Source: Epithemia pelagica
Lineage: Eukaryota; Protista; Bacillariophyta
DNA: 64,000 nucleotides
Reading direction: 5' to 3'
Assembly (NCBI GenBank): GCA_946965045.2
Contig: OX337229.1
Coordinates: 1,426,001 to 1,490,000, forward strand
The position numbers and the translations under genes are program-made. Within the stretch, counting starts at the first letter, position 1. Every line of letters starts with the position of its first letter. The notes under the pieces were generated by a model, which did not search any database, was not told the DNA's origin, and saw only the letters and a program-made list of their open reading frames with translations. Shown piece by piece: positions 1-64,000 of the stretch.

Positions 1-96
1 GTTTTAAACGATTTCGTCGGTGTCCCTCAGTCCACTTCAACTTGTGGACCCAATGAAATCAATACTAATTGGTACATACTCTGGCAAGTTCTCTTC

Positions 97-927
97 GTGA
101 TTCACCAGTTTGCGTCTATATACTGTGGCGAGGATAAAGTTTTGGGAACTCTTTGCGATCGATTAAACATTCCGATGGACGTGGCCGAATCAGCATTCTC
201 GCGGGGAATCAAAGGCACCTCTCAATACTTTAAGATTCATTGTGAACGAGAGTGCAAGCTTCGGCTCAAGAGAGTCTTGGACCTGCCGAGGTCGGTCAAA
301 GTCACGAATGGCAATTCCGATGACTTGGTGTCGTATTCTGGTAATGGAAGGCATCGCCGAGGCCGAAGAAATGTGGTAGTCGAAAAGAACAAAGATGATG
401 CGCTTGTAAAGCAGAAGTCTGGGACGCCACGCCTTGGATCCAGGCCACAAGCAATATTTTTGCACGAAATAATTCCAGACGAACCACTTGAAGGTGGATG
501 GCCTCCTGGTTGGACAAAGAAGGTCTATGAGCGCGCTTCAGGGAAAACGAAAGGCGACAGAGATCGATATTGGTATTCACCAGTAAACAAATACAAGTTC
601 CGTTCTATGGTCGAAGTGCGCAAGTATTTAGAGTTACTGCAGAAGACAAGTGGTGATGAAGATGAGGCTTGGGCTATTTTCAAGAACAAGAAGAGCTTAC
701 GGGTCCCGCCAGACCAAAACAGACCACTGCCTCAGCTGGAAAATCTCAATGGGATGGCGTTTCAGTTTCCTATCACCCATGGCCAGTCACAGAGAATGGA
801 GGAAATTGCTGTCGATTCTTCGACTTTCAGTTTTCCTGTTACCCATGGTCAGTCAGAGAGCATGGACTATATTCAAGGCCCAGTTACGGTGGACTGGCCA
901 GGCTTGGGGGATCCTCTTCTACGTTAG
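97..927 (+). CDS. Methyl-CpG-binding domain (MBD) protein, 5'-partial (last exon probably starts at 109)
   Basis: MBD-like block WPPGWTKKVYERASGKTKGDRDRYWYSPVNKYKFRSMVEVRKYL. The ORF starts at GTG just before a plausible acceptor (caccag, 103-108), so the 5' exons probably lie upstream. Confidence 0.75.
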   Translation: MIHQFASIYCGEDKVLGTLCDRLNIPMDVAESAFSRGIKGTSQYFKIHCERECKLRLKRVLDLPRSVKVTNGNSDDLVSYSGNGRHRRGRRNVVVEKNKDDALVKQKSGTPRLGSRPQAIFLHEIIPDEPLEGGWPPGWTKKVYERASGKTKGDRDRYWYSPVNKYKFRSMVEVRKYLELLQKTSGDEDEAWAIFKNKKSLRVPPDQNRPLPQLENLNGMAFQFPITHGQSQRMEEIAVDSSTFSFPVTHGQSESMDYIQGPVTVDWPGLGDPLLR

Positions 928-1112
928 ATTGTTGGTGAGAAAACTGTGAGAGTAGAAAAGTATCAACCGTCGTCGAAATTTGTGTGCTCGACTTAAGGAG
1001 CAAATAGTCACCAACAATTGTCCGCCTATGGAGAACAACCCCATTATGTCTTCAAACTCTCGACCAGCTTGTATAGCAACTGCTCCAAGCTGCTCGGCCG
1101 AAAACAGAAACA

Positions 1113-2890
1113 CTAAGTAAACAATCGCTTCTGAGTGACTGGGGATATAGAATCAATGATATCCAAGAGCTGGATCATGCGGCACCGAGTTCTGGCTAAA
1201 GAGTTTATCCGTTTTTTGACCAGCAGTAGCTCTTCCGTCGACAGAACATTGCTCTGCAATTGTCTCCCCATTTGTTTCTGTTGCTCCATATGTCTTAACT
1301 TCGAGAAGACAACGTGCCAAAGAAGGTCGATGTCATCCTGAACCTGAGAGTTTTGTCCAGGACTTTCCGCGGAATCTGAACTTGCTACTGTGTTTTCTAT
1401 GTCGTCTACTTCACCCATTGCTTCAACTTCAGCTCGCAGCTTCGCGACACCGTGGTGAAGATTTGCATCATTTAACCAATTATGGTTGATCGACAAAGTA
1501 TCCTCTAAATTTTCAACTGTGTGAAACCATCTGTGCCGGTTGTTGTTTCGTGAATGAGAAAGAAGTCGTCAGATTCCTTTCATCCTTTTGGCGTAGAAGA
1601 CAAGGGGTTCTTTACCTTGATGGGACGAATATGGTTTCCCCTTGCTCCTGATACACTTGAATCGCGTATTTTCTTGCCTGCATGGAAGATTTGCAAACGT
1701 CGTGTGAGTGATGACAGAAACAATGGGACGTGTATATGAAGGGAGGCAGACAAGACTTTATCGATTTCTTTACGCACCTTGGCAAGACCAGGAAACAAAA
1801 CGTTGGTCGTCGCACCGTCGCTTTGGTCAATGCTGTCAACATGGAGGTCGGCAAACAAATGTGTCGCCAGGCTTATGCCAAAGCAGTCGTACAGCAGATA
1901 TGTACATTGAGGCGGTACGAGATACCACAGCTTCCTCCCAGAGACGTTTGCTGACCAAGAAAACGAATTCAAAACATCGACATGAAGTACAGTACTCGTT
2001 CCGGCTGCCAATGATCGAGGCCCGACAATGAGTCGAACAGTTATTGGAGAGGTGAGAGGCATGACAACGGACAAGGTTGAACTCTCTGTCGAAAACATGT
2101 AACAGATCGGTCTGCACATACCTGGACCAAGGTACACAAATTTGTAGGCATGTCCCATCGCTTGGTTTAGCCAGTCGTCACGAAAGTAGATGGGCCATTC
2201 GTATGCGTTATAATCGGTGTGCGCGGCAACAAATTTCCAATCCTTTAAATATAAGAGTGGTTCTAGCGACGATGTTGTTGAAGCTTTGTCACGTCGATTC
2301 ATTTCCTTGTAGGAGAACCACCAGTCGGTATATTCCTTTACCGTCATATCACGTAGAGGACATGGCCTCGTGGGTCCAAATCCCTTTTGTTTTTGACGAT
2401 AAACAGGGACAAAGTCATTTCCAAACTCTTGCAGCAGATATTCCATATTTGGAACAACTTTTCCGTCCTTGTGTGTGCATGTCCACTCTTTCGATGCCCT
2501 CCATGTGTCGGTAATGCCTTGAATCATTACGGGTATGTTGGGGTACATGAATTCTCTCGTGAAGCGTTCGTACGTCAGGTCTTGACAATGAACACGATGT
2601 ATTTCCGTTCTGCTTCGAGACGAATCTTCCATCATTTGACTACTCAGATCGATCGCGTCCTCATTTTTTCCGCTTTGTGCGTCGGCTTGAAGGTGGTTAT
2701 CCATCAACCCCATCACGTACAAGCCCAATCGATCTGCACGACCATCAAAGAAGGGAGCAGCAAGTCCGGAATCATCGGTGCCTCCACTGGTCCATAAGGA
2801 GTGCACCAGCCGCCCCACCTTCTGTCTGATAAGGCTTTCCGACTCGGACAAGAGGTCGTCGTCGTCTTTGCTACATACCATGGCCTTCAC
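1113..2890 (-). CDS. JMJD4: JmjC-domain 2OG/Fe(II) oxygenase, JMJD4-like; multi-exon
   Basis: Motifs YLKDW and LHVDVLNSFSWSANVSGRKLW. Splicing out 1615..1532 joins GETIFVPSR to WFHTVENLEDTLSINHNW, completing the HxD...H triad, so ORF 1113..1496 is the last exon. Confidence 0.85.
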
Positions 2891-2991
2891 TCTAGAGAAG
2901 AATTTTTGTGAGATGAGCGGCTGACGGTATTCGCGACTAACAGGATTGGGCGATCCATCTCCGAAGATACCCCATCAGCCGTATCTTTTGT

Positions 2992-3696
2992 TTGCCATGG
3001 GACTTTTGTACGGGCAGAAGTGCATCCGGCAGAAGAAGGATCATGGTGTCGTCATGGCTCAGCCTTATCGTCCTTTTCATAGGTTTTATATCATGGAAGG
3101 ATGCGGCATCAGGCTTACTGCTTAACTGGAAAATGGCAAAGACAGGTCGCCAATACGGTTGGATCATCCGTCATCGCCAATATAGTGTTAAACACCACTC
3201 CCAACCGTGGTCAAGGTCTACGACGACCAGGTTCTGGTCCCTATCTCCAATGACTTCTCATGACAATACTCCAAAAGACGAGAGGGAATATGCAAAGACC
3301 GCATCTGACATGAGCTCGATTTCACCTCGAACCCCTGATCGGACCGATGCCTTTCAACGTATCTTTCTACTATGGGGCTTGTCCGCGCTGGTGTTATGGT
3401 CTCCCATGGAGACACACGCAGAACCCATCGCAATGGTCGGGCAACCAAGCAGCCTTACACTGGCAACCCCATCACCCCTCGATGATGCTTCTTTGTTGGA
3501 TGCCTTTGGATCGCAATTAATGATGCCCAGCGGCACCAGTGGCAGTACACCTGGCATGACATCCAGCAACAACAACAATGGCAAGGGATCAGACACCACT
3601 GGAGATTCAAGCACGGGTACAGGTCAGAGTGATTTGGGCAGTGCGCTGCAAGAGATGCAACTACGTAAGAGGATTGATCCTCGAACACATGGTTAA
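2992..3696 (+). CDS. Hypothetical protein with hydrophobic leader(s), possibly plastid/thylakoid targeted
   Basis: 234-aa ORF with a hydrophobic N-terminal stretch and a second hydrophobic segment ending THA-EP. No recognised domain. Confidence 0.55.
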   Translation: MPWDFCTGRSASGRRRIMVSSWLSLIVLFIGFISWKDAASGLLLNWKMAKTGRQYGWIIRHRQYSVKHHSQPWSRSTTTRFWSLSPMTSHDNTPKDEREYAKTASDMSSISPRTPDRTDAFQRIFLLWGLSALVLWSPMETHAEPIAMVGQPSSLTLATPSPLDDASLLDAFGSQLMMPSGTSGSTPGMTSSNNNNGKGSDTTGDSSTGTGQSDLGSALQEMQLRKRIDPRTHG

Positions 3697-3890
3697 GCTT
3701 TTTTAGAGCAGTACAGTACGTAGTCATCGTTTATCCAACGGAAACAACTCCGAGCTTCGAACTGTATTCATGCATCCAAAGGATGCCTGTTGGTCCAAAA
3801 TAGTGCGGACTCAGAAAATGTCCACACAAAAAGACGCCCATTCTATCTCCCATCCACACCGATGTCCCACTAATTATTCTAGCTGCTCGT

Positions 3891-5522
3891 CTATTGCGAG
3901 CTTGGTTCTGGGTCGTCCGTCTCTCCTGTTCCCCCTTCATTGCCTTCTTTGGCAGCTCTTCGAGCTGCACGACGCGCTAATTTCCGTGATCGTTTCAATT
4001 CTGCTGGATTCATTTCGGATTCTGGTTTCGTTTGCCATGTCGGTTCCTTCGAAGGTACAACGAGAGCTTTCTTGGTTTCTTGTTCCTCCGACTCATTTTG
4101 TGTTGCATTATCGTCAAATCGAATGTGGCTGCCCTTCGACGACGGCGAGGATACTTTCTGCAATTGCTCTTTACTTTGTCGGCTGCCATGTTCCTCGCTG
4201 TTTTTGGACCGTTTGCGTGTTTGCAGTCGTTCTCTACGTTGCTTTCTCTGTTCAATAGATGCGTTTTCTTGCTGCACCATGGCTGTGGATTGTAGACTCA
4301 CCGTGATGCGTTTCTGAGATCGATCAATTTCAACGACCCGTGCATTTGGAACGACATCGCCCGACTTAAACAGAGCCTCGGGAGATTCCACATAGTCGTC
4401 GCGGAGACGGCTGACATGACAAAAGGCATCTGAGTGACATCCAATGTCCAAGAAGATTCCAAATGGTTTGACATATATCACAGTGCCTTCACAGGTTTGA
4501 CCCACTACAAAGTCTGTCACAGGCTTTCTTCCAATACAGTAACGTTGTTTCTTGTTATTATCTGTAGAATCCATGGTCTCATCGGGTGGAGGGCTCACTT
4601 CATCCTTTTTCTCGACGGTTACCACTTGGTCGTTGGTCGTTTCACCTGCGCTTGGACTTGTAGTTGAACTTTTTGGTTGTACTTCGTTCGCAGAAGAGCA
4701 GGCCAACGATGTGTCTTGTCGACCGCGCCTACGTCGACCTCGTTGGCGCTTGGGGAGTGCTGGTTCACCGTGGACGCTTTCATCACTATCACTATCGTTG
4801 GTGGGAACCTTGCCCTTGTGACTTTCATCACTAGTTCCATCACGAGGTAGAGTGGTGTTTTCAGCAATTTTGGGGTGAGACCCAGAGACTTCGCCCGGTG
4901 TATGGTCAATTTTAGTTTCATTTGAGTCAGAGACGTGTGAGACCTTTTCATCACCAGATATTCTAGACTTTTTGGGCTTGGGGGTTGATTCAATGTCATG
5001 ATTTGATACTCTGGTAGGTTTCGGTTTCGGTAGTACTGTGTCTTCGTTATCAAGATCTAAATTCTCTGTCTGTGATGGTGGATGAACTCGGTTTGCTTTT
5101 TTTCGGTCCTCCCATTGCTTTATTTCAAATAAAATCTCTTGTTTCCGATCATCCACGGAATCTCCCTCTGTCGTCGACGAGGAAAGCACTTGTTCCAACT
5201 TTCGCTTCAAATGTTTTGGTTTTTGAAACTTTTTGGTCTTCTTCTGGGATGCGGTCAATCTCTTTTCGTCAGGACGCTTGTGTCGAACGTTACGCGTTGT
5301 GGGAGCTTTTCTAGATTTGCCGGTTGCCCTCACAGGAGCTGGTGGGTCCTTCTCAGGGGAATGACTCAGTCTCTGGAGCCGTCGGCGTTCTTTGGCGCCG
5401 CTGCCTCCCATGGCGATGATAAGAAGAGAAAGGAAAAGGAGAGCAGAAATGCATGCCAACGGAAATGGATGGTTCCGAACTCCGAACCAGTTCAGATCTT
5501 GGAAAAAAAATTTGAAATTCAA
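3891..5522 (-). CDS. S1 RNA-binding domain protein (true start probably MGGSG near 5411)
   Basis: S1 motif GQTCEGTVIYVKPFGIFLDIGCHSDAFCHVSRL...VVEIDRSQKRITVSL within Lys/Arg-rich low-complexity flanks. Confidence 0.85.
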   Translation of the reverse strand: MNFKFFFQDLNWFGVRNHPFPLACISALLFLSLLIIAMGGSGAKERRRLQRLSHSPEKDPPAPVRATGKSRKAPTTRNVRHKRPDEKRLTASQKKTKKFQKPKHLKRKLEQVLSSSTTEGDSVDDRKQEILFEIKQWEDRKKANRVHPPSQTENLDLDNEDTVLPKPKPTRVSNHDIESTPKPKKSRISGDEKVSHVSDSNETKIDHTPGEVSGSHPKIAENTTLPRDGTSDESHKGKVPTNDSDSDESVHGEPALPKRQRGRRRRGRQDTSLACSSANEVQPKSSTTSPSAGETTNDQVVTVEKKDEVSPPPDETMDSTDNNKKQRYCIGRKPVTDFVVGQTCEGTVIYVKPFGIFLDIGCHSDAFCHVSRLRDDYVESPEALFKSGDVVPNARVVEIDRSQKRITVSLQSTAMVQQENASIEQRKQRRERLQTRKRSKNSEEHGSRQSKEQLQKVSSPSSKGSHIRFDDNATQNESEEQETKKALVVPSKEPTWQTKPESEMNPAELKRSRKLARRAARRAAKEGNEGGTGETDDPEPSSQ

Positions 5523-5644
5523 AGTGGTCGCACTAAAGTCGACGTTTGGGGCGGATTTTCACGTTTGCCCCCGCACCAAAATGCACAATGATACATGAGA
5601 TCTGCACAAAATCGTCGTCTTTAGTTCATTTGTTTTTGTAAATC

Positions 5645-6703
5645 ATGCCTCATCAACGGTTCCCCAAAGTCGAGGTGCTTTCCCTAACTCCCCATGAGAT
5701 CAAATTCGTCTTGTCCGAAACGGATTGCAGCATGGCTAATACGCTACGACGGATTATGATTGGGGAAGTTCCTACCTTGGCCATTGATTTGGTGGAATTT
5801 CACGAGAATTCGACAGTACTCAACGATGAATATATTGCGCATCGACTGGGTTTGATTCCCCTCCGATACACACCACAATTAGATGGAACGGGAGCGGCGG
5901 CCTCGGGTGGCGGAGCAGACGATGCCTTTCTCGGACAATCACATCACAATAGCATAGGCAGCGATGTGCAAGATGCCTTTGCTCCACATTATGAATGCCA
6001 ATGTTACGAACACTGTCCAAGATGCTCGGTAGAATTCGATTTGAACGTATCTTACAATCCCAATACAATTGGAGGAGGTGATGATGGGATGGATGGTGCA
6101 GGAGACGTGCTGGCCCCCCTGACGGTGACAAGTCGAGATTTAATTAGCAACAACGATCTAGTTCAACCAGCTCATTTCCTATCGGTTGACGAAGAGCAAG
6201 AAGCACAAGATGAAGGAATTGCCATTGTCAAAATGGGACCTGGTCAAACGTTGAAAATTAAGGCAGTTGCTCGCACAGGAATTCTCAAGGAGCATTCCAA
6301 ATGGTCTCCGGTTGCCGTGGCTACATATCGCTTCTGGCCGGATATCCAAATCAACCACGAACAAATGTCCTCACTGACAATGGAACAGAAACAGACACTT
6401 GTACAGGCGTGTCCTGATCGCATTCTTGAACTGGACGACATTACTGGACATGTTCAACCTGTGGAAAATGCCTGGGACATTGCCACCTACACCGAAGACT
6501 TGCACTATGCTCAAGAGGCTCTTAAAAAACGACCCGAGGATCCGGATTTTGTGCGTGTTGTACCAAGATTGGATAGGTTTATTTTCAATGTCGAATCTAC
6601 CGGAGCCATGGATGCACAGGAAATTGTCCTGGCTGCCTTGCGAGTGTTGAAGAAGCGCCTAACGTATCTTGCGTTGGAATTAGATAACTTAAAAGGTATG
6701 TAA
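5645..6703 (+). CDS. RPB3: DNA-directed RNA polymerase II subunit RPB3
   Basis: SMANTLRRIMIGEVPTLAID, LNDEYIAHRLGLIPL, Zn site CQC...CPRC, KEHSKWSPV, FIFNVESTG. Confidence 0.95.
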   Translation: MPHQRFPKVEVLSLTPHEIKFVLSETDCSMANTLRRIMIGEVPTLAIDLVEFHENSTVLNDEYIAHRLGLIPLRYTPQLDGTGAAASGGGADDAFLGQSHHNSIGSDVQDAFAPHYECQCYEHCPRCSVEFDLNVSYNPNTIGGGDDGMDGAGDVLAPLTVTSRDLISNNDLVQPAHFLSVDEEQEAQDEGIAIVKMGPGQTLKIKAVARTGILKEHSKWSPVAVATYRFWPDIQINHEQMSSLTMEQKQTLVQACPDRILELDDITGHVQPVENAWDIATYTEDLHYAQEALKKRPEDPDFVRVVPRLDRFIFNVESTGAMDAQEIVLAALRVLKKRLTYLALELDNLKGM

Positions 6704-6945
6704 AGACTAAGAAGGGATGCAATGGGACGTACTCGTAAGCATAGAATAGTGTTCAACCGGCACATCTCGTTCATAAAGGTTTTCAACGCCATCCCCATCG
6801 GTGAATGCGATGGTGCGCGCAGGTGTAACAAACAGTCGATCCGCACCCTCCTTGGCAAACCATTCCGTACACCCATAGATCGTACCCACAACGTTCGCAT
6901 TCACGACCGGACATACTTCGCCTTTGCCAATCATGAAAACAACCT

Positions 6946-8562
6946 TCATTGCCACGAAGAGCCCGCATGCCTCTTCCGTTCTTCGGGATCTACAACACGG
7001 GCCGCTGGAGCACGAGCTCGAGCAGCCGCAACACGACGAACAGGAGCAGCCAAATCCGCATCGACACGCAATTCGGCTGCTTGAATCAACCGACGCTCCT
7101 CCCATATCGGGCAATTTCCTGTTGAACAGGTTGCCAGATCATTGTTCCAGTCGGAAAGGCACCGGAAACAAAACTCGTGGGTGCAGTTCGAACAAGTCAT
7201 ATGAAAACATCCGTACGATAACTCAATCATGATAGAACATCGAGGACATTGCTTCCAGCCTTCACTCGCGGCAAGCTTGACGAGCTCATCATCGGTTGCC
7301 GATGTCGCTTGTTTGTTTTCCCTGCAGGTTAACGCAGGATGGGCCGCTGTTTTGCATTCGACGCAGAGTAACTGGCGACATTCACATAGAAGGATGGAAT
7401 CTGCACCCGGGTCTCGATCCACCAAATCGAGATTGATGAAACGGCTGCACTTGGGACAGTACATCTTGTTGATAGCCGTGACTTCTTGGGTACGAACGGC
7501 CAACAAAGCTTGTTCCGTAGGTCGCAACAGCATCTCGGACAGAGTTGACATCTCAATGGGGATTTCGCAACACTTGAGCGGAAGAAGTGATCGGTCATGA
7601 AGGGCAACCCGCAAATGTCGCGTCATACAGTCTACGCATTGGGAGTGATCACAAGCAAGCGTAAAACCCCTTTCTTTTTCGGCGTAACAAACATGGCACT
7701 GATCAATGAGCGGTAACTCTTGAAGTCTATTCCAGGCGGCGATCGCATGGCGTTGTCCTGTGGAGGGAACAGACACGTGGTTTCCCGCTGAGCTTCTTGT
7801 TGGAATCGCGGGTTCAGACTGACGTTCCGGTTGAGAGTAATCGTTTGTGCCTCGGTAGCGGGGAATAGGACGAGCAATTCCAGATGCAAAGGCTTTGCTT
7901 ACGTTAATCTGGTGCCTCACACATGCATCTATGCAAAGTTTAAAGAGGCTTGTTTCGTCCGATCCTATGGTGCTTGGTCTTGTGGAACGTCCCTGATTCT
8001 GAAACTGCAAGGCCACCGAGTGGTCGTAGACGCTCATAATGGACAAGGCATCCAAACGAGCTTGCTCTTCTTGGGCGGTGTCTGCATCTTCGTAACTTTG
8101 CAAGTTAGAAGACATATTGCCATTACTGTGCAGTCGAAGGGCGTAGAGATGGTCCGACGAACTCTGGACTTGCTTCTGATAATCGCTCTTGAGAACTTCT
8201 ATAACGGCAGAATCAACTTTAGTACTTGTAGACAAGTTCTCTTGTGCGTTCATTGATTCCAAGCCTGTAATTTCTGTTCGGTGCAATAGAAGGGCTGCCG
8301 TGTGATCAATTGTTTGCTGCTGCTTTTGCAAGGTTTCGATGCGATCCCACAAGTACCGCCGCGCCGGAAGGGATGCGATCCCCAATTCGGTACGAAGTTC
8401 ATCTTTTCGAAGAGTCACTAACGTGGGACCATCCACCTCATTGTCACTCAAGGCATCTACAACCACAGGTGATAGTCGAGCTCGTTGCGCCCATTCTAAC
8501 ACCTGCTGGGCCGACCAGTGGGACGGCATGGGATGTTGATTCGTCATCGTCCCTTTGGCCAA
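6946..8562 (-). CDS. SAM-domain RBR (RING-IBR-RING) E3 ubiquitin ligase; probable C-terminal continuation 6783..6968 in the +1 frame
   Basis: N-terminal SAM (WSAQQVLEW...NEVDGPTL...LRTELGI), RING1 CHVC..CDHSQCVDC, IBR YCPKC..LCVECK..H, RING2 CPRC...GCFHMTCSNCTHEFCFRC. Confidence 0.9.
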   Translation of the reverse strand: MAKGTMTNQHPMPSHWSAQQVLEWAQRARLSPVVVDALSDNEVDGPTLVTLRKDELRTELGIASLPARRYLWDRIETLQKQQQTIDHTAALLLHRTEITGLESMNAQENLSTSTKVDSAVIEVLKSDYQKQVQSSSDHLYALRLHSNGNMSSNLQSYEDADTAQEEQARLDALSIMSVYDHSVALQFQNQGRSTRPSTIGSDETSLFKLCIDACVRHQINVSKAFASGIARPIPRYRGTNDYSQPERQSEPAIPTRSSAGNHVSVPSTGQRHAIAAWNRLQELPLIDQCHVCYAEKERGFTLACDHSQCVDCMTRHLRVALHDRSLLPLKCCEIPIEMSTLSEMLLRPTEQALLAVRTQEVTAINKMYCPKCSRFINLDLVDRDPGADSILLCECRQLLCVECKTAAHPALTCRENKQATSATDDELVKLAASEGWKQCPRCSIMIELSYGCFHMTCSNCTHEFCFRCLSDWNNDLATCSTGNCPIWEERRLIQAAELRVDADLAAPVRRVAAARARAPAARVVDPEERKRHAGSSWQ

Positions 8563-9220
8563 ATCGAGTTTGGATGTTCCGGTAAGGATTTGTGCGAGGG
8601 AGGTGCTTTTCCATGAAAATCTGTAAATTCACGGTCAGAGGTGCATGACGTAGACAGACATAGCCATAAAGAGAAATTTTCGAGGGAAATCTCACTGGCT
8701 ACTTCTAGTCTTCCCCCGAAAAGTGGATAATATTTCATCTTGAGAGGGCCGTTTTGATGCAAGAGAATAATATATATAAGATGACCGATGTAGGTGCATG
8801 AAAAGAGGATTGCGGTGAAAGAGGACTGTAGTGCCTCTGACTGTGTAGAGCAGACTTGGGTCCACATTGCATATTCCCCATAGTATCCACAAAGATGATT
8901 CGATGATCAAAAGTGATTCTCCGTTGTCTTTGCTTTGGAACACCAGATTCGTCAAACTACAATGTATTTCACAACTCGCACCATTGTGATTTTGCATCAT
9001 CGAAAGTCGGAAGTGTTGGCATGAAGCATGAACTTCTCCGCGCAGGCCCATGACGCTGCACGCGAGCACCATCCCAGATCGGGCGATAGACGAACGCAGC
9101 GGCGCAGATCCAATAAAAAAGATCCGCCATCATGAGAATGAGACAACGCGCTGCCAAGCTCATCAAACCTTGTCGCTGGGCTGTAACACTGTAACGTCAT
9201 AACTACAAACTCCAGACAGA

Positions 9221-12200
9221 ATGGATCACACCTATCTACGCTACGAATGTGCCGACAGCTTTGGTTTGGCGGTATCTTCGGCATCCTCCAAAGCACCACA
9301 CTCCAATTCGTGTGTGGCATTTCTCGGGAACCATGGGAGGCACTCACACCGGCCGACGACCACTACACCCACGCTACTAACGACAGCGGGGAGCTATTGC
9401 ATGGGGTGGAGCCTCCGGACGTGTCAACCAATTCTTCGACTGGCACATCGAGAGCAATTGACGGGTGGAGTTGGCACAGGTCGAGCTCTCAACAGCGACG
9501 AAATTGTGTGTATCGATGTGTCCCTGCCGGAAGAAGAACACGGTGAATCGGGTGGTGCCAGGGTGGCCACGGGATGGGTCGACGGTGCCATTCGAATATT
9601 TGATTTGACCGCAGAAGAAGTGGACAATCCGAGACAACAGCATCAACTTGGGTTGACGCATTCACTGTTGTTTCACAACTCGGACCAAAACGACGACGAC
9701 AACGACGATGACGAATTTGTAAGCCGAGAACCACTGGTACTGAATGGACACGGTCAATCTCCGGTTCGTTCTATATGCTTTGATTCCGCTAATCCATCTC
9801 GGTTGGCGTCTGGCGGTAGTGATGGATCAGTTGTCTTGTGGGATGTTGTTGCAGAAGTGGGGATCTTTCGATTGCTGGGCCATCGAGGAGGAATCACCGA
9901 CCTTGCATTTGTGTCCATTTCGGACAATAGCTTGAGCAGTTCCAAAGTGGATGCCCTCATCACGAGTAGTTTGGATGGACTCATTAAAGTGTGGGATCTG
10001 AATGCACAGTGTTGTACACAAACCATTGCCAGTCAACGAGGAGAAGTATGGACGGCAGCTTGTCGAAATCTTTCATCTCCATACAATACACGAGATGACG
10101 GTAAGGACGATGACGAAACCCATAGTCGTTGGCGACTGATTTCGGGAGGGAGTGATGGCCAAGTACGTGTCTGGTCCGTTGAAACACCGCAGAGACTCCA
10201 GTCGGCCATGGACGATGAGTCCGCCCAGAACAACGCCGACACAGAACAACAAAAGCGTGCCGAGGACGATGTCTGTCGTTTCATGGGATGTCTTCTTCCA
10301 CCTCCAAACATGTCATCGCGATCATCTGAAAAGGTACTGACGATTAGGTATCATCCTTCTGGTCAGTACGTGGGTGTTTTGCGGGCCAACTCCAAAGATG
10401 TGGATGTCTTCAAGGTTCGAACAGTGAACGAAACAAATAAGAAACGACAACGGAGATTGCGGCGGCGTAAAGACAAAGCAGAGAAACAACAAAATGTGGA
10501 TTCTACGAACAAAGGAAGGAAACGGGGACTTTTGGACGATCCCGAAGATGAAGAAGACGATGACAAGAATGGCGATCAAGTGGATTCACGCGAGGTGGTA
10601 GATCCTGAACAAATCAAAGCATCGGATGAATTTGAATGGATCGCTATGGTCGGCTTCAGTCATAAAGTGCGAAGCTTTGCGTTTGTTCCCGGTAACGTGA
10701 AAGGTGAACTGGCACGTCTTGTTGGTGCCTTGTCCACCAACTCACTCGAAACACACAGAATTGTCCGCCGCAAAACGAATGACACATCCTCCCAGATTTC
10801 CGGAGGGTTTGTGACATCCTCCGAAAAGCTCTCGGCGTCCATTGACATGTATGGCCACCCGACCGGAATACGGGGTGTTGCATTGTCCTCCGATGATGCT
10901 CTAGCTTGTACCGTCTCGAAAAGCTCCACCAAAATATGGAATGTGAAATCTCGATCGTTAATTCAGTCACTCGATGCGCGAGTGTCGTCGCACGGAAAGA
11001 ACAAAAGCAGTGGGTGCTATGGACTTTGTACAGCGTTTCTCCCAGGAAATGGCCATGTCTTGATTGGAACGAGGGAGGGTCATTTGCTCATTGTTGACAT
11101 TGCATCTGGAGATACTGTCTTTGCCGAAGAGTCAGCGCACGACGGACCTGTGTGGGCATTGAGTGTGAAGCCACCATCTGCTTCAGATAACTCAGTCGTC
11201 GTGATGACGGGTTCCGCGGACAAATCTGTCAAATTCTGGACGATCGAAGAACAAGAGGCAAACGGTGACGCTCCCATGCTTGTACATCAACGGACTCTAC
11301 AAATGTCGGATGACGTGGTTGCAGTGAAGTATTCATACTCATTGGACCCTTCAAAGCGATTTGTCTTTGTTGCCAGTCTCGATAGCACAATAAAAGTGTT
11401 CTTTGACGATTCATTGAAGCTCTTCCTCTCGCTTTACGGACATAAACTTCCTGTCCTAGCTTTCGATGCGAGCGATGACGACATGCTTCTGGCGTCAGGC
11501 GGGGCGGATAAGACAGTAAAAGTATGGGGGCTTGATTTTGGGGATACACATCGGACGCTTCATGGACACAAAGACTCAATCACTGACCTACGATTTGTCA
11601 AACGAACTCACAATTTCTTTACCTCAAGCAAAGATGGGACAGTACGTTTCTGGGATGCTGACCGCTTTCAGCAAATTCTGATCCTCGATGGACATACATC
11701 GGAAGTGAACTGTGTGGCAATCAATCGCACAGGGGCATTTGTACTGAGTGGAGGAATGGACCGGCAAGTTCGTGTCTGGGAAAGAACCCAAGATATCGTG
11801 TTCCTAGAAGAAGAACGGGAAAGGGAGCTAGATCAAATATTTGACAACGTCAATACACGAAACGAGGGAGGAACGGAAGGCATCCTGAGAAACAAAGACG
11901 AAGACGGTGACGCTGAAGCGAATGAGAATGAGCCTCAAAGCGAAGCTGCAGTGAAGAAAAGCATTGTAAGTGTATCGGCGGGAGATCGAATCATGGAAGC
12001 GTTGGAGCAAGCGGACCTAGAACGAAAAGAAAGACTGTTATTCAAGAGAAATAATCCTGGCCAAGAGAAGTCGCCTAATCCTTTGATGTTGGGCCTGGAA
12101 TCGGATCAATATATTCTATGGGTTCTCAAGTCTATAAAGAATGCGGAGCTTGAACAGAGCCTTCTCTTGCTTCCAATGAGGCACGTTGAACGTCTTTTCT

Positions 12201-12736
12201 ACTATCTTATTGTGTTGTTGAGATCCGGACGGGGTGTAGAACTTTGTGCTCGCATAGGGGTTTCCCTCGTCAAGATTCATCAAAACCAGGTAAGGGCATA
12301 AGACACGGGGATTCACGAAGGCGGCCACGACGATAAGCTTTACCTGTCATATTGCGCTCAGCACCGCTACGCTAGCGCTTCAATAAGGATGACTTTACAT
12401 ACCCAAATTTCCGAGCCCCCATACCCAAATCCACCTCTCTTGGAGCCCTGGCCCTGTTCACATGATGAGTCCGGTTGACCAATCTCACACTGGTGCTCTA
12501 TTTTAAATGCTTCTCTGCGACAGATCATGGCCACACCATCGTTGTCTGTTCCTCTACGAGAATTGCATGGTCTGACACAGGTTCGCCTTCGGCAATCCCG
12601 TGATGACGTCGTGGGCTACAACCTCGCTGCTCTGAGACTTGTCGGGAGGACAGCCGAAGGGAAAAGACAGTCAATGAGATTTGGACCCTCCGACGAATCC
12701 AAAGACATATGGGCCGGAATGGGTTTGGGTCACTGA
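9221..12736 (+). CDS. UTP12: WD40-repeat U3 snoRNP protein UTP12/DIP2/WDR3; intron 12290..12523
   Basis: MDHTYLRYE start, many WD repeats (SLYGHKLPVL, SADKTVKVWGLDFGD), C-terminal GYNLAAL after a GTAAG...CAG intron. Confidence 0.92.
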
Positions 12737-13648
12737 AGCTGAATCTTTGATCATGGTAAGCCTACGTTCGTATCATGTTTCCATTTGTACGGCGACGACG
12801 ATACTTTTATCTTCCAGACATTTTCTTTACGTGTTGGACTTAATATGCTTAAATTTCTGAGCACGTGCAATCCGTGATGTATAGTTCGTCGAAGACGGCA
12901 CCCTCACTCACACTCACGTTCAGTTGTCCAATATATCTTTCTGCAGGGAGAACGCAAAGGTACGTTGATCTTGGGTTTCAAGTGAATGACTGTTGCGGTG
13001 AGGAACCAACACTCCTGAAACTAGTTGAGGACATGAACGTGTTCTTACCCATTTCCCGAGCATCAAAACATCACTGTCAGGGGGAAGCCTCGATAACTGA
13101 TACTTGACTCGCTGCTCACACATCGTGTTTTGAACTCTCTCGCTTTGCAGCAAATACCGAGAAAGAGCGGCCAATTGCACTGCACATGGCCTCCGCGAGC
13201 ATGTTGACCATTGCAGATGATAGGGTTCCTCGACGAACCTCCTCGATTAATCATGCATGAGGTAGGATGGATAATAAACGACGGGCATTCCGTAACCAGT
13301 CCAACTAGACTTCTCCTATAAACTATGAAGGTTATGTGCTCTTCCCCTTGTGTGTGTTGTTCACCATGATGCGGTGTGCGGGTGCGCGCGGTCACGCTGC
13401 AGAATGCAGGGCCCAGAACCAGACGGATGTACTTTCTCTTGCACAGTTTGCCAATCGTGCGCGGCCCTTGTGGTTCCTCTTTTTTTGTTCGTCACTTCAC
13501 GTGACCGAGGAGCAACTGGCAACAGCACAACACCACACAAGAGGGACCAGTCAAGCAATCTGTTGGTGAATTCTCTCCGTCGAAACCTGATTCTGAAGAC
13601 CGAATCATTGTGTCGAACACCGCGGCTTTCTGATCAATACAATTAACA

Positions 13649-14326
13649 ATGGATTTGTGCACACGGCGTTTAACCAAAGAACTAAAGGCTCTTGGGAAGG
13701 ATCCTATGAAAGACCCGAAAATCGTTGTTGCACCCAATGAATCGAACATACGGGAGATGCACTATGTTCTCGAGGGATGTGTAAACACTCCTTACGAAGG
13801 AGGGGTATACCATGGAAAGCTGATATTCCCAAGAGAATATCCTCTGAAACCACCATCAGTCCTAATGCTAACGCCAAATGGCCGATTTCAACCCAATCGC
13901 CGCTTGTGCTTAAGCATGTCTGATTTTCATCCAGAGTCTTGGAATCCAATGTGGTCTGTCTCGACAATATTGACTGGCCTATACTCTTTCATGATTGAGA
14001 GTAACCCAACTCTGGGATCGATTGAAACGTCGACCCGCAAGAAGTGTCTTTTGGCCTCTCAAAGTTTGTCGTGGAATGTCAATCACGGTGACCCTCAGTT
14101 TGCCAAGCTTTTCCCAGAATACGTTGAGCTCTACCAGGAGAAACGCCGATTGGCTTCCGAGTCAATGCCATCCACCGATACTGTTTGTTCTACGTCGTCC
14201 AGTTTGGAAAATAGAATTTATGGACGACTTGCAGATGGCGAAGGAAACTTACCGCAAGGTGTTTTTGCAACATTTGCAGGAGTTTTGGCTATTCTTTCAA
14301 TCGTTGCCCTCTATCGCTTTCTATGA
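13649..14326 (+). CDS. UBC6: Ubiquitin-conjugating enzyme E2 J2 (UBC6), tail-anchored
   Basis: TPNGRF...RLCLSMSDFHPESWNPMWSVSTILTGL plus a C-terminal transmembrane helix. Confidence 0.93.
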   Translation: MDLCTRRLTKELKALGKDPMKDPKIVVAPNESNIREMHYVLEGCVNTPYEGGVYHGKLIFPREYPLKPPSVLMLTPNGRFQPNRRLCLSMSDFHPESWNPMWSVSTILTGLYSFMIESNPTLGSIETSTRKKCLLASQSLSWNVNHGDPQFAKLFPEYVELYQEKRRLASESMPSTDTVCSTSSSLENRIYGRLADGEGNLPQGVFATFAGVLAILSIVALYRFL

Positions 14327-14940
14327 GAATGTGGGCTTACCTTTCTTCCATGCGATATAATGTGCGATGATGGAGAAAGGTGCACGTTGGGCACATGGCA
14401 ATTGTAACTTTACACATTCTCTAAATAAATCATTCCTCGACGCATCATTCTTTCCAATGTCATTAGAAGTATGTTGTGGTAAAAGAACAGATTCAAGGTA
14501 CCACTGTATCTGTTTGAAGACAGGAGCGATGCTTAAAATTTGCTCGATGGCCTTGACGCTGTCAGAGTGAAAGCCCACCCATTAACAACCGGTAACCGAG
14601 GATTCTTCCCCATGTATGCATCACACTCGCACCCTTACGGTTATAAGTTATAGGTGGGCAAGGACATCAACGAGGATTCACAGTCGTTTGAGAATGCTGC
14701 TCGCTAGAGAGCTAGCGGAGATACCCTTTTGATAGCATTTTCTTTCGTGTATCCCCCCGAATGATGGCACGGCCCGCGTGGGGGGAAGTCCATGATTCAA
14801 AACGTGACTGGGTTTTACGTCAATTCGCTCCATGCCCGACCGTCACTGTCGTGGTGCCAAAGATACGGGTGAATCCGTCGCAACAAACCAATCCCATTCA
14901 AAACATACATTGACATAAAACTATCCAAAGAATATACAAC

Positions 14941-16994
14941 ATGAAACTTGAATTGTCATTGCATGCCTCGAAATTGAAAAATGTAGCGGGAGCCTTCAAA
15001 GGCACCAGCGATCCCTTTGCTGTGGTGACCCAAATCGCCACCACCAAAGGAGCTAAACCCCATGTTCTGGGCAAGACAGAGGTTTTCAAGAACACGTTGA
15101 ACCCACAATGGGTGAAAATATTTGAATTCGATCACGAGTTGGGATGTCCAACCAAGCTCGCTGTTAGCGTCTACGATGAAGTCAAAAAGTCGGACAACAA
15201 ATTCATGGGAAGCGCCGTCTTTGATGTCGATGAACTCTTGGGTGGGTTGACCGTTGAGACATTCAAAACAGTGCCAACATGAAAGTCTTGCAACAAATTA
15301 TCTCATGTCTATTTTGTGTTTTACAGGTGCTCGAGGAAACACCAAAGCGAAACAATTGAAAACGAAGGGGACTCTTTTCGCGACCGTCCGAAAAGCCAAA
15401 GGTTCTGGATTGCTTCGTTTCAAGATGAAAGGAATCAAACTCAAGAACGTCGAAGGATGGGTCGGAAAGTCCGATCCTTTTCTTGAATTATCTCGCAAAA
15501 CTGATACGGCTGGAGGACAGACCTGGGACAATGTCTTTCGAAGGTAGGTGGATATCTCGTCTCACAAATGCAACGTCTTGGTTGGATCTCGACTCATGTT
15601 GCGAGGCTTTGTTTCGTCGTGATTGAAACCACTATAGTGAAACAGTCAAAAACAACCTCAACCCAGAGTGGCGACCAGCAACAGTGGAACTGAGTAAGCT
15701 TTGTGGTGGTGACTTGGATGCCCCCATCAAAGTATCTGTCTTTGATTACGAGAGCAAGGGTGGACATGTGGCAATGGGATCTTTTGAAACGAGTGTCAAT
15801 GGTATTGTCAATGGTTCGGATAGCAAACAGGAATTTACATTGGTTCAAAAAGGAAAGAATGTTGGGACGATTTCTGTCCTTCAGGCTTCGGTCAGTGGAG
15901 TTTCGGACGATATTGCCAAAACCATGGCAGCCACGTCCATTTCAACCACACCCAGCTCCGATTACTCCTTTGTCGATTACGTCTCTGGTGGGTGTGAATT
16001 GAACGTCATGGTGGCGATCGATTTCACAGGGTCAAACGGGGACCCTCGAAAACCCGGGACCCTACACTACTTACATCGTGGCGAACCCATGGTTCGAAAT
16101 GATTATGAAAAGGTAAGGATTATGAACCGATTGTCGTGTTTCCTGTTGTTCATTGCATTCATCCAGTTTTCTCTTGACTCTTTCCGAAAACCAGGCCATT
16201 GCATCGATTGTGAGTATTTTGAGCAAGTACGACAGTGATCAGATGTACCCCGTTGTCGGTTTTGGCGCAAAGTACGGGGGCGTTGTTCGCCATTGTTTTC
16301 AATGCGGTCCCAATGAAGAGGTTCATGGTGTGGAAGGCGTCCTCGGTGCTTACCATCAGACATTCTCGAGCGGCCTTATTATGAGTGGACCGACCATCTT
16401 TGTAGAAGTCATTGAGATGGCTGCACAGCGGGCAAAGAGCGCTGCTTTGAAGGCTAGCGAAAAGAACTCACAGGCATATTCGATTCTATTGATTATCACG
16501 GATGGTGCCGTATCGGATCCCTCTGCTACTGCGGAGGCGGTCGGACGAGTTGCGGATGCGCCACTTTCCATTGTCATTGTGGGCGTGGGCAACGCTGACT
16601 TTTCATCGATGCAGTTCTTGGATGATATGCATCGAGCAGGTGAAAGGGTACGTGGATTGGAAAGTAACAATGGTTTTTACAGGTTGTAACTTGTCTCATG
16701 TTGACCATCTTATCTTTTGTCCAGGATCTGGTCCAGTTTGTGCAATTCAACAAGCATTGTCACAATAGTGTAGAGCTTACCCAACAAACTTTGCACGAGA
16801 TTCCAACGCAACTTGAAGGCCATTTCAAAAGTCGTGGTATTGCTCCACTCCCTGCCGTAAACGCAGCTGAAGGAGAAATAATCGTTGAGGAGGAGGAAGA
16901 AGAAATTGATCTTTCACTGGACATTACAGACGATGAAATTGTCGTGACTGGCGGCGGGGATAGTTGGGTGGATGGGTTCAACGCCTCACGTTAG
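14941..16994 (+). CDS. Copine (C2-C2-vWA), multi-exon
   Basis: C2 motifs SDPFAVV/KNTLNPQW and KSDPFLE/KNNLNPEW. vWA motifs VAIDFTGSNGDP, LIITDGAV, SIVIVGVGNADF, DLVQFV. Several GT-AG introns (e.g. 15242..15326). Confidence 0.92.
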
Positions 16995-17075
16995 TTTGGT
17001 CACATATCTTCTTGTTTAGTGAATTGCTCTTCGTAGATGTTTTCCAACTAGGTAGGACCAAATACAAAATTGTTG

Positions 17076-18530
17076 CTAGTCTTCATCACCACCATCAGTG
17101 TCTTGCTCCTGTTGATTTTCGTCTTCGTCGTCCTTCACTTCTTCTCCCACGTTGATGGACAAAGCGTCCATGGCCAAGTCCAGTAGTAAAAGCTCTCCCG
17201 ATCGAGTCGACCTATGTAGCTCTTCCATGTTGACGTTATACATGATTGATACCAGTCTGTTACATATCACGACTTCCTCTTCCCCCGCTGGGTCATCCTT
17301 TGATGGTTCCAGATGTAACCTGGTGAGTTCGGGCAAAGCCGAGACATTTGGTTGTGTCCAGGTCCATTTGAAATATAGCCGCTTGTCCTCAATGCTTTGG
17401 GTTGTTGGATCTGATACGGGACAAAGCTTGTCGCAAATTTCATCATCCAGAATTTCAGCATCCAAGGGGCAATGGTTCACCCAAATATTGACAAGTAAAG
17501 TGATTCGTTGCGAGCATGTGACTGTTTTGGGACGTTTGCTTTGTCGATCACTGCCATCCTCCTCAGGTTGAGACATGGCCATGGGAGGGAAGAAGGTTGC
17601 TGGTGCTCCATGCAGTAGTCTTCCATCAAAGGCAATATGCTTTCCGACTTGAGGGTGTGATATCCACACTTTTGAAACGGAACCTTGCAAGCTTGTCTTT
17701 TGCACATCTTGCATCGGTGGAGACCGTCGATCCAGAACCACAGTGGGAGCTCCTCGATTTGTCAGGTAAGTGACGGTAGCCACACGCGGATGAAGAAGTA
17801 AATTGGGCGACTGATCTTCCAAGCCATAATCAGCATCTAAATGCATACCAACCTCATCTTCATCCGCTTCTTCTTCTTCTTCTTCTTCGTCATCGTCTTT
17901 TTCGCTGCTGTCACGTTTCTTAGTTGTATCTGCGACAGGTTGGCCTGACTCCTTCTCCTTGTCCGTGTCCAAAACCAGTGTCCACCACTCCGCACCAGAC
18001 TGTTCAGGTATCATAACACCCTCCTCCAGACTTTGTGTGTGTGCCTGAAAGATTTTTTGAACCATGGCCTCCAACGCACATCGTGGTTTCATTTGACAGG
18101 GAAGAAAATAGGTTTCGCCCGCGGAATAGGCAGCATCTTCATTTCGCGTACGGGCTGAAAAGACTGTTCGACAATCCTGCCACAACCGTTCTTCATTATC
18201 AAACTCAAAGCACTGATCCTGACCCCAAAAGTCAAATTTCGGTAGAGGCTCTTCACCTTCAATCCATGGAGAAGTTATCTCGGCCGTATCTTTGTTGTCG
18301 GCATCGGACGAATCAATCCCCTCAGCCTCACTTTTGTCAATCATTTTCGTCTTCTTCTCCTCCTTCTGGCGTGGTAGACGAAGGGCAGGGAATCCATCTC
18401 GTATGACAAAATCATTGGCCGACTCTCGGCGTGGGGCATCGTGGTCGTCGTTGTCGTCGCCCATGGTATGCTGATCGTTAATTTTGTTGTTGTCGTGCGC
18501 CAAAGATCGTTCGATGCGAATCGGTCGCAT
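17076..18530 (-). CDS. Putative 2OG-Fe(II) oxygenase-like protein (likely start MGDDND near 18464)
   Basis: HLD...HPRVATVTYL...HIAFDGRLLHG...RITLLVNIW matches the HxD...H...R double-stranded beta-helix pattern. Confidence 0.6.
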   Translation of the reverse strand: MRPIRIERSLAHDNNKINDQHTMGDDNDDHDAPRRESANDFVIRDGFPALRLPRQKEEKKTKMIDKSEAEGIDSSDADNKDTAEITSPWIEGEEPLPKFDFWGQDQCFEFDNEERLWQDCRTVFSARTRNEDAAYSAGETYFLPCQMKPRCALEAMVQKIFQAHTQSLEEGVMIPEQSGAEWWTLVLDTDKEKESGQPVADTTKKRDSSEKDDDEEEEEEEADEDEVGMHLDADYGLEDQSPNLLLHPRVATVTYLTNRGAPTVVLDRRSPPMQDVQKTSLQGSVSKVWISHPQVGKHIAFDGRLLHGAPATFFPPMAMSQPEEDGSDRQSKRPKTVTCSQRITLLVNIWVNHCPLDAEILDDEICDKLCPVSDPTTQSIEDKRLYFKWTWTQPNVSALPELTRLHLEPSKDDPAGEEEVVICNRLVSIMYNVNMEELHRSTRSGELLLLDLAMDALSINVGEEVKDDEDENQQEQDTDGGDED

Positions 18531-19887
18531 TTACGTGGATCCACTTTCTCGGTCGCGCCCATCACAAAAAAAAGACCCGACGTCGAACACCTCCATCATG
18601 GCCATGCTCAATCAACGGAGATTATTGGAGAGACAAGAACTCCAGAAGTTGCCCAATATCCTGTCTCGGCAGAGGACGACAAGAAACAAAGATAGCGGAC
18701 CTCATTCGTGGTCTACAGCGGCGTTTGGCGGCTTTGCACTGACAGTGTTGTCGGTCGGCTTTGCGCTCTTGTACTCCAAAGCATGGATCGCTACCACACA
18801 GGACGATCTTGTTCTTCTTTTGGAGACACAGGCATCAGAAGCACCATCCAGACCAGTTGGTCCTGAGGGGCGGAAGAAACGATTAGCGGTGGTGGTGGCA
18901 GGATCGTTCTTGAGATTCTCTCTAACGTCCTTTCTCGACAACGTCGTGCCAAGTGTGGTTCAGCAAGGCCACTCTTTAGACTACTTTGTTTCCTTGACTA
19001 TTGAGAATGCACCAGCATACAGAGCAGATGCGGGGTACATGAACTATCTTACATGGGATCCCATCTTTGGGGAAACCATGCCGTCCAGTGATCAAATCAA
19101 ATCGACCCTCTTGACTCAATTCTCCAATTACACCAAAGCAAGCGTAAATCATGTTGAAATACAACCTTCCGTTGACATCAATGTCATTCCAGAGGTTGTA
19201 TCCAAGAGAAGAAATGCCAAACAGGATCACCCAAACGATGAAGACCTGGACTTGCGCTTTCCAATGCTAGATTTGCGTGCCAAAGCTCGCTCACGTACGG
19301 CAAACGCCAACCGCAACATGCTTCGCCTCTTTTGGAATCAACAACAGCTTTGGCGCAAACTTGTCGCGTTTGAAAAGAAAGAGGGGATCACGTATGATTA
19401 TGTCATGGTAATGAGAGACGATACAGAGTGGCTAGAGACTTTTGATTTCGACTTGCTATTGGACCAGAACCGGGATGCCTACGTTTATATTCCATCCTGT
19501 GATGCACGAAATCCTCCGTTGCACCCATTGGAGATCAACGATCACATTGTACTGGCGAAACGCTCTGCCGCAAACATTTTCGGTGATTACTTTTCTGTTC
19601 TGTTTCGACCAAATATAACTCAAGAATGTACGGAACGCTTACAAAAGCAGTTCCCAAAGGCCTTTACAGAGCGCGGCTGTAACAGTGAAATGATACTCCG
19701 ATATGCGCTAGAACAAGAAGAAATGCAGCTCACGTTCGTGGGACAACAATACATCCCAATTCAACGCGTAGCCCGTGTGAAAAGAAAACAAGGTGTAGAA
19801 ACATGCTTCCATAAGTACTGTCAGAGTGTCGACCGGCCCTTAGATGATCACGGTCTTAGGAAATGTGCACTTCTAAGTGAGTTTTGA
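18484..19887 (+). CDS. Type II membrane protein, glycosyltransferase-like
   Basis: One N-terminal TM helix followed by a luminal domain with YDYVMVMRDD and INDH motifs. Confidence 0.55.
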   Translation: MLLSCAKDRSMRIGRIYVDPLSRSRPSQKKDPTSNTSIMAMLNQRRLLERQELQKLPNILSRQRTTRNKDSGPHSWSTAAFGGFALTVLSVGFALLYSKAWIATTQDDLVLLLETQASEAPSRPVGPEGRKKRLAVVVAGSFLRFSLTSFLDNVVPSVVQQGHSLDYFVSLTIENAPAYRADAGYMNYLTWDPIFGETMPSSDQIKSTLLTQFSNYTKASVNHVEIQPSVDINVIPEVVSKRRNAKQDHPNDEDLDLRFPMLDLRAKARSRTANANRNMLRLFWNQQQLWRKLVAFEKKEGITYDYVMVMRDDTEWLETFDFDLLLDQNRDAYVYIPSCDARNPPLHPLEINDHIVLAKRSAANIFGDYFSVLFRPNITQECTERLQKQFPKAFTERGCNSEMILRYALEQEEMQLTFVGQQYIPIQRVARVKRKQGVETCFHKYCQSVDRPLDDHGLRKCALLSEF

Positions 19888-20094
19888 TCAAATTAGAATA
19901 GTCTCTCCTGTGTTCTATGGAAATTTGGCGGAGCAGGTGCTTAGATAGGAGCTAGAGCTAGGGCAGCTTTCAAAGGAAAGCTACCATGGACCATCGATCT
20001 AAGAAAGCGACGCAGGCGCGACTTCCCAAAGCTTATACTCCTTCGCGGTATCACAACATCCAATCAACACCCTGAACTGTGGACAGACGTACAC

Positions 20095-20976
20095 GTGTTA
20101 GAGGAGGAGTTAATTGAACCTCGTTCATCGCGCCACCACATTTTTTCGACTCCTTTCAACCACACAATGATCATCTCCCTTCCTGGAGTTCCAAATTACA
20201 TCACAAGGGAGGGGTTTCTGGTTCTTGCATTGATTCTTATCTCGTCGCGTTCTTGCGGGTATATGGCATGTGGCTTCAATTTGGGGCGTTATAGAGAAGC
20301 ACCATGCATTCGATTGAAACCATTCATGCTAGCATCACAAAGAGAAGATGACAACATTAAGGACACAGGCGAAGAGTTCCGAAAGACTGCATCGAAACTT
20401 AGACAGGAGGCATTTGAACTAGAAAAGAAACTGCGTGAGGGCAAGGAATCGGCGGGTCAAGGGAAAGAGCAAGGTCGAGACTCTGTCCCTCTCCCTCCAA
20501 AGTACAGTGATGTGAGGGACTCTGTGTGGACTATTTCCTACCTGTTTGCCTCCGAGCCACAGCCAAAGAACGCCAACGAACAAGAAATTATTAAAACAAC
20601 AAGATATGGAGGAAAATTGACCTTACATTTCAAGCCTGATGGATATACTGATGTGATCTCTCATGAATCAGACGGCAGTTTAGATATATTGAAGGCATGG
20701 GGGTGGGATCTCGAAACTTCCAACGACGACGGCAACGAATACATAGTTTTTAGCATCGACGCTCTTGGGGCTGGTGGCTCAAAACAACGATTCTACATGC
20801 AAGCTAAAAGCGAGACGGACGCTGGCGAAATTACTCTTAGCGGAGGAACTGTGACTGTCAAACAGGATGTTACAGAGACCGGTTCAAGGTGGGGTCTCTT
20901 TTCACCCAAGGGTATTTTAGCGGAGTTTAGATACGTCGGTGACTTCATTGCACGACCTGCTACGATCAACTTGTAA
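20095..20976 (+). CDS. Hypothetical protein, probable plastid-type leader (likely ATG 20168)
   Basis: Hydrophobic leader ending AC-GF, then a coiled coil and a beta-rich domain. No recognised family. Confidence 0.65.
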   Translation: MLEEELIEPRSSRHHIFSTPFNHTMIISLPGVPNYITREGFLVLALILISSRSCGYMACGFNLGRYREAPCIRLKPFMLASQREDDNIKDTGEEFRKTASKLRQEAFELEKKLREGKESAGQGKEQGRDSVPLPPKYSDVRDSVWTISYLFASEPQPKNANEQEIIKTTRYGGKLTLHFKPDGYTDVISHESDGSLDILKAWGWDLETSNDDGNEYIVFSIDALGAGGSKQRFYMQAKSETDAGEITLSGGTVTVKQDVTETGSRWGLFSPKGILAEFRYVGDFIARPATINL

Positions 20977-21008
20977 TTGTTATTGTTAACTGCAATCATT
21001 CGACACGA

Positions 21009-21773
21009 TCATACCTCTTTCACCTTGAAGTAGCTTACAAGTTCGGCGAACCCGGGTGCAAGAATCATGTCAGCTCCACATTCGGTCATTGCTACGCTCA
21101 AAGGAGACAACGGATGGGCCTCCCCCTTTTCCTCCTGTGCTTTCGCAGCTTCGGGAGTTGTAACACCGACACCACTGCAACCTGCTGCAACTGCCGAACG
21201 AATGTCGTCGGGTGTATCGCCAACAAGAACCACGCCTTTGCTTGGTTGAATTCCAAGTTGTTTGCAAATATGTTGGACAGGATAAGGATCCGGTTTCTTG
21301 GGACCATCCTCGGCACAGTATGAAAAGTCAAAGAATTCTTCAAGAGCCATGTCACGAAGAAACTTTAAGCAGTCCGACCTGGGTCTCCCTGTGACGATCC
21401 CCATGCCACCTTTTGATCGTTTCCGAAGCTCTACCAAAGTCTCACGTGTAGGTATTAAAGTCTCTAGTTTGTACAGGCCGTCTGTACTTTCTGTCCCTTG
21501 ATAGAAGTCTTCAAATGTCTTTGTTACCTCGTCAAGGGTCACGTCTTTTCGCCCGTCGGCATCATCCAGGATCATGTTTCGTGACAAGGTCCAGTCGCAG
21601 TTTGCATTTCCACGAATCTTCCACTCAGTGACGAGGTCGTCAGTCACCGATTTCGCCCCATAGTGATGACAAGTTAGCACGATTGCAGCTCGATAGGACT
21701 TTGAGACTTCAGCTAGAACTCCATCCATGTCCAAAAGCAGAGTCTCATATTTTGGAGTCGTTGTTGTCGTCAT
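21009..21773 (-). CDS. HAD-superfamily subfamily IA hydrolase, TIGR01548-like
   Basis: LLLDMDGVLAEVSKSYRAAI, VTGRPRSD, KKPDP, VGDTPDDI. Confidence 0.85.
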   Translation of the reverse strand: MTTTTTPKYETLLLDMDGVLAEVSKSYRAAIVLTCHHYGAKSVTDDLVTEWKIRGNANCDWTLSRNMILDDADGRKDVTLDEVTKTFEDFYQGTESTDGLYKLETLIPTRETLVELRKRSKGGMGIVTGRPRSDCLKFLRDMALEEFFDFSYCAEDGPKKPDPYPVQHICKQLGIQPSKGVVLVGDTPDDIRSAVAAGCSGVGVTTPEAAKAQEEKGEAHPLSPLSVAMTECGADMILAPGFAELVSYFKVKEV

Positions 21774-22113
21774 GATCTATTGTGTGGTCGAAGTTGGTGC
21801 GAACAGGTTCGAACTTCGAACGAGTATGCGGAGGCTCTTGACTAACTGCATCCACGACCCAAATATCTACATGTTGCCTCTAGCTACTACGGGTCGGAAC
21901 AAGGAATGGAGTAAACACGTGAAAAAAGCAAACAACAAACAACAAACAAAATATCACAGAGAGTGATTATCTCGATGGTTAATGCTACATCTAGAGGATT
22001 TTTATAAAATTATCCGTCAACTGGTCATAGTTTTTGGAGCCTGCAAACAAGAATTGTTTGCTTCGATGGTTAAGATCGCAAATGATTATGAACAAGGCGA
22101 AAGGAAATGATGA

Positions 22114-23766
22114 TTAAGACGCAGCAAATATAGTTGTCGACGGATAAAAATGATTTGGTGTGCTCCCCTTGGTACCGACAGAATCAGATACAGAACTCAC
22201 GATGGACAACGGAAGCACCGGAGTATGTTCCGGGCTCAGAATTTTTCCTGCGTCAGAACTGATTACGTTAAGCGCTTGAGTTGAGACCCTGAGGTCTTGG
22301 TTGCTTCTCTCAGAATGCCTTGAACACATATCAATACCGCAGAACAAGTTCGCGATGGCCCCCATCTGTAGTTCAGATGCTGTCTTTGCTTTGTCTTCAG
22401 AAATGATTTCTTCTAGGACCCCGCTACTACGCCCAGATTTTGTTCCATCTTTTGGAGTCCCTTCGGTTGAATTTTCGTCGTGACCTGATGGAAGGATCAA
22501 GCTTATTTTTCGATCTATGGATTTAATCATATCCGGATCTTTCGAACCTCCCCCAGTTTCTTTCTGATCCACTAACAGGTTTTTCCCACTTTTTTCATCA
22601 AAGCTTTCTCCGAGTAGCTCATTCAAGACCTCTTTGAAAATACGTTCATCAGCTTCTCTCTGTTCAACTTCGCGTTCGCTCGCTTTTCTCAGCATACTTT
22701 GAGGCAGAACTCGAACTCCCAGCTGGAGTATCGCATTATCGTCAAGTTCATAGCTTTCCTTGGGAAAGTTTGCGAAACCAGATTTTTGCCTTCTTCTCGT
22801 TCGTTTCTTCGAACTTGAGAAGTGTCGGTCGAAAGATGAAGTTCCAGGTCTTGGAAGTCGCACTGGTGTATTATGTATGACTTCTTCCTCTTCGTCACCC
22901 GTGATGACAAATGAAGTCACCCCCAGGGGAATGAGGTCTTTGCCTCTCCCTACGAAAACACATAGTTCAATTGTTTCATGGACGTGAGTTGATACCTTCG
23001 CCATCTTCGCAGTAAGGTACTGTTGCTGTCTCATAACGCGGGCCACAGTAAATGTATGTGTGTCGTTCGTGTTGAGCTCATTGCCCTCCTCCCACCCGGG
23101 CCACCGCGCTGCGTATTCTAAAGTTCTCGCTTCGGGTCGGCTGAGCATATAAAGTGGTCGACTTGGAACATACGTTTCCATGGTGGTACCGGAACTGAAA
23201 ATATTCTTTCCATAAGACACCACAGCAGTGAGAGGAGGCAGAGCTTTCTTTCCGAACGCAGTCACCGAGTCTGATGACATAGTGCTTGAAGGATTAATCT
23301 CATGGTTGTCTGTAACCTTCGGAGATTTCTTTTCTTTTTTGGAAATATCAGTCTGATGAGTTTCCTTGACCTTTTTTGATTTCTTTTCCTTCGGAAAGGA
23401 CTTTGGATTCCTTTGCTTTTTATCCTTCATATGCTTCTCTTTTACATTTTGTGTACGGCACAAGATTCCTGTGACTCCATACAGAGTAATGCTTACTTGC
23501 ATGAGATCAAATGTCGGATTTGCAGGGTGAAATGTAGTATCCGAAATAGACCCGGCATTCGTTGCTTCGGTTAAACTTCCTTCATCGGCTTTTTGTATGG
23601 TAATTGCATGAACTGGCGGGCATGTTTGACTCTGTGGTTCTTTGTCATCGGTCATTTTACCATACCAAGGGAAGGACAGAGCCTTATGTTTCACCTGTTT
23701 GCCGAAACAAATGACAGCCCATTGCAGGGTGCATTTCTTGACTTTCAGCGAAAATGTGGCGCTCAT
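22114..23766 (-). CDS. Hypothetical protein with a possible C2-like beta region
   Basis: 550-aa ORF with alternating beta-like segments (VSITLYGVTGI, IELCVFVG...PLGVTSFVI) and low-complexity linkers. Confidence 0.6.
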   Translation of the reverse strand: MSATFSLKVKKCTLQWAVICFGKQVKHKALSFPWYGKMTDDKEPQSQTCPPVHAITIQKADEGSLTEATNAGSISDTTFHPANPTFDLMQVSITLYGVTGILCRTQNVKEKHMKDKKQRNPKSFPKEKKSKKVKETHQTDISKKEKKSPKVTDNHEINPSSTMSSDSVTAFGKKALPPLTAVVSYGKNIFSSGTTMETYVPSRPLYMLSRPEARTLEYAARWPGWEEGNELNTNDTHTFTVARVMRQQQYLTAKMAKVSTHVHETIELCVFVGRGKDLIPLGVTSFVITGDEEEEVIHNTPVRLPRPGTSSFDRHFSSSKKRTRRRQKSGFANFPKESYELDDNAILQLGVRVLPQSMLRKASEREVEQREADERIFKEVLNELLGESFDEKSGKNLLVDQKETGGGSKDPDMIKSIDRKISLILPSGHDENSTEGTPKDGTKSGRSSGVLEEIISEDKAKTASELQMGAIANLFCGIDMCSRHSERSNQDLRVSTQALNVISSDAGKILSPEHTPVLPLSIVSSVSDSVGTKGSTPNHFYPSTTIFAAS

Positions 23767-23879
23767 CAGCGAGAAAGGAGGGGTGGTTTCGTCGGCACGC
23801 GTTCGTAAGAAGTCGCATCCTCCAGTTTTATACTGTCAGTCCGTCTGTCCACTGTCCACGCATATCCTTCTCCTCTCTA

Positions 23880-23960
23880 TGTAGCTCGACTCCTTGTAGT
23901 AGTAGGACTGGAGTTCCTGACCCTCTATTGTAGAGCTCTAGCTAGAGGAGTAGTAGAGAG
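23880..23960. repeat. CTAG/GTAG-rich low-complexity tract
   Basis: gtagtagtagg...tctagctagaggagtagtagagag. Confidence 0.6.
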
Positions 23961-24491
23961 GGGAGAAAGGTTTGTGTTGAAACATGCTTGTTCGGGTTCC
24001 CAGGTTGACTTACGCAAACAAATTTTTGAGGAGTGTACTTTGGAGTGTTCGATGTCTCCAGCTCCAGGGTCCCTCTATCTTCTACCTTATCTTGCTCATG
24101 GACAACGTCTGTGTTATGATGCAATGGTTGTCCCGCCGTTGTTATTTAGAGTCTAGAGCTAGTGTCGATGGCCCATGGGTATTGGAGCACTTTCATTTCC
24201 GGCGTCGCGGTCAGTCATTGAGTCTGGTAGAGCATCCACGCGGGACAACTACCAGATCGCGCACTTCCAAGAGAAGTACTCCTACTCCTATTTGATAGGA
24301 GTAGACTTGATACCGTGCTATCTATCAGACACGCTTATTGAGCGATAGGGTTTACTCCCTCGCTACTCTCGAGCGGAAGCAAAAAATGCAGCCGACAAGA
24401 CCCACCAATTCCCAGTCCCAAAACCGAACGCAACACGCCACCATAACGCAGCGACGTGCAGCGTTCGAAGCTCGAACTGAAGACTTCGACA

Positions 24492-26192
24492 ATGGACGGT
24501 AGCACCGGAGTAACCACACCCGATGGCGAGGCAACGCGACAGCAGACCGTATTCGTAAGTTGTGCAAATCGTGGTCATGGATCATGGGCGCAGTGTAGTG
24601 GACTCACATCTTACTTCTTACCGTTGACAGATCCGCCACCAGGCGGATTGTAGTGCGATGTCATGGGGCGACCGCATTCGGAGAAGATGGACGAAAAATC
24701 TGAAAGATCCCTCGTCGAAAGGGGCCTCTGAAGATGGGAAGAACGATGACGAAGACGGCCAAAAAGTTCAGTACCGTCTTGAGTCGACTGAAAAGCAGCA
24801 AAATAGAAGCTTCCTCAGTCAAGTAGTCAGTTGCTTTGGTGTCTGTGGACGGTCAACACGTGGATCAAGCTTGACGGTTGGTATCAATCCCAATCAAAGA
24901 CTGGCCATGTACCTGCACTGGATGTTCCGAGTCAACTTCATTTTCTTGTTCGCTGTAATGTGCACTATGTTTTTTGCCCTTGTGATTTTCTTCGCCGGTA
25001 TCATTGCTGCAGTTGGAAACATCGACAAGGAATGTGTCAGAATTGGAGACGAGAAGTTTGACTCCGCTGATACAGCCTTCGCTGACGCTTTTGCGCTCAG
25101 CTGGACGGTATGTACATGACCTCTCGATCACGGTTTTGTTCGGAAAACTCATAGTCTTGTGTATTTCAGACATTCAGTACGGTGGGCTACGGATCCACAT
25201 ACCCTGCGTTGGGTCATGAGAACACCAATCCTACAAACTGCTTTTTCATCAACTTTGTTTGCTCTCTTGAGTCTCTCGTCGGTGTCCTCTATTCGGGTTT
25301 CTGTGGTGCCATCCTCTTTGGAAAGGTGCTGCGTATTCAGAGTCATGCTCAAGTTCTGTTTAGTGACCCTCTAGTCATTCGCTACGGCACTGGTGTCACA
25401 CAAGGAATGAATGCAGGTGATGACAAGGACGAAGAGGAAGAAGATGATGAAGAGTCCGATATCAAAATCCCTTGCCCCGTCTTGGAGTTTCGAATTGTGA
25501 ACCGGCTGTACAACGAAGCAGGTGGAGAAATCATGGATGCAACTCTCAATTGTGTAGCCAATGTTGACTCCAACGATTTGGATCCAAACCAGGAGATGCT
25601 GACTGAGTCTGAACAAGCTCTAAGCTCACGCAGTGACACAGGGAGTGAAGGATCGAGTTCTGTTTTGGGCAGTGAACGCAGTGCAAACTCTGCTCTCCGC
25701 TTTCTCGATCCTTTCTTGAGATTTCACATTCGCCGCACGCAGCAAACTGTTGATGAGGATCCCTCTTCCCGTTTGGTCACCAAACACATATTTTCCAAGC
25801 TGCATATTGAGGCAAGTGATCATCCATTTTTCAAGCGGGTTTGGTTGGCTCGTCACACGCTTGACGAAGACTCCCCAATCCTCAAACCAAGGGTCCGTCG
25901 CCAGATCAGACGAAATGGTGGGTTTTGGCCTGCTCGTTTGAACAACTACGCGGCGATCCGTGAAAGTCTTAATTTCAATCAGATCTTGGTCAGTCTGAAC
26001 GGAGTATCCAATGTCTCCGCTTCAGATGTATATGCACAGAAAATTTACGATTTTGTTGACGTCAACATTGGATACCAGTTTGTCAACCTTCTTTACCGCG
26101 AATCAGACGGATCACTTGGCGTGGACACGGATCTTGTGAACGATGTCAGGGAGCAAAATGGCGGCGGAGGTGAACCGCTTTCGATCGATTGA
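24492..26192 (+). CDS. Inward-rectifier (Kir)-like potassium channel; introns near 24556..24630 and at 25108..25169
   Basis: Splicing gives the pore FADAFALSWT-TFSTVGYG, TM2 ESLVGVLYSGFCGAILFGKV and cytoplasmic PVLEFRIVN. Confidence 0.85.
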
Positions 26193-26375
26193 TGGACGTT
26201 TCTATCGATATCGCGTGTATTTTGTAACAGTATAGTTTTCTTCAGAAAGATTCCTACAAACTCTTGGATAAAGATCAGAAGATATATCGGAAGGCCTTCA
26301 CGATATCGAATGTTGCTCCTACAAACTTCTATTCATGAAGAAGGCTATGAGTATGAGTGGGACAACGACGAGTTA

Positions 26376-26887
26376 GGCCGTCCCTATAGCATCGACAAAA
26401 CCAAACCTGAAGCGTGACACGTCACTAAAAACCCGGAAATATGACGTCAAATCCGGGTTTTCTGTCATTTCAGGTTTTGCAACGACAAAAGCTGAGCGCA
26501 GGTTTTGTAATTTTTTTAACCCTCCAAACCAATTTTTACCATTAGGGATAATCCGAAATGACATTAGGGATAGTGTTTTATCTATGCTAGTGTATGTTTT
26601 CCTACAGAAATGACAAATGACGGTTACTATATGCGCGGCGCGCGTTCGACTTCAACGGTCACCCTAACCCCAATGAGGCTGCATGAAACATGCGGGCTTG
26701 ATGTCCTACTTTCAAAACTTTTAGTATTCAACTATTATAAGTGTATCTGGGGACTGTTGGGGGCCTTGTTGGGGGAATGCAGCGCGGAATCGGGTTTTGG
26801 TTTTGCCGGTGCTATTGGACGCCAAAACTGAATTTAGTGATGACGTCACGCTTCAGGTTTGGTTTTGTCAATGCTATAGGGATGGCC
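26376..26887. mobile_element. MITE-1, PIF/Harbinger (Tourist-like), 512 bp, TTA TSD
   Basis: TIR GGCCGTCCCTATAGCATCGACAAAACCAAACCTGAAGCGTGAC (from 26376) matches the reverse complement of the end at 26887 with 2 mismatches in 43 nt. TTA lies at 26373-75 and 26888-90. Confidence 0.88.
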
Positions 26888-26890
26888 TTA

Positions 26891-27580
26891 GGGGGTATGT
26901 TATCGGGCGCGCGGAGCATGGGCGGAGTATGGATATGGGGGGAGCAATGCATGCTCCCCGATGCATGCTCCGCGCGTCGATATTATCGGTGGGCGGATGT
27001 AGAGATGCGGAGCATGCGCGACGGGCGCGCTCAAAATCCCCGACCGTCACGGAAACGCGTATGGGTCGCCTTAAGTATGAAGAGCAAATTCAGGAAGACC
27101 ATGGCAAGCAAAGGGATGGTTTCCGGACACAATAATCATTCCCTTTATAGACTACTTATCATTTAGAGTATCCATTGTATATTTCACCTGTTGTTCTGTT
27201 GGCCCTACGAGCTCATGATGGAAAGACACGCCAATTTCCATGCTCTATGGAAACACAACCTCCTGGTGGATGGAAAAGACTCCGAAAGACCAAGGCAGCA
27301 ACAGTTGACCGACTATATGTACTTGTCTACAATACTAGTGCCTAGATAGACTCTGTCGTCTCTTTTGTCCATGATAAATCCATCATCGGAAGACTTCGAC
27401 TGTTCGACGCATTGAGTGTGTGGTGTGTGGGCGAGTGATTTTGCTTCCAACCTTGCTCCACCCGCACTCTTCCTCCGCATGTAAATTTTGCGGAGGAAAG
27501 CTCTATATCCGGGTTGGATTGGCCTTTCTCCGCCCATATCATGCTCCGCACATGCTCCGCGCGCCCGATAACATACCCCC
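26891..27580. mobile_element. MITE-2, PIF/Harbinger-type, 690 bp, TTA TSD
   Basis: Perfect 30-bp TIR GGGGGTATGTTATCGGGCGCGCGGAGCATG (26891-920 and 27551-580). TTA lies at 26888-90 and 27581-83. Subterminal GCGGAGCATG repeats are present. Confidence 0.9.
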
Positions 27581-27980
27581 TTAGAAGTGAGAACCTTTTG
27601 TCCTGCTGTCACACACGGGTCATCGAGCCGAATAGGTTGGTCGGCTGGCGACAGGGTATCTGGTGTCACGATTCACTTAATTCAATTTGCCGGTCGACGA
27701 TTTACCTACTCTGTTTGTTAAAGATGCGCCCCGGGCTTTCCCCCGTGATATTCCTTATTTAGGTCAGGCTCGCGTAGTGTATGCGTGTCTCGACAGTGGG
27801 ACATGGCATATTAGAGGCTATTCACCAGTTTAAATCGTAACCGTTGCTGGAATCGAACCCGCGGCCACATTTTGACATTTGGGACTTGGGACAGTGGACA
27901 GTGGACGAGAAATCGGAACTTCCCGTGTGATGCCGGTTGCCTGTGTCCAGTGTATTCGTATTTGATCTCCCTAAACAGAG

Positions 27981-29294
27981 ATGACCGAGAACAACTTCCC
28001 CGCAATGGATGCAGAGGTTCCCGTTGATGATGACGATAAAGCCTCTTTGACTTCCTCCGTCGCATCGATTCAAAGACACAGGCTGATATCAAAAGTGCTT
28101 TCTGGCCCTACCAACGGCCTCCACAACAGGTTCAAGAATGCTCGATCTCTTAAAGAGTATTACAATCGTCAAAAAGAAAGAGAGAAGAAGAGTACACCAA
28201 GTTCAAATGAAAACGAAGAAAATCCCGAAAATGAGAAGGAAACACCTAATGATCTTGAACAAATCGATAAACAAAGACTGTTCAAGGATGGTGAGGAAAG
28301 CAACGAATGCGACAATATGAAAGAGAACATGATTGAAAATCGAGTTTCTTCAAGTTTACGGGAAGGCCACATGCAAGTCAGTGGGGATCCTTCGGACAGA
28401 TCCAATGATAAACCTCAGTCAAGTGTTTCGTACATCCAACCTTTTCAATCCACCACAGAATTGGAACTCGAGGAAACACCTGCTCCACCACTCACAAATT
28501 CGAAGCCAAAAGTTAGAAAATCCGGTACTAGTAAACGACGTGGGGCGCTCACTGACACAGCAAGCCGAGGAGATCATTGTTCGAGAGAAGACAAGGAAAA
28601 TGATCATAGGACCAACAAATACGAAAGCAATAAGAAATCTAGCCGGGATGCGAGAAAAAGTTTCACCGATCGGACGGGTAGCGAAGGACGAAAGGGCAGC
28701 CGAAGAGGGATTTACGACATGTTCGGGGATGGAGCTTTTCTTTGGGGCATGTGTGGCCCAGTGCAAAATGCAGCCAAAAGCGCTGGGATGACAGCATGCC
28801 AAAGCACGTCATACGATGACATTGTTGAGTCGGGTTCAAGTACGGCAGAACAGGCCTTGCGTAGCGTAAGGTATCTGTCAGAACGATCCAGTGCACTTCA
28901 TCAGCAGATTTCACAGACATGGACTCAAGAATCCTTCGACAGCTACCTGGATTTTGTTGAACAGAACTTCCCCATGACAATGCAGACACAAAACTACGAA
29001 GAAAGCTTTACCTTAGACGCACGAAATCAGACAATGTCAACCACAGACACCGAGTCTAATCTGAGTCATCTAAATGAGTCGAACCTTTCAGAACGAGATA
29101 CAGCAGAGATAACAGTGGACTCGCTGGAGGCAGAAGCGGCTCCTCCAACTTGCAAGGCGAGCAGCACTGCCTCGTTTGAAGTTCCAAAGAAAGAGTTGAT
29201 TGAGTTAATGCATGCCACAGTCGCGCAACTTGTGACGAACAAGAACGACGAAAGTTTGAGAGAAACTGAACGCTCAATGGATTCAAACCAATAG
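27981..29294 (+). CDS. Hypothetical low-complexity protein
   Basis: 437-aa S/E/N-rich ORF with no recognised domain. Confidence 0.65.
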   Translation: MTENNFPAMDAEVPVDDDDKASLTSSVASIQRHRLISKVLSGPTNGLHNRFKNARSLKEYYNRQKEREKKSTPSSNENEENPENEKETPNDLEQIDKQRLFKDGEESNECDNMKENMIENRVSSSLREGHMQVSGDPSDRSNDKPQSSVSYIQPFQSTTELELEETPAPPLTNSKPKVRKSGTSKRRGALTDTASRGDHCSREDKENDHRTNKYESNKKSSRDARKSFTDRTGSEGRKGSRRGIYDMFGDGAFLWGMCGPVQNAAKSAGMTACQSTSYDDIVESGSSTAEQALRSVRYLSERSSALHQQISQTWTQESFDSYLDFVEQNFPMTMQTQNYEESFTLDARNQTMSTTDTESNLSHLNESNLSERDTAEITVDSLEAEAAPPTCKASSTASFEVPKKELIELMHATVAQLVTNKNDESLRETERSMDSNQ

Positions 29295-29521
29295 TGACGC
29301 TTTCCATGTTGTCACGTAGGTCCTTTAGAGAAATAACCTCAGGCCAAAGGAAAATGAAAGATCGCTGTATATCAACAATGGTGATCATAATATAATGTAC
29401 TAGTAGCTGTGCTCAGCACAAATTGCAGTTATTATTTGATTGTTCAAACTGGACCGCATCCCTCGATGTGAGCACAGTAGCCTTTACCGTACGAGGCGGC
29501 AAAAGGGGTAGGGCCAACGAA

Positions 29522-29964
29522 TCAAAGGATTTGAAGGAATTTTTTGGCTGATATCTCTCCGGTTGCATTCCCCACTTCCTGGAAAATCATTCTGAGGTCT
29601 CCAGTGTCGATCTGGTCGCCAACTCCAATGTTTGCCAAAACTTGTCGCATACCTTCAATCCGAACGCTTCCACCGTCCCCAGAAACATCAGACACACACG
29701 CGGCAGCGACGATATCCTTCTTGAAACGTGACGGCATTTCCCGGCTATAGCTAAAAGTGACAAAGGCAAGAATATGAGAAAGCGAGTTCTATGATAGCAA
29801 AAATCTTGCCACAAACCAAGATCAGGAGCCACGTACTGGCGTTGGCGGTATGTCTCTAGCACATCACGAAGCTTGTCAACGGCGTTGTTAGTTTGCGTCG
29901 AAAGTAAACGACAAACGGGCATGGCTGCCCCAGTGCGACCAGACAAAGCATAAAGTGAATTCAT
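29522..29964 (-). CDS. Small EF-hand-like protein with mitochondrial-type leader; one intron
   Basis: Exon 1 (..VLETYRQR) splices to YSREMPSRFKKDIV...MRQVLANIG...IFQEVG...ISAKKFLQIL. Confidence 0.6.
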
Positions 29965-30328
29965 GCTTCAAATGACATTGAAGTTTCGCTTTTCGTTTGA
30001 TTGGACTCCGTCGTTGATTCGATCCAACAACAAGTGTATTCAATGATTGGTAAGCAGAAAGCAGAATGAGAATTGAACAAAAGAAGAAATCGAGAGGGAA
30101 GTCTTTTGAGCGAGCAACAAGAAGATCGGTGTGTGACGCAGGAGGCGAAAGCGATCAGACACGTTTGTCCAGGTTTGACTGCAGCCCATAACCCCCAGCA
30201 TAGTTGAAGCAAGCGGGTACTTTCCCCCTCACAGTGGTACGTCAAAAACCGTCACTGTTTTCCTCTGATTTTGAGTCGCGTTTCTGGGTAGTGGACAGAA
30301 ACAGGACGTCACAAAGAATTCTGGTCTC

Positions 30329-32209
30329 ATGCCGTCATCGTCTCATCGTCATCCGATGCCAGGTTCCGCATTTTTCTGTTTGTTTTGGATCTTTTTTTGC
30401 GCGTTACCATGTCAACACTACGGTCAGCACCGTGTTCGACCAATTCTATTTCAGAGGAATCTATGCATGATGCCAGAAGTCACTCCAGTGCCTTGGATTG
30501 ATTCACTTGAATTTCGCACCGTGGGAAGATGCCTTCTCTCGGCTGTCCACATAGGACGAGATGACGAGTCCAAGACGTTGACGCCCCTCACGGTGGAGGA
30601 CGCACTAAAAAGAGCTGAAAGCTGGAAAGTACGCTCGATGCAACCACTTCCAGCGTCAGTGGAATCGACCATGGCACTGGCAATGGCTATATGGCGCGAC
30701 AAGGGAAATGGATATCCTTCATCTTCAACAGGTATCACCACCACGCCTTTTCTGTCCGAAGTGCGCATGATGTATTCATGCGCAATCATACGTGCAATCA
30801 ATGGTTTAGCCGACCCATTTCAACAAAACAGAGCAATGGTGGGAAGTGTAGCTCAGATATGTTCTCAGATTGGTGTTCCACTCTGGCTGGTCGACCTGCG
30901 GCACGAGGCAACCCACAATCAACTTCCATCTTTATCAGTGTTGCGTTCTGGCGCTATCACTCTTTTGAATTATCTTCAAAATGTGTACTGGGATCCCTTG
31001 GAACGCGTACAGAAAAGAGATCATGAAACAATCTGGAGATACCTAGATGATTATCTCGATGCTATGTCAAGAAGTTGTGGTGTAAAAGAAGAATTCGAAT
31101 TCATATTTAAATCAGAAGACACCGAAGTCCTTGCTGGCGTTGATAAAGGGGCTCTTGATGAGGAAGCTTCACCAAGCACGCAAGACTACTTTGACTATGG
31201 GAGTAGTTCTGGTGACGAAGTTCATGGCAGCACCTCATACATGCCTTCCCATGCTGTACGACTTGGCACTAACGCGAACATGTTCGCTGCCTTGATGGAC
31301 GAGAAAAAGTCAAAAAGGAAGAAGGAGGATCAAGAACAAACGTTGACATCGGAAAACAACAAAAATAGCTCAAGCAAAAGGCGAGCAAGTCATCCGCCTG
31401 AATTTTTCCTTGACCAGCTGTTCTCGTCCAAAATTATGCTTGACGCTGTTTGGCATGCTTTACTCTGCTATCTCTTGTATGGCTTTTCAGAAACAGACAG
31501 AGGTATCAGAGAACTTGGATACCTCGTACCATCTTCGGAAAGAGATTTCCCATGCACGAGAGATGGTACTGAGAAGATACGTCGACGTTTTTATCCACTT
31601 CTTTCACAGCTGGCCAAACAATGGCCCGGTTTTATTAACTGTCTTCTCATTCACATGGTTGACTGTCTTCTCAAGATTTCATCACAGTCTGAACAGGAAG
31701 GACGACAAAGAAATTTGTTCTTTCTCGAAGCATGGATCAAATACCTGTTGTCTCGCACGTTTACTTGCTTGTGTGGTGTTACATCATCGGAGCCTCCTCA
31801 TGGATCAAACGACACAGCTTCTGTTCAGGACCTATCACATTTTGGTTATCCTCTTAAGTGGCTTTGTGATCGGCTTGAAGCCTATGCCTCGTCTAATAAC
31901 GGGGATTTTTCGGTGCAAAGAATACACTCACTCTTTCGTTCCATTTTGGGCCAAGAACGAATTGTTAAAAATCCAGAAAGCAAACAGTCTGTAGCTGACA
32001 TTTCAGACACTCCTTGTGATGGCGGTATGTCCCTTAGTGAAATGGAGGCTATGTTGAGTGGCGATTCTATCGAAGCGGCTAGTCCTGCCTTGTCGAACCA
32101 AGATCTAGCGCTGAAAGGCGACGAAACAATACAAGATCGCTATGCATGGAAGAGATGTACGGAATGGGAGCCCTGTGCCATAGGGACTCTTCCTGGGTTT
32201 CCTGTGTGA
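30329..32209 (+). CDS. LAS1: LAS1-like HEPN endoribonuclease (pre-rRNA ITS2 processing); likely start MMPEVTPVPW near 30467
   Basis: YSCAIIRAINGLAD and LVDLRHEATHNQLPSL, containing the HEPN RxxxxH motif. Confidence 0.88.
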   Translation: MPSSSHRHPMPGSAFFCLFWIFFCALPCQHYGQHRVRPILFQRNLCMMPEVTPVPWIDSLEFRTVGRCLLSAVHIGRDDESKTLTPLTVEDALKRAESWKVRSMQPLPASVESTMALAMAIWRDKGNGYPSSSTGITTTPFLSEVRMMYSCAIIRAINGLADPFQQNRAMVGSVAQICSQIGVPLWLVDLRHEATHNQLPSLSVLRSGAITLLNYLQNVYWDPLERVQKRDHETIWRYLDDYLDAMSRSCGVKEEFEFIFKSEDTEVLAGVDKGALDEEASPSTQDYFDYGSSSGDEVHGSTSYMPSHAVRLGTNANMFAALMDEKKSKRKKEDQEQTLTSENNKNSSSKRRASHPPEFFLDQLFSSKIMLDAVWHALLCYLLYGFSETDRGIRELGYLVPSSERDFPCTRDGTEKIRRRFYPLLSQLAKQWPGFINCLLIHMVDCLLKISSQSEQEGRQRNLFFLEAWIKYLLSRTFTCLCGVTSSEPPHGSNDTASVQDLSHFGYPLKWLCDRLEAYASSNNGDFSVQRIHSLFRSILGQERIVKNPESKQSVADISDTPCDGGMSLSEMEAMLSGDSIEAASPALSNQDLALKGDETIQDRYAWKRCTEWEPCAIGTLPGFPV

Positions 32210-32401
32210 AATGAATGGATGATTGGAGTTTGTGGCGTTAGGTTCATTAATGGGTGGTAAGCGAGGGACTGGAAAGCATAGTTTTGTACAGTTCGAGTCT
32301 GTGTTGCGGTCGCTCGGAGTGCGATTGAAAAAGTATTGGTGCACGTTTCACCATGAGAATCCACGAAGAAACATAATGAGCCTAATGTACACCTGAATAC
32401 C

Positions 32402-33289
32402 ATGAACAAGAAGAATGAGATTGAAAACACACCAATATCCAACTCTTCTAATGGAGGTAACGAGTCGTTCGATAGAGACGCTGGCATTGCGATGCCTGAC
32501 GAGGTGCGAATCATTCGGAAGCACGATTTAACGGAACACAGTGACTCCGCTAATCTTTTGCCTCCGCCACAGGACAAAGGAGATTTATCGGAAGCACAGA
32601 TGGACCGTGATGAGAATGAATCATTTGAATTTGATGGCTTTGAACTTTTTCCAGGGGGGTCGCCAATCGATCCATCCGATGTTTGTCTTCGTCCAGCCGT
32701 GGAGATCGATGTCTCTGTCGGTGTGGAGTCGGACCGTTCTGATTTCAAATCAAGCAGTGGCTTCGAGGAAGAACAGGAATTCGCTGAAAGCAACGCTTGC
32801 GAGGACGAGAGATTGACGAGGATAACGGCACAGTACGAGCTTACCCCAGGGCGACGCCGTCGCTTGCGAACACAGCTATCCGATGTCGATGTTGTTTGTG
32901 GACGTGGCGAATTGGCAAATCAACATGAAGGAAACGTGCTATTTCGAGAGGAACGTGAAAGGCTAAACGGGGAGTATAGGGCAAGATCTCGCGATAGACG
33001 AGTAAGTATTGCGATCCAGATGGCCAGATCGGTTCATGAGCGGGGTGGGTCCTTCCTCAGAAAGAATGATCAGGGGACATGGGACGAAATTCCTGACCGG
33101 GAAGCAGTGAGAAAATGTCAACATGCCCTCAGAGAGAAAAAGAAGCTTGCAGGAAAAAGGAAGCGGACGCAACAATCTAAAAACAACTCTGATGATAAGA
33201 AACCACCCCCTCATGAAGGCGGAGATGACAAAAAACCTCCGCCAGCTTCCAGTGGGGATATGTCTTCACCGTCGATCTTCTCTGTTTAA
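32402..33289 (+). CDS. DUF6824-domain protein
   Basis: DVVCGRG...HEGNVLFR...GGSFL...W.EI.D..AVRKCQHALRE. Confidence 0.85.
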   Translation: MNKKNEIENTPISNSSNGGNESFDRDAGIAMPDEVRIIRKHDLTEHSDSANLLPPPQDKGDLSEAQMDRDENESFEFDGFELFPGGSPIDPSDVCLRPAVEIDVSVGVESDRSDFKSSSGFEEEQEFAESNACEDERLTRITAQYELTPGRRRRLRTQLSDVDVVCGRGELANQHEGNVLFREERERLNGEYRARSRDRRVSIAIQMARSVHERGGSFLRKNDQGTWDEIPDREAVRKCQHALREKKKLAGKRKRTQQSKNNSDDKKPPPHEGGDDKKPPPASSGDMSSPSIFSV

Positions 33290-33386
33290 AGTGTAGCTTA
33301 CAAATGTTCCCCATGGTGGCAACTTACGATCACCAGGATAGTAGTCAAAAATCAGATATCTTTTAGCAATTTACATTCTTCATCTT

Positions 33387-34583
33387 CTACACAATGACAT
33401 TCTCTAACTTGAGCCTCAGCACTTGGTCTGCCGAAAGCTGCACATCGTATCGACCAGATTCGCGATTCCAAGATTTAATGGTTCCAAGTCGCCCATTCAA
33501 TTCTGGTTTAGAAAGAAGTCCAATAATATGGCCCACAGTCCCATTCTCTAGAACCACATTGGCCGGTTTGAGACTGACCACTTTGGACAGGTCCATGATG
33601 TAAATGCTGTATCTTTCTTTATGTCCATTCCACGAAATAACAGTCCCTTTCCTCCCATTCAGATCAGGTTGACTTTCTATACCTTGAAGCACGACATGAA
33701 CATGTTGCAGTAAATTCGATGGTTTGACTCGCAGTTGCTCATCTCCATCCTCTAGCATAATTGTGTATCTTCCAGACTGAGGATCGTACCCGATAATCTC
33801 TCCTCGATCTCCATTTCGTTCTGGTTTGCTCACCAACCCTTTCAGAGAAACAATTGTTCCATTTGGAATGGCATCATATCGTTTACGAGCCGGTCTTTGA
33901 CTGGCGAATGGTGAAGACGCTGATCCTCCCGGAAAACCACCCATGCTTCCACCCGGCATTCCACCCATGCTTCCACCAGGCATTCCACCTCCAAACATCA
34001 TGAATGGATCCATGCCACCACTGGGTCCTCCACCCATATTGAAAGAAATGTTTGGTGTACCACCTCGCTGTCGCCTGCCGCCTCCGAAACTGGAACCGAA
34101 AGGATCAGCTCCTCCGAAAATATGTGAAAACAATAAATCGGCCTCTTCCTGACTCATATGCATTCCTCCTCCAGGACCTCCTCTTGAAAAATTCATTCCT
34201 GGTCCTCCCGCACCTGGGAAATGGGAAGCCCCATTCTCCCCCATTTGATCAGCATGGTCGACACCATCTTTCCCGTATTGATCATATATCTTCCGCTTCT
34301 TAGGGTCTGACAGTGTTGCGTACGCTTCTGATATTTTTTGGAAATTTTTTGTTGCCTCTTCGCTGTCGGGATTCTTATCCGGATGCCACTGAAATAAAAT
34401 AACAACAACAACAAGACGAGGATGAGACAATGTACAACAAATGGCGAATCCGAGCGACGTACTTATGCATTGACCCACCTTCACAGCAAGTTTCCGATAT
34501 GCTTTCTTCAGCTCATCATCACTCGCATTTCGCGGACATCCAAGTATTTGATAGTATTCATCTGATTGCAAGTTTGGCGGCAT
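33387..34583 (-). CDS. DnaJ/Hsp40 J-domain protein; one intron
   Basis: YYQILG...[19 protein letters not shown]-rich linker, and three C-terminal GLxSKPxxNG repeats. Confidence 0.92.
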
Positions 34584-34655
34584 TGTCTCCTCTATCGTGT
34601 TTTCGGTTTCGTGTTTTTAAGTTTTTTTGTGGTCTAGAATAGGTTATGGGTGTGA

Positions 34656-37600
34656 CTAAACTAGATCTGGGGTGGGGTGGTCATGTACGGAGTAGGCGAT
34701 GTGTGGGTTGAATGGGTGGGGGAAGTAACGGGTGGCGGGACAGACGGTGAAAACGGAGGATTTTTGGATCCTACTCAATTTTCGTTGCTGCGCAAGATGG
34801 AGGTCAGTGGTGGACAGGGCATCAAGGATATGTTGGGCCAAGGCCGTGGTTATCGCATGACCGAGCGAAAGAGAGGCATGGCGAGTCAGAGTCTGTTGTA
34901 ATGGGGACGGGGTTGGGTGCGAGCGAGTCTGCGCTTGGTGGAGGAGGTTCGAGGGGCCAAACTGGAGAATGTTGTTGTATGCCAAAAAACCATCGGGGTG
35001 GGGAAGGCAGCGGTCGGAGCGTCCGAGTTGGGGTGTGAGCCAAGGAGGAGGAAGGGAAGGAGAGAGGGAGTGCCATGGGGGCGGGCCAAAGAAGAAATTG
35101 TGGGCAAAATGGCCGAGACCGCCGAGGTGATCGATGGAAAAGGGTAGGAGTAACAAGTTGTTGGTGTTGATGAGCGCGGTGGTGGTGGTGTCATGAGTAA
35201 ATTTGTGTCGAGCGGCGTGATGGTGAATCTGGGATGCAGCAGTGGCAATTGTGTCGAACGATTGACCATAACGGATTTGCTCTTGGGAAGGGGCGGTTGG
35301 TGGGAGATGGGGGTGAGCGGGAGGAACGGTGATATCAATGGCAAGGTACCGGAAGCGGTTGTCGGGAAGGGGCGGATGTAAGGCGATGCCTATGTCTGCG
35401 GGGCGGATGTTGCGTGGGTGGTGAGGGAGGAGGTTGGTAGGCTCCATGTGGACGTCGGAGGTAGTGCGTGTCCATTCGGCTCGTGGGGCCAGCTCTTGAG
35501 CAAGAAAAAACACGGCGTCGCGGAGTTTATTGGAGAGTTTGGTTTTGTGGTGCTTTTGGCACGAGAAGAAATGGTCGCCGTAGGGGTCAAGGCGTGGGTG
35601 GGAGGCGCAGAAGCAGTGAGAGGGGAAGTGGAGGGGAAGGAAGGGGAGGCGGAGCTTACGAGCGATAGCGATTTCAAAAAGAGAATTGGGAATGCGAAAA
35701 TGATTGAGGAACCGTGGTTGATGGAGGGGGTCGCTGGTAAGTCGGGAAAGCGCCGAAGGGAGTGAGCTGTGTAATTCGGGCGGGGTAGAAGCAACAATCA
35801 AAGGGAGCAGGTGTGTCTCCTGGTTGGAAATGACGAGGTGCCGTTGTGCGTCGTCGGGGTAGGATTCGAAGTCGGTGACTCGGAAATGAAGAACGTGTGG
35901 GAAAAGCGAAGCAAAATGTGAGTGAAGGTCGGCGAGCGAGCGATGGGTTGGAGTTTGGTGGGATGGTGTTGGCGGACCTGGTGGTGGCGGGGAAAAGATG
36001 CTGGTATGGGCTTTAGGGAAGTGGTCGTTGTTGGCGAGGCGGAGGGACCGTCCCAGGGAATTGAGGAGAGACGGGACGGCGGTGGTACGATGGCAAGGAT
36101 ATCCGAGGCCACCAAGGGCCGACGAAAGATTGGCGATGTAAAGGGAGTGGTCGGGCACTTGTTGTGTGTGGGTGAGGTGTCGGAGGAAGGATCGGGTGAT
36201 GGCGTCCAGGCGTGGGGAGAGGAAGTGTTGCCAAATAGTGGAGGTGGGTGGGGTGTTGGAGCGGTGGCGAAGAAGAAGGAGTATATCGGCGGCGAGCAGG
36301 TGGGTTATTTTTGGAAGGATGCAGGTACGGAAGAGGATGGATTTCGTTTGCGAGTTATTGAGTGCGCGGAGAGCCACAGCCGATTGTTCAATGTTGTCGA
36401 GTTTGGACGTGAGAAAGTCTTTGATAAAGTTGTCGTGGCCGATGGGATGGCCAAGAAACCTGGTCCCGGAGGTGATTTCGGCGTCGGAGGGGTTGAGGGG
36501 GTTGAGAAACGAAAGGGCCGATTGGAGGTGGTTGCGGTTGGCGGGGGAAAGGACGTTGGTCGGGCTGGTGCCGTTTGTGGACGACAGGATGCGGGTTTTT
36601 TGTTTATTGAGGTGTATTCCGAGAGGTTTGCCGAGTGTTTCTATTTGCTGGAGAAATGGGAGCAAGTCTTCGTGGAGAAGACAGACGGACGTGTCGTCCA
36701 TGACACTGGCCGTGTGGGCGAGACCGCCGAGGTTGTCGTCGCATGGGAGATGGCGGCGGATGCGTTCGAGGGCACGTGTTGAGAGTGTTCTGTTGATGGT
36801 GGCGGTAAGTGTGGCGAGAACGAGACAGGCAAATAACGGACTCAGAGGGCATCCCTGACTGAAACCTTCTGGTTGGTTAAGAGTTTTGTGGTTTCCCTCG
36901 TGATCTTGGTACCAGTTGTTGGTGTCGGAGGCGTAGAGGAGGTCGAAAAGGGCAACGAGTGGTTTGGTGTCGTCGTTGTTGTGGAGTATTTCGCGGCATC
37001 TTGTTCTGGAACAGGCATTGAACATATTGGTCAAGTCTAAGAGGACGAGGGCGCGTGAGGGTGGTGAGTCGTTGGTGGTGGTTGTGATGTATCTGTCAAT
37101 TTGTTGTTGTGTGAGGTGGGCGGTGAAGTCTACGCCGCCACTTGTGTTTATGCCGTATTGTCCTTGTTGAGTTAGCAGGGGTTCGATGTCGTGGCAGGTG
37201 TGAGTGAGGGCTATGGTGGCTGCTGTGCGTCGAAGTGCTGTCCCGATTCCGATGGGTCGCAGTTTGTCGAGATTAGCCATATCTTTGTGCAAGGCGAAGA
37301 AATGGATGGACGAGAAAAGGGGGCGGATAGGAGGCGGTATTTGGTTGTTGAGAATTGCGGTGAACAGCGTTTTCAGGTTGTGGAAGTAGGGCCGATCGGA
37401 TGACGGGTGGGTTGTAGAGCGTTGTAGGCCGAGGGCCCTTAGGCTGTCGATGGACGCGGAAAAGGGACCTGGGGCGGTGCCCTGACTGAGGCGGTGCAGA
37501 GCTTTCTCGAGGGTGTTGTCCGAGATGGAAGTGTGGTGGTTGGGTGTGTAGCTATGGTTGCGGAGGTGGTGTGGTGGGTCGATTCGGGGCGGGTAGAGCG

Positions 37601-38513
37601 TGGAAGAAACGATGGCGATCCGTTCGGGGGTTAATGTGGCAATCGGCATTGTTGCGGTGAGGCGGTTGTGGGCGGCGCGGAGGTTTCCGAGGTCCGCTGC
37701 TTGCTGGGCGAAAGAGGCCATTGTTGTTGGTGTTGGCGCCGTTGGTGTTGTGTTGTGTTGGCGTTGTTTGTGCTTGTTGGTTCGTGTTGGGGTGGGTTTT
37801 GGTGTTGGGGATGGGTGCCATACGTTGTGGTAAAGTAGGATCAAATCGCCCTGTTTGAGTTGCGCGACTCTGTGTTTGAGGGCGTTGTGGTGTGTTCGGT
37901 GGTGGGTGTGTTTGATGGGAGCTAGAAGCAGTGCTTCAAGAATCAGTAAAAGTTTCCAGAAAGGGACGCTGTCGGTGTTGTGTTTTGGATATGGGGAGGT
38001 GGTGTGGTTGTCGGCCAAGGGGAGGGAGGCTTGGTTGGTCCAGTCGACTACCATGTTTAGTGTTTGGAGGAAGAGGCGTTTTGCCTGGGGCTTGAGACGT
38101 GTGAACGAAGAGCGTCGGAAGGGCGGCGGTGTGAGGTCAAGGTTGTAGAGGAAGGCCAGTTGGTCCAACCATTGCTGGGTTTGGGTGGGGGAGAGGTGGC
38201 GGAGTGTGGTCTGGACGATGTTGATGTTGGTGGTGTGGCGGCAGTGACTTCGATTGGTGTGGGCTTGGAGGTGGCGTGGTGTGAGGTAAATTGCGGCCGG
38301 GTCGTTGCAAAATCGGCATGGGTGGAGGTTGTGTTGTTGACAAAATCGGTCAGTGAGGTGGGTGGTTGGGAGGTCTGGGTGTGTCTGTTGAATGTGGAGT
38401 CGGAGTTCGTCGGTAGTTTGTCGCGGGGTTTGGGAGGGAGTGGAGTGCCATGAGCAGGTGGGGTAGGGGCAAGTGGTGGGGGTTGGTTGGGGCGTTCTTT
38501 GGAGACTACACAT
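34656..38513 (-). CDS. Retrotransposon ORF2: 2x C2H2 finger, reverse transcriptase, CCHC, restriction-like endonuclease
   Basis: CPYPTC..HIQQTH and CRFC..HTNRSH fingers. RT motifs TAPGP, KLRPIGIG, LLDLTNMFN, GFSQGCPLSP, VMDD, LNKQKT, FLGHPIG. Then CFC..GDHFFSC and RPAD..AIDITV. Confidence 0.92.
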   Translation of the reverse strand: MCSLQRTPQPTPTTCPYPTCSWHSTPSQTPRQTTDELRLHIQQTHPDLPTTHLTDRFCQQHNLHPCRFCNDPAAIYLTPRHLQAHTNRSHCRHTTNINIVQTTLRHLSPTQTQQWLDQLAFLYNLDLTPPPFRRSSFTRLKPQAKRLFLQTLNMVVDWTNQASLPLADNHTTSPYPKHNTDSVPFWKLLLILEALLLAPIKHTHHRTHHNALKHRVAQLKQGDLILLYHNVWHPSPTPKPTPTRTNKHKQRQHNTTPTAPTPTTMASFAQQAADLGNLRAAHNRLTATMPIATLTPERIAIVSSTLYPPRIDPPHHLRNHSYTPNHHTSISDNTLEKALHRLSQGTAPGPFSASIDSLRALGLQRSTTHPSSDRPYFHNLKTLFTAILNNQIPPPIRPLFSSIHFFALHKDMANLDKLRPIGIGTALRRTAATIALTHTCHDIEPLLTQQGQYGINTSGGVDFTAHLTQQQIDRYITTTTNDSPPSRALVLLDLTNMFNACSRTRCREILHNNDDTKPLVALFDLLYASDTNNWYQDHEGNHKTLNQPEGFSQGCPLSPLFACLVLATLTATINRTLSTRALERIRRHLPCDDNLGGLAHTASVMDDTSVCLLHEDLLPFLQQIETLGKPLGIHLNKQKTRILSSTNGTSPTNVLSPANRNHLQSALSFLNPLNPSDAEITSGTRFLGHPIGHDNFIKDFLTSKLDNIEQSAVALRALNNSQTKSILFRTCILPKITHLLAADILLLLRHRSNTPPTSTIWQHFLSPRLDAITRSFLRHLTHTQQVPDHSLYIANLSSALGGLGYPCHRTTAVPSLLNSLGRSLRLANNDHFPKAHTSIFSPPPPGPPTPSHQTPTHRSLADLHSHFASLFPHVLHFRVTDFESYPDDAQRHLVISNQETHLLPLIVASTPPELHSSLPSALSRLTSDPLHQPRFLNHFRIPNSLFEIAIARKLRLPFLPLHFPSHCFCASHPRLDPYGDHFFSCQKHHKTKLSNKLRDAVFFLAQELAPRAEWTRTTSDVHMEPTNLLPHHPRNIRPADIGIALHPPLPDNRFRYLAIDITVPPAHPHLPPTAPSQEQIRYGQSFDTIATAASQIHHHAARHKFTHDTTTTALINTNNLLLLPFSIDHLGGLGHFAHNFFFGPPPWHSLSPSLPPPWLTPQLGRSDRCLPHPDGFLAYNNILQFGPSNLLHQAQTRSHPTPSPLQQTLTRHASLSLGHAITTALAQHILDALSTTDLHLAQQRKLSRIQKSSVFTVCPATRYFPHPFNPHIAYSVHDHPTPDLV

Positions 38514-41500
38514 TGTGTACGGGTTCCCCGTGGGGGCTGGAGTCAGTGGGGTTTTGGTCGATATCCATGTCGGTGGCGGTGTTGTTGTTGTGGGTGTTTG
38601 TGGGGCCGTTGATGAAAGTGGTGGTTGGGTCGTTGATTAGGTCGTGGGCGAACTGCCAAATGGTTTTGGCATCCGTGGTGTTGAACGAGGTGAGTTGGTT
38701 GGTGAGTTGGTTGGCGAATGTGGGAAGGAGGGTTGGGTTGTTGGTGCGGATGTAGTCGTCTAGAAGGTCTAACTCGTGTGTTGTGTCTTGGGAGAAGGAG
38801 AAGTGGTTTGTGGGGATGAGGTGTAGGAGGTGGTCGGGGGGGCGGTTGTGTTTATCGGTGCGGTCGTTGTCGGTGGGGGTGTTGTTGGCGGTGTTGTTGT
38901 TGTGGTGATGGGTGAGAAGGTTTGTATCGGGGGGCGGTGTGGAACGTGGGTCGGTGGTGTTGGTGGGGTGGTTGTCCTCGTCGTCTTCTTCCGCGAGGGC
39001 GGCGAAGGAGTTGGATTGCAGTGGTGTTGGTGGTTTGTCGACGGCGGACGGAACGGGGGCGTCATGTGGGGAAGCGGGACGTTTGCGTGTTTGTGGATGG
39101 TCATCGTTGTTGTTGTTGTCGTGTTCGTGTTCGTTGTTGTGGGAGTTATTGTCGTGTTCGTGTTCGTTGTCGTGGAAGGGTTCAGTGTCTGGTGATGGGG
39201 ACGGTGAAGGGGTAGTGAGGTCGACGTAGTTGTGGATGGGGTTGAAGCGGTTGGCAAGTTCGGCGAGTCGTTTTGTGCGTTGGATTGTGGTGGAACGGTG
39301 TGGTGATGGTGTTGGCGGTTTCGCGGCTATGGTCGCGGAGGTTGTGGTGAGGAGGTTGCTGGGGAAGGCGGCGAGTTTTTGTTGAATGTTGGTGGGGTTG
39401 ACATGGATGGTTCCTAGGTTGCAGTGGAGGAAGAGGTGGTGACTTTCCGGGGACGGGTTGTGGGCCGAGAATTGCGGGAATATGCCTCGGTAGTCTTTGA
39501 GGTGGTAGAGTGCGTCCCAGTCGTCTTGGGTGGCGTGTGGGTTGAGGTTGTGCAGACGGACGACGGTGTAGGTGGAGAAGTTTTGGTCGATGGTTTTGAG
39601 ACTGTTGACGTACGCGGTGCGTTCAACTGGGTTTTCCGGGAAGGGGAGGAGTTGGAATGGGACGTTGTGGTAGGAGAGGTCTTGTTTATTGGCGGCCGTG
39701 AAAGCTTCCGTGGCGTCGAGGAGGGTTTCGAATTTTTCTGTTGAGGAGGCGGAGATGATGAGGGTAGGTAAGGTGAGATGGGGGCCCTTGGGCGATTGGT
39801 TGCCCGTGATGGTTCCATCACGGAGGCCGATGTGAGTGGTGAAGTCTTCGGTTAGATGGAGGTCGGCGGGGAGGAAGGGAAGGAGTTGTTTGCGGACGGT
39901 CGCGAGTACGTCAAGGAAGGCACGTTTGTGGTACAGGGTTTTGGGGGGGAGGCCAGCTAGGATTCCGAGGCCGCGGCAGTCGGTGTGGTTGCACGCAGGT
40001 GCATAGAGGCGGAGTTGGGGGGCGCGTTCGTTGGTGGTGGGTTGGGATTCGTGGGTGCCAGGGGGGAGGATGTCGCGGAGTCCGGTAGTGGGGTCTGTGG
40101 TGAAATCGGACTGGTGGTGGTGATTCCATTTCTGGAGGATGAATTTGCGAGCTTGTTCGTGGAACAGCTCGGGATCAAATTGGTCGTCGGTGACCGCCGG
40201 TTGGAGTTTGACTTGGAAGGTGGATACGTGGCCGCGGGGTGGGGAGTTTGTGGTGCCGCGTCTGGGCGGGGAAGGTACCTTGGTGTTTTGGTAGGTGACT
40301 TCGTGGACGGCGAGGAGGATGATGGTTTCGCGGGGCTTGTGGTGTTCTAACGTTGCTTCGATGATGTCTTTGATGGTGGTGCCGCTGAGGGGAGGGAGTC
40401 GTTGTTCGCGCTGGGGGTCGGGGTCATGGTGAATGTATGCATTCCAAATGATCATGTCGGTGGGGGTGTCGGTGGAGTGGTTGGTGTTGAGGTACGAATA
40501 CGGACTGGTGGGGGGGGTGTATGGTTTCTTGGCATGTTTCGGTGTTTTGTATGGGTTAGTGGAGGGAGGGCTGGTGGATTTCGGTGTTTTGGATGGGTTG
40601 GGGGAAGGAGGGTTGGTGGGAACGCCGGCTGGAGTGGGCGTGGGGACGGCGGGCGGAGTAGGTGTGGTGGTGGTGGGCGGGGTCGTAGGGGTGGGAGCAC
40701 GATGGAGGTGTGGTGGGGATTCGGGTTGAGGTTTGGGCTTGGACTTGGCGAGCAGGGTCTTGTTGAAGTGGTCGAATGCGGTGGGCTTGGGCTTGTTTTT
40801 CTTGTTTTTGTTTTTGTTGGGAAGGGGCGTGAGAGTGGAGATGGGGATGTGGTGGGGTCCTTGGTGAGGGGGACGGTTGTGGCGGGCAGGTGGCGGGGCC
40901 ATGGTCAAACTTGTTGAGGCTTGGAGCACTTTTGGTAGTTGTGTAATGATTAGGACGCTTTTTGGACAAAACTGATTTTGTGAGAGCAGGAGCCGGGAGA
41001 GCGAATGGGCGCGGTTGGGGGTAGACGGTGGTTGGTAGGTGTTGGGGGAAAAGCTACGGCGGGGGTTTACTGTGGTGGTGTCAGTGGGGAAGGTGTCAAG
41101 GGCGGATGGTTGGGTGTCAGTTGGCATCGGACGTGGCGGGAGAATGGTGGGTAGGGCCTGGGGAGTGTGTAGTTTTGCCGTGGAGTGGGGGTTGCAGCTG
41201 GTCGGGTGATGTCTATGTCGCCGGTTTGGTGTCGTCGGTTGTTGAAGTTGGTGGTTGGGGCATTTGGTTGGTGTCTGACGGTTGGGGGTAGATGGTGGTT
41301 GGTAGGTGTTGGGGGAGAAGAGACGGCGGGGGTTGACTGTGGTGGTGTCAGTAGGGAGGGTGTCAAGGGCGGATGGTTGGGTGTCAGTTGGCATCGGACG
41401 TGGTAGGAGGATGGTGGGTAGGGCCTGGGGAGTGTGTAATTTTGCCGTGGGGTTGGGGTTGCAGCTGGTCGGGTGGTGTCTATGTCGCCGGTTTGGTGTC

Positions 41501-42033
41501 ATCGGGTGTTGAAGTTGGTGGTTTGGGCATTTGGTTGGTGTCTGGTTATGGATAGGGGAGCAGCTGGTAGGGACGCGTGGTGGGGGGAGTGTGTCGGAGG
41601 GACAGGAGGTAGGGAAAAGTGGGCAGTTGGTTGTGTCAAGTTTTCCGGTGCAACTGCAGGTTGGGTGGGTGCAAGTGCAGGTGGGTGGGGGGATCTGGCG
41701 TGGGCGGTAGTGGTGGAGTTGGGCCGGATGGCGTCTGGGGGGTGGGGGGACGGGAGTTTGGTTGGGTGTTGTGTGGTTGGGTGTCGGGGACCATGGTGGG
41801 TTGGGGCGAGAGCAGAAAGCGGAATGAGGGACTGCCGGGGGAGGACGAATGTCGCGGGTGGGACAAGGGTGGTGTGGAGGGAGACGACCGGAGGAGGTGG
41901 GGGAGCCGGAGGGAGGAGGTACCGGGCGATGTGGGGATGGGGATGCCGTGCTGGGGCCTGGGCGGGCCGGAAGTGCCTGTGGGTCGAGCTGGGAACGCTG
42001 GAACGGCGGCTTCCGGGGCCGATGCACTCTCAT
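38506..42033 (-). CDS. Retrotransposon ORF1, unknown function (Pro/Thr/His-rich termini, globular core)
   Basis: 1175-codon uninterrupted ORF overlapping the ORF2 start by 8 nt. A downstream start such as MAPPPAR is also possible. Confidence 0.75.
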   Translation of the reverse strand: MRVHRPRKPPFQRSQLDPQALPARPGPSTASPSPHRPVPPPSGSPTSSGRLPPHHPCPTRDIRPPPAVPHSAFCSRPNPPWSPTPNHTTPNQTPVPPPPRRHPAQLHHYRPRQIPPPTCTCTHPTCSCTGKLDTTNCPLFPTSCPSDTLPPPRVPTSCSPIHNQTPTKCPNHQLQHPMTPNRRHRHHPTSCNPNPTAKLHTPQALPTILLPRPMPTDTQPSALDTLPTDTTTVNPRRLFSPNTYQPPSTPNRQTPTKCPNHQLQQPTTPNRRHRHHPTSCNPHSTAKLHTPQALPTILPPRPMPTDTQPSALDTFPTDTTTVNPRRSFSPNTYQPPSTPNRAHSLSRLLLSQNQFCPKSVLIITQLPKVLQASTSLTMAPPPARHNRPPHQGPHHIPISTLTPLPNKNKNKKNKPKPTAFDHFNKTLLAKSKPKPQPESPPHLHRAPTPTTPPTTTTPTPPAVPTPTPAGVPTNPPSPNPSKTPKSTSPPSTNPYKTPKHAKKPYTPPTSPYSYLNTNHSTDTPTDMIIWNAYIHHDPDPQREQRLPPLSGTTIKDIIEATLEHHKPRETIILLAVHEVTYQNTKVPSPPRRGTTNSPPRGHVSTFQVKLQPAVTDDQFDPELFHEQARKFILQKWNHHHQSDFTTDPTTGLRDILPPGTHESQPTTNERAPQLRLYAPACNHTDCRGLGILAGLPPKTLYHKRAFLDVLATVRKQLLPFLPADLHLTEDFTTHIGLRDGTITGNQSPKGPHLTLPTLIISASSTEKFETLLDATEAFTAANKQDLSYHNVPFQLLPFPENPVERTAYVNSLKTIDQNFSTYTVVRLHNLNPHATQDDWDALYHLKDYRGIFPQFSAHNPSPESHHLFLHCNLGTIHVNPTNIQQKLAAFPSNLLTTTSATIAAKPPTPSPHRSTTIQRTKRLAELANRFNPIHNYVDLTTPSPSPSPDTEPFHDNEHEHDNNSHNNEHEHDNNNNDDHPQTRKRPASPHDAPVPSAVDKPPTPLQSNSFAALAEEDDEDNHPTNTTDPRSTPPPDTNLLTHHHNNNTANNTPTDNDRTDKHNRPPDHLLHLIPTNHFSFSQDTTHELDLLDDYIRTNNPTLLPTFANQLTNQLTSFNTTDAKTIWQFAHDLINDPTTTFINGPTNTHNNNTATDMDIDQNPTDSSPHGEPVHNV
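41012..41544. repeat. 267-bp (89-codon) tandem duplication inside ORF1
   Basis: CATTTGGTTGGTGTCTG at 41261 and 41528. The peptide TPTKCPNHQL...QPPSTPNR occurs twice. Confidence 0.92.
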
Positions 42034-42427
42034 CGTGGCTACCAGGGTCCGACAGAGTGGTTAGGGAGGATAAGGTCTCGCTTGTTCGATTTAGTTACGT
42101 CTTTGTCTTTCGGTTTTCAAAACTTTTGTCCATTTTGTTTTTGGAGCGAAAAGTGTGGAAGCAGTACGGATGTCATTTGTTCCAGTCCCCCAGTCCCGAA
42201 AGGCCTTGGAGATGGAGTTGTGCTGGGTGCGGGACTGAGCCATCCTGTCGTGCGCACAAAAGCGGAGGAGAAGTTCCACGTGGAGCGTCACCGGAAACCA
42301 ACACCAACCGTATTTCACTGTCACCCATCAACACTCCACTCCCACACCCACCCACGAAGAATCTGTCAAGGACCAAGAACACAGCGACACCAACGAACTC
42401 ATACACATTGAACGAAGTATCAATCCC

Positions 42428-43177
42428 ATGATCTCTTTTACTGTTACCATCTCATGTGTTTGCTTGCTCGTATTTATATCGCCTGTCGAGTGCTTTCTCC
42501 AGCAGATGCTGTACCCTATCTCTTTGACCCCGACGCAAAATCCCCAATCCCAAGAGATTATGGACCGCACACACAAAGCCTCGCGTGTGGCTGACGAGCC
42601 AATGCTGTTCGATGACAATATTCTGAACGATATGCAATCAGCTTTACTCAAACTCGAACGGAGAGTACAGGAAGGACCAGGTTCTCTGTCAATTTTGGAC
42701 GTCGAAGAACTCAGTGGAGAAATGTCACGAATCATGAAAGAAATGCATCAGAATCCTCATAGGAGAGCTTTGCGTCCGAGCGAGCGCGATGCAAGTGATA
42801 GCAATCCGTCAACTCTTCAAAATCCTCCAAAGCCACTTGAAAGTGTTCAAAGCGAGCCGAAACGTACTGTTATCGACACGTCGAACGATGAAGGACCCGC
42901 CTATGATGGAACAGGCGGCATGGGTCAGCCACAAGGAACTGTGAATACCTATGTGATTGAGGGGATGGATGGAATGTCCCCCGAGGAATATCAAAAGGCA
43001 CTGCAAGATTCAATAATCGAGCGACAAAGAAAAAGAAGGGCTTCTGGGACTACTGGCAATCGGGCCACATGGGACTACCTTACATCTCTTGGTGGAAGCA
43101 CTGGTGTCATAAAGACTGATGAAGATTCAAAAGCCGATCAAGACGATGACAATAAGAAAGACTTCAAACCCTTCTGA
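42428..43177 (+). CDS. Hypothetical protein with signal peptide plus F (plastid-type leader)
   Basis: Leader MISFTVTISCVCLLVFISPVEC-F. Contains YVIEGMDGMSPEEYQKALQ. Confidence 0.7.
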   Translation: MISFTVTISCVCLLVFISPVECFLQQMLYPISLTPTQNPQSQEIMDRTHKASRVADEPMLFDDNILNDMQSALLKLERRVQEGPGSLSILDVEELSGEMSRIMKEMHQNPHRRALRPSERDASDSNPSTLQNPPKPLESVQSEPKRTVIDTSNDEGPAYDGTGGMGQPQGTVNTYVIEGMDGMSPEEYQKALQDSIIERQRKRRASGTTGNRATWDYLTSLGGSTGVIKTDEDSKADQDDDNKKDFKPF

Positions 43178-43408
43178 TTTTGAAGAGAGAAAAATGTGAG
43201 GGCGAGCGAAAATTGCGGGTCAAATGTATGTTCTGAATTTAAAGTTTAAAGTTTAAAATTGGTTGACGTCAGACTTTTTGCTCTATGACGATAGCGCATG
43301 CTGAATAAAGTGGTCACCGGCTTCCGAAAGCAGGGAGTATGCAATCGTCGCCGAAGCCAATCCAGATCCCACTGCTCTGGACTTAAACTGCACAGAGAAC
43401 ATAGAACC

Positions 43409-44436
43409 ATGATCGAGCTCGCACTGACAGGACTTGGAGCGGTCGTCGCCACCGGACTGGCCCTGAAGGTATGTCTATACACAGAGTGCACAGGATAGAA
43501 CATATGGTTGATTAATCATTTGCTGACACAAGAGAATTTTTGTGGGAACAGGTGCTCGATTCGTTTTACAAAACTTTCCTTCGTCCAGCAAAGGATCTCA
43601 AGAAGCTTGGGAAATGGGCCGTCATCACTGGTGCCACCGATGGTATTGGACGAGCGTACGCCTTGGCTTTGGCGAAGAAAGGAATCAGCATTGTGTTGAT
43701 CAGTCGCACGGAATCCAAGTTACAAGAGGTGAAAAGTGAAATTGAAAAGGAAGGCAAAACAGGAGTTGAGGTGCAGTACATCGTTTGTGATTACTCTAAA
43801 TTCGACAAAGCTGCGCAAGATAGCATGAAAAAGAAGTTGCAGGGATTAGAGATTGGAATCTTGATCAACAATGTCGGCATTGGTTACCGATACCCCCGAT
43901 TCTTCGACGAACTTCCTGACGAGGAAGTGCAGCAAATGTTGACTTTGAACATTGATTCGGCTGTCTGGATGACGCGCATGGTCCTTCCTGGTATGCTTGA
44001 ACGTAAGAAGGGTGCAATTGTGAACATGTCTTCTGGTTCTGCTCTGTACACCATGCCGTTGTTGGCAGAGTACAGTGCTGCCAAGGGCTTTCTGGAAAAG
44101 TTTTCTCGTGGACTTAACGCCGAATACAGCAGCAAAGGAGTCACCGTACAGTGCCAAGCTCCGTTCTACATTGCGACAAAACTGGCTAAGATGCGCAAAT
44201 CATTCACTGTCCCCTCACCGAAGGAATACGCGGCGATGGGGCTGAAGTGGATTGGATACCCCGATAGTGCTGTTCAACCGTTTTGGCTTCACGGTGTACA
44301 AGGTTGGATTATGAAGAACATGCCTGAGTTTATCCTTGTACCACTCGTCCGCGACATGCACATGCAAATCCGAAAGAAGGGATTGAAGAAAGACGCCCGG
44401 CTAGCCGAGGAAGCCAAAAGCAATAAGAAGGAATGA
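43409..44436 (+). CDS. Very-long-chain 3-oxoacyl-CoA reductase (KCR/17beta-HSD12-like SDR); intron 43469..43551
   Basis: WAVITGATDGIGRAYA, ILINNVG, YSAAK catalytic motif, VQCQAPFYIATKL. Confidence 0.9.
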
Positions 44437-44738
44437 CTGGGTGAACGGAAAGCGGTTGAATCAGACCCTTTGCTCCCGTGATATTTGCAGTGAATTCACT
44501 TTTCGACTCTCTCGTCAAATCCGCATTGTACGGAGTCCGTGAACAACAATATGAAAACATAGTTTTAAGTTATTTTCACGAGAGATAGAAGAATCTCCTA
44601 TGCGAGATGCGACTGCGACATGGACCCGGTTTTCCAGTCGCGCATATCTATAGATTTTTAGTCTCTACAGAAAAATTCACGAACCATGAGCCAAAAAAGG
44701 CAAAAGATCCATTGGAGTGATAAACTGGATGGGAGAGA

Positions 44739-45671
44739 ATGACCAAACTCGATTTTTACGTTTGTGTCTATCTCTTCTGGTCCCTACATCTACTGCTTTC
44801 CCATGTCAGAGCATGGACTACTCAATCTCGGTTCAGAGGAATGAAGAGCAGGTCCTATTTTCGAAAACCAATCGAGTGGCGGACTCCTACTTCTAGAGTT
44901 TTGAGGTCGGCAGAAGACATTGATGACGGGCCAAGGATAATCATTCCAAATTCCCAGCCTTCCGATAGAGCTTCAATATCAGCATCAGAGTCACGCCAAT
45001 TGTGGCTGGATTTACGCGACAACGCCATGCGCCCAGAGGAGGCATTATCTTATCTCAATGAACTTTTGTTCTCAGAAGAAGAAGAGAGCCGTCAGCTGAG
45101 AGACCTAACTACATTGGTCGATCGAGTTCTGGTTACGGAGGAAAGATTTTCGGACCTGGTGAAAGCAGAGAGGTCATGTGGACTGTTTTACTGCACCAAT
45201 GGAGGTGAACTTCTGGAGGACTCTGGTTCGTGTCAACAATCTGTCCTGAAGGGCAAAGTGCTTATGCGCTCCGAAACAGGTATATTCGACCCTACAATCA
45301 CGTTAACGAACCACTCGTACGAATGGGTGATGTTGGACTGCACGGATGATATCGAAGATGTTGCCCTCTATACCGATCAAGTTGAAGGTTTTGTACAGAT
45401 TTTCAATGGAGCGTGTTGTAGCGACGCATCGGGGCCTCTGGGTGTTGCAATCTCGTGCCCATCACGAGACCTCCTCTTGTCAATTGACCGTTTCCTCACT
45501 TCTCAAAGTCTTACAAGTGAATATACGCAACAAACCGAATCTGGCATCATTATAGCAAGTAGCCTACAGCCTGGGATCACATCTACATCCATCGTTTCGC
45601 GAAATGCAATTGTGATGCCGTTCGATTTGCGTCTTTGGAAGACTGCCTTGGAGCTTCGGCATTTGTGGTAA
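44739..45671 (+). CDS. Hypothetical protein with signal peptide (VRA-W)
   Basis: 310-aa ORF with a hydrophobic leader. No confident family. Confidence 0.65.
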   Translation: MTKLDFYVCVYLFWSLHLLLSHVRAWTTQSRFRGMKSRSYFRKPIEWRTPTSRVLRSAEDIDDGPRIIIPNSQPSDRASISASESRQLWLDLRDNAMRPEEALSYLNELLFSEEEESRQLRDLTTLVDRVLVTEERFSDLVKAERSCGLFYCTNGGELLEDSGSCQQSVLKGKVLMRSETGIFDPTITLTNHSYEWVMLDCTDDIEDVALYTDQVEGFVQIFNGACCSDASGPLGVAISCPSRDLLLSIDRFLTSQSLTSEYTQQTESGIIIASSLQPGITSTSIVSRNAIVMPFDLRLWKTALELRHLW

Positions 45672-45792
45672 TTTGTAAATTGTCAACTTCAGGGCAAAAG
45701 TCACACCCAGAGATCCAAGGTCGTCATGGTTTTTTCATCACGAGTGTCAGCTTCCTCATGAACTTGAACAATGTCGGTGGTTACTTTGGCCA

Positions 45793-46662
45793 CTACATCC
45801 TCGTCGACTCAGATTCATCTACGATCACGATGGTTTCGGTTGGTGATAGAATCATGTGCATTGGCTTGTCGAAGCTGAGAACTGGAATCGTCGAGTCTTT
45901 GACCAACTGACAGTCCAAGCATACAGCCACTAGATCCAAGTGCCGGGTGGACATGCGCTCAATAAATCTGTCATAATACCCCTTCCCCTGTCCGAGTCTC
46001 TGACCTTTCATGTCAAAGGCAAGACCAGGAACAACGAGCAAATCAAGGTCGCCTGGTTTTGCAGTTTCAATTGGCATTGTGGTTGGGGGCTCAGGGATGT
46101 TCCACTTGTTCCGTGGCCACTTCTCGTAGAAAAGCATTCCTCCATGTGTTGTAGTATTCTCATCACCATCAGACTGTACTTTGAGTAGGTCCATGTGCGC
46201 TTTCTCAAAGTCCTCTCCCACTTGAGGCACGTAGATCGTCTTCTTGTCTGCTGTACACAGGTGAAGAAGTCCGTCAGTGTTTATTTCGCCTTTTGGCATT
46301 GAGAGAAAGACACCGATAGATTTAGCGTGTTGGTATACGGGGGAGTCTTTCAACTTATTCCACACCATTTGGCTCTGCTCCATTATCTGTTGAGCAGAAA
46401 GGTCTCTCATCCGTCTTCGTATTTCCTTGCGAAGCTTTTGCTTTTCCTTTCGAACGACTTCCTTGTCCTGATCCGACATTGCGTTCACAGGGATGGGACC
46501 GATGGATGTCTTCTCTGGCGGTGGTCGCTTTCTATTCTGAGTTGACATCAAACTTTTACGATGATTTATGTGGTGGCGTGTAAGCAATCGAGAGGCCCTC
46601 CAGACCGATGGTGCTGGTTTAGGTGTAAGGCAGAACGCCAATGGAAGAACTACCAAGGACAT
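45793..46662 (-). CDS. MTHFS: 5-formyltetrahydrofolate cyclo-ligase (MTHFS)
   Basis: KQKLRKEIR, SMPKGEINT, WNIPEP, LLVVPGLAFD..GQRLGQGKGYYDRF. Confidence 0.92.
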   Translation of the reverse strand: MSLVVLPLAFCLTPKPAPSVWRASRLLTRHHINHRKSLMSTQNRKRPPPEKTSIGPIPVNAMSDQDKEVVRKEKQKLRKEIRRRMRDLSAQQIMEQSQMVWNKLKDSPVYQHAKSIGVFLSMPKGEINTDGLLHLCTADKKTIYVPQVGEDFEKAHMDLLKVQSDGDENTTTHGGMLFYEKWPRNKWNIPEPPTTMPIETAKPGDLDLLVVPGLAFDMKGQRLGQGKGYYDRFIERMSTRHLDLVAVCLDCQLVKDSTIPVLSFDKPMHMILSPTETIVIVDESESTRM

Positions 46663-46933
46663 AAATGAATTGTCAGAATCGGTCGAACATGATTGTCCAA
46701 GGAGAGGTCTGTGTCGTCAACACTCTTCATTGGGGGCGTCTACCTCTAACCACAATGCTACTGGGTAGGTTAGGGGGCGTAGTTTCCTCTAGCAGTAGGA
46801 GCAGGCGCAAAGACATTCCAAGAAGGGGATACATTCACTATTGAATATTCAAGCAAAATGTTTATACATTGGAATGGGAAATAGGTAGATCGTAGCTAGC
46901 AAATCGCGACGATTGAAAAGAGTTTTGTTTTCC

Positions 46934-47731
46934 TTATCCGCAGATCCTCATCCACTCTTCTCGACCAATTCCAGGTCGAAATTGTTCACGAAAATCCTGC
47001 CAATCAATGTGATCTATTAGCCAGGCTCCATCTGTTTCTCGTTGGTGGAGTTGCCAGCCCATGGCCACATAGAGAGTACTGTCCTGTTTACTTCGCAGTC
47101 GACATTCAACCCAACAGGTTCCGTCGCCATAATCTACTTCTTCACTTGGAAACTCAATCAAATAGGGTATGTCGAGGTCCTCGTTCCAGAAACCATTGGT
47201 TTCGTCGTCCTCGGCAACTAGGATTGCAAACTGGTTGTTGGGTCGTCCGATGGTTTCACCCAGGGCAGACGCCACCACTTCTTCGTTTGCGGATGGTGGA
47301 GCTCCAACAGACTGATAGAGGGAATTTTTCCATTGTCGTGTGGCTGAACGCAACAGTACTCGAAATCCTGCATCCGGCAATGGCTCCGAACTATTCCACA
47401 AGGCGTGGAGAATTTCTCGGATAAACTCTTTTGCTGAGAGTTTGGGATTGGGAGGCTGCTGAAACTCTTCTTCCAGTACTTCCGAACGTATTTGCATGAG
47501 CCGTTGCTGCAGTACACTTGTGTCAAATAAAGTTCCATCTTTGTCTTCTCCATCCCCATTCTTAGAATAAATCCTAAATGCACACGGTGGGCTCCCATAA
47601 GACGTACAGCTTGGTATTCTGAGCGATGAATGGTGATGCACAACCAGGTGAAACGCATGCGATGTCGTTGTCAGGTCGACAAGCAGGCAATATGCCATAA
47701 GCAAGAGAGCTGGAGTTCGGCAGTGCAACAT
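46934..47731 (-). CDS. Hypothetical protein, plastid-type leader (SHA-F)
   Basis: Signal peptide followed by F, then a globular domain (WVECRLRS...GAWLIDHIDW). Confidence 0.7.
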   Translation of the reverse strand: MLHCRTPALLLMAYCLLVDLTTTSHAFHLVVHHHSSLRIPSCTSYGSPPCAFRIYSKNGDGEDKDGTLFDTSVLQQRLMQIRSEVLEEEFQQPPNPKLSAKEFIREILHALWNSSEPLPDAGFRVLLRSATRQWKNSLYQSVGAPPSANEEVVASALGETIGRPNNQFAILVAEDDETNGFWNEDLDIPYLIEFPSEEVDYGDGTCWVECRLRSKQDSTLYVAMGWQLHQRETDGAWLIDHIDWQDFREQFRPGIGREEWMRICG

Positions 47732-48193
47732 GGTGATATATCTCAGAAATAGTCTTCTTTTATTCGGCCGTAAAGCTTTGCTTCCAATCAGGGAGCTTGT
47801 TTGCTAATCAACTTGTCAAGGAATGCTTTTTCGATGATGCCAACCAGATATCGTGTGGTGAACAGTTTGACATTCTTTGTGTCTTTATGCACAGAGTTTT
47901 GCACTGTTGTTGTTGCCCATCCATGGCCTTTGATTTTGATTGTGTGCGGCGAAAATCCAGTTAATTCAATCGGACTGACAGTCTGCTGACAGATGGTTCG
48001 TTTTCTCTCTCCGAACGCGCGTCACGAATGCTTTTCTTCTTTAGTCGCTGATATGGTTGATCGCGGAACTCAGTCGTGGAGGCAGTGGAGAGGTCGAGGT
48101 GGCCATCATAGATCATAGCTACCTCTCTAAGAGATCTTTCTGTTGTCACTTGAATTGCTCCTCTCTAGAGGAGTATCTTGATCAATACACAAG

Positions 48194-49789
48194 ATGGACC
48201 GCGGCCAGGATAGCAACAACAAGTCTGCGACGTCAAAGACTATAGAACAAAACAGCGCTCAAACCGATCGTAAAAGCGGGGAGATACATGGTGCTCGTCC
48301 TTCCGAGACCAAAACTGAAGACTTGAAACATGCCGACAGCACAACAACGACAACGTTTCACACGACAACCTCATCATCACAGAAATCGGAGGAACCATCA
48401 GAGTCAATCAGAGATCTGCTAGGACGCGGAACTATTGCTTTTTCGGAAATTGTGAACGACTACCTGGCTGAAGCAAGGATACTCGGAGTGACGACAATTG
48501 GTTTGGTTGCGGCTTATGGTATTTTCCAGTCGCCGTTGTTCTTTCGGTACAGAACCGTGTCGGAACTACCATCATCTTGGTTTCGACGACGAAAATTCAT
48601 TCATGGACGTTTAGTCAGGGTATGGGTCGACCAACATAATCAACAAAAGAAGAAGATCCTTCGTAGAAGCACTGAAAGAAACCAGGCCATACAGAATGGA
48701 CAGCAAGTACAACGTTGGAACCGAGTGTCACCCAAAACTCTGTTTCAACCCCACGACGAAGATGACGGAGGAAAATACAAAAATTTCATGGACACAGCCG
48801 ACTCTGAACCAGAACGTGAATTTGATCTGCTCCCAATCCATTGTCAAATACGGCATTCGTCTCCAATGGAATCACTCCTATCACAAGTTTGGTACGAACG
48901 CTTTATGAAATGGCACCCTTTTTCGTCCACAGGGGGGACTCGATTAGACCAGGTCGATGAGCAACTAATGGTCGTGGAAATTGCTGGCGTAAGGAGTATG
49001 GCACTGGAGCACACTCCACTTCGAAGTCCTAGCCAGTCAGCCCACAATAACTCTCTTCTCGCGTCCTTGTCTCCCGAAATGATTTACCAGGCGGATGACA
49101 TGAACTCCCATACACCAGAAATGCATCAATCCAATTACCGAAATGCTACTGCAGCGTCCAATCTGAGTGGTTTGACAAACGTGGAATGGTTGGAGTCTCT
49201 GGCGAAAGAACGCATGTTTGTATCATGCCAGTTGTTAGGACGACGTGAAGTCGTTGCTGCCCATGTCCCGTCATCGTCAACTTCAAGGCCTTCTCATAAA
49301 CGGAAAATACCTGGTCTGGAAATTTTGGAAAATTCGGGTGAAGATGCTCTCAACAGAACAGACCGTCAATCCAACAATTCAATTTCTTCGACAAGCGACG
49401 CGAGCTCTCAAGTCGCCGTTGGTCGTTTGTACTACAGATCGCCGACCTCTCTGTTCGATCAAATGCGACAGCTGTTTTTCCCGACTGATGTTGCTCTTTC
49501 GTTGGTAGAAATGGGTCGAGCCTGTGTAATTGGCGACGAAGAAACACTCGTTTCATCGTCTCTCTCGTATCGTGTCGTTGACACTACCGACTCGGTCCGT
49601 GATTTGCGACGAGACGTAGCGTATGTAGAGCGATTGCATAGGGCGCAAAATGAGGCCGTGGCTCACAGCAGAGGCATTTGGCAGAATCCACTCATCCGCA
49701 ACGTCTGTGCCGACATTGTCAAAGAAGTGGAATTCCAGACAAAGGGACGATGGTGGCAAAAATTATGGAGATGGGTAAGAGGCGGCTAG
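48194..49789 (+). CDS. SNase/LCL3-like protein, probably catalytically degenerate
   Basis: TM segment followed by YRTVSELP..F..RKFIHGRLVRV, EIAGV, LVEMGRA and AVAHSRGIW, resembling the LCL3/thermonuclease layout. Confidence 0.6.
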   Translation: MDRGQDSNNKSATSKTIEQNSAQTDRKSGEIHGARPSETKTEDLKHADSTTTTTFHTTTSSSQKSEEPSESIRDLLGRGTIAFSEIVNDYLAEARILGVTTIGLVAAYGIFQSPLFFRYRTVSELPSSWFRRRKFIHGRLVRVWVDQHNQQKKKILRRSTERNQAIQNGQQVQRWNRVSPKTLFQPHDEDDGGKYKNFMDTADSEPEREFDLLPIHCQIRHSSPMESLLSQVWYERFMKWHPFSSTGGTRLDQVDEQLMVVEIAGVRSMALEHTPLRSPSQSAHNNSLLASLSPEMIYQADDMNSHTPEMHQSNYRNATAASNLSGLTNVEWLESLAKERMFVSCQLLGRREVVAAHVPSSSTSRPSHKRKIPGLEILENSGEDALNRTDRQSNNSISSTSDASSQVAVGRLYYRSPTSLFDQMRQLFFPTDVALSLVEMGRACVIGDEETLVSSSLSYRVVDTTDSVRDLRRDVAYVERLHRAQNEAVAHSRGIWQNPLIRNVCADIVKEVEFQTKGRWWQKLWRWVRGG

Positions 49790-50010
49790 AACAAATAAAC
49801 GTATAAAAAGTTTCAATGTTGGAGTAGGTAGTTTGGTCAAGAGTACTGCTTGTTCGTAGACAAGTATTACAAAATTTAGAATAGACCAGGACTCCAACTA
49901 TTCCAATGAAGCTTCAATGTTGGTCGGCAGGAATTTTTGTTGTCTGAGCATGTCTTTCTCTCGAGCGTATCATCAGTTTACTTTGCATGAAATCATCTTT
50001 TGTCTTCCAA

Positions 50011-50424
50011 CTATTTCGATGATTTCATGAGCCACCAGAGCATACACAGAACGACCACACAAAAAACGACCATGTATAGCATATGTTTGTTGCTTGATGA
50101 TTGCAACATTGTCCCAATTCGGGTCAAGCTATTGGACAGCATATCTCCCACGTTTTGAAATCCGTCACCCATTCCATCCAAAAGAGAGTTCTGTTCCTTC
50201 ACCTCATTGCCAATGTCAATGGTCAAGCCCTTCAAACGAGCCACTTGATCGGACAATTCATCAATGTATTCATTATTTTGTTGTTCCATGATTCCAGCAT
50301 TCGCTTCACTAGCACTCAAACCCCGTCGTGAACGACCTCCTTCCACATCCGAATATCCATTGCTGTTGTTTCTTCGTCCGTACATTGCTGTTCCGTTGTT
50401 TCTATGGCGCATGGGATCGGACAT
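50011..50424 (-). CDS. BET1: BET1-like Qc-SNARE
   Basis: MEQQNNEYIDELSDQVARLKGLTIDIGNEVKEQNSLLD plus a C-terminal TM helix. Confidence 0.85.
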   Translation of the reverse strand: MSDPMRHRNNGTAMYGRRNNSNGYSDVEGGRSRRGLSASEANAGIMEQQNNEYIDELSDQVARLKGLTIDIGNEVKEQNSLLDGMGDGFQNVGDMLSNSLTRIGTMLQSSSNKHMLYMVVFCVVVLCMLWWLMKSSK

Positions 50425-51174
50425 TCAGCGTCCTACTTCGTGTCCCAGTCGTGGAGAATGAATATGAAAAGTTTCCTCCTGAGAAGTCTCGTTTCGCGCT
50501 CTTGTTCTGAACCTGGCGTGCCGCTGATGTTTCTCAAAGGAGAACCTTTTCACTTTCTAAGAAGAGAGGTCAGAGGTTCTTTTGATTGTTGTCACGCTGC
50601 TTCGGCTGTACTTTTTTTAGCGTCCGCATTCCCATTGCGGAAACAAAATCGGGGGCGGGAATCAATTCCCTCCCGGGTTTCGAGTCCTGGAGTATGTATG
50701 GTCTATTCGTGGGCTAAGTCGCTGCGATGGGCGCAATTCTTTTTCTTTTTGTGTGTGTGAATCAATCTTCTTTTCCCCCAACGGCATGTTCTTGTCGGCA
50801 TTTGTACATTCTATCTGATACATCTCACGTCCCTGTACACAATATCCTATACTCGTGCATGAGCGGGGGGAGAGCAGGGCTCTTGTTTTCTTTTTCGCGT
50901 TTCCTTCTGGGGAGGTCTCTTCTTCTCCGTCATTGACCGAGGCTGTCAACGACGAAGACATCAATTTTGCACTTTCCACCATAGGTGTCAATCAAGAGGG
51001 GTCTGTCTCACTTTTCTCGACAATCTCGACAACTTGGTATTGTTTTTGGTTGTCAACTCGTCCCTTGGCATTCAGGGCATCTGCCGTCGTATTCGCAGTC
51101 GAGTCTTTTTTGACGTCTCTTGTCAATCTATACCCGCAGAATCTTGTTTCCTTCAACTTTATCATCTTTGTGCA

Positions 51175-52110
51175 ATGTTGAGTGTTACGGCTACGACGAG
51201 AGCAGCATCGCGCTGTAGTTACCATGGACGAAATTCATTGATTCGATCATTCATGTCGACGCAAGCGTTGGCGTCTCCTGAGGAGGAATCACAGATGGTT
51301 CTCATATTGGGCAAGCCGGGTGGTGGTAAAGGAACCATTAGTGGGAAGATACTGCAGGTAGGTCCATGTATCTTTCCACTTGGATATGGTTCACTTGTAA
51401 ATCGATATGGCCGGACGACTCTCATGTGTCCGCTTACGTTGTAACCATGACAAATTTCAGGATTTTCCAAAGTTTCACCACGTTTCGACGGGAGATCTTC
51501 TACGGCAACATGTCCGTGACAAGACTGAATTGGGTATCCAAGCAAAGGGATACATGGATACTGGTGGATTAGTACCAGATGACCTTATGATCGACTTGGT
51601 CATGAACGATGCGTCAAAATATTTTGAAGACGGACGAGCACTTCTTCTGGATGGTTTCCCTCGCAATATACAGCAAGCGGAAGCGCTCGAACAGGTGACG
51701 CAAATTGACTATGTGGTTAACCTCGATGTTCCCACCGAAACCATTGTCGAACGAATTGCTGATCGATGGATTCACCCGTCGTCAGGTCGCGTATATTCGT
51801 ACTCCTACAAGCCCCCCAAAAGAGCTGGCTTCGATGACATGACTGGAGAACCACTCGTGCAACGTGACGACGACAAGCCGGATTCAGTCCGAACAAGACT
51901 GGCTGCCTACGACAAGGTAAGACGATCAGCTTTGGACTGCTGTGGAAGTTTGCCCCCAACTCATAACTTGCTTTTCGTGTTGGAGCATAGGTGACAGCAC
52001 CTTTGGTAGAATTTTACCACCAAAAAGGGATTCTGAAAACGTTTTCAGGGACGAAGAGCGATATCCTGTACCTTAGAGTGAAGCAGTGGCTTCAAGACGA
52101 AAATTTTTGA
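51175..52110 (+). CDS. Adenylate kinase, AK3-like (mitochondrial-type leader); two introns
   Basis: GKPGGGKGT, STGDLLR, LLDGFPR, RWIHPSSGRVY, LVQRDDD. The last exon 51991..52110 is in frame. Confidence 0.9.
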
Positions 52111-52192
52111 AGACTTCTCAAAACCGACAACGTCGTGTCCATGTCCATTTTATTTTTCGCTCCACTCATTTCGCATGAGACACGAGAATGGA

Positions 52193-52463
52193 TTATGCTC
52201 AAATAATGAATTGCACTTCTAACACGTAGTTATTTGTCGTAACACAAATCAAATCTTTCCGTACATCTGATATCAGGTCTCCTAGTTCTCCATGTCTCTC
52301 CATTTTGGTCCACCGAAGACCCTGGTCGAGATTGGTTTATGCTCAAGAATAATGAATTACACTTCTAACACGTAGGTATTTGTCGTAACAAATCAAATTT
52401 TTCCATACATCTGATATCAGGTCTCCTAGTTCTCCAGGTTGGTCCACCGAAGACTCTGGTCGA
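52193..52463. repeat. Two-copy tandem direct repeat (~135-144 bp)
   Basis: TTATGCTC...CATCTGATATCAGGTCTCCTAGTTCTCCA...GGTCCACCGAAGAC.CTGGTCGA at 52193-329 and 52337-463. Confidence 0.85.
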
Positions 52464-52685
52464 CAAGGACTACAGATAGGAGTATTAGTTTGTCACTTCG
52501 TAAAACCATTAATTTCATACTATACGCAATATTATAATGCTTAGGCTCACAACTGGATATCAAGAATTCTAATGGACGAAGAATTGTGGTATAAAAAAGC
52601 GTAGCCTTCCCGTGTGCGTCTGGTGATCAACTCAACGAAAATATCAGACAAACAACGAGAAGTGGTCAAACATATAAATCACACA

Positions 52686-54501
52686 TCACGACAAAACACG
52701 AATATCCTGCTCCGACGAAGCAGTGCTGTTTTTGCGGGGCCGTATATCTGTCGTCCCAGCACGAGGTGACAGCCCACCGGGTGTTTGTGGGGCACGGGAA
52801 GAAAGAGTTGCTTCTTTCCCAATCCAACCACTTAGATTGTCCTTCTTCTTCTTTACTGAGGAAGAAGGAACACTACGTGTTGCGGTCCCCTCTTCTTTGT
52901 TACTCTTATGATCATCATGTCCAGGGGGGTGCACGTGATGATCCAATCCGGTCATATCACCAACTGTGCAACTCAATCTTCGCAAGCTCCTCGCCCATTT
53001 TGCAAATTTGGAACGAAGACGAGAAAGTGATGATCGTCGTTTCGTCCAACGTGCTAACACAACGGTTCCGAGAGTCGAAAGTCTCTTCTCAGATTTAAAG
53101 CTTGGATCTTGAGTTTCAGCACTTTCTTCAAGTCGTATCAGTTGGTTCAATTCTTGTTCTTCTTCTACGGCCCGAGTTCGCTGTCGGTTGGCAAGAACAA
53201 CAACTCGAGGGGTAACAAAATCATCGCTTTGAGCTGGAGTGTCTAAAAGGTCAACGGGTTCTCTTACTGGCAAGCTAACCAGTTTGACATTCCCCTGTTG
53301 CATCCGTGCTTCTTTAACTCTGTTCAGAGTTATGACCCAGTCTTTACAGGAGGCTTTGCTATCAGCTCTCAAATGATATAATCGTCCAAGAACTTGTATA
53401 TTGAAAGATATCTCATCATTATCCTCTGGATCAATTTCAATAGACCCCACCTGCACAATGTAAGAAACAGTGAGCTTCGTGTTCACAAAATTGATATATG
53501 CAGAACTCCTAACCAAAACATACCTTCTCTAGATCAAGAGTGGCAAGCAACTTTGTACGTTTTTGGCTCTTGTAGTAGGATAAACATTCACCGTCTGTTT
53601 CAAACCATCGTGTCTGCCACTTTCCATTTCTTCCCAATTTTTGTAAGTAACCTCCGATAAGAGAACCTGAAAGATTCTTGCCTCCAAGGAGATCATCGTC
53701 AATATCAGGAACGTGAAAAGCAGGGTCATCGGCTCGGTTGCTGTTCGTTCGCCGGCGGCTGTTTCCGATAAAACGAGTAATAGAAGAATTTCGTTGAGCG
53801 TGGTCGGAGTCAGATTCCACGGTATCTTGCCCATCTGTCGATGAACCAGGATCCCCTGGACTCGAGGAGGTCACCGCGGAAGAAGGCTCTGTGTTGTCAT
53901 CTTCTGAATAAAACCCTGTTTGTGGGGCTGCGTTCGAAAGCGAAGTAGGTACCGAATGCAACAAAATTGCGGAGCCATCACTCCCTCCCGGTAATATGCT
54001 AGAAGAGGATCCGGTGTGCAATGGTGTGGAAGGATCTGATATGATGGTGGGGATGGGGCGATCCGGTGAAAGTGCTGCTTGTAATGGGGTATTATCCGAA
54101 ACTGAACCCGGAACACCCGCTGTGCTTGGTGTGTTCACTGAAGAGGCGCTGTCCGCACTGGTGGAGTTTTGCTGTGCAACTTGATCAAATGGATTGATTG
54201 GTTCAACAACTTGAGCACCGGAGCTCTGGTTGTTATCTGTGCCAGAAGTGTTCGATGTTGTTGCTTCAATAGATGCAGCCAAAGGAGACGGCGGCTCACC
54301 TCCTAAACTTCCTGATTCCGATTCGGTCATCGCCATAATTTCTTTGCCTCTTAGCGAACTCCTTAGTCCGGTGCCTGATTCAGCAGAGGAAACTGAGGAT
54401 TCCATCGATGATGCTACGGAGGCTGAACAGGAAACATCGCCAGAGGAACTGGCGCCTGTTCCTGTGGCGCCTGGAGTTTGGTTCAGAAAGTTTCCATCCA
54501 T
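52686..54501 (-). CDS. PH-domain protein; one intron
   Basis: GYLQKLGRNGKWQTRWF...LSYYKS...LDLEK spliced to VGSIEID...FNIQV..R.YHLRA...WVITL. Confidence 0.85.
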
Positions 54502-55199
54502 GTGTTAATCTCTTCAATCAAATGCGAGATGAATTGGTTGCAAAGAAATGGGGTTCTCCACAAACTATTGGTCTGAGCAGAGCACGACTCTGTCTCTTTG
54601 ATGTGTATGAGAACTGCTGTGCAAACACTCCGAGAAAGTACTGAGAGAGGGCGCTTTCAACAAAAAAATAGAAGAAAGCGAAAAAGAGTGTATCCGTCGC
54701 TCGAGAGAAGCACATGGAAAGCTTCACTTATGGTTTTCATGCACGCGAGCCCCGCCACAAGTGTCCGACACTCCGATCGATCCGGGACTCCTGGAACACC
54801 AACTCCCGACAAAAACTCTCCATCGCTTACGAAACATTATTATCATTGTACGTATATTGGAAAGTAACTTTTTCGTTGCTGGGATGTAGTGTTTCGGCCC
54901 GGCGCTGCATGTGACACAGACAGAGGTCACATGAAAAATTACTGGTACGGCCCTCGGGTGATCCCAAATCCCAACCGATGCGTTTCGGAAAACAGATAAC
55001 AGCTGTTAAACGTGGATCTGCGGCTAGCTGACCGCAGAGGCGTATTGTAATCCTGGTACAACCCCGACGTCTCGCCTACCCCAATCATGATATATCGTAT
55101 AATTTTGCTAGATTAGGAGCGAATATTCTGGGATGGGGAGTTCATTCCCAGCCAAATTTCAGTTTGACGATTTACTATGTGCTATGTGCTCCTGCTCTA

Positions 55200-55320
55200 A
55201 TCTTCTACTCCTACTCCTCTAGCTAGAACTTAGAGAGTACACTCTCTAGTAGCTAGAGAGTAGAGAGGACAATTATTTCTCCTCAAGACTCTCCTACCTA
55301 TCTACCTAGCTACCTACCAA
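55200..55320. repeat. CTAG/CTAC-rich low-complexity tract
   Basis: ctactcctactcctctagctaga...ctagtagctagagagtagag...ctacctagctacctacc. Confidence 0.6.
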
Positions 55321-55473
55321 GGCAATGAACCATGATACACTACGATGATAAGAATGCAATATCGAGGTACTCATTCAAGCGATCTCTTCGACAATATTGA
55401 TCAACATCCCTCTAGTCAATCTACCTAGCTAAAGGCCATGAATCATGACAGATGACGACAAGAGTATCACCCA

Positions 55474-56661
55474 TTATCCAAATTGAGAATTCTCTTCGAT
55501 GTACTCATTCAGGCTATCGTCGAGCTCTTCGACAATACTGATCAAGCCCTGGTCCACCTTCTTAGAAACCCGTTGAAACCCATCCAAGGCTTCCTCCGTG
55601 AGTTGCTTCAATTCATGAGCAAAGCCAAGTCCCCGAACTGTCAAGCCAGCTTGAAGCACTGCCAACCTTTCCACCGTGGTTTCGTAGCCGATCAATTGTC
55701 CCAGTACCTGTGCAGCTTCGCCCAGATCCTCGCCCAGCTCTTCGACAACTCGCGCGTGGATAATTCGCATTATTTCCAATAGTCGTGAGGACTCCTGAGT
55801 CTTTGTCGTTGCACTGGCGATTCTATCGCATTCATTCTCCACATAACGAAGGAAGCCGGGAGTCAAGCTATCTCTTTCAGACACAAACAAGTTGTCCAGT
55901 GCCTCTTCCCTTTCTCCGGAGGTCAACTCTTTTGAAGACACAATCCTTAGTATCTTTCCCATGAGCTCTTTGTTTTTCGCGTCAATTTTAGACGTTTGAA
56001 CAACAAAATCCTCGACAAAACTGAACGACAGTTCAGCTGCTCGATGGAGATTTGCGGCTTTAGATTCGTCTCCGTCTGAATGGGCATCATCTACTATAGA
56101 ATTTGCGACTTCCAGACCATCATGTTTTGCCAAATCAAGTAGGAAATCAAAATTCTTTGCAAGGATCGAAGGAATGTGGTCGGGGTCTTTTGCTTCGAGA
56201 ATTGAGTTGAGAAGTTTCTGGAATTTCTCTTTGAGTTCTGGTCTCCGCCTTTGACTTTCTTGTTTGTTTTGTTCATCTTTCATGGACCCATGCTGATGGC
56301 GCAACTCGGTTGATTTCCTCGGAACTCGAACTCGAACGGCATCAAGCCAAGCCGATTGAACATGGCACGGTCGTCCAACCGAAAGGAGGCCCTCCGTAGG
56401 CTTGCATAACATGAGGACTAAGGGAACCCATGACCGCGTTAAGAAGAAGCCTATCGTGTTCTGTCGCATCTTCTCTCTTCCCTTTTCCGTTGTCTCCAAC
56501 CGCCGTTTGGTAATGATATATGATATATTCTTTGGGATCTTTTGTTCATGGGGTCCGGGGTCGCGGATCGATCCTGGATTGCTACGCGAATCGTGCGTCG
56601 TGCGCCACAAAAGTCGCACGCTCAGCGCATGTCCAATTGGATGGGGGTTGCGTCTGTACAT
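55474..56661 (-). CDS. Hypothetical helical protein (likely start MRQNT near 56469, with signal peptide)
   Basis: 395-aa ORF with a hydrophobic leader after the second Met. No recognised domain. Confidence 0.65.
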   Translation of the reverse strand: MYRRNPHPIGHALSVRLLWRTTHDSRSNPGSIRDPGPHEQKIPKNISYIITKRRLETTEKGREKMRQNTIGFFLTRSWVPLVLMLCKPTEGLLSVGRPCHVQSAWLDAVRVRVPRKSTELRHQHGSMKDEQNKQESQRRRPELKEKFQKLLNSILEAKDPDHIPSILAKNFDFLLDLAKHDGLEVANSIVDDAHSDGDESKAANLHRAAELSFSFVEDFVVQTSKIDAKNKELMGKILRIVSSKELTSGEREEALDNLFVSERDSLTPGFLRYVENECDRIASATTKTQESSRLLEIMRIIHARVVEELGEDLGEAAQVLGQLIGYETTVERLAVLQAGLTVRGLGFAHELKQLTEEALDGFQRVSKKVDQGLISIVEELDDSLNEYIEENSQFG

Positions 56662-57119
56662 CTGTCTGTTGAAGAAAAAATCCGCTCCCTACTCCCAAGC
56701 ATGTATGCTATTAGCCGCTGTTAGATGGATTCCATAGAAATAGCCCTTTTGAAAAATTATATCGTGCTGGGGATTCGTATGTGGGGGAGAAGATATGCAC
56801 CTCTATTGTTCATTCATTGCAATTTGCACTTTGCACCCCGCACACCCCAGTGTCGGGCGCGTCACAGACGCGACACAAAGTTTTGCGTCGGAATTTATTC
56901 TCCATGTCGCAGTGTCACTGAACAAGAAAAAGAGAAGCAAAAGATACCCCATCACTTGATGGAGTGACGACGGCAACAAAGTGAAAACATCCAACTTTGT
57001 TTGTGGTCCACATCTCAGGTTGGGTTGAACTGAGGAAGGACCACTACCATTCGATTCTTTGTTGCAGTTTACGTGAACGAGTTCTTGTAACTAGGAAGAA
57101 AACAAAAGAAGAATCAAAC

Positions 57120-60100
57120 ATGGTGTTGCGCACCGTGTCAAGATGTCTCTCGCGTCGTCGTTGGTTGATAGTCGGCCATTCAGGAACTCGGGCATTGTCC
57201 TCTTTGACAAGCTGGAATGGTTTTGCGCATTCGCCATCCGTGTTGCCTGGACGCCATACCACGACCTTCGGCTGGACAGCAACACCGACGGATCGTCGAG
57301 GCCATTCTGTTGGTGGCAGTCCTCTGTCCTCGGCTCCCACACGAACCATGGCCACCGACGCCAAGAATGATGGGCCTCCTGTCTTTTCCAAGTTGTTGGC
57401 GGCCAATCGAGGAGAAATTGCGACCCGCATTTTGCGCGCCACGACCGAATTGGGCATTCCTTCGGCTGGTATTTATTCGCACGAAGGTAGGCAGCCAGTC
57501 TGATGGGACATTGTTCGGCGTTTGTATTGATTCAACGGTGCTTGCTGGAAGATGGCCTTGGGTTGTACATGTTATAGTGGCTCACCATTTTTTGATTCAC
57601 TACTTGACTTTGTCTGCTTTCTGGGAAAACAAAACAGATCGTTTCACGCAACATCGTTACAAATGCGATCAAGCCTTTGCGTTAGATAGCCGAAAACCAC
57701 CCGTGGCGCAATATTTGGATATTCCCAACATTGTTTCCATTTGTCAACAAAACGAGGTTACCGCCGTTCATCCTGGATATGGATTTTTGTCCGAAAATCA
57801 AGCCTTTGCGCAAGCTTTGACCGATGTCGGTATTACCTTTGTTGGCCCGACCGTGGCCAATCTACAAGCCTTTGGTGACAAAACGGCGGCTCGACAAATG
57901 GCCTTGGCAGCCAACGTTCCTGTCGTTGCGGGGAGTCCACAAGCCTTTGCCACGGCCCAAGAAGCGGCCGAATGGATTGCCAATCCAGAAAATCAGTGTG
58001 CCTATCCAGTCATTGTCAAGGCTCTAATGGGTGGAGGAGGACGAGGTATTCGCATTGTGCCAACCGAACAAGACTTGCCTGCACTCTTTGCCGAAGCCTC
58101 GAATGAAGCTGCTACTGCCTTTGGCGATGGTCGATGCTTCATTGAAAAATATGTGGAACAACCTCGACACATTGAAGTCCAATGTTTGGGTGATGGTTCG
58201 GGGAAAGTCGTGCATCTGTGGGATCGCGATTGCTCTGTGCAACGAAGGCATCAAAAAGTGATCGAATTAGCGTACGTATTATGGCTTCGCTTTCTCTGAT
58301 ACGTGAGTTTTCATCTCACATCTTCGTTTTCTCTTGCTCTTGTGCCTCATTTTTTAAACTGGACGGCGTGATTTGTGATCAACCATGTGACCTTGTGATC
58401 GACTCGTGCCTCTGTGGGAATATACGTCGGTTGATCATGCCTCGTTTGGGAATGTATATCCGCACTGAATTCTAGTCCGGCCGAGGGCTTGCCAGAGGCA
58501 ACACGTGCGGGTATTCTGAGCGATGCTGTGAGATTGCTGAGTTCGGCCAACTATCGCAATGCCGGTACGGTAGAGTTCCTTGTGGACAAACATGGACAGC
58601 ACTACTTTATGGAAGTCAATCCACGTGTGCAAGGTAAGAAATTTCAAGGGGTTCGTGTAACAAAGCTCGATGATGGAAGAAGTATCCCAAAATGGCATTT
58701 ATTGTTTCTCTCACGGTTTGCTCCTGCACTCAATATCATCTTCTACATACACTACACCTCAATTCAGTCGAACATACGGTGACAGAAGAAATTACTGGAA
58801 TTGATATAGTCCAATCGCAGATTCTGATTGCTTCGGGAAAGTCCTTGGAGGATTTGGGTTTGACACAAGACAAAATTCCCCCACCGATGGGCTGTGCCAT
58901 GCAATGCCGAGTCACCACCGAAGATCCATCACAAGGATTTCGACCCGACACCGGTACCATTTCTGTTTTTCGTATGCCCTGTGGTATGGGCATTCGATTG
59001 GACGACGGACCGGGTTTTCCTGGTGCCCGCATCACTCCTCATTATGATTCTCTCTTGGTTAAAATCACCTCACGGGCCCGGAATCGAATGGAGGCCGCAC
59101 GGAAATTGGAACGAGCCATTCGAGAATTTCGTGTCCGTGGAGTCAAAACCAACAAAAGTTTCTTGCTCAACGTTCTACGGCACGAAGACTTTTTGAACGG
59201 TGTGGTCCACACCGGATTTATTGCCGCCAATCCCACATTGCTGGATCCAGTCAAGGAACAAGATCGTGGACAAAAGATTTTGCGGTACATTGGAAATATC
59301 ATTGTCAATGGAACACCTAAAGGTAAGTACAAATGAAGCGACTGAGATATTGGCCCATCGTTTGAATGGAATAGAGCCATCGTCGACCGAAGGCTTCTTC
59401 CAGGACGCTCTCACTAACTTTCGCCCTGGACAATGACACATTTTTCAGAACTGGGTGCCGTTGGATCTCGCCCTAGTTCCGTCGACCCCATGATACCAAC
59501 CATTGAACCAACTCCTGCACAAGTAAAGCAGAAAGACAGCGGCCCGTCTTTGAAACAAATCTTTGACACTCAAGGTCCTCAAGCTTTTGCCAAGGCAGTC
59601 CGCGATCGCGAAGGCTTGTTGATTACGGATACGACTTGGCGGGATGCTCATCAGTCCTTGTTGGCGACGCGGTTGCGTACAATTGACATGCTGAACATCG
59701 CCCAATCGACCAGCGTTGCTCTCTCCAATGCCTATTCATTAGAATGCTGGGGCGGGGCCACCTTTGACGTCGCTATGCGGTTTTTGCGCGAAGATCCATG
59801 GGAACGATTGGCAACCTTGCGTGAGGCCGTACCCGATATTCCCTTTCAAATGCTTCTGCGTGGAGCAAATGCTGTAGGATACACTTCCTATCCAGATAAT
59901 GTGGTTTTCGACTTTTGCAAAGTGGCAAAAGAAGCCGGTATGGATGTCTTTCGTGTCTTTGACTCGGTTAACTACCTTGAAAATATGAAACTTGGTATTG
60001 ATGCCGTGGGACAAGCAGGCGGTATCGTCGAGGCTGCGGTTTGTTATACGGGTGATGTCTCAAACCCTGAGCGGGGAATGTACAACCTTGACTACTACTT

Positions 60101-61682
60101 GGAGTTTGCCCGACAATTGGAACAGTTGGGCATTCATGTACTCGCGATCAAGGATATGGCAGGTCTTTTAAAGCCACAAGCGGCCACCCTTCTTATTGGG
60201 GCTCTACGAAAGGAACATCCTAATCTTCCTATTCACGTTCATACTCATGACACGGTAAGATCTCTATTTGAGGCGACGTGATTGACGACGTCGCAAACGT
60301 CAATTCTCTCATTATCCGTTTCTGTTTCATAGGCTGGAACCGGTGTTGCCAGTATGCTTGCATGCGCGTATGCGGGTGCAGATGCCGTTGATGCAGCTTG
60401 CGATGCCATGTCTGGCACGACGTCTCAGCCAACTCTGGGCGCTCTTGTGGCAGGAACGACGGGAACGGAGCTCGACACAGGTTTGGATTTGGCACAGATT
60501 CAGTCTTTGAACGAGTATTGGGAGGAATGCCGCGGTTTGTATGCCCCCTTTGAGTCGGGTCAGAAAACTGGCAGCAGTGATGTTTACGTTCACGAAATGC
60601 CCGGTGGTCAGTACACCAATCTCTTGTTCCAATCGACTCAACTTGGTTTAACAGGACAGTGGTCCAAGGTCAAGAATGCGTACGCCATGGCGAACCGTTT
60701 GTTAGGTGATATCGTCAAGGTCACACCGAGCTCGAAGGTCACTGGTGACTTAGCGCAGTTCATTGTTGCAAACAACTTGACTGAACAAGAAGTCATTGAC
60801 AAGGCCGAATCGTTGTCATTTCCCAAATCGGTAATTGAATACTTCCAGGGATTTCTAGGCATTCCACCCTTTGGCTTTCCGGAACCTCTTCGTTCTCGTG
60901 TCCTCAAAGGACGTACAATCCCCGACACCAATGGACTGACCTGCTTCGAAGGACGACCTGGTGCCGATTTGATGCCCTTTGATTTTGAGGGTGCTCGTGA
61001 TAAATTATCCTCGAAGTGGGGCTCCGAACTTGGCGACGAAGTCAAGGATGTCGATGTCCTGAGTCATGCTATGTACCCCGCTGTATTTGATGAATGTAAG
61101 TGGAAATCATGAATGATTTTTTCAATCACAGTTTCCCTATGTGAGCTGGGACCCAAGTCTTCTCACGTGTTCGATGGGATGCCCATTTCAATCGCAGACA
61201 TGCAATTCAAATCAGAATATGGCAACGTTTCTTTTATTGACACTCGAATGTTCTTGACGGGGATGAAAGTGGACGAGGAAAAGACCATTGTGATTGAAAA
61301 AGGCAAAGAACTTGTGATCAAACTGATTTCCGTTTCGGAACCCGACACGGACGGAATGGTGACTCTGCAATTCGAATTGAATGGAACTCCACGCATGGTG
61401 CAAGTCCAAGACAAGTCAGTTGGTACGGAGAAAATGGCTCGTCCCAAGGCTTTGGTGAGCGTAGAGGGCAGTGTGGGAGCTCCCATGCCGGGTGTTGTGA
61501 TTGACACCAAGGTCAAAAAGGGCGACAAGGTCAAAAAGGGTGATCCCCTCGTGAGTCTTTCCGCCATGAAGATGGAAACCAGTGTGACTGCTCCCGTGAG
61601 TGGAACCGTGAAGCATGTCGAGGTCACGACTGGCGAACAAATCGAAGCGGGTGACCTCTTGGTGGAAATTGATGAAACATGA
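57120..61682 (+). CDS. PYC: Pyruvate carboxylase (BC-CT-BCCP), mitochondrial-type transit peptide; multi-exon
   Basis: [80 protein letters not shown]. Confidence 0.97.
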
Positions 61683-62322
61683 TGAAATGATGGTGATAGG
61701 ATCCACCGGTAAGGAACAAACTATTACTCCTATATCCATTATAAGACTGTGCTTAATATGAATATTAGTGATGACAGATGACCGAAAGACATACGTTATG
61801 GGATGTAAGATTAGAGTTCTTATGCCATTCAAGTTCTCCCTGTTTGCCGTCATGGTGAGAAGACTACCTAGTGCCTTCACGGGTGATACGGCCAGACCCT
61901 GCATTTTAGCGGCCAAATGACCATGGTGGTCTTTAACGATTACTAGCTCAATATAGCACCTCCATAGATATGGGATGATAGAAATCATCTTCATACAATG
62001 CTTTAGGTCCCCACCGGGCACTTTTTCCATATCTGCCATCGTCATCGAGTTCTCTCTCATCATTGTAGGGTCTTTTTTTTTTTTGCGATTTGGCCGCTAG
62101 ATTGCCCGTTGGCCGGTACATTCACCATGCGATTTCTCCACCAATACTTGACCAATTGCCATGAAATTAGAATATGTTATCGACCTTAGTGTAAATAAAA
62201 ACACAACTGACCCATATAGGCTATCCCCAAGCATAGGATGCAAACGAGCTTCCACACCATTGCGTCGATTTTTCGACGTGGCACGGACCACATGAGATTA
62301 GCCTACTCATTCATCGAAGTCA

Positions 62323-63633
62323 GCTCCATGGATATGGCCGCTCCAGACGTCCTACTTAGTAGTCTTTTATGTTAGGCTCTACTTTAGCGATCTGAGGTAT
62401 CAGATCGATCATCGGTGATATGGCCATTGAGAAAAGGCGATCCATCGATGGACGCTTCTTTTCGACGCATCACACACAACAGGAGTTTTCGACCAAAGGA
62501 TGACGAGACCTGGCTCCATGGATATGGCCGCTCCAGACGTCCTACTTAGTAGTCTTTTATGTTAGGCTCTACTTTAGCGATCTGAGGTATCAGATCGATC
62601 ATCGGTGGTATGGCCATTGAGAAAAGGCCATCCATCGGTGGACGCTTCTTTTCGACGCATCACACACAACAGGAGTTTTCGACCAAAGGATGACGAGACC
62701 CAGCTCCATGGATATGGCCGCTCCAGACGTCCTACTTAGTAGTCTTTTATGTTAGACTCTACTTTAGCGATCTGAGGTATCAGCTTGATCATCGGTGGTA
62801 TGGCCATTGAGAAAAGGCGATCCATCGATGGACGCTTCTTTTCGACGCATCACACACAACAGGAGTTTTCGACCAAAGGATGACGAGACCCGGCTCCATG
62901 GATATGGCCGCTCCAGACGTACTACTTCTTTGACCGTTACTATAGAGACTAAGTTAGGTTATACAAGTCTCAGATCCGGCATAGGGGCCATGGTCCTCAT
63001 GATCGAGGCGATCATCCATGGACAATTATTCGTCGTGCCACGGAGCACAAGGATTTTGGACCAATGGATGATGCCATGCCAATATTCGACAATGGTTCCT
63101 CTGGACGTCCTACTTTTTTGCCCGTTACTATAGAGACTAAGTTAGGTTATACAAGTCTCAGATCCGGCGTAGGGGCCATGGTCCTCATGATCGAGGCGAT
63201 CATCCATGGACAATCATTCGTCGTGCCACGGAGCACAAGGATTTTGGACCAATGGACAATGCCATGCCAATATTCGACAATGGTCCCTCCGGACGTCCTA
63301 CTTTTTTGACCGTTACTATAGAGACTAAGTTAGGTTACACAAGTCTCAGATCCGGCGTAGGGGCCATGGTCCTCATGATCAAGGCGATCATCCATGGACA
63401 ATCATTCGTCGTGCCACGGAGCACAAGGATTTTGGACCAATGGACGATGCCATGCCAATATTTGACAATGGTCCCTCTGGACGTCCTTCTTTTTTGCCCG
63501 TTACTATAGAGACTAAGTTAGGTTACACAAGTCTCAGATCCGGCTTAGGGGCCATGGTCCTCATGATCGAGGCGATCATCCATGGACAATCATTCGTCGT
63601 GCTACGGAGCACAAGGATTTTGGACCAATGGAC
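62323..63633. repeat. Composite tandem array: 3 x 190-bp monomer A, then ~3.8 x 188-bp monomer B, with a degenerate copy upstream (~62133-62322)
   Basis: GCTCCATGGATATGGCCG at 62323, 62513, 62703 and 62893. GTTACTATAGAGACT at 62936, 63124, 63312 and 63500. Confidence 0.95.
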
Positions 63634-63714
63634 GAAGCCGCGCTATGATCCAACTCTAAAGCTTATGTTTCCATATTTATCGTCATTGCTATACTTGACA
63701 GGCTTAACTATCAT

Positions 63715-64000
63715 TTATTTGCCATAGGTGTCGAAGAGGAAGTCACCGTCATCTTGTTGAGTCTCGGCAAAGTCGAACGAAAGATCGCTGTCTACAGCAG
63801 TTCCACGGGAAGATGCACTCTTGAGGCTACGTATGGAGGCGGTGCTCAGGGTGGATAAACGGGACAAAGGCTTCTGATTGTCTTCAGGGATGGGGCTGAT
63901 CTCATCAGCAAACTTGATCTTGGAATGGCGCACTGGAGTGTTGCTCCCTCCGTTCGATCCATGTTCCAGGAAATCGTCTCTCATCTTGAGGATTGATGAT
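63715..64000 (-). CDS. 3' end of a gene extending beyond the window
   Basis: Open frame from the window edge to the stop at 63715, S/D-rich. Confidence 0.55.
   Translation of the reverse strand, partial: SSILKMRDDFLEHGSNGGSNTPVRHSKIKFADEISPIPEDNQKPLSRLSTLSTASIRSLKSASSRGTAVDSDLSFDFAETQQDDGDFLFDTYGK

What the first reader, a model, noticed from the sequence alone, without database searches (positions are those of the whole stretch)
34610..42107. Intact two-ORF CRE-clade retrotransposon outside a canonical CRE target
Seen: two long uninterrupted ORFs (1175 and 1285 aa); ORF2 has two C2H2 fingers, RT, a CCHC motif and a PD-(D/E)xK-type RLE, with no APE domain. Known: characterised CRE-clade elements are typically site-specific (CRE1/SLACS/CZAR in spliced-leader RNA genes; MoTeR and Cnl1 at telomeric repeats). 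Here no SL, snRNA, rRNA or telomere array flanks the element, and it sits between two divergent protein genes. Inference: a recent, possibly active diatom CRE lineage with an undescribed target preference or relaxed specificity.
Basis: partly seen in the sequence, partly recalled or inferred. Interest (0 to 1): 0.78.

Follow-up and report, generated by a model that had tools for sequence, protein, structure and literature searches.

The report
Diatom jumping gene targeting gene starts
This is an intact, recently inserted R2-like (restriction-endonuclease type) LINE retrotransposon, present on only one of the diatom's two chromosome copies. It and its many relatives here insert not at random but a few dozen bases upstream of the start codons of ordinary protein genes, in the gene's orientation, a target habit I know of in no other LINE and did not find in the held papers.

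Summary
Observation confirmed. A 7,510-bp insertion (window 34627-42136, minus strand) carries two intact overlapping ORFs of 1175 and 1285 aa. ORF2 has two C2H2 fingers, a reverse transcriptase, a CCHC knuckle and an R2-type restriction-like endonuclease (fold Z 14.4 to solved R2). No APE domain was found. ORF1 holds RRM-like domains whose best fold match is human L1 ORF1p.

The other haplotype of the same individual has the empty site. It shows a 6-bp AAAAAC duplication 37 nt upstream of the ATG of a DnaJ gene, in the gene's orientation. The insertion is therefore hemizygous and recent.

The family is large here: at least 86 places, and several subfamilies with 97-100% identical copies. No SL, rRNA or telomere target exists, and all flanks differ.

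Insertion is not random. Four of five empty-site-verified insertions lie 9-37 nt upstream of a same-strand ATG-ORF (p about 1e-5). Half of 36 copies have such an ORF within 250 nt (18.5% expected, p 2e-5).

CRE-clade membership could not be tested because no named references were retrievable. A Repbase "Ambal"/CRE-like identity is plausible but untested. Host-promoter hijack is inferred, not shown: element RNA is nearly absent.

First readers of this scan flagged the same family in at least seven other places in this genome; none noted the gene-start pattern.

The parts
34627..42136 (-). Whole inserted DNA (7,510 bp), absent from the other haplotype
   Evidence: L057 (empty allele) matches window 45000-42137 and 34626-32001 at 99.8%. 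L058 (filled allele) is 100% identical to window 44583-32001.
42137..42142 (-). 5' copy of the 6-bp target duplication or microhomology AAAAAC
   Evidence: The two flank matches to the empty allele overlap by 6 nt.
34621..34626 (-). 3' copy of AAAAAC. Its A-run cannot be told apart from the element's A tail.
   Evidence: Contigs of the DNA and RNA runs break exactly at 34626, as expected at an allele branch.
42110..42136 (-). 27 copy-specific nucleotides at the 5' junction (AAAATGGACAAAAGTTTTGAAAACCGA), of unknown origin
   Evidence: They are absent from the empty allele and from the 98.5% sister copy L021, whose homology starts at 42109. They are unique in the genome.
42034..42109 (-). 5' UTR, with a motif shared across subfamilies (GTCGG..CCTGGTAGCC..ATGAGAGTGCACCGGCC)
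38506..42033 (-). ORF1, 1175 aa: a low-complexity Pro/Thr/His-rich N-terminal half, a conserved folded centre and a conserved C-terminal helix
   Evidence: No Pfam family.
41012..41544 (-). 267-bp x 2 tandem duplication inside the variable N-terminal part of ORF1
   Evidence: 93% matches. Also seen as self-matches.
39331..40464 (-). Conserved ORF1 domain (aa 524-901), predicted as about three ferredoxin/RRM-like units
   Evidence: Alignments A6 and A7. Model pLDDT 90.7, pTM 0.87. Only 54 representatives among 1.84 billion proteins.
39634..39981 (-). RRM-like unit of ORF1 (aa 685-800). Its best fold match is the central domain of human LINE-1 ORF1p.
   Evidence: Unbiased search of 48,161 chains: 2w7a_B Z 8.4 (97 of 99 residues aligned), 2ldy Z 7.8, 2yko Z 7.6; other RRMs Z 5-6. 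This Z is borderline by the tool's own note.
38506..38513 (-). 8-nt ORF1/ORF2 overlap ATGTGTAG: the ORF2 start codon lies 5 nt before the ORF1 stop
   Evidence: The ATGNNTRR pattern is kept in all six other copies examined, across subfamilies whose ORF2s are only about 40% identical.
34656..38513 (-). ORF2, 1285 aa
38244..38468 (-). Two N-terminal C2H2-type zinc fingers (aa 16-40 and 66-90)
   Evidence: Conserved Cys and His columns in alignment A1.
36414..37286 (-). Reverse transcriptase core (aa about 410-700), with catalytic MDD in place of YxDD
   Evidence: RVT_1 28.6 bits. Invariant motifs. Family profile against solved R2 E 1e-11 and against L1 ORF2p E 1e-8.
35559..35615 (-). CCHC zinc knuckle (C967, C969, H981, C985)
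   Evidence: Invariant columns. Aligned to the R2 zinc knuckle and RLE region.
35124..35546 (-). Restriction-like (PD-(D/E)xK) endonuclease
   Evidence: Invariant E1024, D1040 (in RPAD), D1060 (in AIDIT) and K1104. Fold Z 14.4-11.3 to the R2 C-terminal region; type II restriction enzymes and Prp8 rank below.
34627..34655 (-). Very short 3' UTR and A tail. The terminal ...TCACACCCATAACCTATTCTAG is nearly invariant among copies that are only 70-80% identical overall.
33387..34583 (-). Host DnaJ gene. Its ATG lies 37 nt downstream of the target duplication, and its 90-nt intron (34389-34478) is spliced in RNA.
   Evidence: Pfam DnaJ E 5e-24. The splice joint has GT..AG ends in runs X4 and X5.

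Best explanation
This is a young and probably still active autonomous non-LTR retrotransposon of the restriction-like-endonuclease (R2-like) type. It belongs to a large, diversified family that is so far known mainly from diatoms.

ORF1 encodes an RNA-binding protein with RRM-like units resembling L1 ORF1p. ORF2 is probably translated by termination-reinitiation at the conserved ATGNNTRR overlap. It supplies zinc-finger DNA binding, reverse transcriptase and the endonuclease.

Insertion is by target-primed reverse transcription. The bottom strand is nicked at a short T-run (an A-run on the sense strand). The A-rich 3' end of the RNA pairs with it, and a staggered second nick leaves a 2-8 bp duplication.

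Shown: the family has no repeated-gene target. It does land preferentially 9-150 nt upstream of the start codon of ordinary protein-coding genes, on the gene's strand. For DnaJ the insertion point lies within the transcribed leader.

Inferred: this position is chosen by something beyond the A-run, such as open or transcribing promoter-proximal DNA. It could let the element use host Pol II promoters, as R2 uses rDNA and CRE/SLACS use spliced-leader genes.
For: Architecture and folds.

Hemizygous insertion with an exact empty site and an AAAAAC duplication 37 nt from the DnaJ ATG.

Sister copy at 98.5% identity at another locus (L021). Run variants match it at 36 of 39 sites, with half-depth bubbles.

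Family size and youth:
- At least 86 places.
- Full-length copies 97-99% identical.
- One pair 100% identical over 7.2 kb.

Four more hemizygous insertions with empty sites in the other haplotype:
- L053: duplication AAAGAG, 9 nt to the ATG.
- L056: duplication AAAC, 28 nt to the ATG.
- L022: A-run, 37 nt to the dUTPase ATG.
- L054: 2 nt, no ORF.

Statistics:
- 4 of 5 lie within 45 nt of a same-strand ORF of at least 150 aa. Expected 3.7% for intergenic positions and 5.8% for intergenic A-runs (p 9e-6 and 5e-5).
- 18 of 36 junctions have such an ORF within 250 nt of the ORF2 stop, against 18.5% for intergenic-only positions (p 2e-5).
- 12 of 30 have an ORF of at least 200 aa, against 7% (p 4e-7).
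- The longest downstream ORF is on the sense strand in 28 of 36 (p 0.001).

The downstream ORFs are real and unrelated host genes: DnaJ, Kelch, peroxidase, UbiA, aldo-keto reductase, DUF819, dUTPase, nitrite/sulfite reductase, ABC ATPase and WD40.

The DnaJ mRNA contig reaches the insertion point, so the site is transcribed.
Against: - Gene detection was crude: ATG-ORFs plus Pfam, with no annotation.
- The null came from a single 64-kb window.
- A-runs are themselves 2-3 fold enriched upstream of ORF starts (13.6-22% against 7%). Part of the bias may therefore be simple sequence preference.
- Among Pfam-recognisable nearest genes the tally is 10 sense to 5 antisense. A sizeable minority of copies lie elsewhere, for example in the 3' flank of a convergent gene.
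- Host-promoter hijack is not supported by the one RNA data set. Element body depth is 0-4 against 270 for DnaJ.
- The copy-specific 5' extensions (7-86 nt) found no source elsewhere in the haploid assembly.
- No 5' ribozyme was found.
Confidence: 0.7

Rival explanations
1. Insertion has relaxed specificity. The endonuclease and priming step only need a short A-run, as L1 does at TTTT/AA. The gene-start pattern arises because A-runs are commonest in diatom 5' leaders and because insertions elsewhere are purged.
For: All five empty sites have an A-rich duplication or microhomology. AAAAA sites are 2-3 fold enriched upstream of ORF starts on the same strand. Five Pfam-verified antisense neighbours exist.
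Against: Intergenic A-run sites predict 5.8% within 45 nt, but 4 of 5 were observed (p 5e-5). All A-run sites predict 14-22% within 250 nt, against 40-50% observed. The hemizygous insertions, including a copy with a 100% identical twin, have had little time for purging and show the pattern most strongly. A 7.5-kb insertion in a 5' leader is not an obviously harmless place.
Confidence: 0.2
2. It is a canonical site-specific CRE-clade element whose repeated target (spliced-leader gene, telomere repeat, snRNA or tRNA gene) was overlooked.
For: The domain architecture is the one shared by CRE, SLACS and CZAR.
Against: Thirteen aligned 3' junctions of this subfamily and all 36 junctions in total have unrelated flanks. 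The five empty sites share no sequence beyond an A-run. Rfam finds no RNA gene around the element.
Confidence: 0.02
3. The position upstream of genes is maintained by the host. The element's conserved 3' terminus acts as a promoter or transcription start for the downstream gene, so such copies are tolerated or even useful and accumulate.
For: The last 32 nt or so are nearly invariant among copies that are 70-80% identical overall. RNA contigs cover the last 38 nt or so of family copies but not the body (record 18; depth 0 beyond 34679).
Against: The RNA contig may come from a short 5'-truncated fragment lying inside a normal leader. Contigs cannot show transcript starts. Conservation of a 3' end is what RT recognition alone would give. 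Recent hemizygous insertions already show the pattern, which points to targeting rather than retention.
Confidence: 0.08

Closest known systems
R2 (28S rDNA-specific RLE LINE; solved structures 9nl2, 9dou, 8gh6)
   Same: N-terminal zinc fingers, RT, CCHC knuckle and C-terminal PD-(D/E)xK endonuclease, with no APE. Best sequence match (E 1e-11) and best fold match (Z 14.4). A short 3' UTR that is strongly conserved. Inserted in the sense orientation inside a transcribed host unit.
   Different: R2 has a single ORF, a Myb domain, one fixed 28S target and a 5' ribozyme. This element has a large RRM-type ORF1, no Rfam ribozyme hit and thousands of potential targets defined by position, not by sequence.
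CRE clade (CRE1/2, SLACS, CZAR; MoTeR, Cnl1), from my own knowledge of the literature
   Same: C2H2 fingers, RT, CCHC and RLE. SLACS and CZAR also have an ORF1. They sit in the sense orientation inside the DNA that specifies the 5' leader of mRNAs (spliced-leader exons). The diatom family does the same thing directly at protein genes.
   Different: CRE members are sequence-specific for one repeated target; this family is not. Phylogenetic membership is untested here.
Ambal (Repbase clade; RepeatMasker label LINE/CRE-Ambal)
   Same: The label is applied to abundant LINEs of a diatom genome (PMC12803021). 'CRE-Ambal' exists as a class label (PMC11572971). T. pseudonana holds a 30%-identical relative (P0040).
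   Different: No Ambal sequence or description could be retrieved; the defining paper, PMC2829327, is not held. Identity with Ambal is therefore a guess. I know of no published target preference for Ambal.
LINE-1
   Same: Two ORFs. The ORF1 RRM fold is the best match (Z 8.4). Priming is at a T-run with an A-rich 3' end, duplications are short, and 5'-truncated copies exist.
   Different: L1 uses an APE endonuclease, has its own internal promoter, and shows no gene-start preference.
Position-specific (not sequence-specific) retroelements: Dictyostelium TRE5/TRE3 near tRNA genes, Ty3 at Pol III starts, S. pombe Tf1 in Pol II promoters (own knowledge)
   Same: The target is defined by a position relative to a transcription unit rather than by a DNA sequence.
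   Different: Those elements target Pol III genes, or (Tf1, an LTR element with an integrase) promoters without strand bias. Here an RLE LINE sits at Pol II protein genes, tens of nt from the ATG, with strand bias.

Membership tests
RLE-type (R2-like) non-LTR retrotransposons | LINE-type reverse transcriptase | tested here: met
   RVT_1 28.6 bits. All RT motifs are invariant in 19 members. The family profile hits R2 at E 1e-11 and L1 ORF2p at E 1e-8.
RLE-type (R2-like) non-LTR retrotransposons | CCHC knuckle followed by a C-terminal PD-(D/E)xK endonuclease, with no APE domain | tested here: met
   Invariant C967, C969, H981, C985, D1040, D1060 and K1104. Fold Z 14.4-11.3 to the R2 C-terminal region. 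No Exo_endo_phos hit.
RLE-type (R2-like) non-LTR retrotransposons | TPRT footprints: no LTRs, a defined 3' end, a variable 5' end, short target duplications | tested here: met
   Empty and filled alleles compared. 3' ends in register and 5'-truncated copies.
CRE clade | RT groups with CRE1/2, SLACS and CZAR in a phylogeny | not testable with these tools
   No named CRE, NeSL or Ambal sequences came back from two word-seeded searches. They are not in the PDB. The Atlas gave no names.
CRE clade | Sequence-specific insertion into a repeated target (SL RNA genes or telomeric repeats) | tested here: not met
   All flanks are unrelated. The five empty sites share only an A-run.
CRE clade | N-terminal C2H2 fingers plus RT, CCHC and RLE, with an optional ORF1 | tested here: met
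Ambal clade (Repbase) | RT similarity to Ambal reference elements | not testable with these tools
   Reference sequences and the defining paper are not available. Only the label's use for diatom LINEs was seen.
L1-type ORF1p | RRM central domain | tested here: inconclusive
   The top three of 48,161 chains are human ORF1p (Z 8.4, 7.8, 7.6). By the tool's note Z about 8 is borderline, there is no sequence similarity, and no coiled coil was examined.

The most novel reading that the evidence does not exclude
The diatom family may be a 'leader-targeting' LINE lineage. It would recognise the promoter-proximal, transcribed 5' leader of Pol II protein genes by a transcription- or chromatin-linked cue, with an A-run for priming. 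It would insert in sense, and so would borrow host promoters instead of carrying one. That would make it the protein-gene counterpart of the spliced-leader-targeting CRE/SLACS/CZAR and NeSL elements. It would also suggest that 'insert into the 5' end of a Pol II transcript' is an old strategy of early-branching RLE LINEs. The copy-specific 7-86 nt at the 5' junctions would then be transduced pieces of the source gene's leader.
Probability: 0.3. Interest if true: 0.85.

Novelty: new variant of a known kind. Interest (0 to 1): 0.72.

Why it matters
RLE LINEs are the textbook site-specific retrotransposons, and R2 is now being engineered for gene insertion. This lineage keeps the R2-type machinery but picks its target by position (just upstream of start codons, strand-specific) rather than by a fixed sequence. 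That would be a new mode of LINE targeting.

It would also be a natural system for asking how an RLE/zinc-finger module reads a chromatin or transcription cue.

For diatom biology, it is a currently mobile family: all six insertions compared between the haplotypes are on one only, and one copy has a 100% identical twin. It lands in the leaders of housekeeping genes, so it is a likely source of allele-specific expression differences and regulatory variation in clonal diploid populations.

Tried and rejected
- 5' ribozyme or other RNA family: an Rfam scan of 34000-42700 at E up to 5 found nothing.
- Named CRE, NeSL or Ambal references for an RT tree were not obtained. Two word-seeded searches returned only unnamed diatom and metagenome relatives plus T. 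pseudonana. The Atlas gave unnamed RVT_1 clusters. The literature search found only the labels. The RTclass1 paper is not held.
- Metagenome scan for more flanks: the first alignment was too diverse. The second gave 166 pattern matches but no relative.
- 5' transduction test: the 27-nt and 38-nt junction strings have no second copy in the haploid assembly. Only 32 nt of L021's 86-nt string match elsewhere. The idea is neither supported nor refuted.
- A TSD guessed from the shared AAACCGAAA near both ends was rejected once the empty allele gave AAAAAC.
- Empty-site look-ups through two further host proteins failed because no exact product is on record. The same happened for P0040.
- I considered reading RNA contig record 18 as proof of a start site inside the element. 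I dropped this, because it may be a truncated fragment within a normal leader.
- Read laying was kept to 5,901 letters.


Full report

On the minus strand there are two uninterrupted ORFs, 38506..42033 (1175 aa) and 34656..38513 (1285 aa). The region stands out by composition. The sense strand is 44% C and 13% G, at all three codon positions, while the flanks are unskewed. This drives the Pro/Thr/His-rich proteins. An A+C-rich, G+T-poor sense strand is shared by the other subfamilies.

**ORF2 is an RLE-type LINE polyprotein**

Pfam gives only a sub-threshold RVT_1 hit and no APE domain. An alignment of 19 relatives shows two N-terminal C2H2-type fingers, all RT motifs (catalytic MDD), a CCHC knuckle, and invariant E1024, D1040, D1060 and K1104. 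A family profile hits solved R2 proteins at E 1e-11 and L1 ORF2p at E 1e-8.

An AlphaFold model of the C-terminal 324 aa (pLDDT 84) matches the zinc-knuckle and endonuclease part of R2 at Z 14.4-11.3. The next folds are Prp8 and viral cap-snatching nucleases at 6.6 or less, with restriction enzymes at about 3.

**ORF1 was unexplained by sequence**

There was no Pfam match, and only 54 representatives among 1.84 billion proteins. Its N-terminal half is low-complexity and variable, with a 267-bp tandem duplication. Residues 524-901 are conserved and fold confidently (pLDDT 90.7) into about three ferredoxin/RRM-like units.

In an unbiased comparison with 48,161 chains, the top three matches are the human LINE-1 ORF1p RRM (Z 8.4, 7.8, 7.6), with other RRMs below. 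The Z is borderline but the context fits: ORF1 is most likely the element's RNA-binding protein. The two ORFs overlap by 8 nt in a conserved ATGNNTRR arrangement in every subfamily looked at. That suggests termination-reinitiation (inference).

**The exact insertion and its age**

The ENA assembly ERZ21939226 turned out to be diploid contigs of the same individual. One contig (L058) is 100% identical to the window over 12.6 kb. The other (L057) is 99.8% identical in both flanks but lacks the element.

The empty site reads ...TTTTCGCTCC AAAAAC TTAAAAAC...(37 nt)...ATG of a DnaJ gene. The filled allele has AAAAAC on both sides of 7,510 inserted bases (34627-42136). The insertion is thus hemizygous, in the sense orientation, 37 nt upstream of the start codon.

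The first 27 inserted bases are copy-specific and unique in the genome. Homology to a 98.5%-identical sister copy at another locus (L021, itself on one haplotype only) starts at 42109 and ends at 34622. Contigs of public runs of the same organism break exactly at 34626. They carry variants that match the sister copy at 36 of 39 sites, with half-depth bubbles. This fits two hemizygous copies.

**RNA evidence**

One run (X4) is RNA. It shows the DnaJ intron (34389-34478, GT..AG) spliced, and the DnaJ contig (depth 270) reaches the insertion point. The element body has depth 0-4. A few read-length contigs are identical to the window copy rather than to the sister copy. So the site is in the transcribed leader, and the element is at most weakly expressed in that sample.

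**The family**

DNA search finds about 12 copies of this subfamily at 66-80% identity, and no second near-identical copy in the haploid assembly. The C-terminal 514 aa of ORF2 finds at least 86 places, many with open frames of 1300 aa or more. Other subfamilies have full-length copies 97-99% identical, and one pair is 100% identical over 7.2 kb.

Relatives occur in Thalassiosira pseudonana, in another Thalassiosira and in marine metagenomes. First readers of this scan flagged the same kind of element in at least seven other places in this genome.

**Target**

3' ends are in register. The terminal 32 nt or so are almost invariant, followed by a short A-rich tail, and the flanks beyond are all different. 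So there is no repeated target.

In most copies, however, a long ATG-ORF on the same strand begins 35-150 nt after the ORF2 stop. These ORFs are unrelated host genes: DnaJ, Kelch, peroxidase, UbiA, aldo-keto reductase, DUF819 and dUTPase. Where the first exon is short, nitrite/sulfite reductase, an ABC ATPase and a WD40 protein were also found.

Counts against a null from the element-free window:
- 12 of 30 copies have an ORF of at least 200 aa starting within 250 nt, against 7% expected (p 4e-7).
- 18 of 36 have an ORF of at least 150 aa, against 18.5% when the null is restricted to positions outside long ORFs (p 2e-5).
- The longest downstream ORF is on the sense strand in 28 of 36 (p 0.001).

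**Independent evidence from haplotype comparison**

The strongest evidence is that four further insertions on ERZ contigs are absent from the scaffolded haplotype, which gives their empty sites:

| Locus | Duplication | Distance to ATG | Downstream ORF |
|---|---|---|---|
| Window (empty allele L057) | AAAAAC | 37 nt | DnaJ |
| L053 | AAAGAG | 9 nt | 167 aa |
| L056 | AAAC (8 or fewer) | 28 nt | 224 aa |
| L022 | A-run | 37 nt | dUTPase |
| L054 | 2 nt | none | no ORF |

With the window copy, 4 of 5 recent insertions lie within 45 nt of a same-strand start. Random intergenic positions give 3.7%, and intergenic A-runs give 5.8% (p 9e-6 and 5e-5). Because these insertions are recent, the pattern reflects where the element lands rather than long-term survival.

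**Limits**

- A-runs are themselves enriched upstream of ORFs (13.6-22% against 7%), so part of the bias is sequence preference.
- Five copies have a Pfam-verified antisense (convergent) neighbour.
- The null comes from one window, and gene calls are ORF-based.
- I could not fetch the remaining 43 or so junctions.

**Mechanism**

Shown:
- RLE-LINE machinery.
- A-run microhomology and short duplications, typical of TPRT.
- Sense insertion in or next to 5' leaders.
- Copy-specific 7-86 nt at the 5' junctions.

Inferred:
- A promoter-proximal cue beyond the A-run.
- Use of host promoters. Against this second point, element RNA is nearly absent next to a well-expressed DnaJ. No ribozyme was found. 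The 5' strings have no identifiable source.

**Classification**

It works like R2 and CRE-type elements. Membership of the CRE clade could not be tested, because no named references were retrievable. The clade's usual hallmark, one repeated sequence-specific target, is not met.

The Repbase clade 'Ambal' (RepeatMasker label CRE-Ambal) is used for abundant diatom LINEs and may be this family. That is a lead, not a result.

**Verdict**

The element is real, intact, hemizygous, and a member of a large active family. The interesting part is not the single copy but the family's positional, strand-specific preference for the leaders of protein-coding genes. I did not find this described in the held papers.

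Noticed in passing
window 34627-42136 (sense = minus strand); also L053, L054, L056: Extreme strand asymmetry of the whole family. The sense strand is 42-47% C and 12-14% G in this subfamily, and A+C-rich (A 0.32, C 0.34, G 0.18, T 0.13-0.18) in the others, at all codon positions. Host genes are unskewed. The cause is unknown; mutational bias during reverse transcription, avoidance of G-rich RNA structure, or something else.
   Followed up: partly
L021:12694-14309 (nested in the sister copy): A 1.6-kb insertion with a 6-bp overlap at its ends interrupts ORF2 of the sister copy. Copies 97-99% identical lie at G000 C8:1203959, C16:1053412 and C11:2713190. About 200 bp matches in both orientations, which suggests a young non-autonomous DNA transposon with inverted ends.
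   Followed up: no
G000 C3:3417230-3421964 versus L021:6311-15510: At the sister copy's locus the scaffolded haplotype is not empty. It holds 4.7 kb of unrelated sequence, ending against the same 3' flank position after an A-run. This may be a different element at the same site. It could not be fetched.
   Followed up: no
L022:3500-5772: A 2.27-kb repeat lies next to the L022 element. It has many 97-99% copies (C10:388109, C5:2827803, C8:1563195 and others), and its last 280 bp occurs alone at at least a dozen places. This looks like an LTR element with solo LTRs.
   Followed up: no
L022 5' flank / G000 C3:1745288-1745764: A 476-bp presence/absence difference between the two haplotypes just upstream of the L022 insertion site.
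   Followed up: no
L022:6409-6426 versus L022:13897-13916: The target just upstream of the L022 insertion (TTCCAGAAGACATGAAAAA) resembles the element's own 3' end (TTCTAGAACACACAAAAA) over about 18 nt. Either chance, or a hint that the RNA 3' end pairs with the target over more than the A-run.
   Followed up: no
window 34305-34617: A 2017 marine metatranscriptome (X5) holds a spliced contig of the DnaJ 5' end that is identical to the window, so this organism or a very close relative was in that sample.
   Followed up: no
3' ends of subfamilies (L035-L051): Different subfamilies share a YTAGA motif 10-17 nt before a TAAAATAAAAA-type tail, which contains AATAAA. This subfamily ends in CTAGACCAC plus A7 without it.
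   Followed up: no
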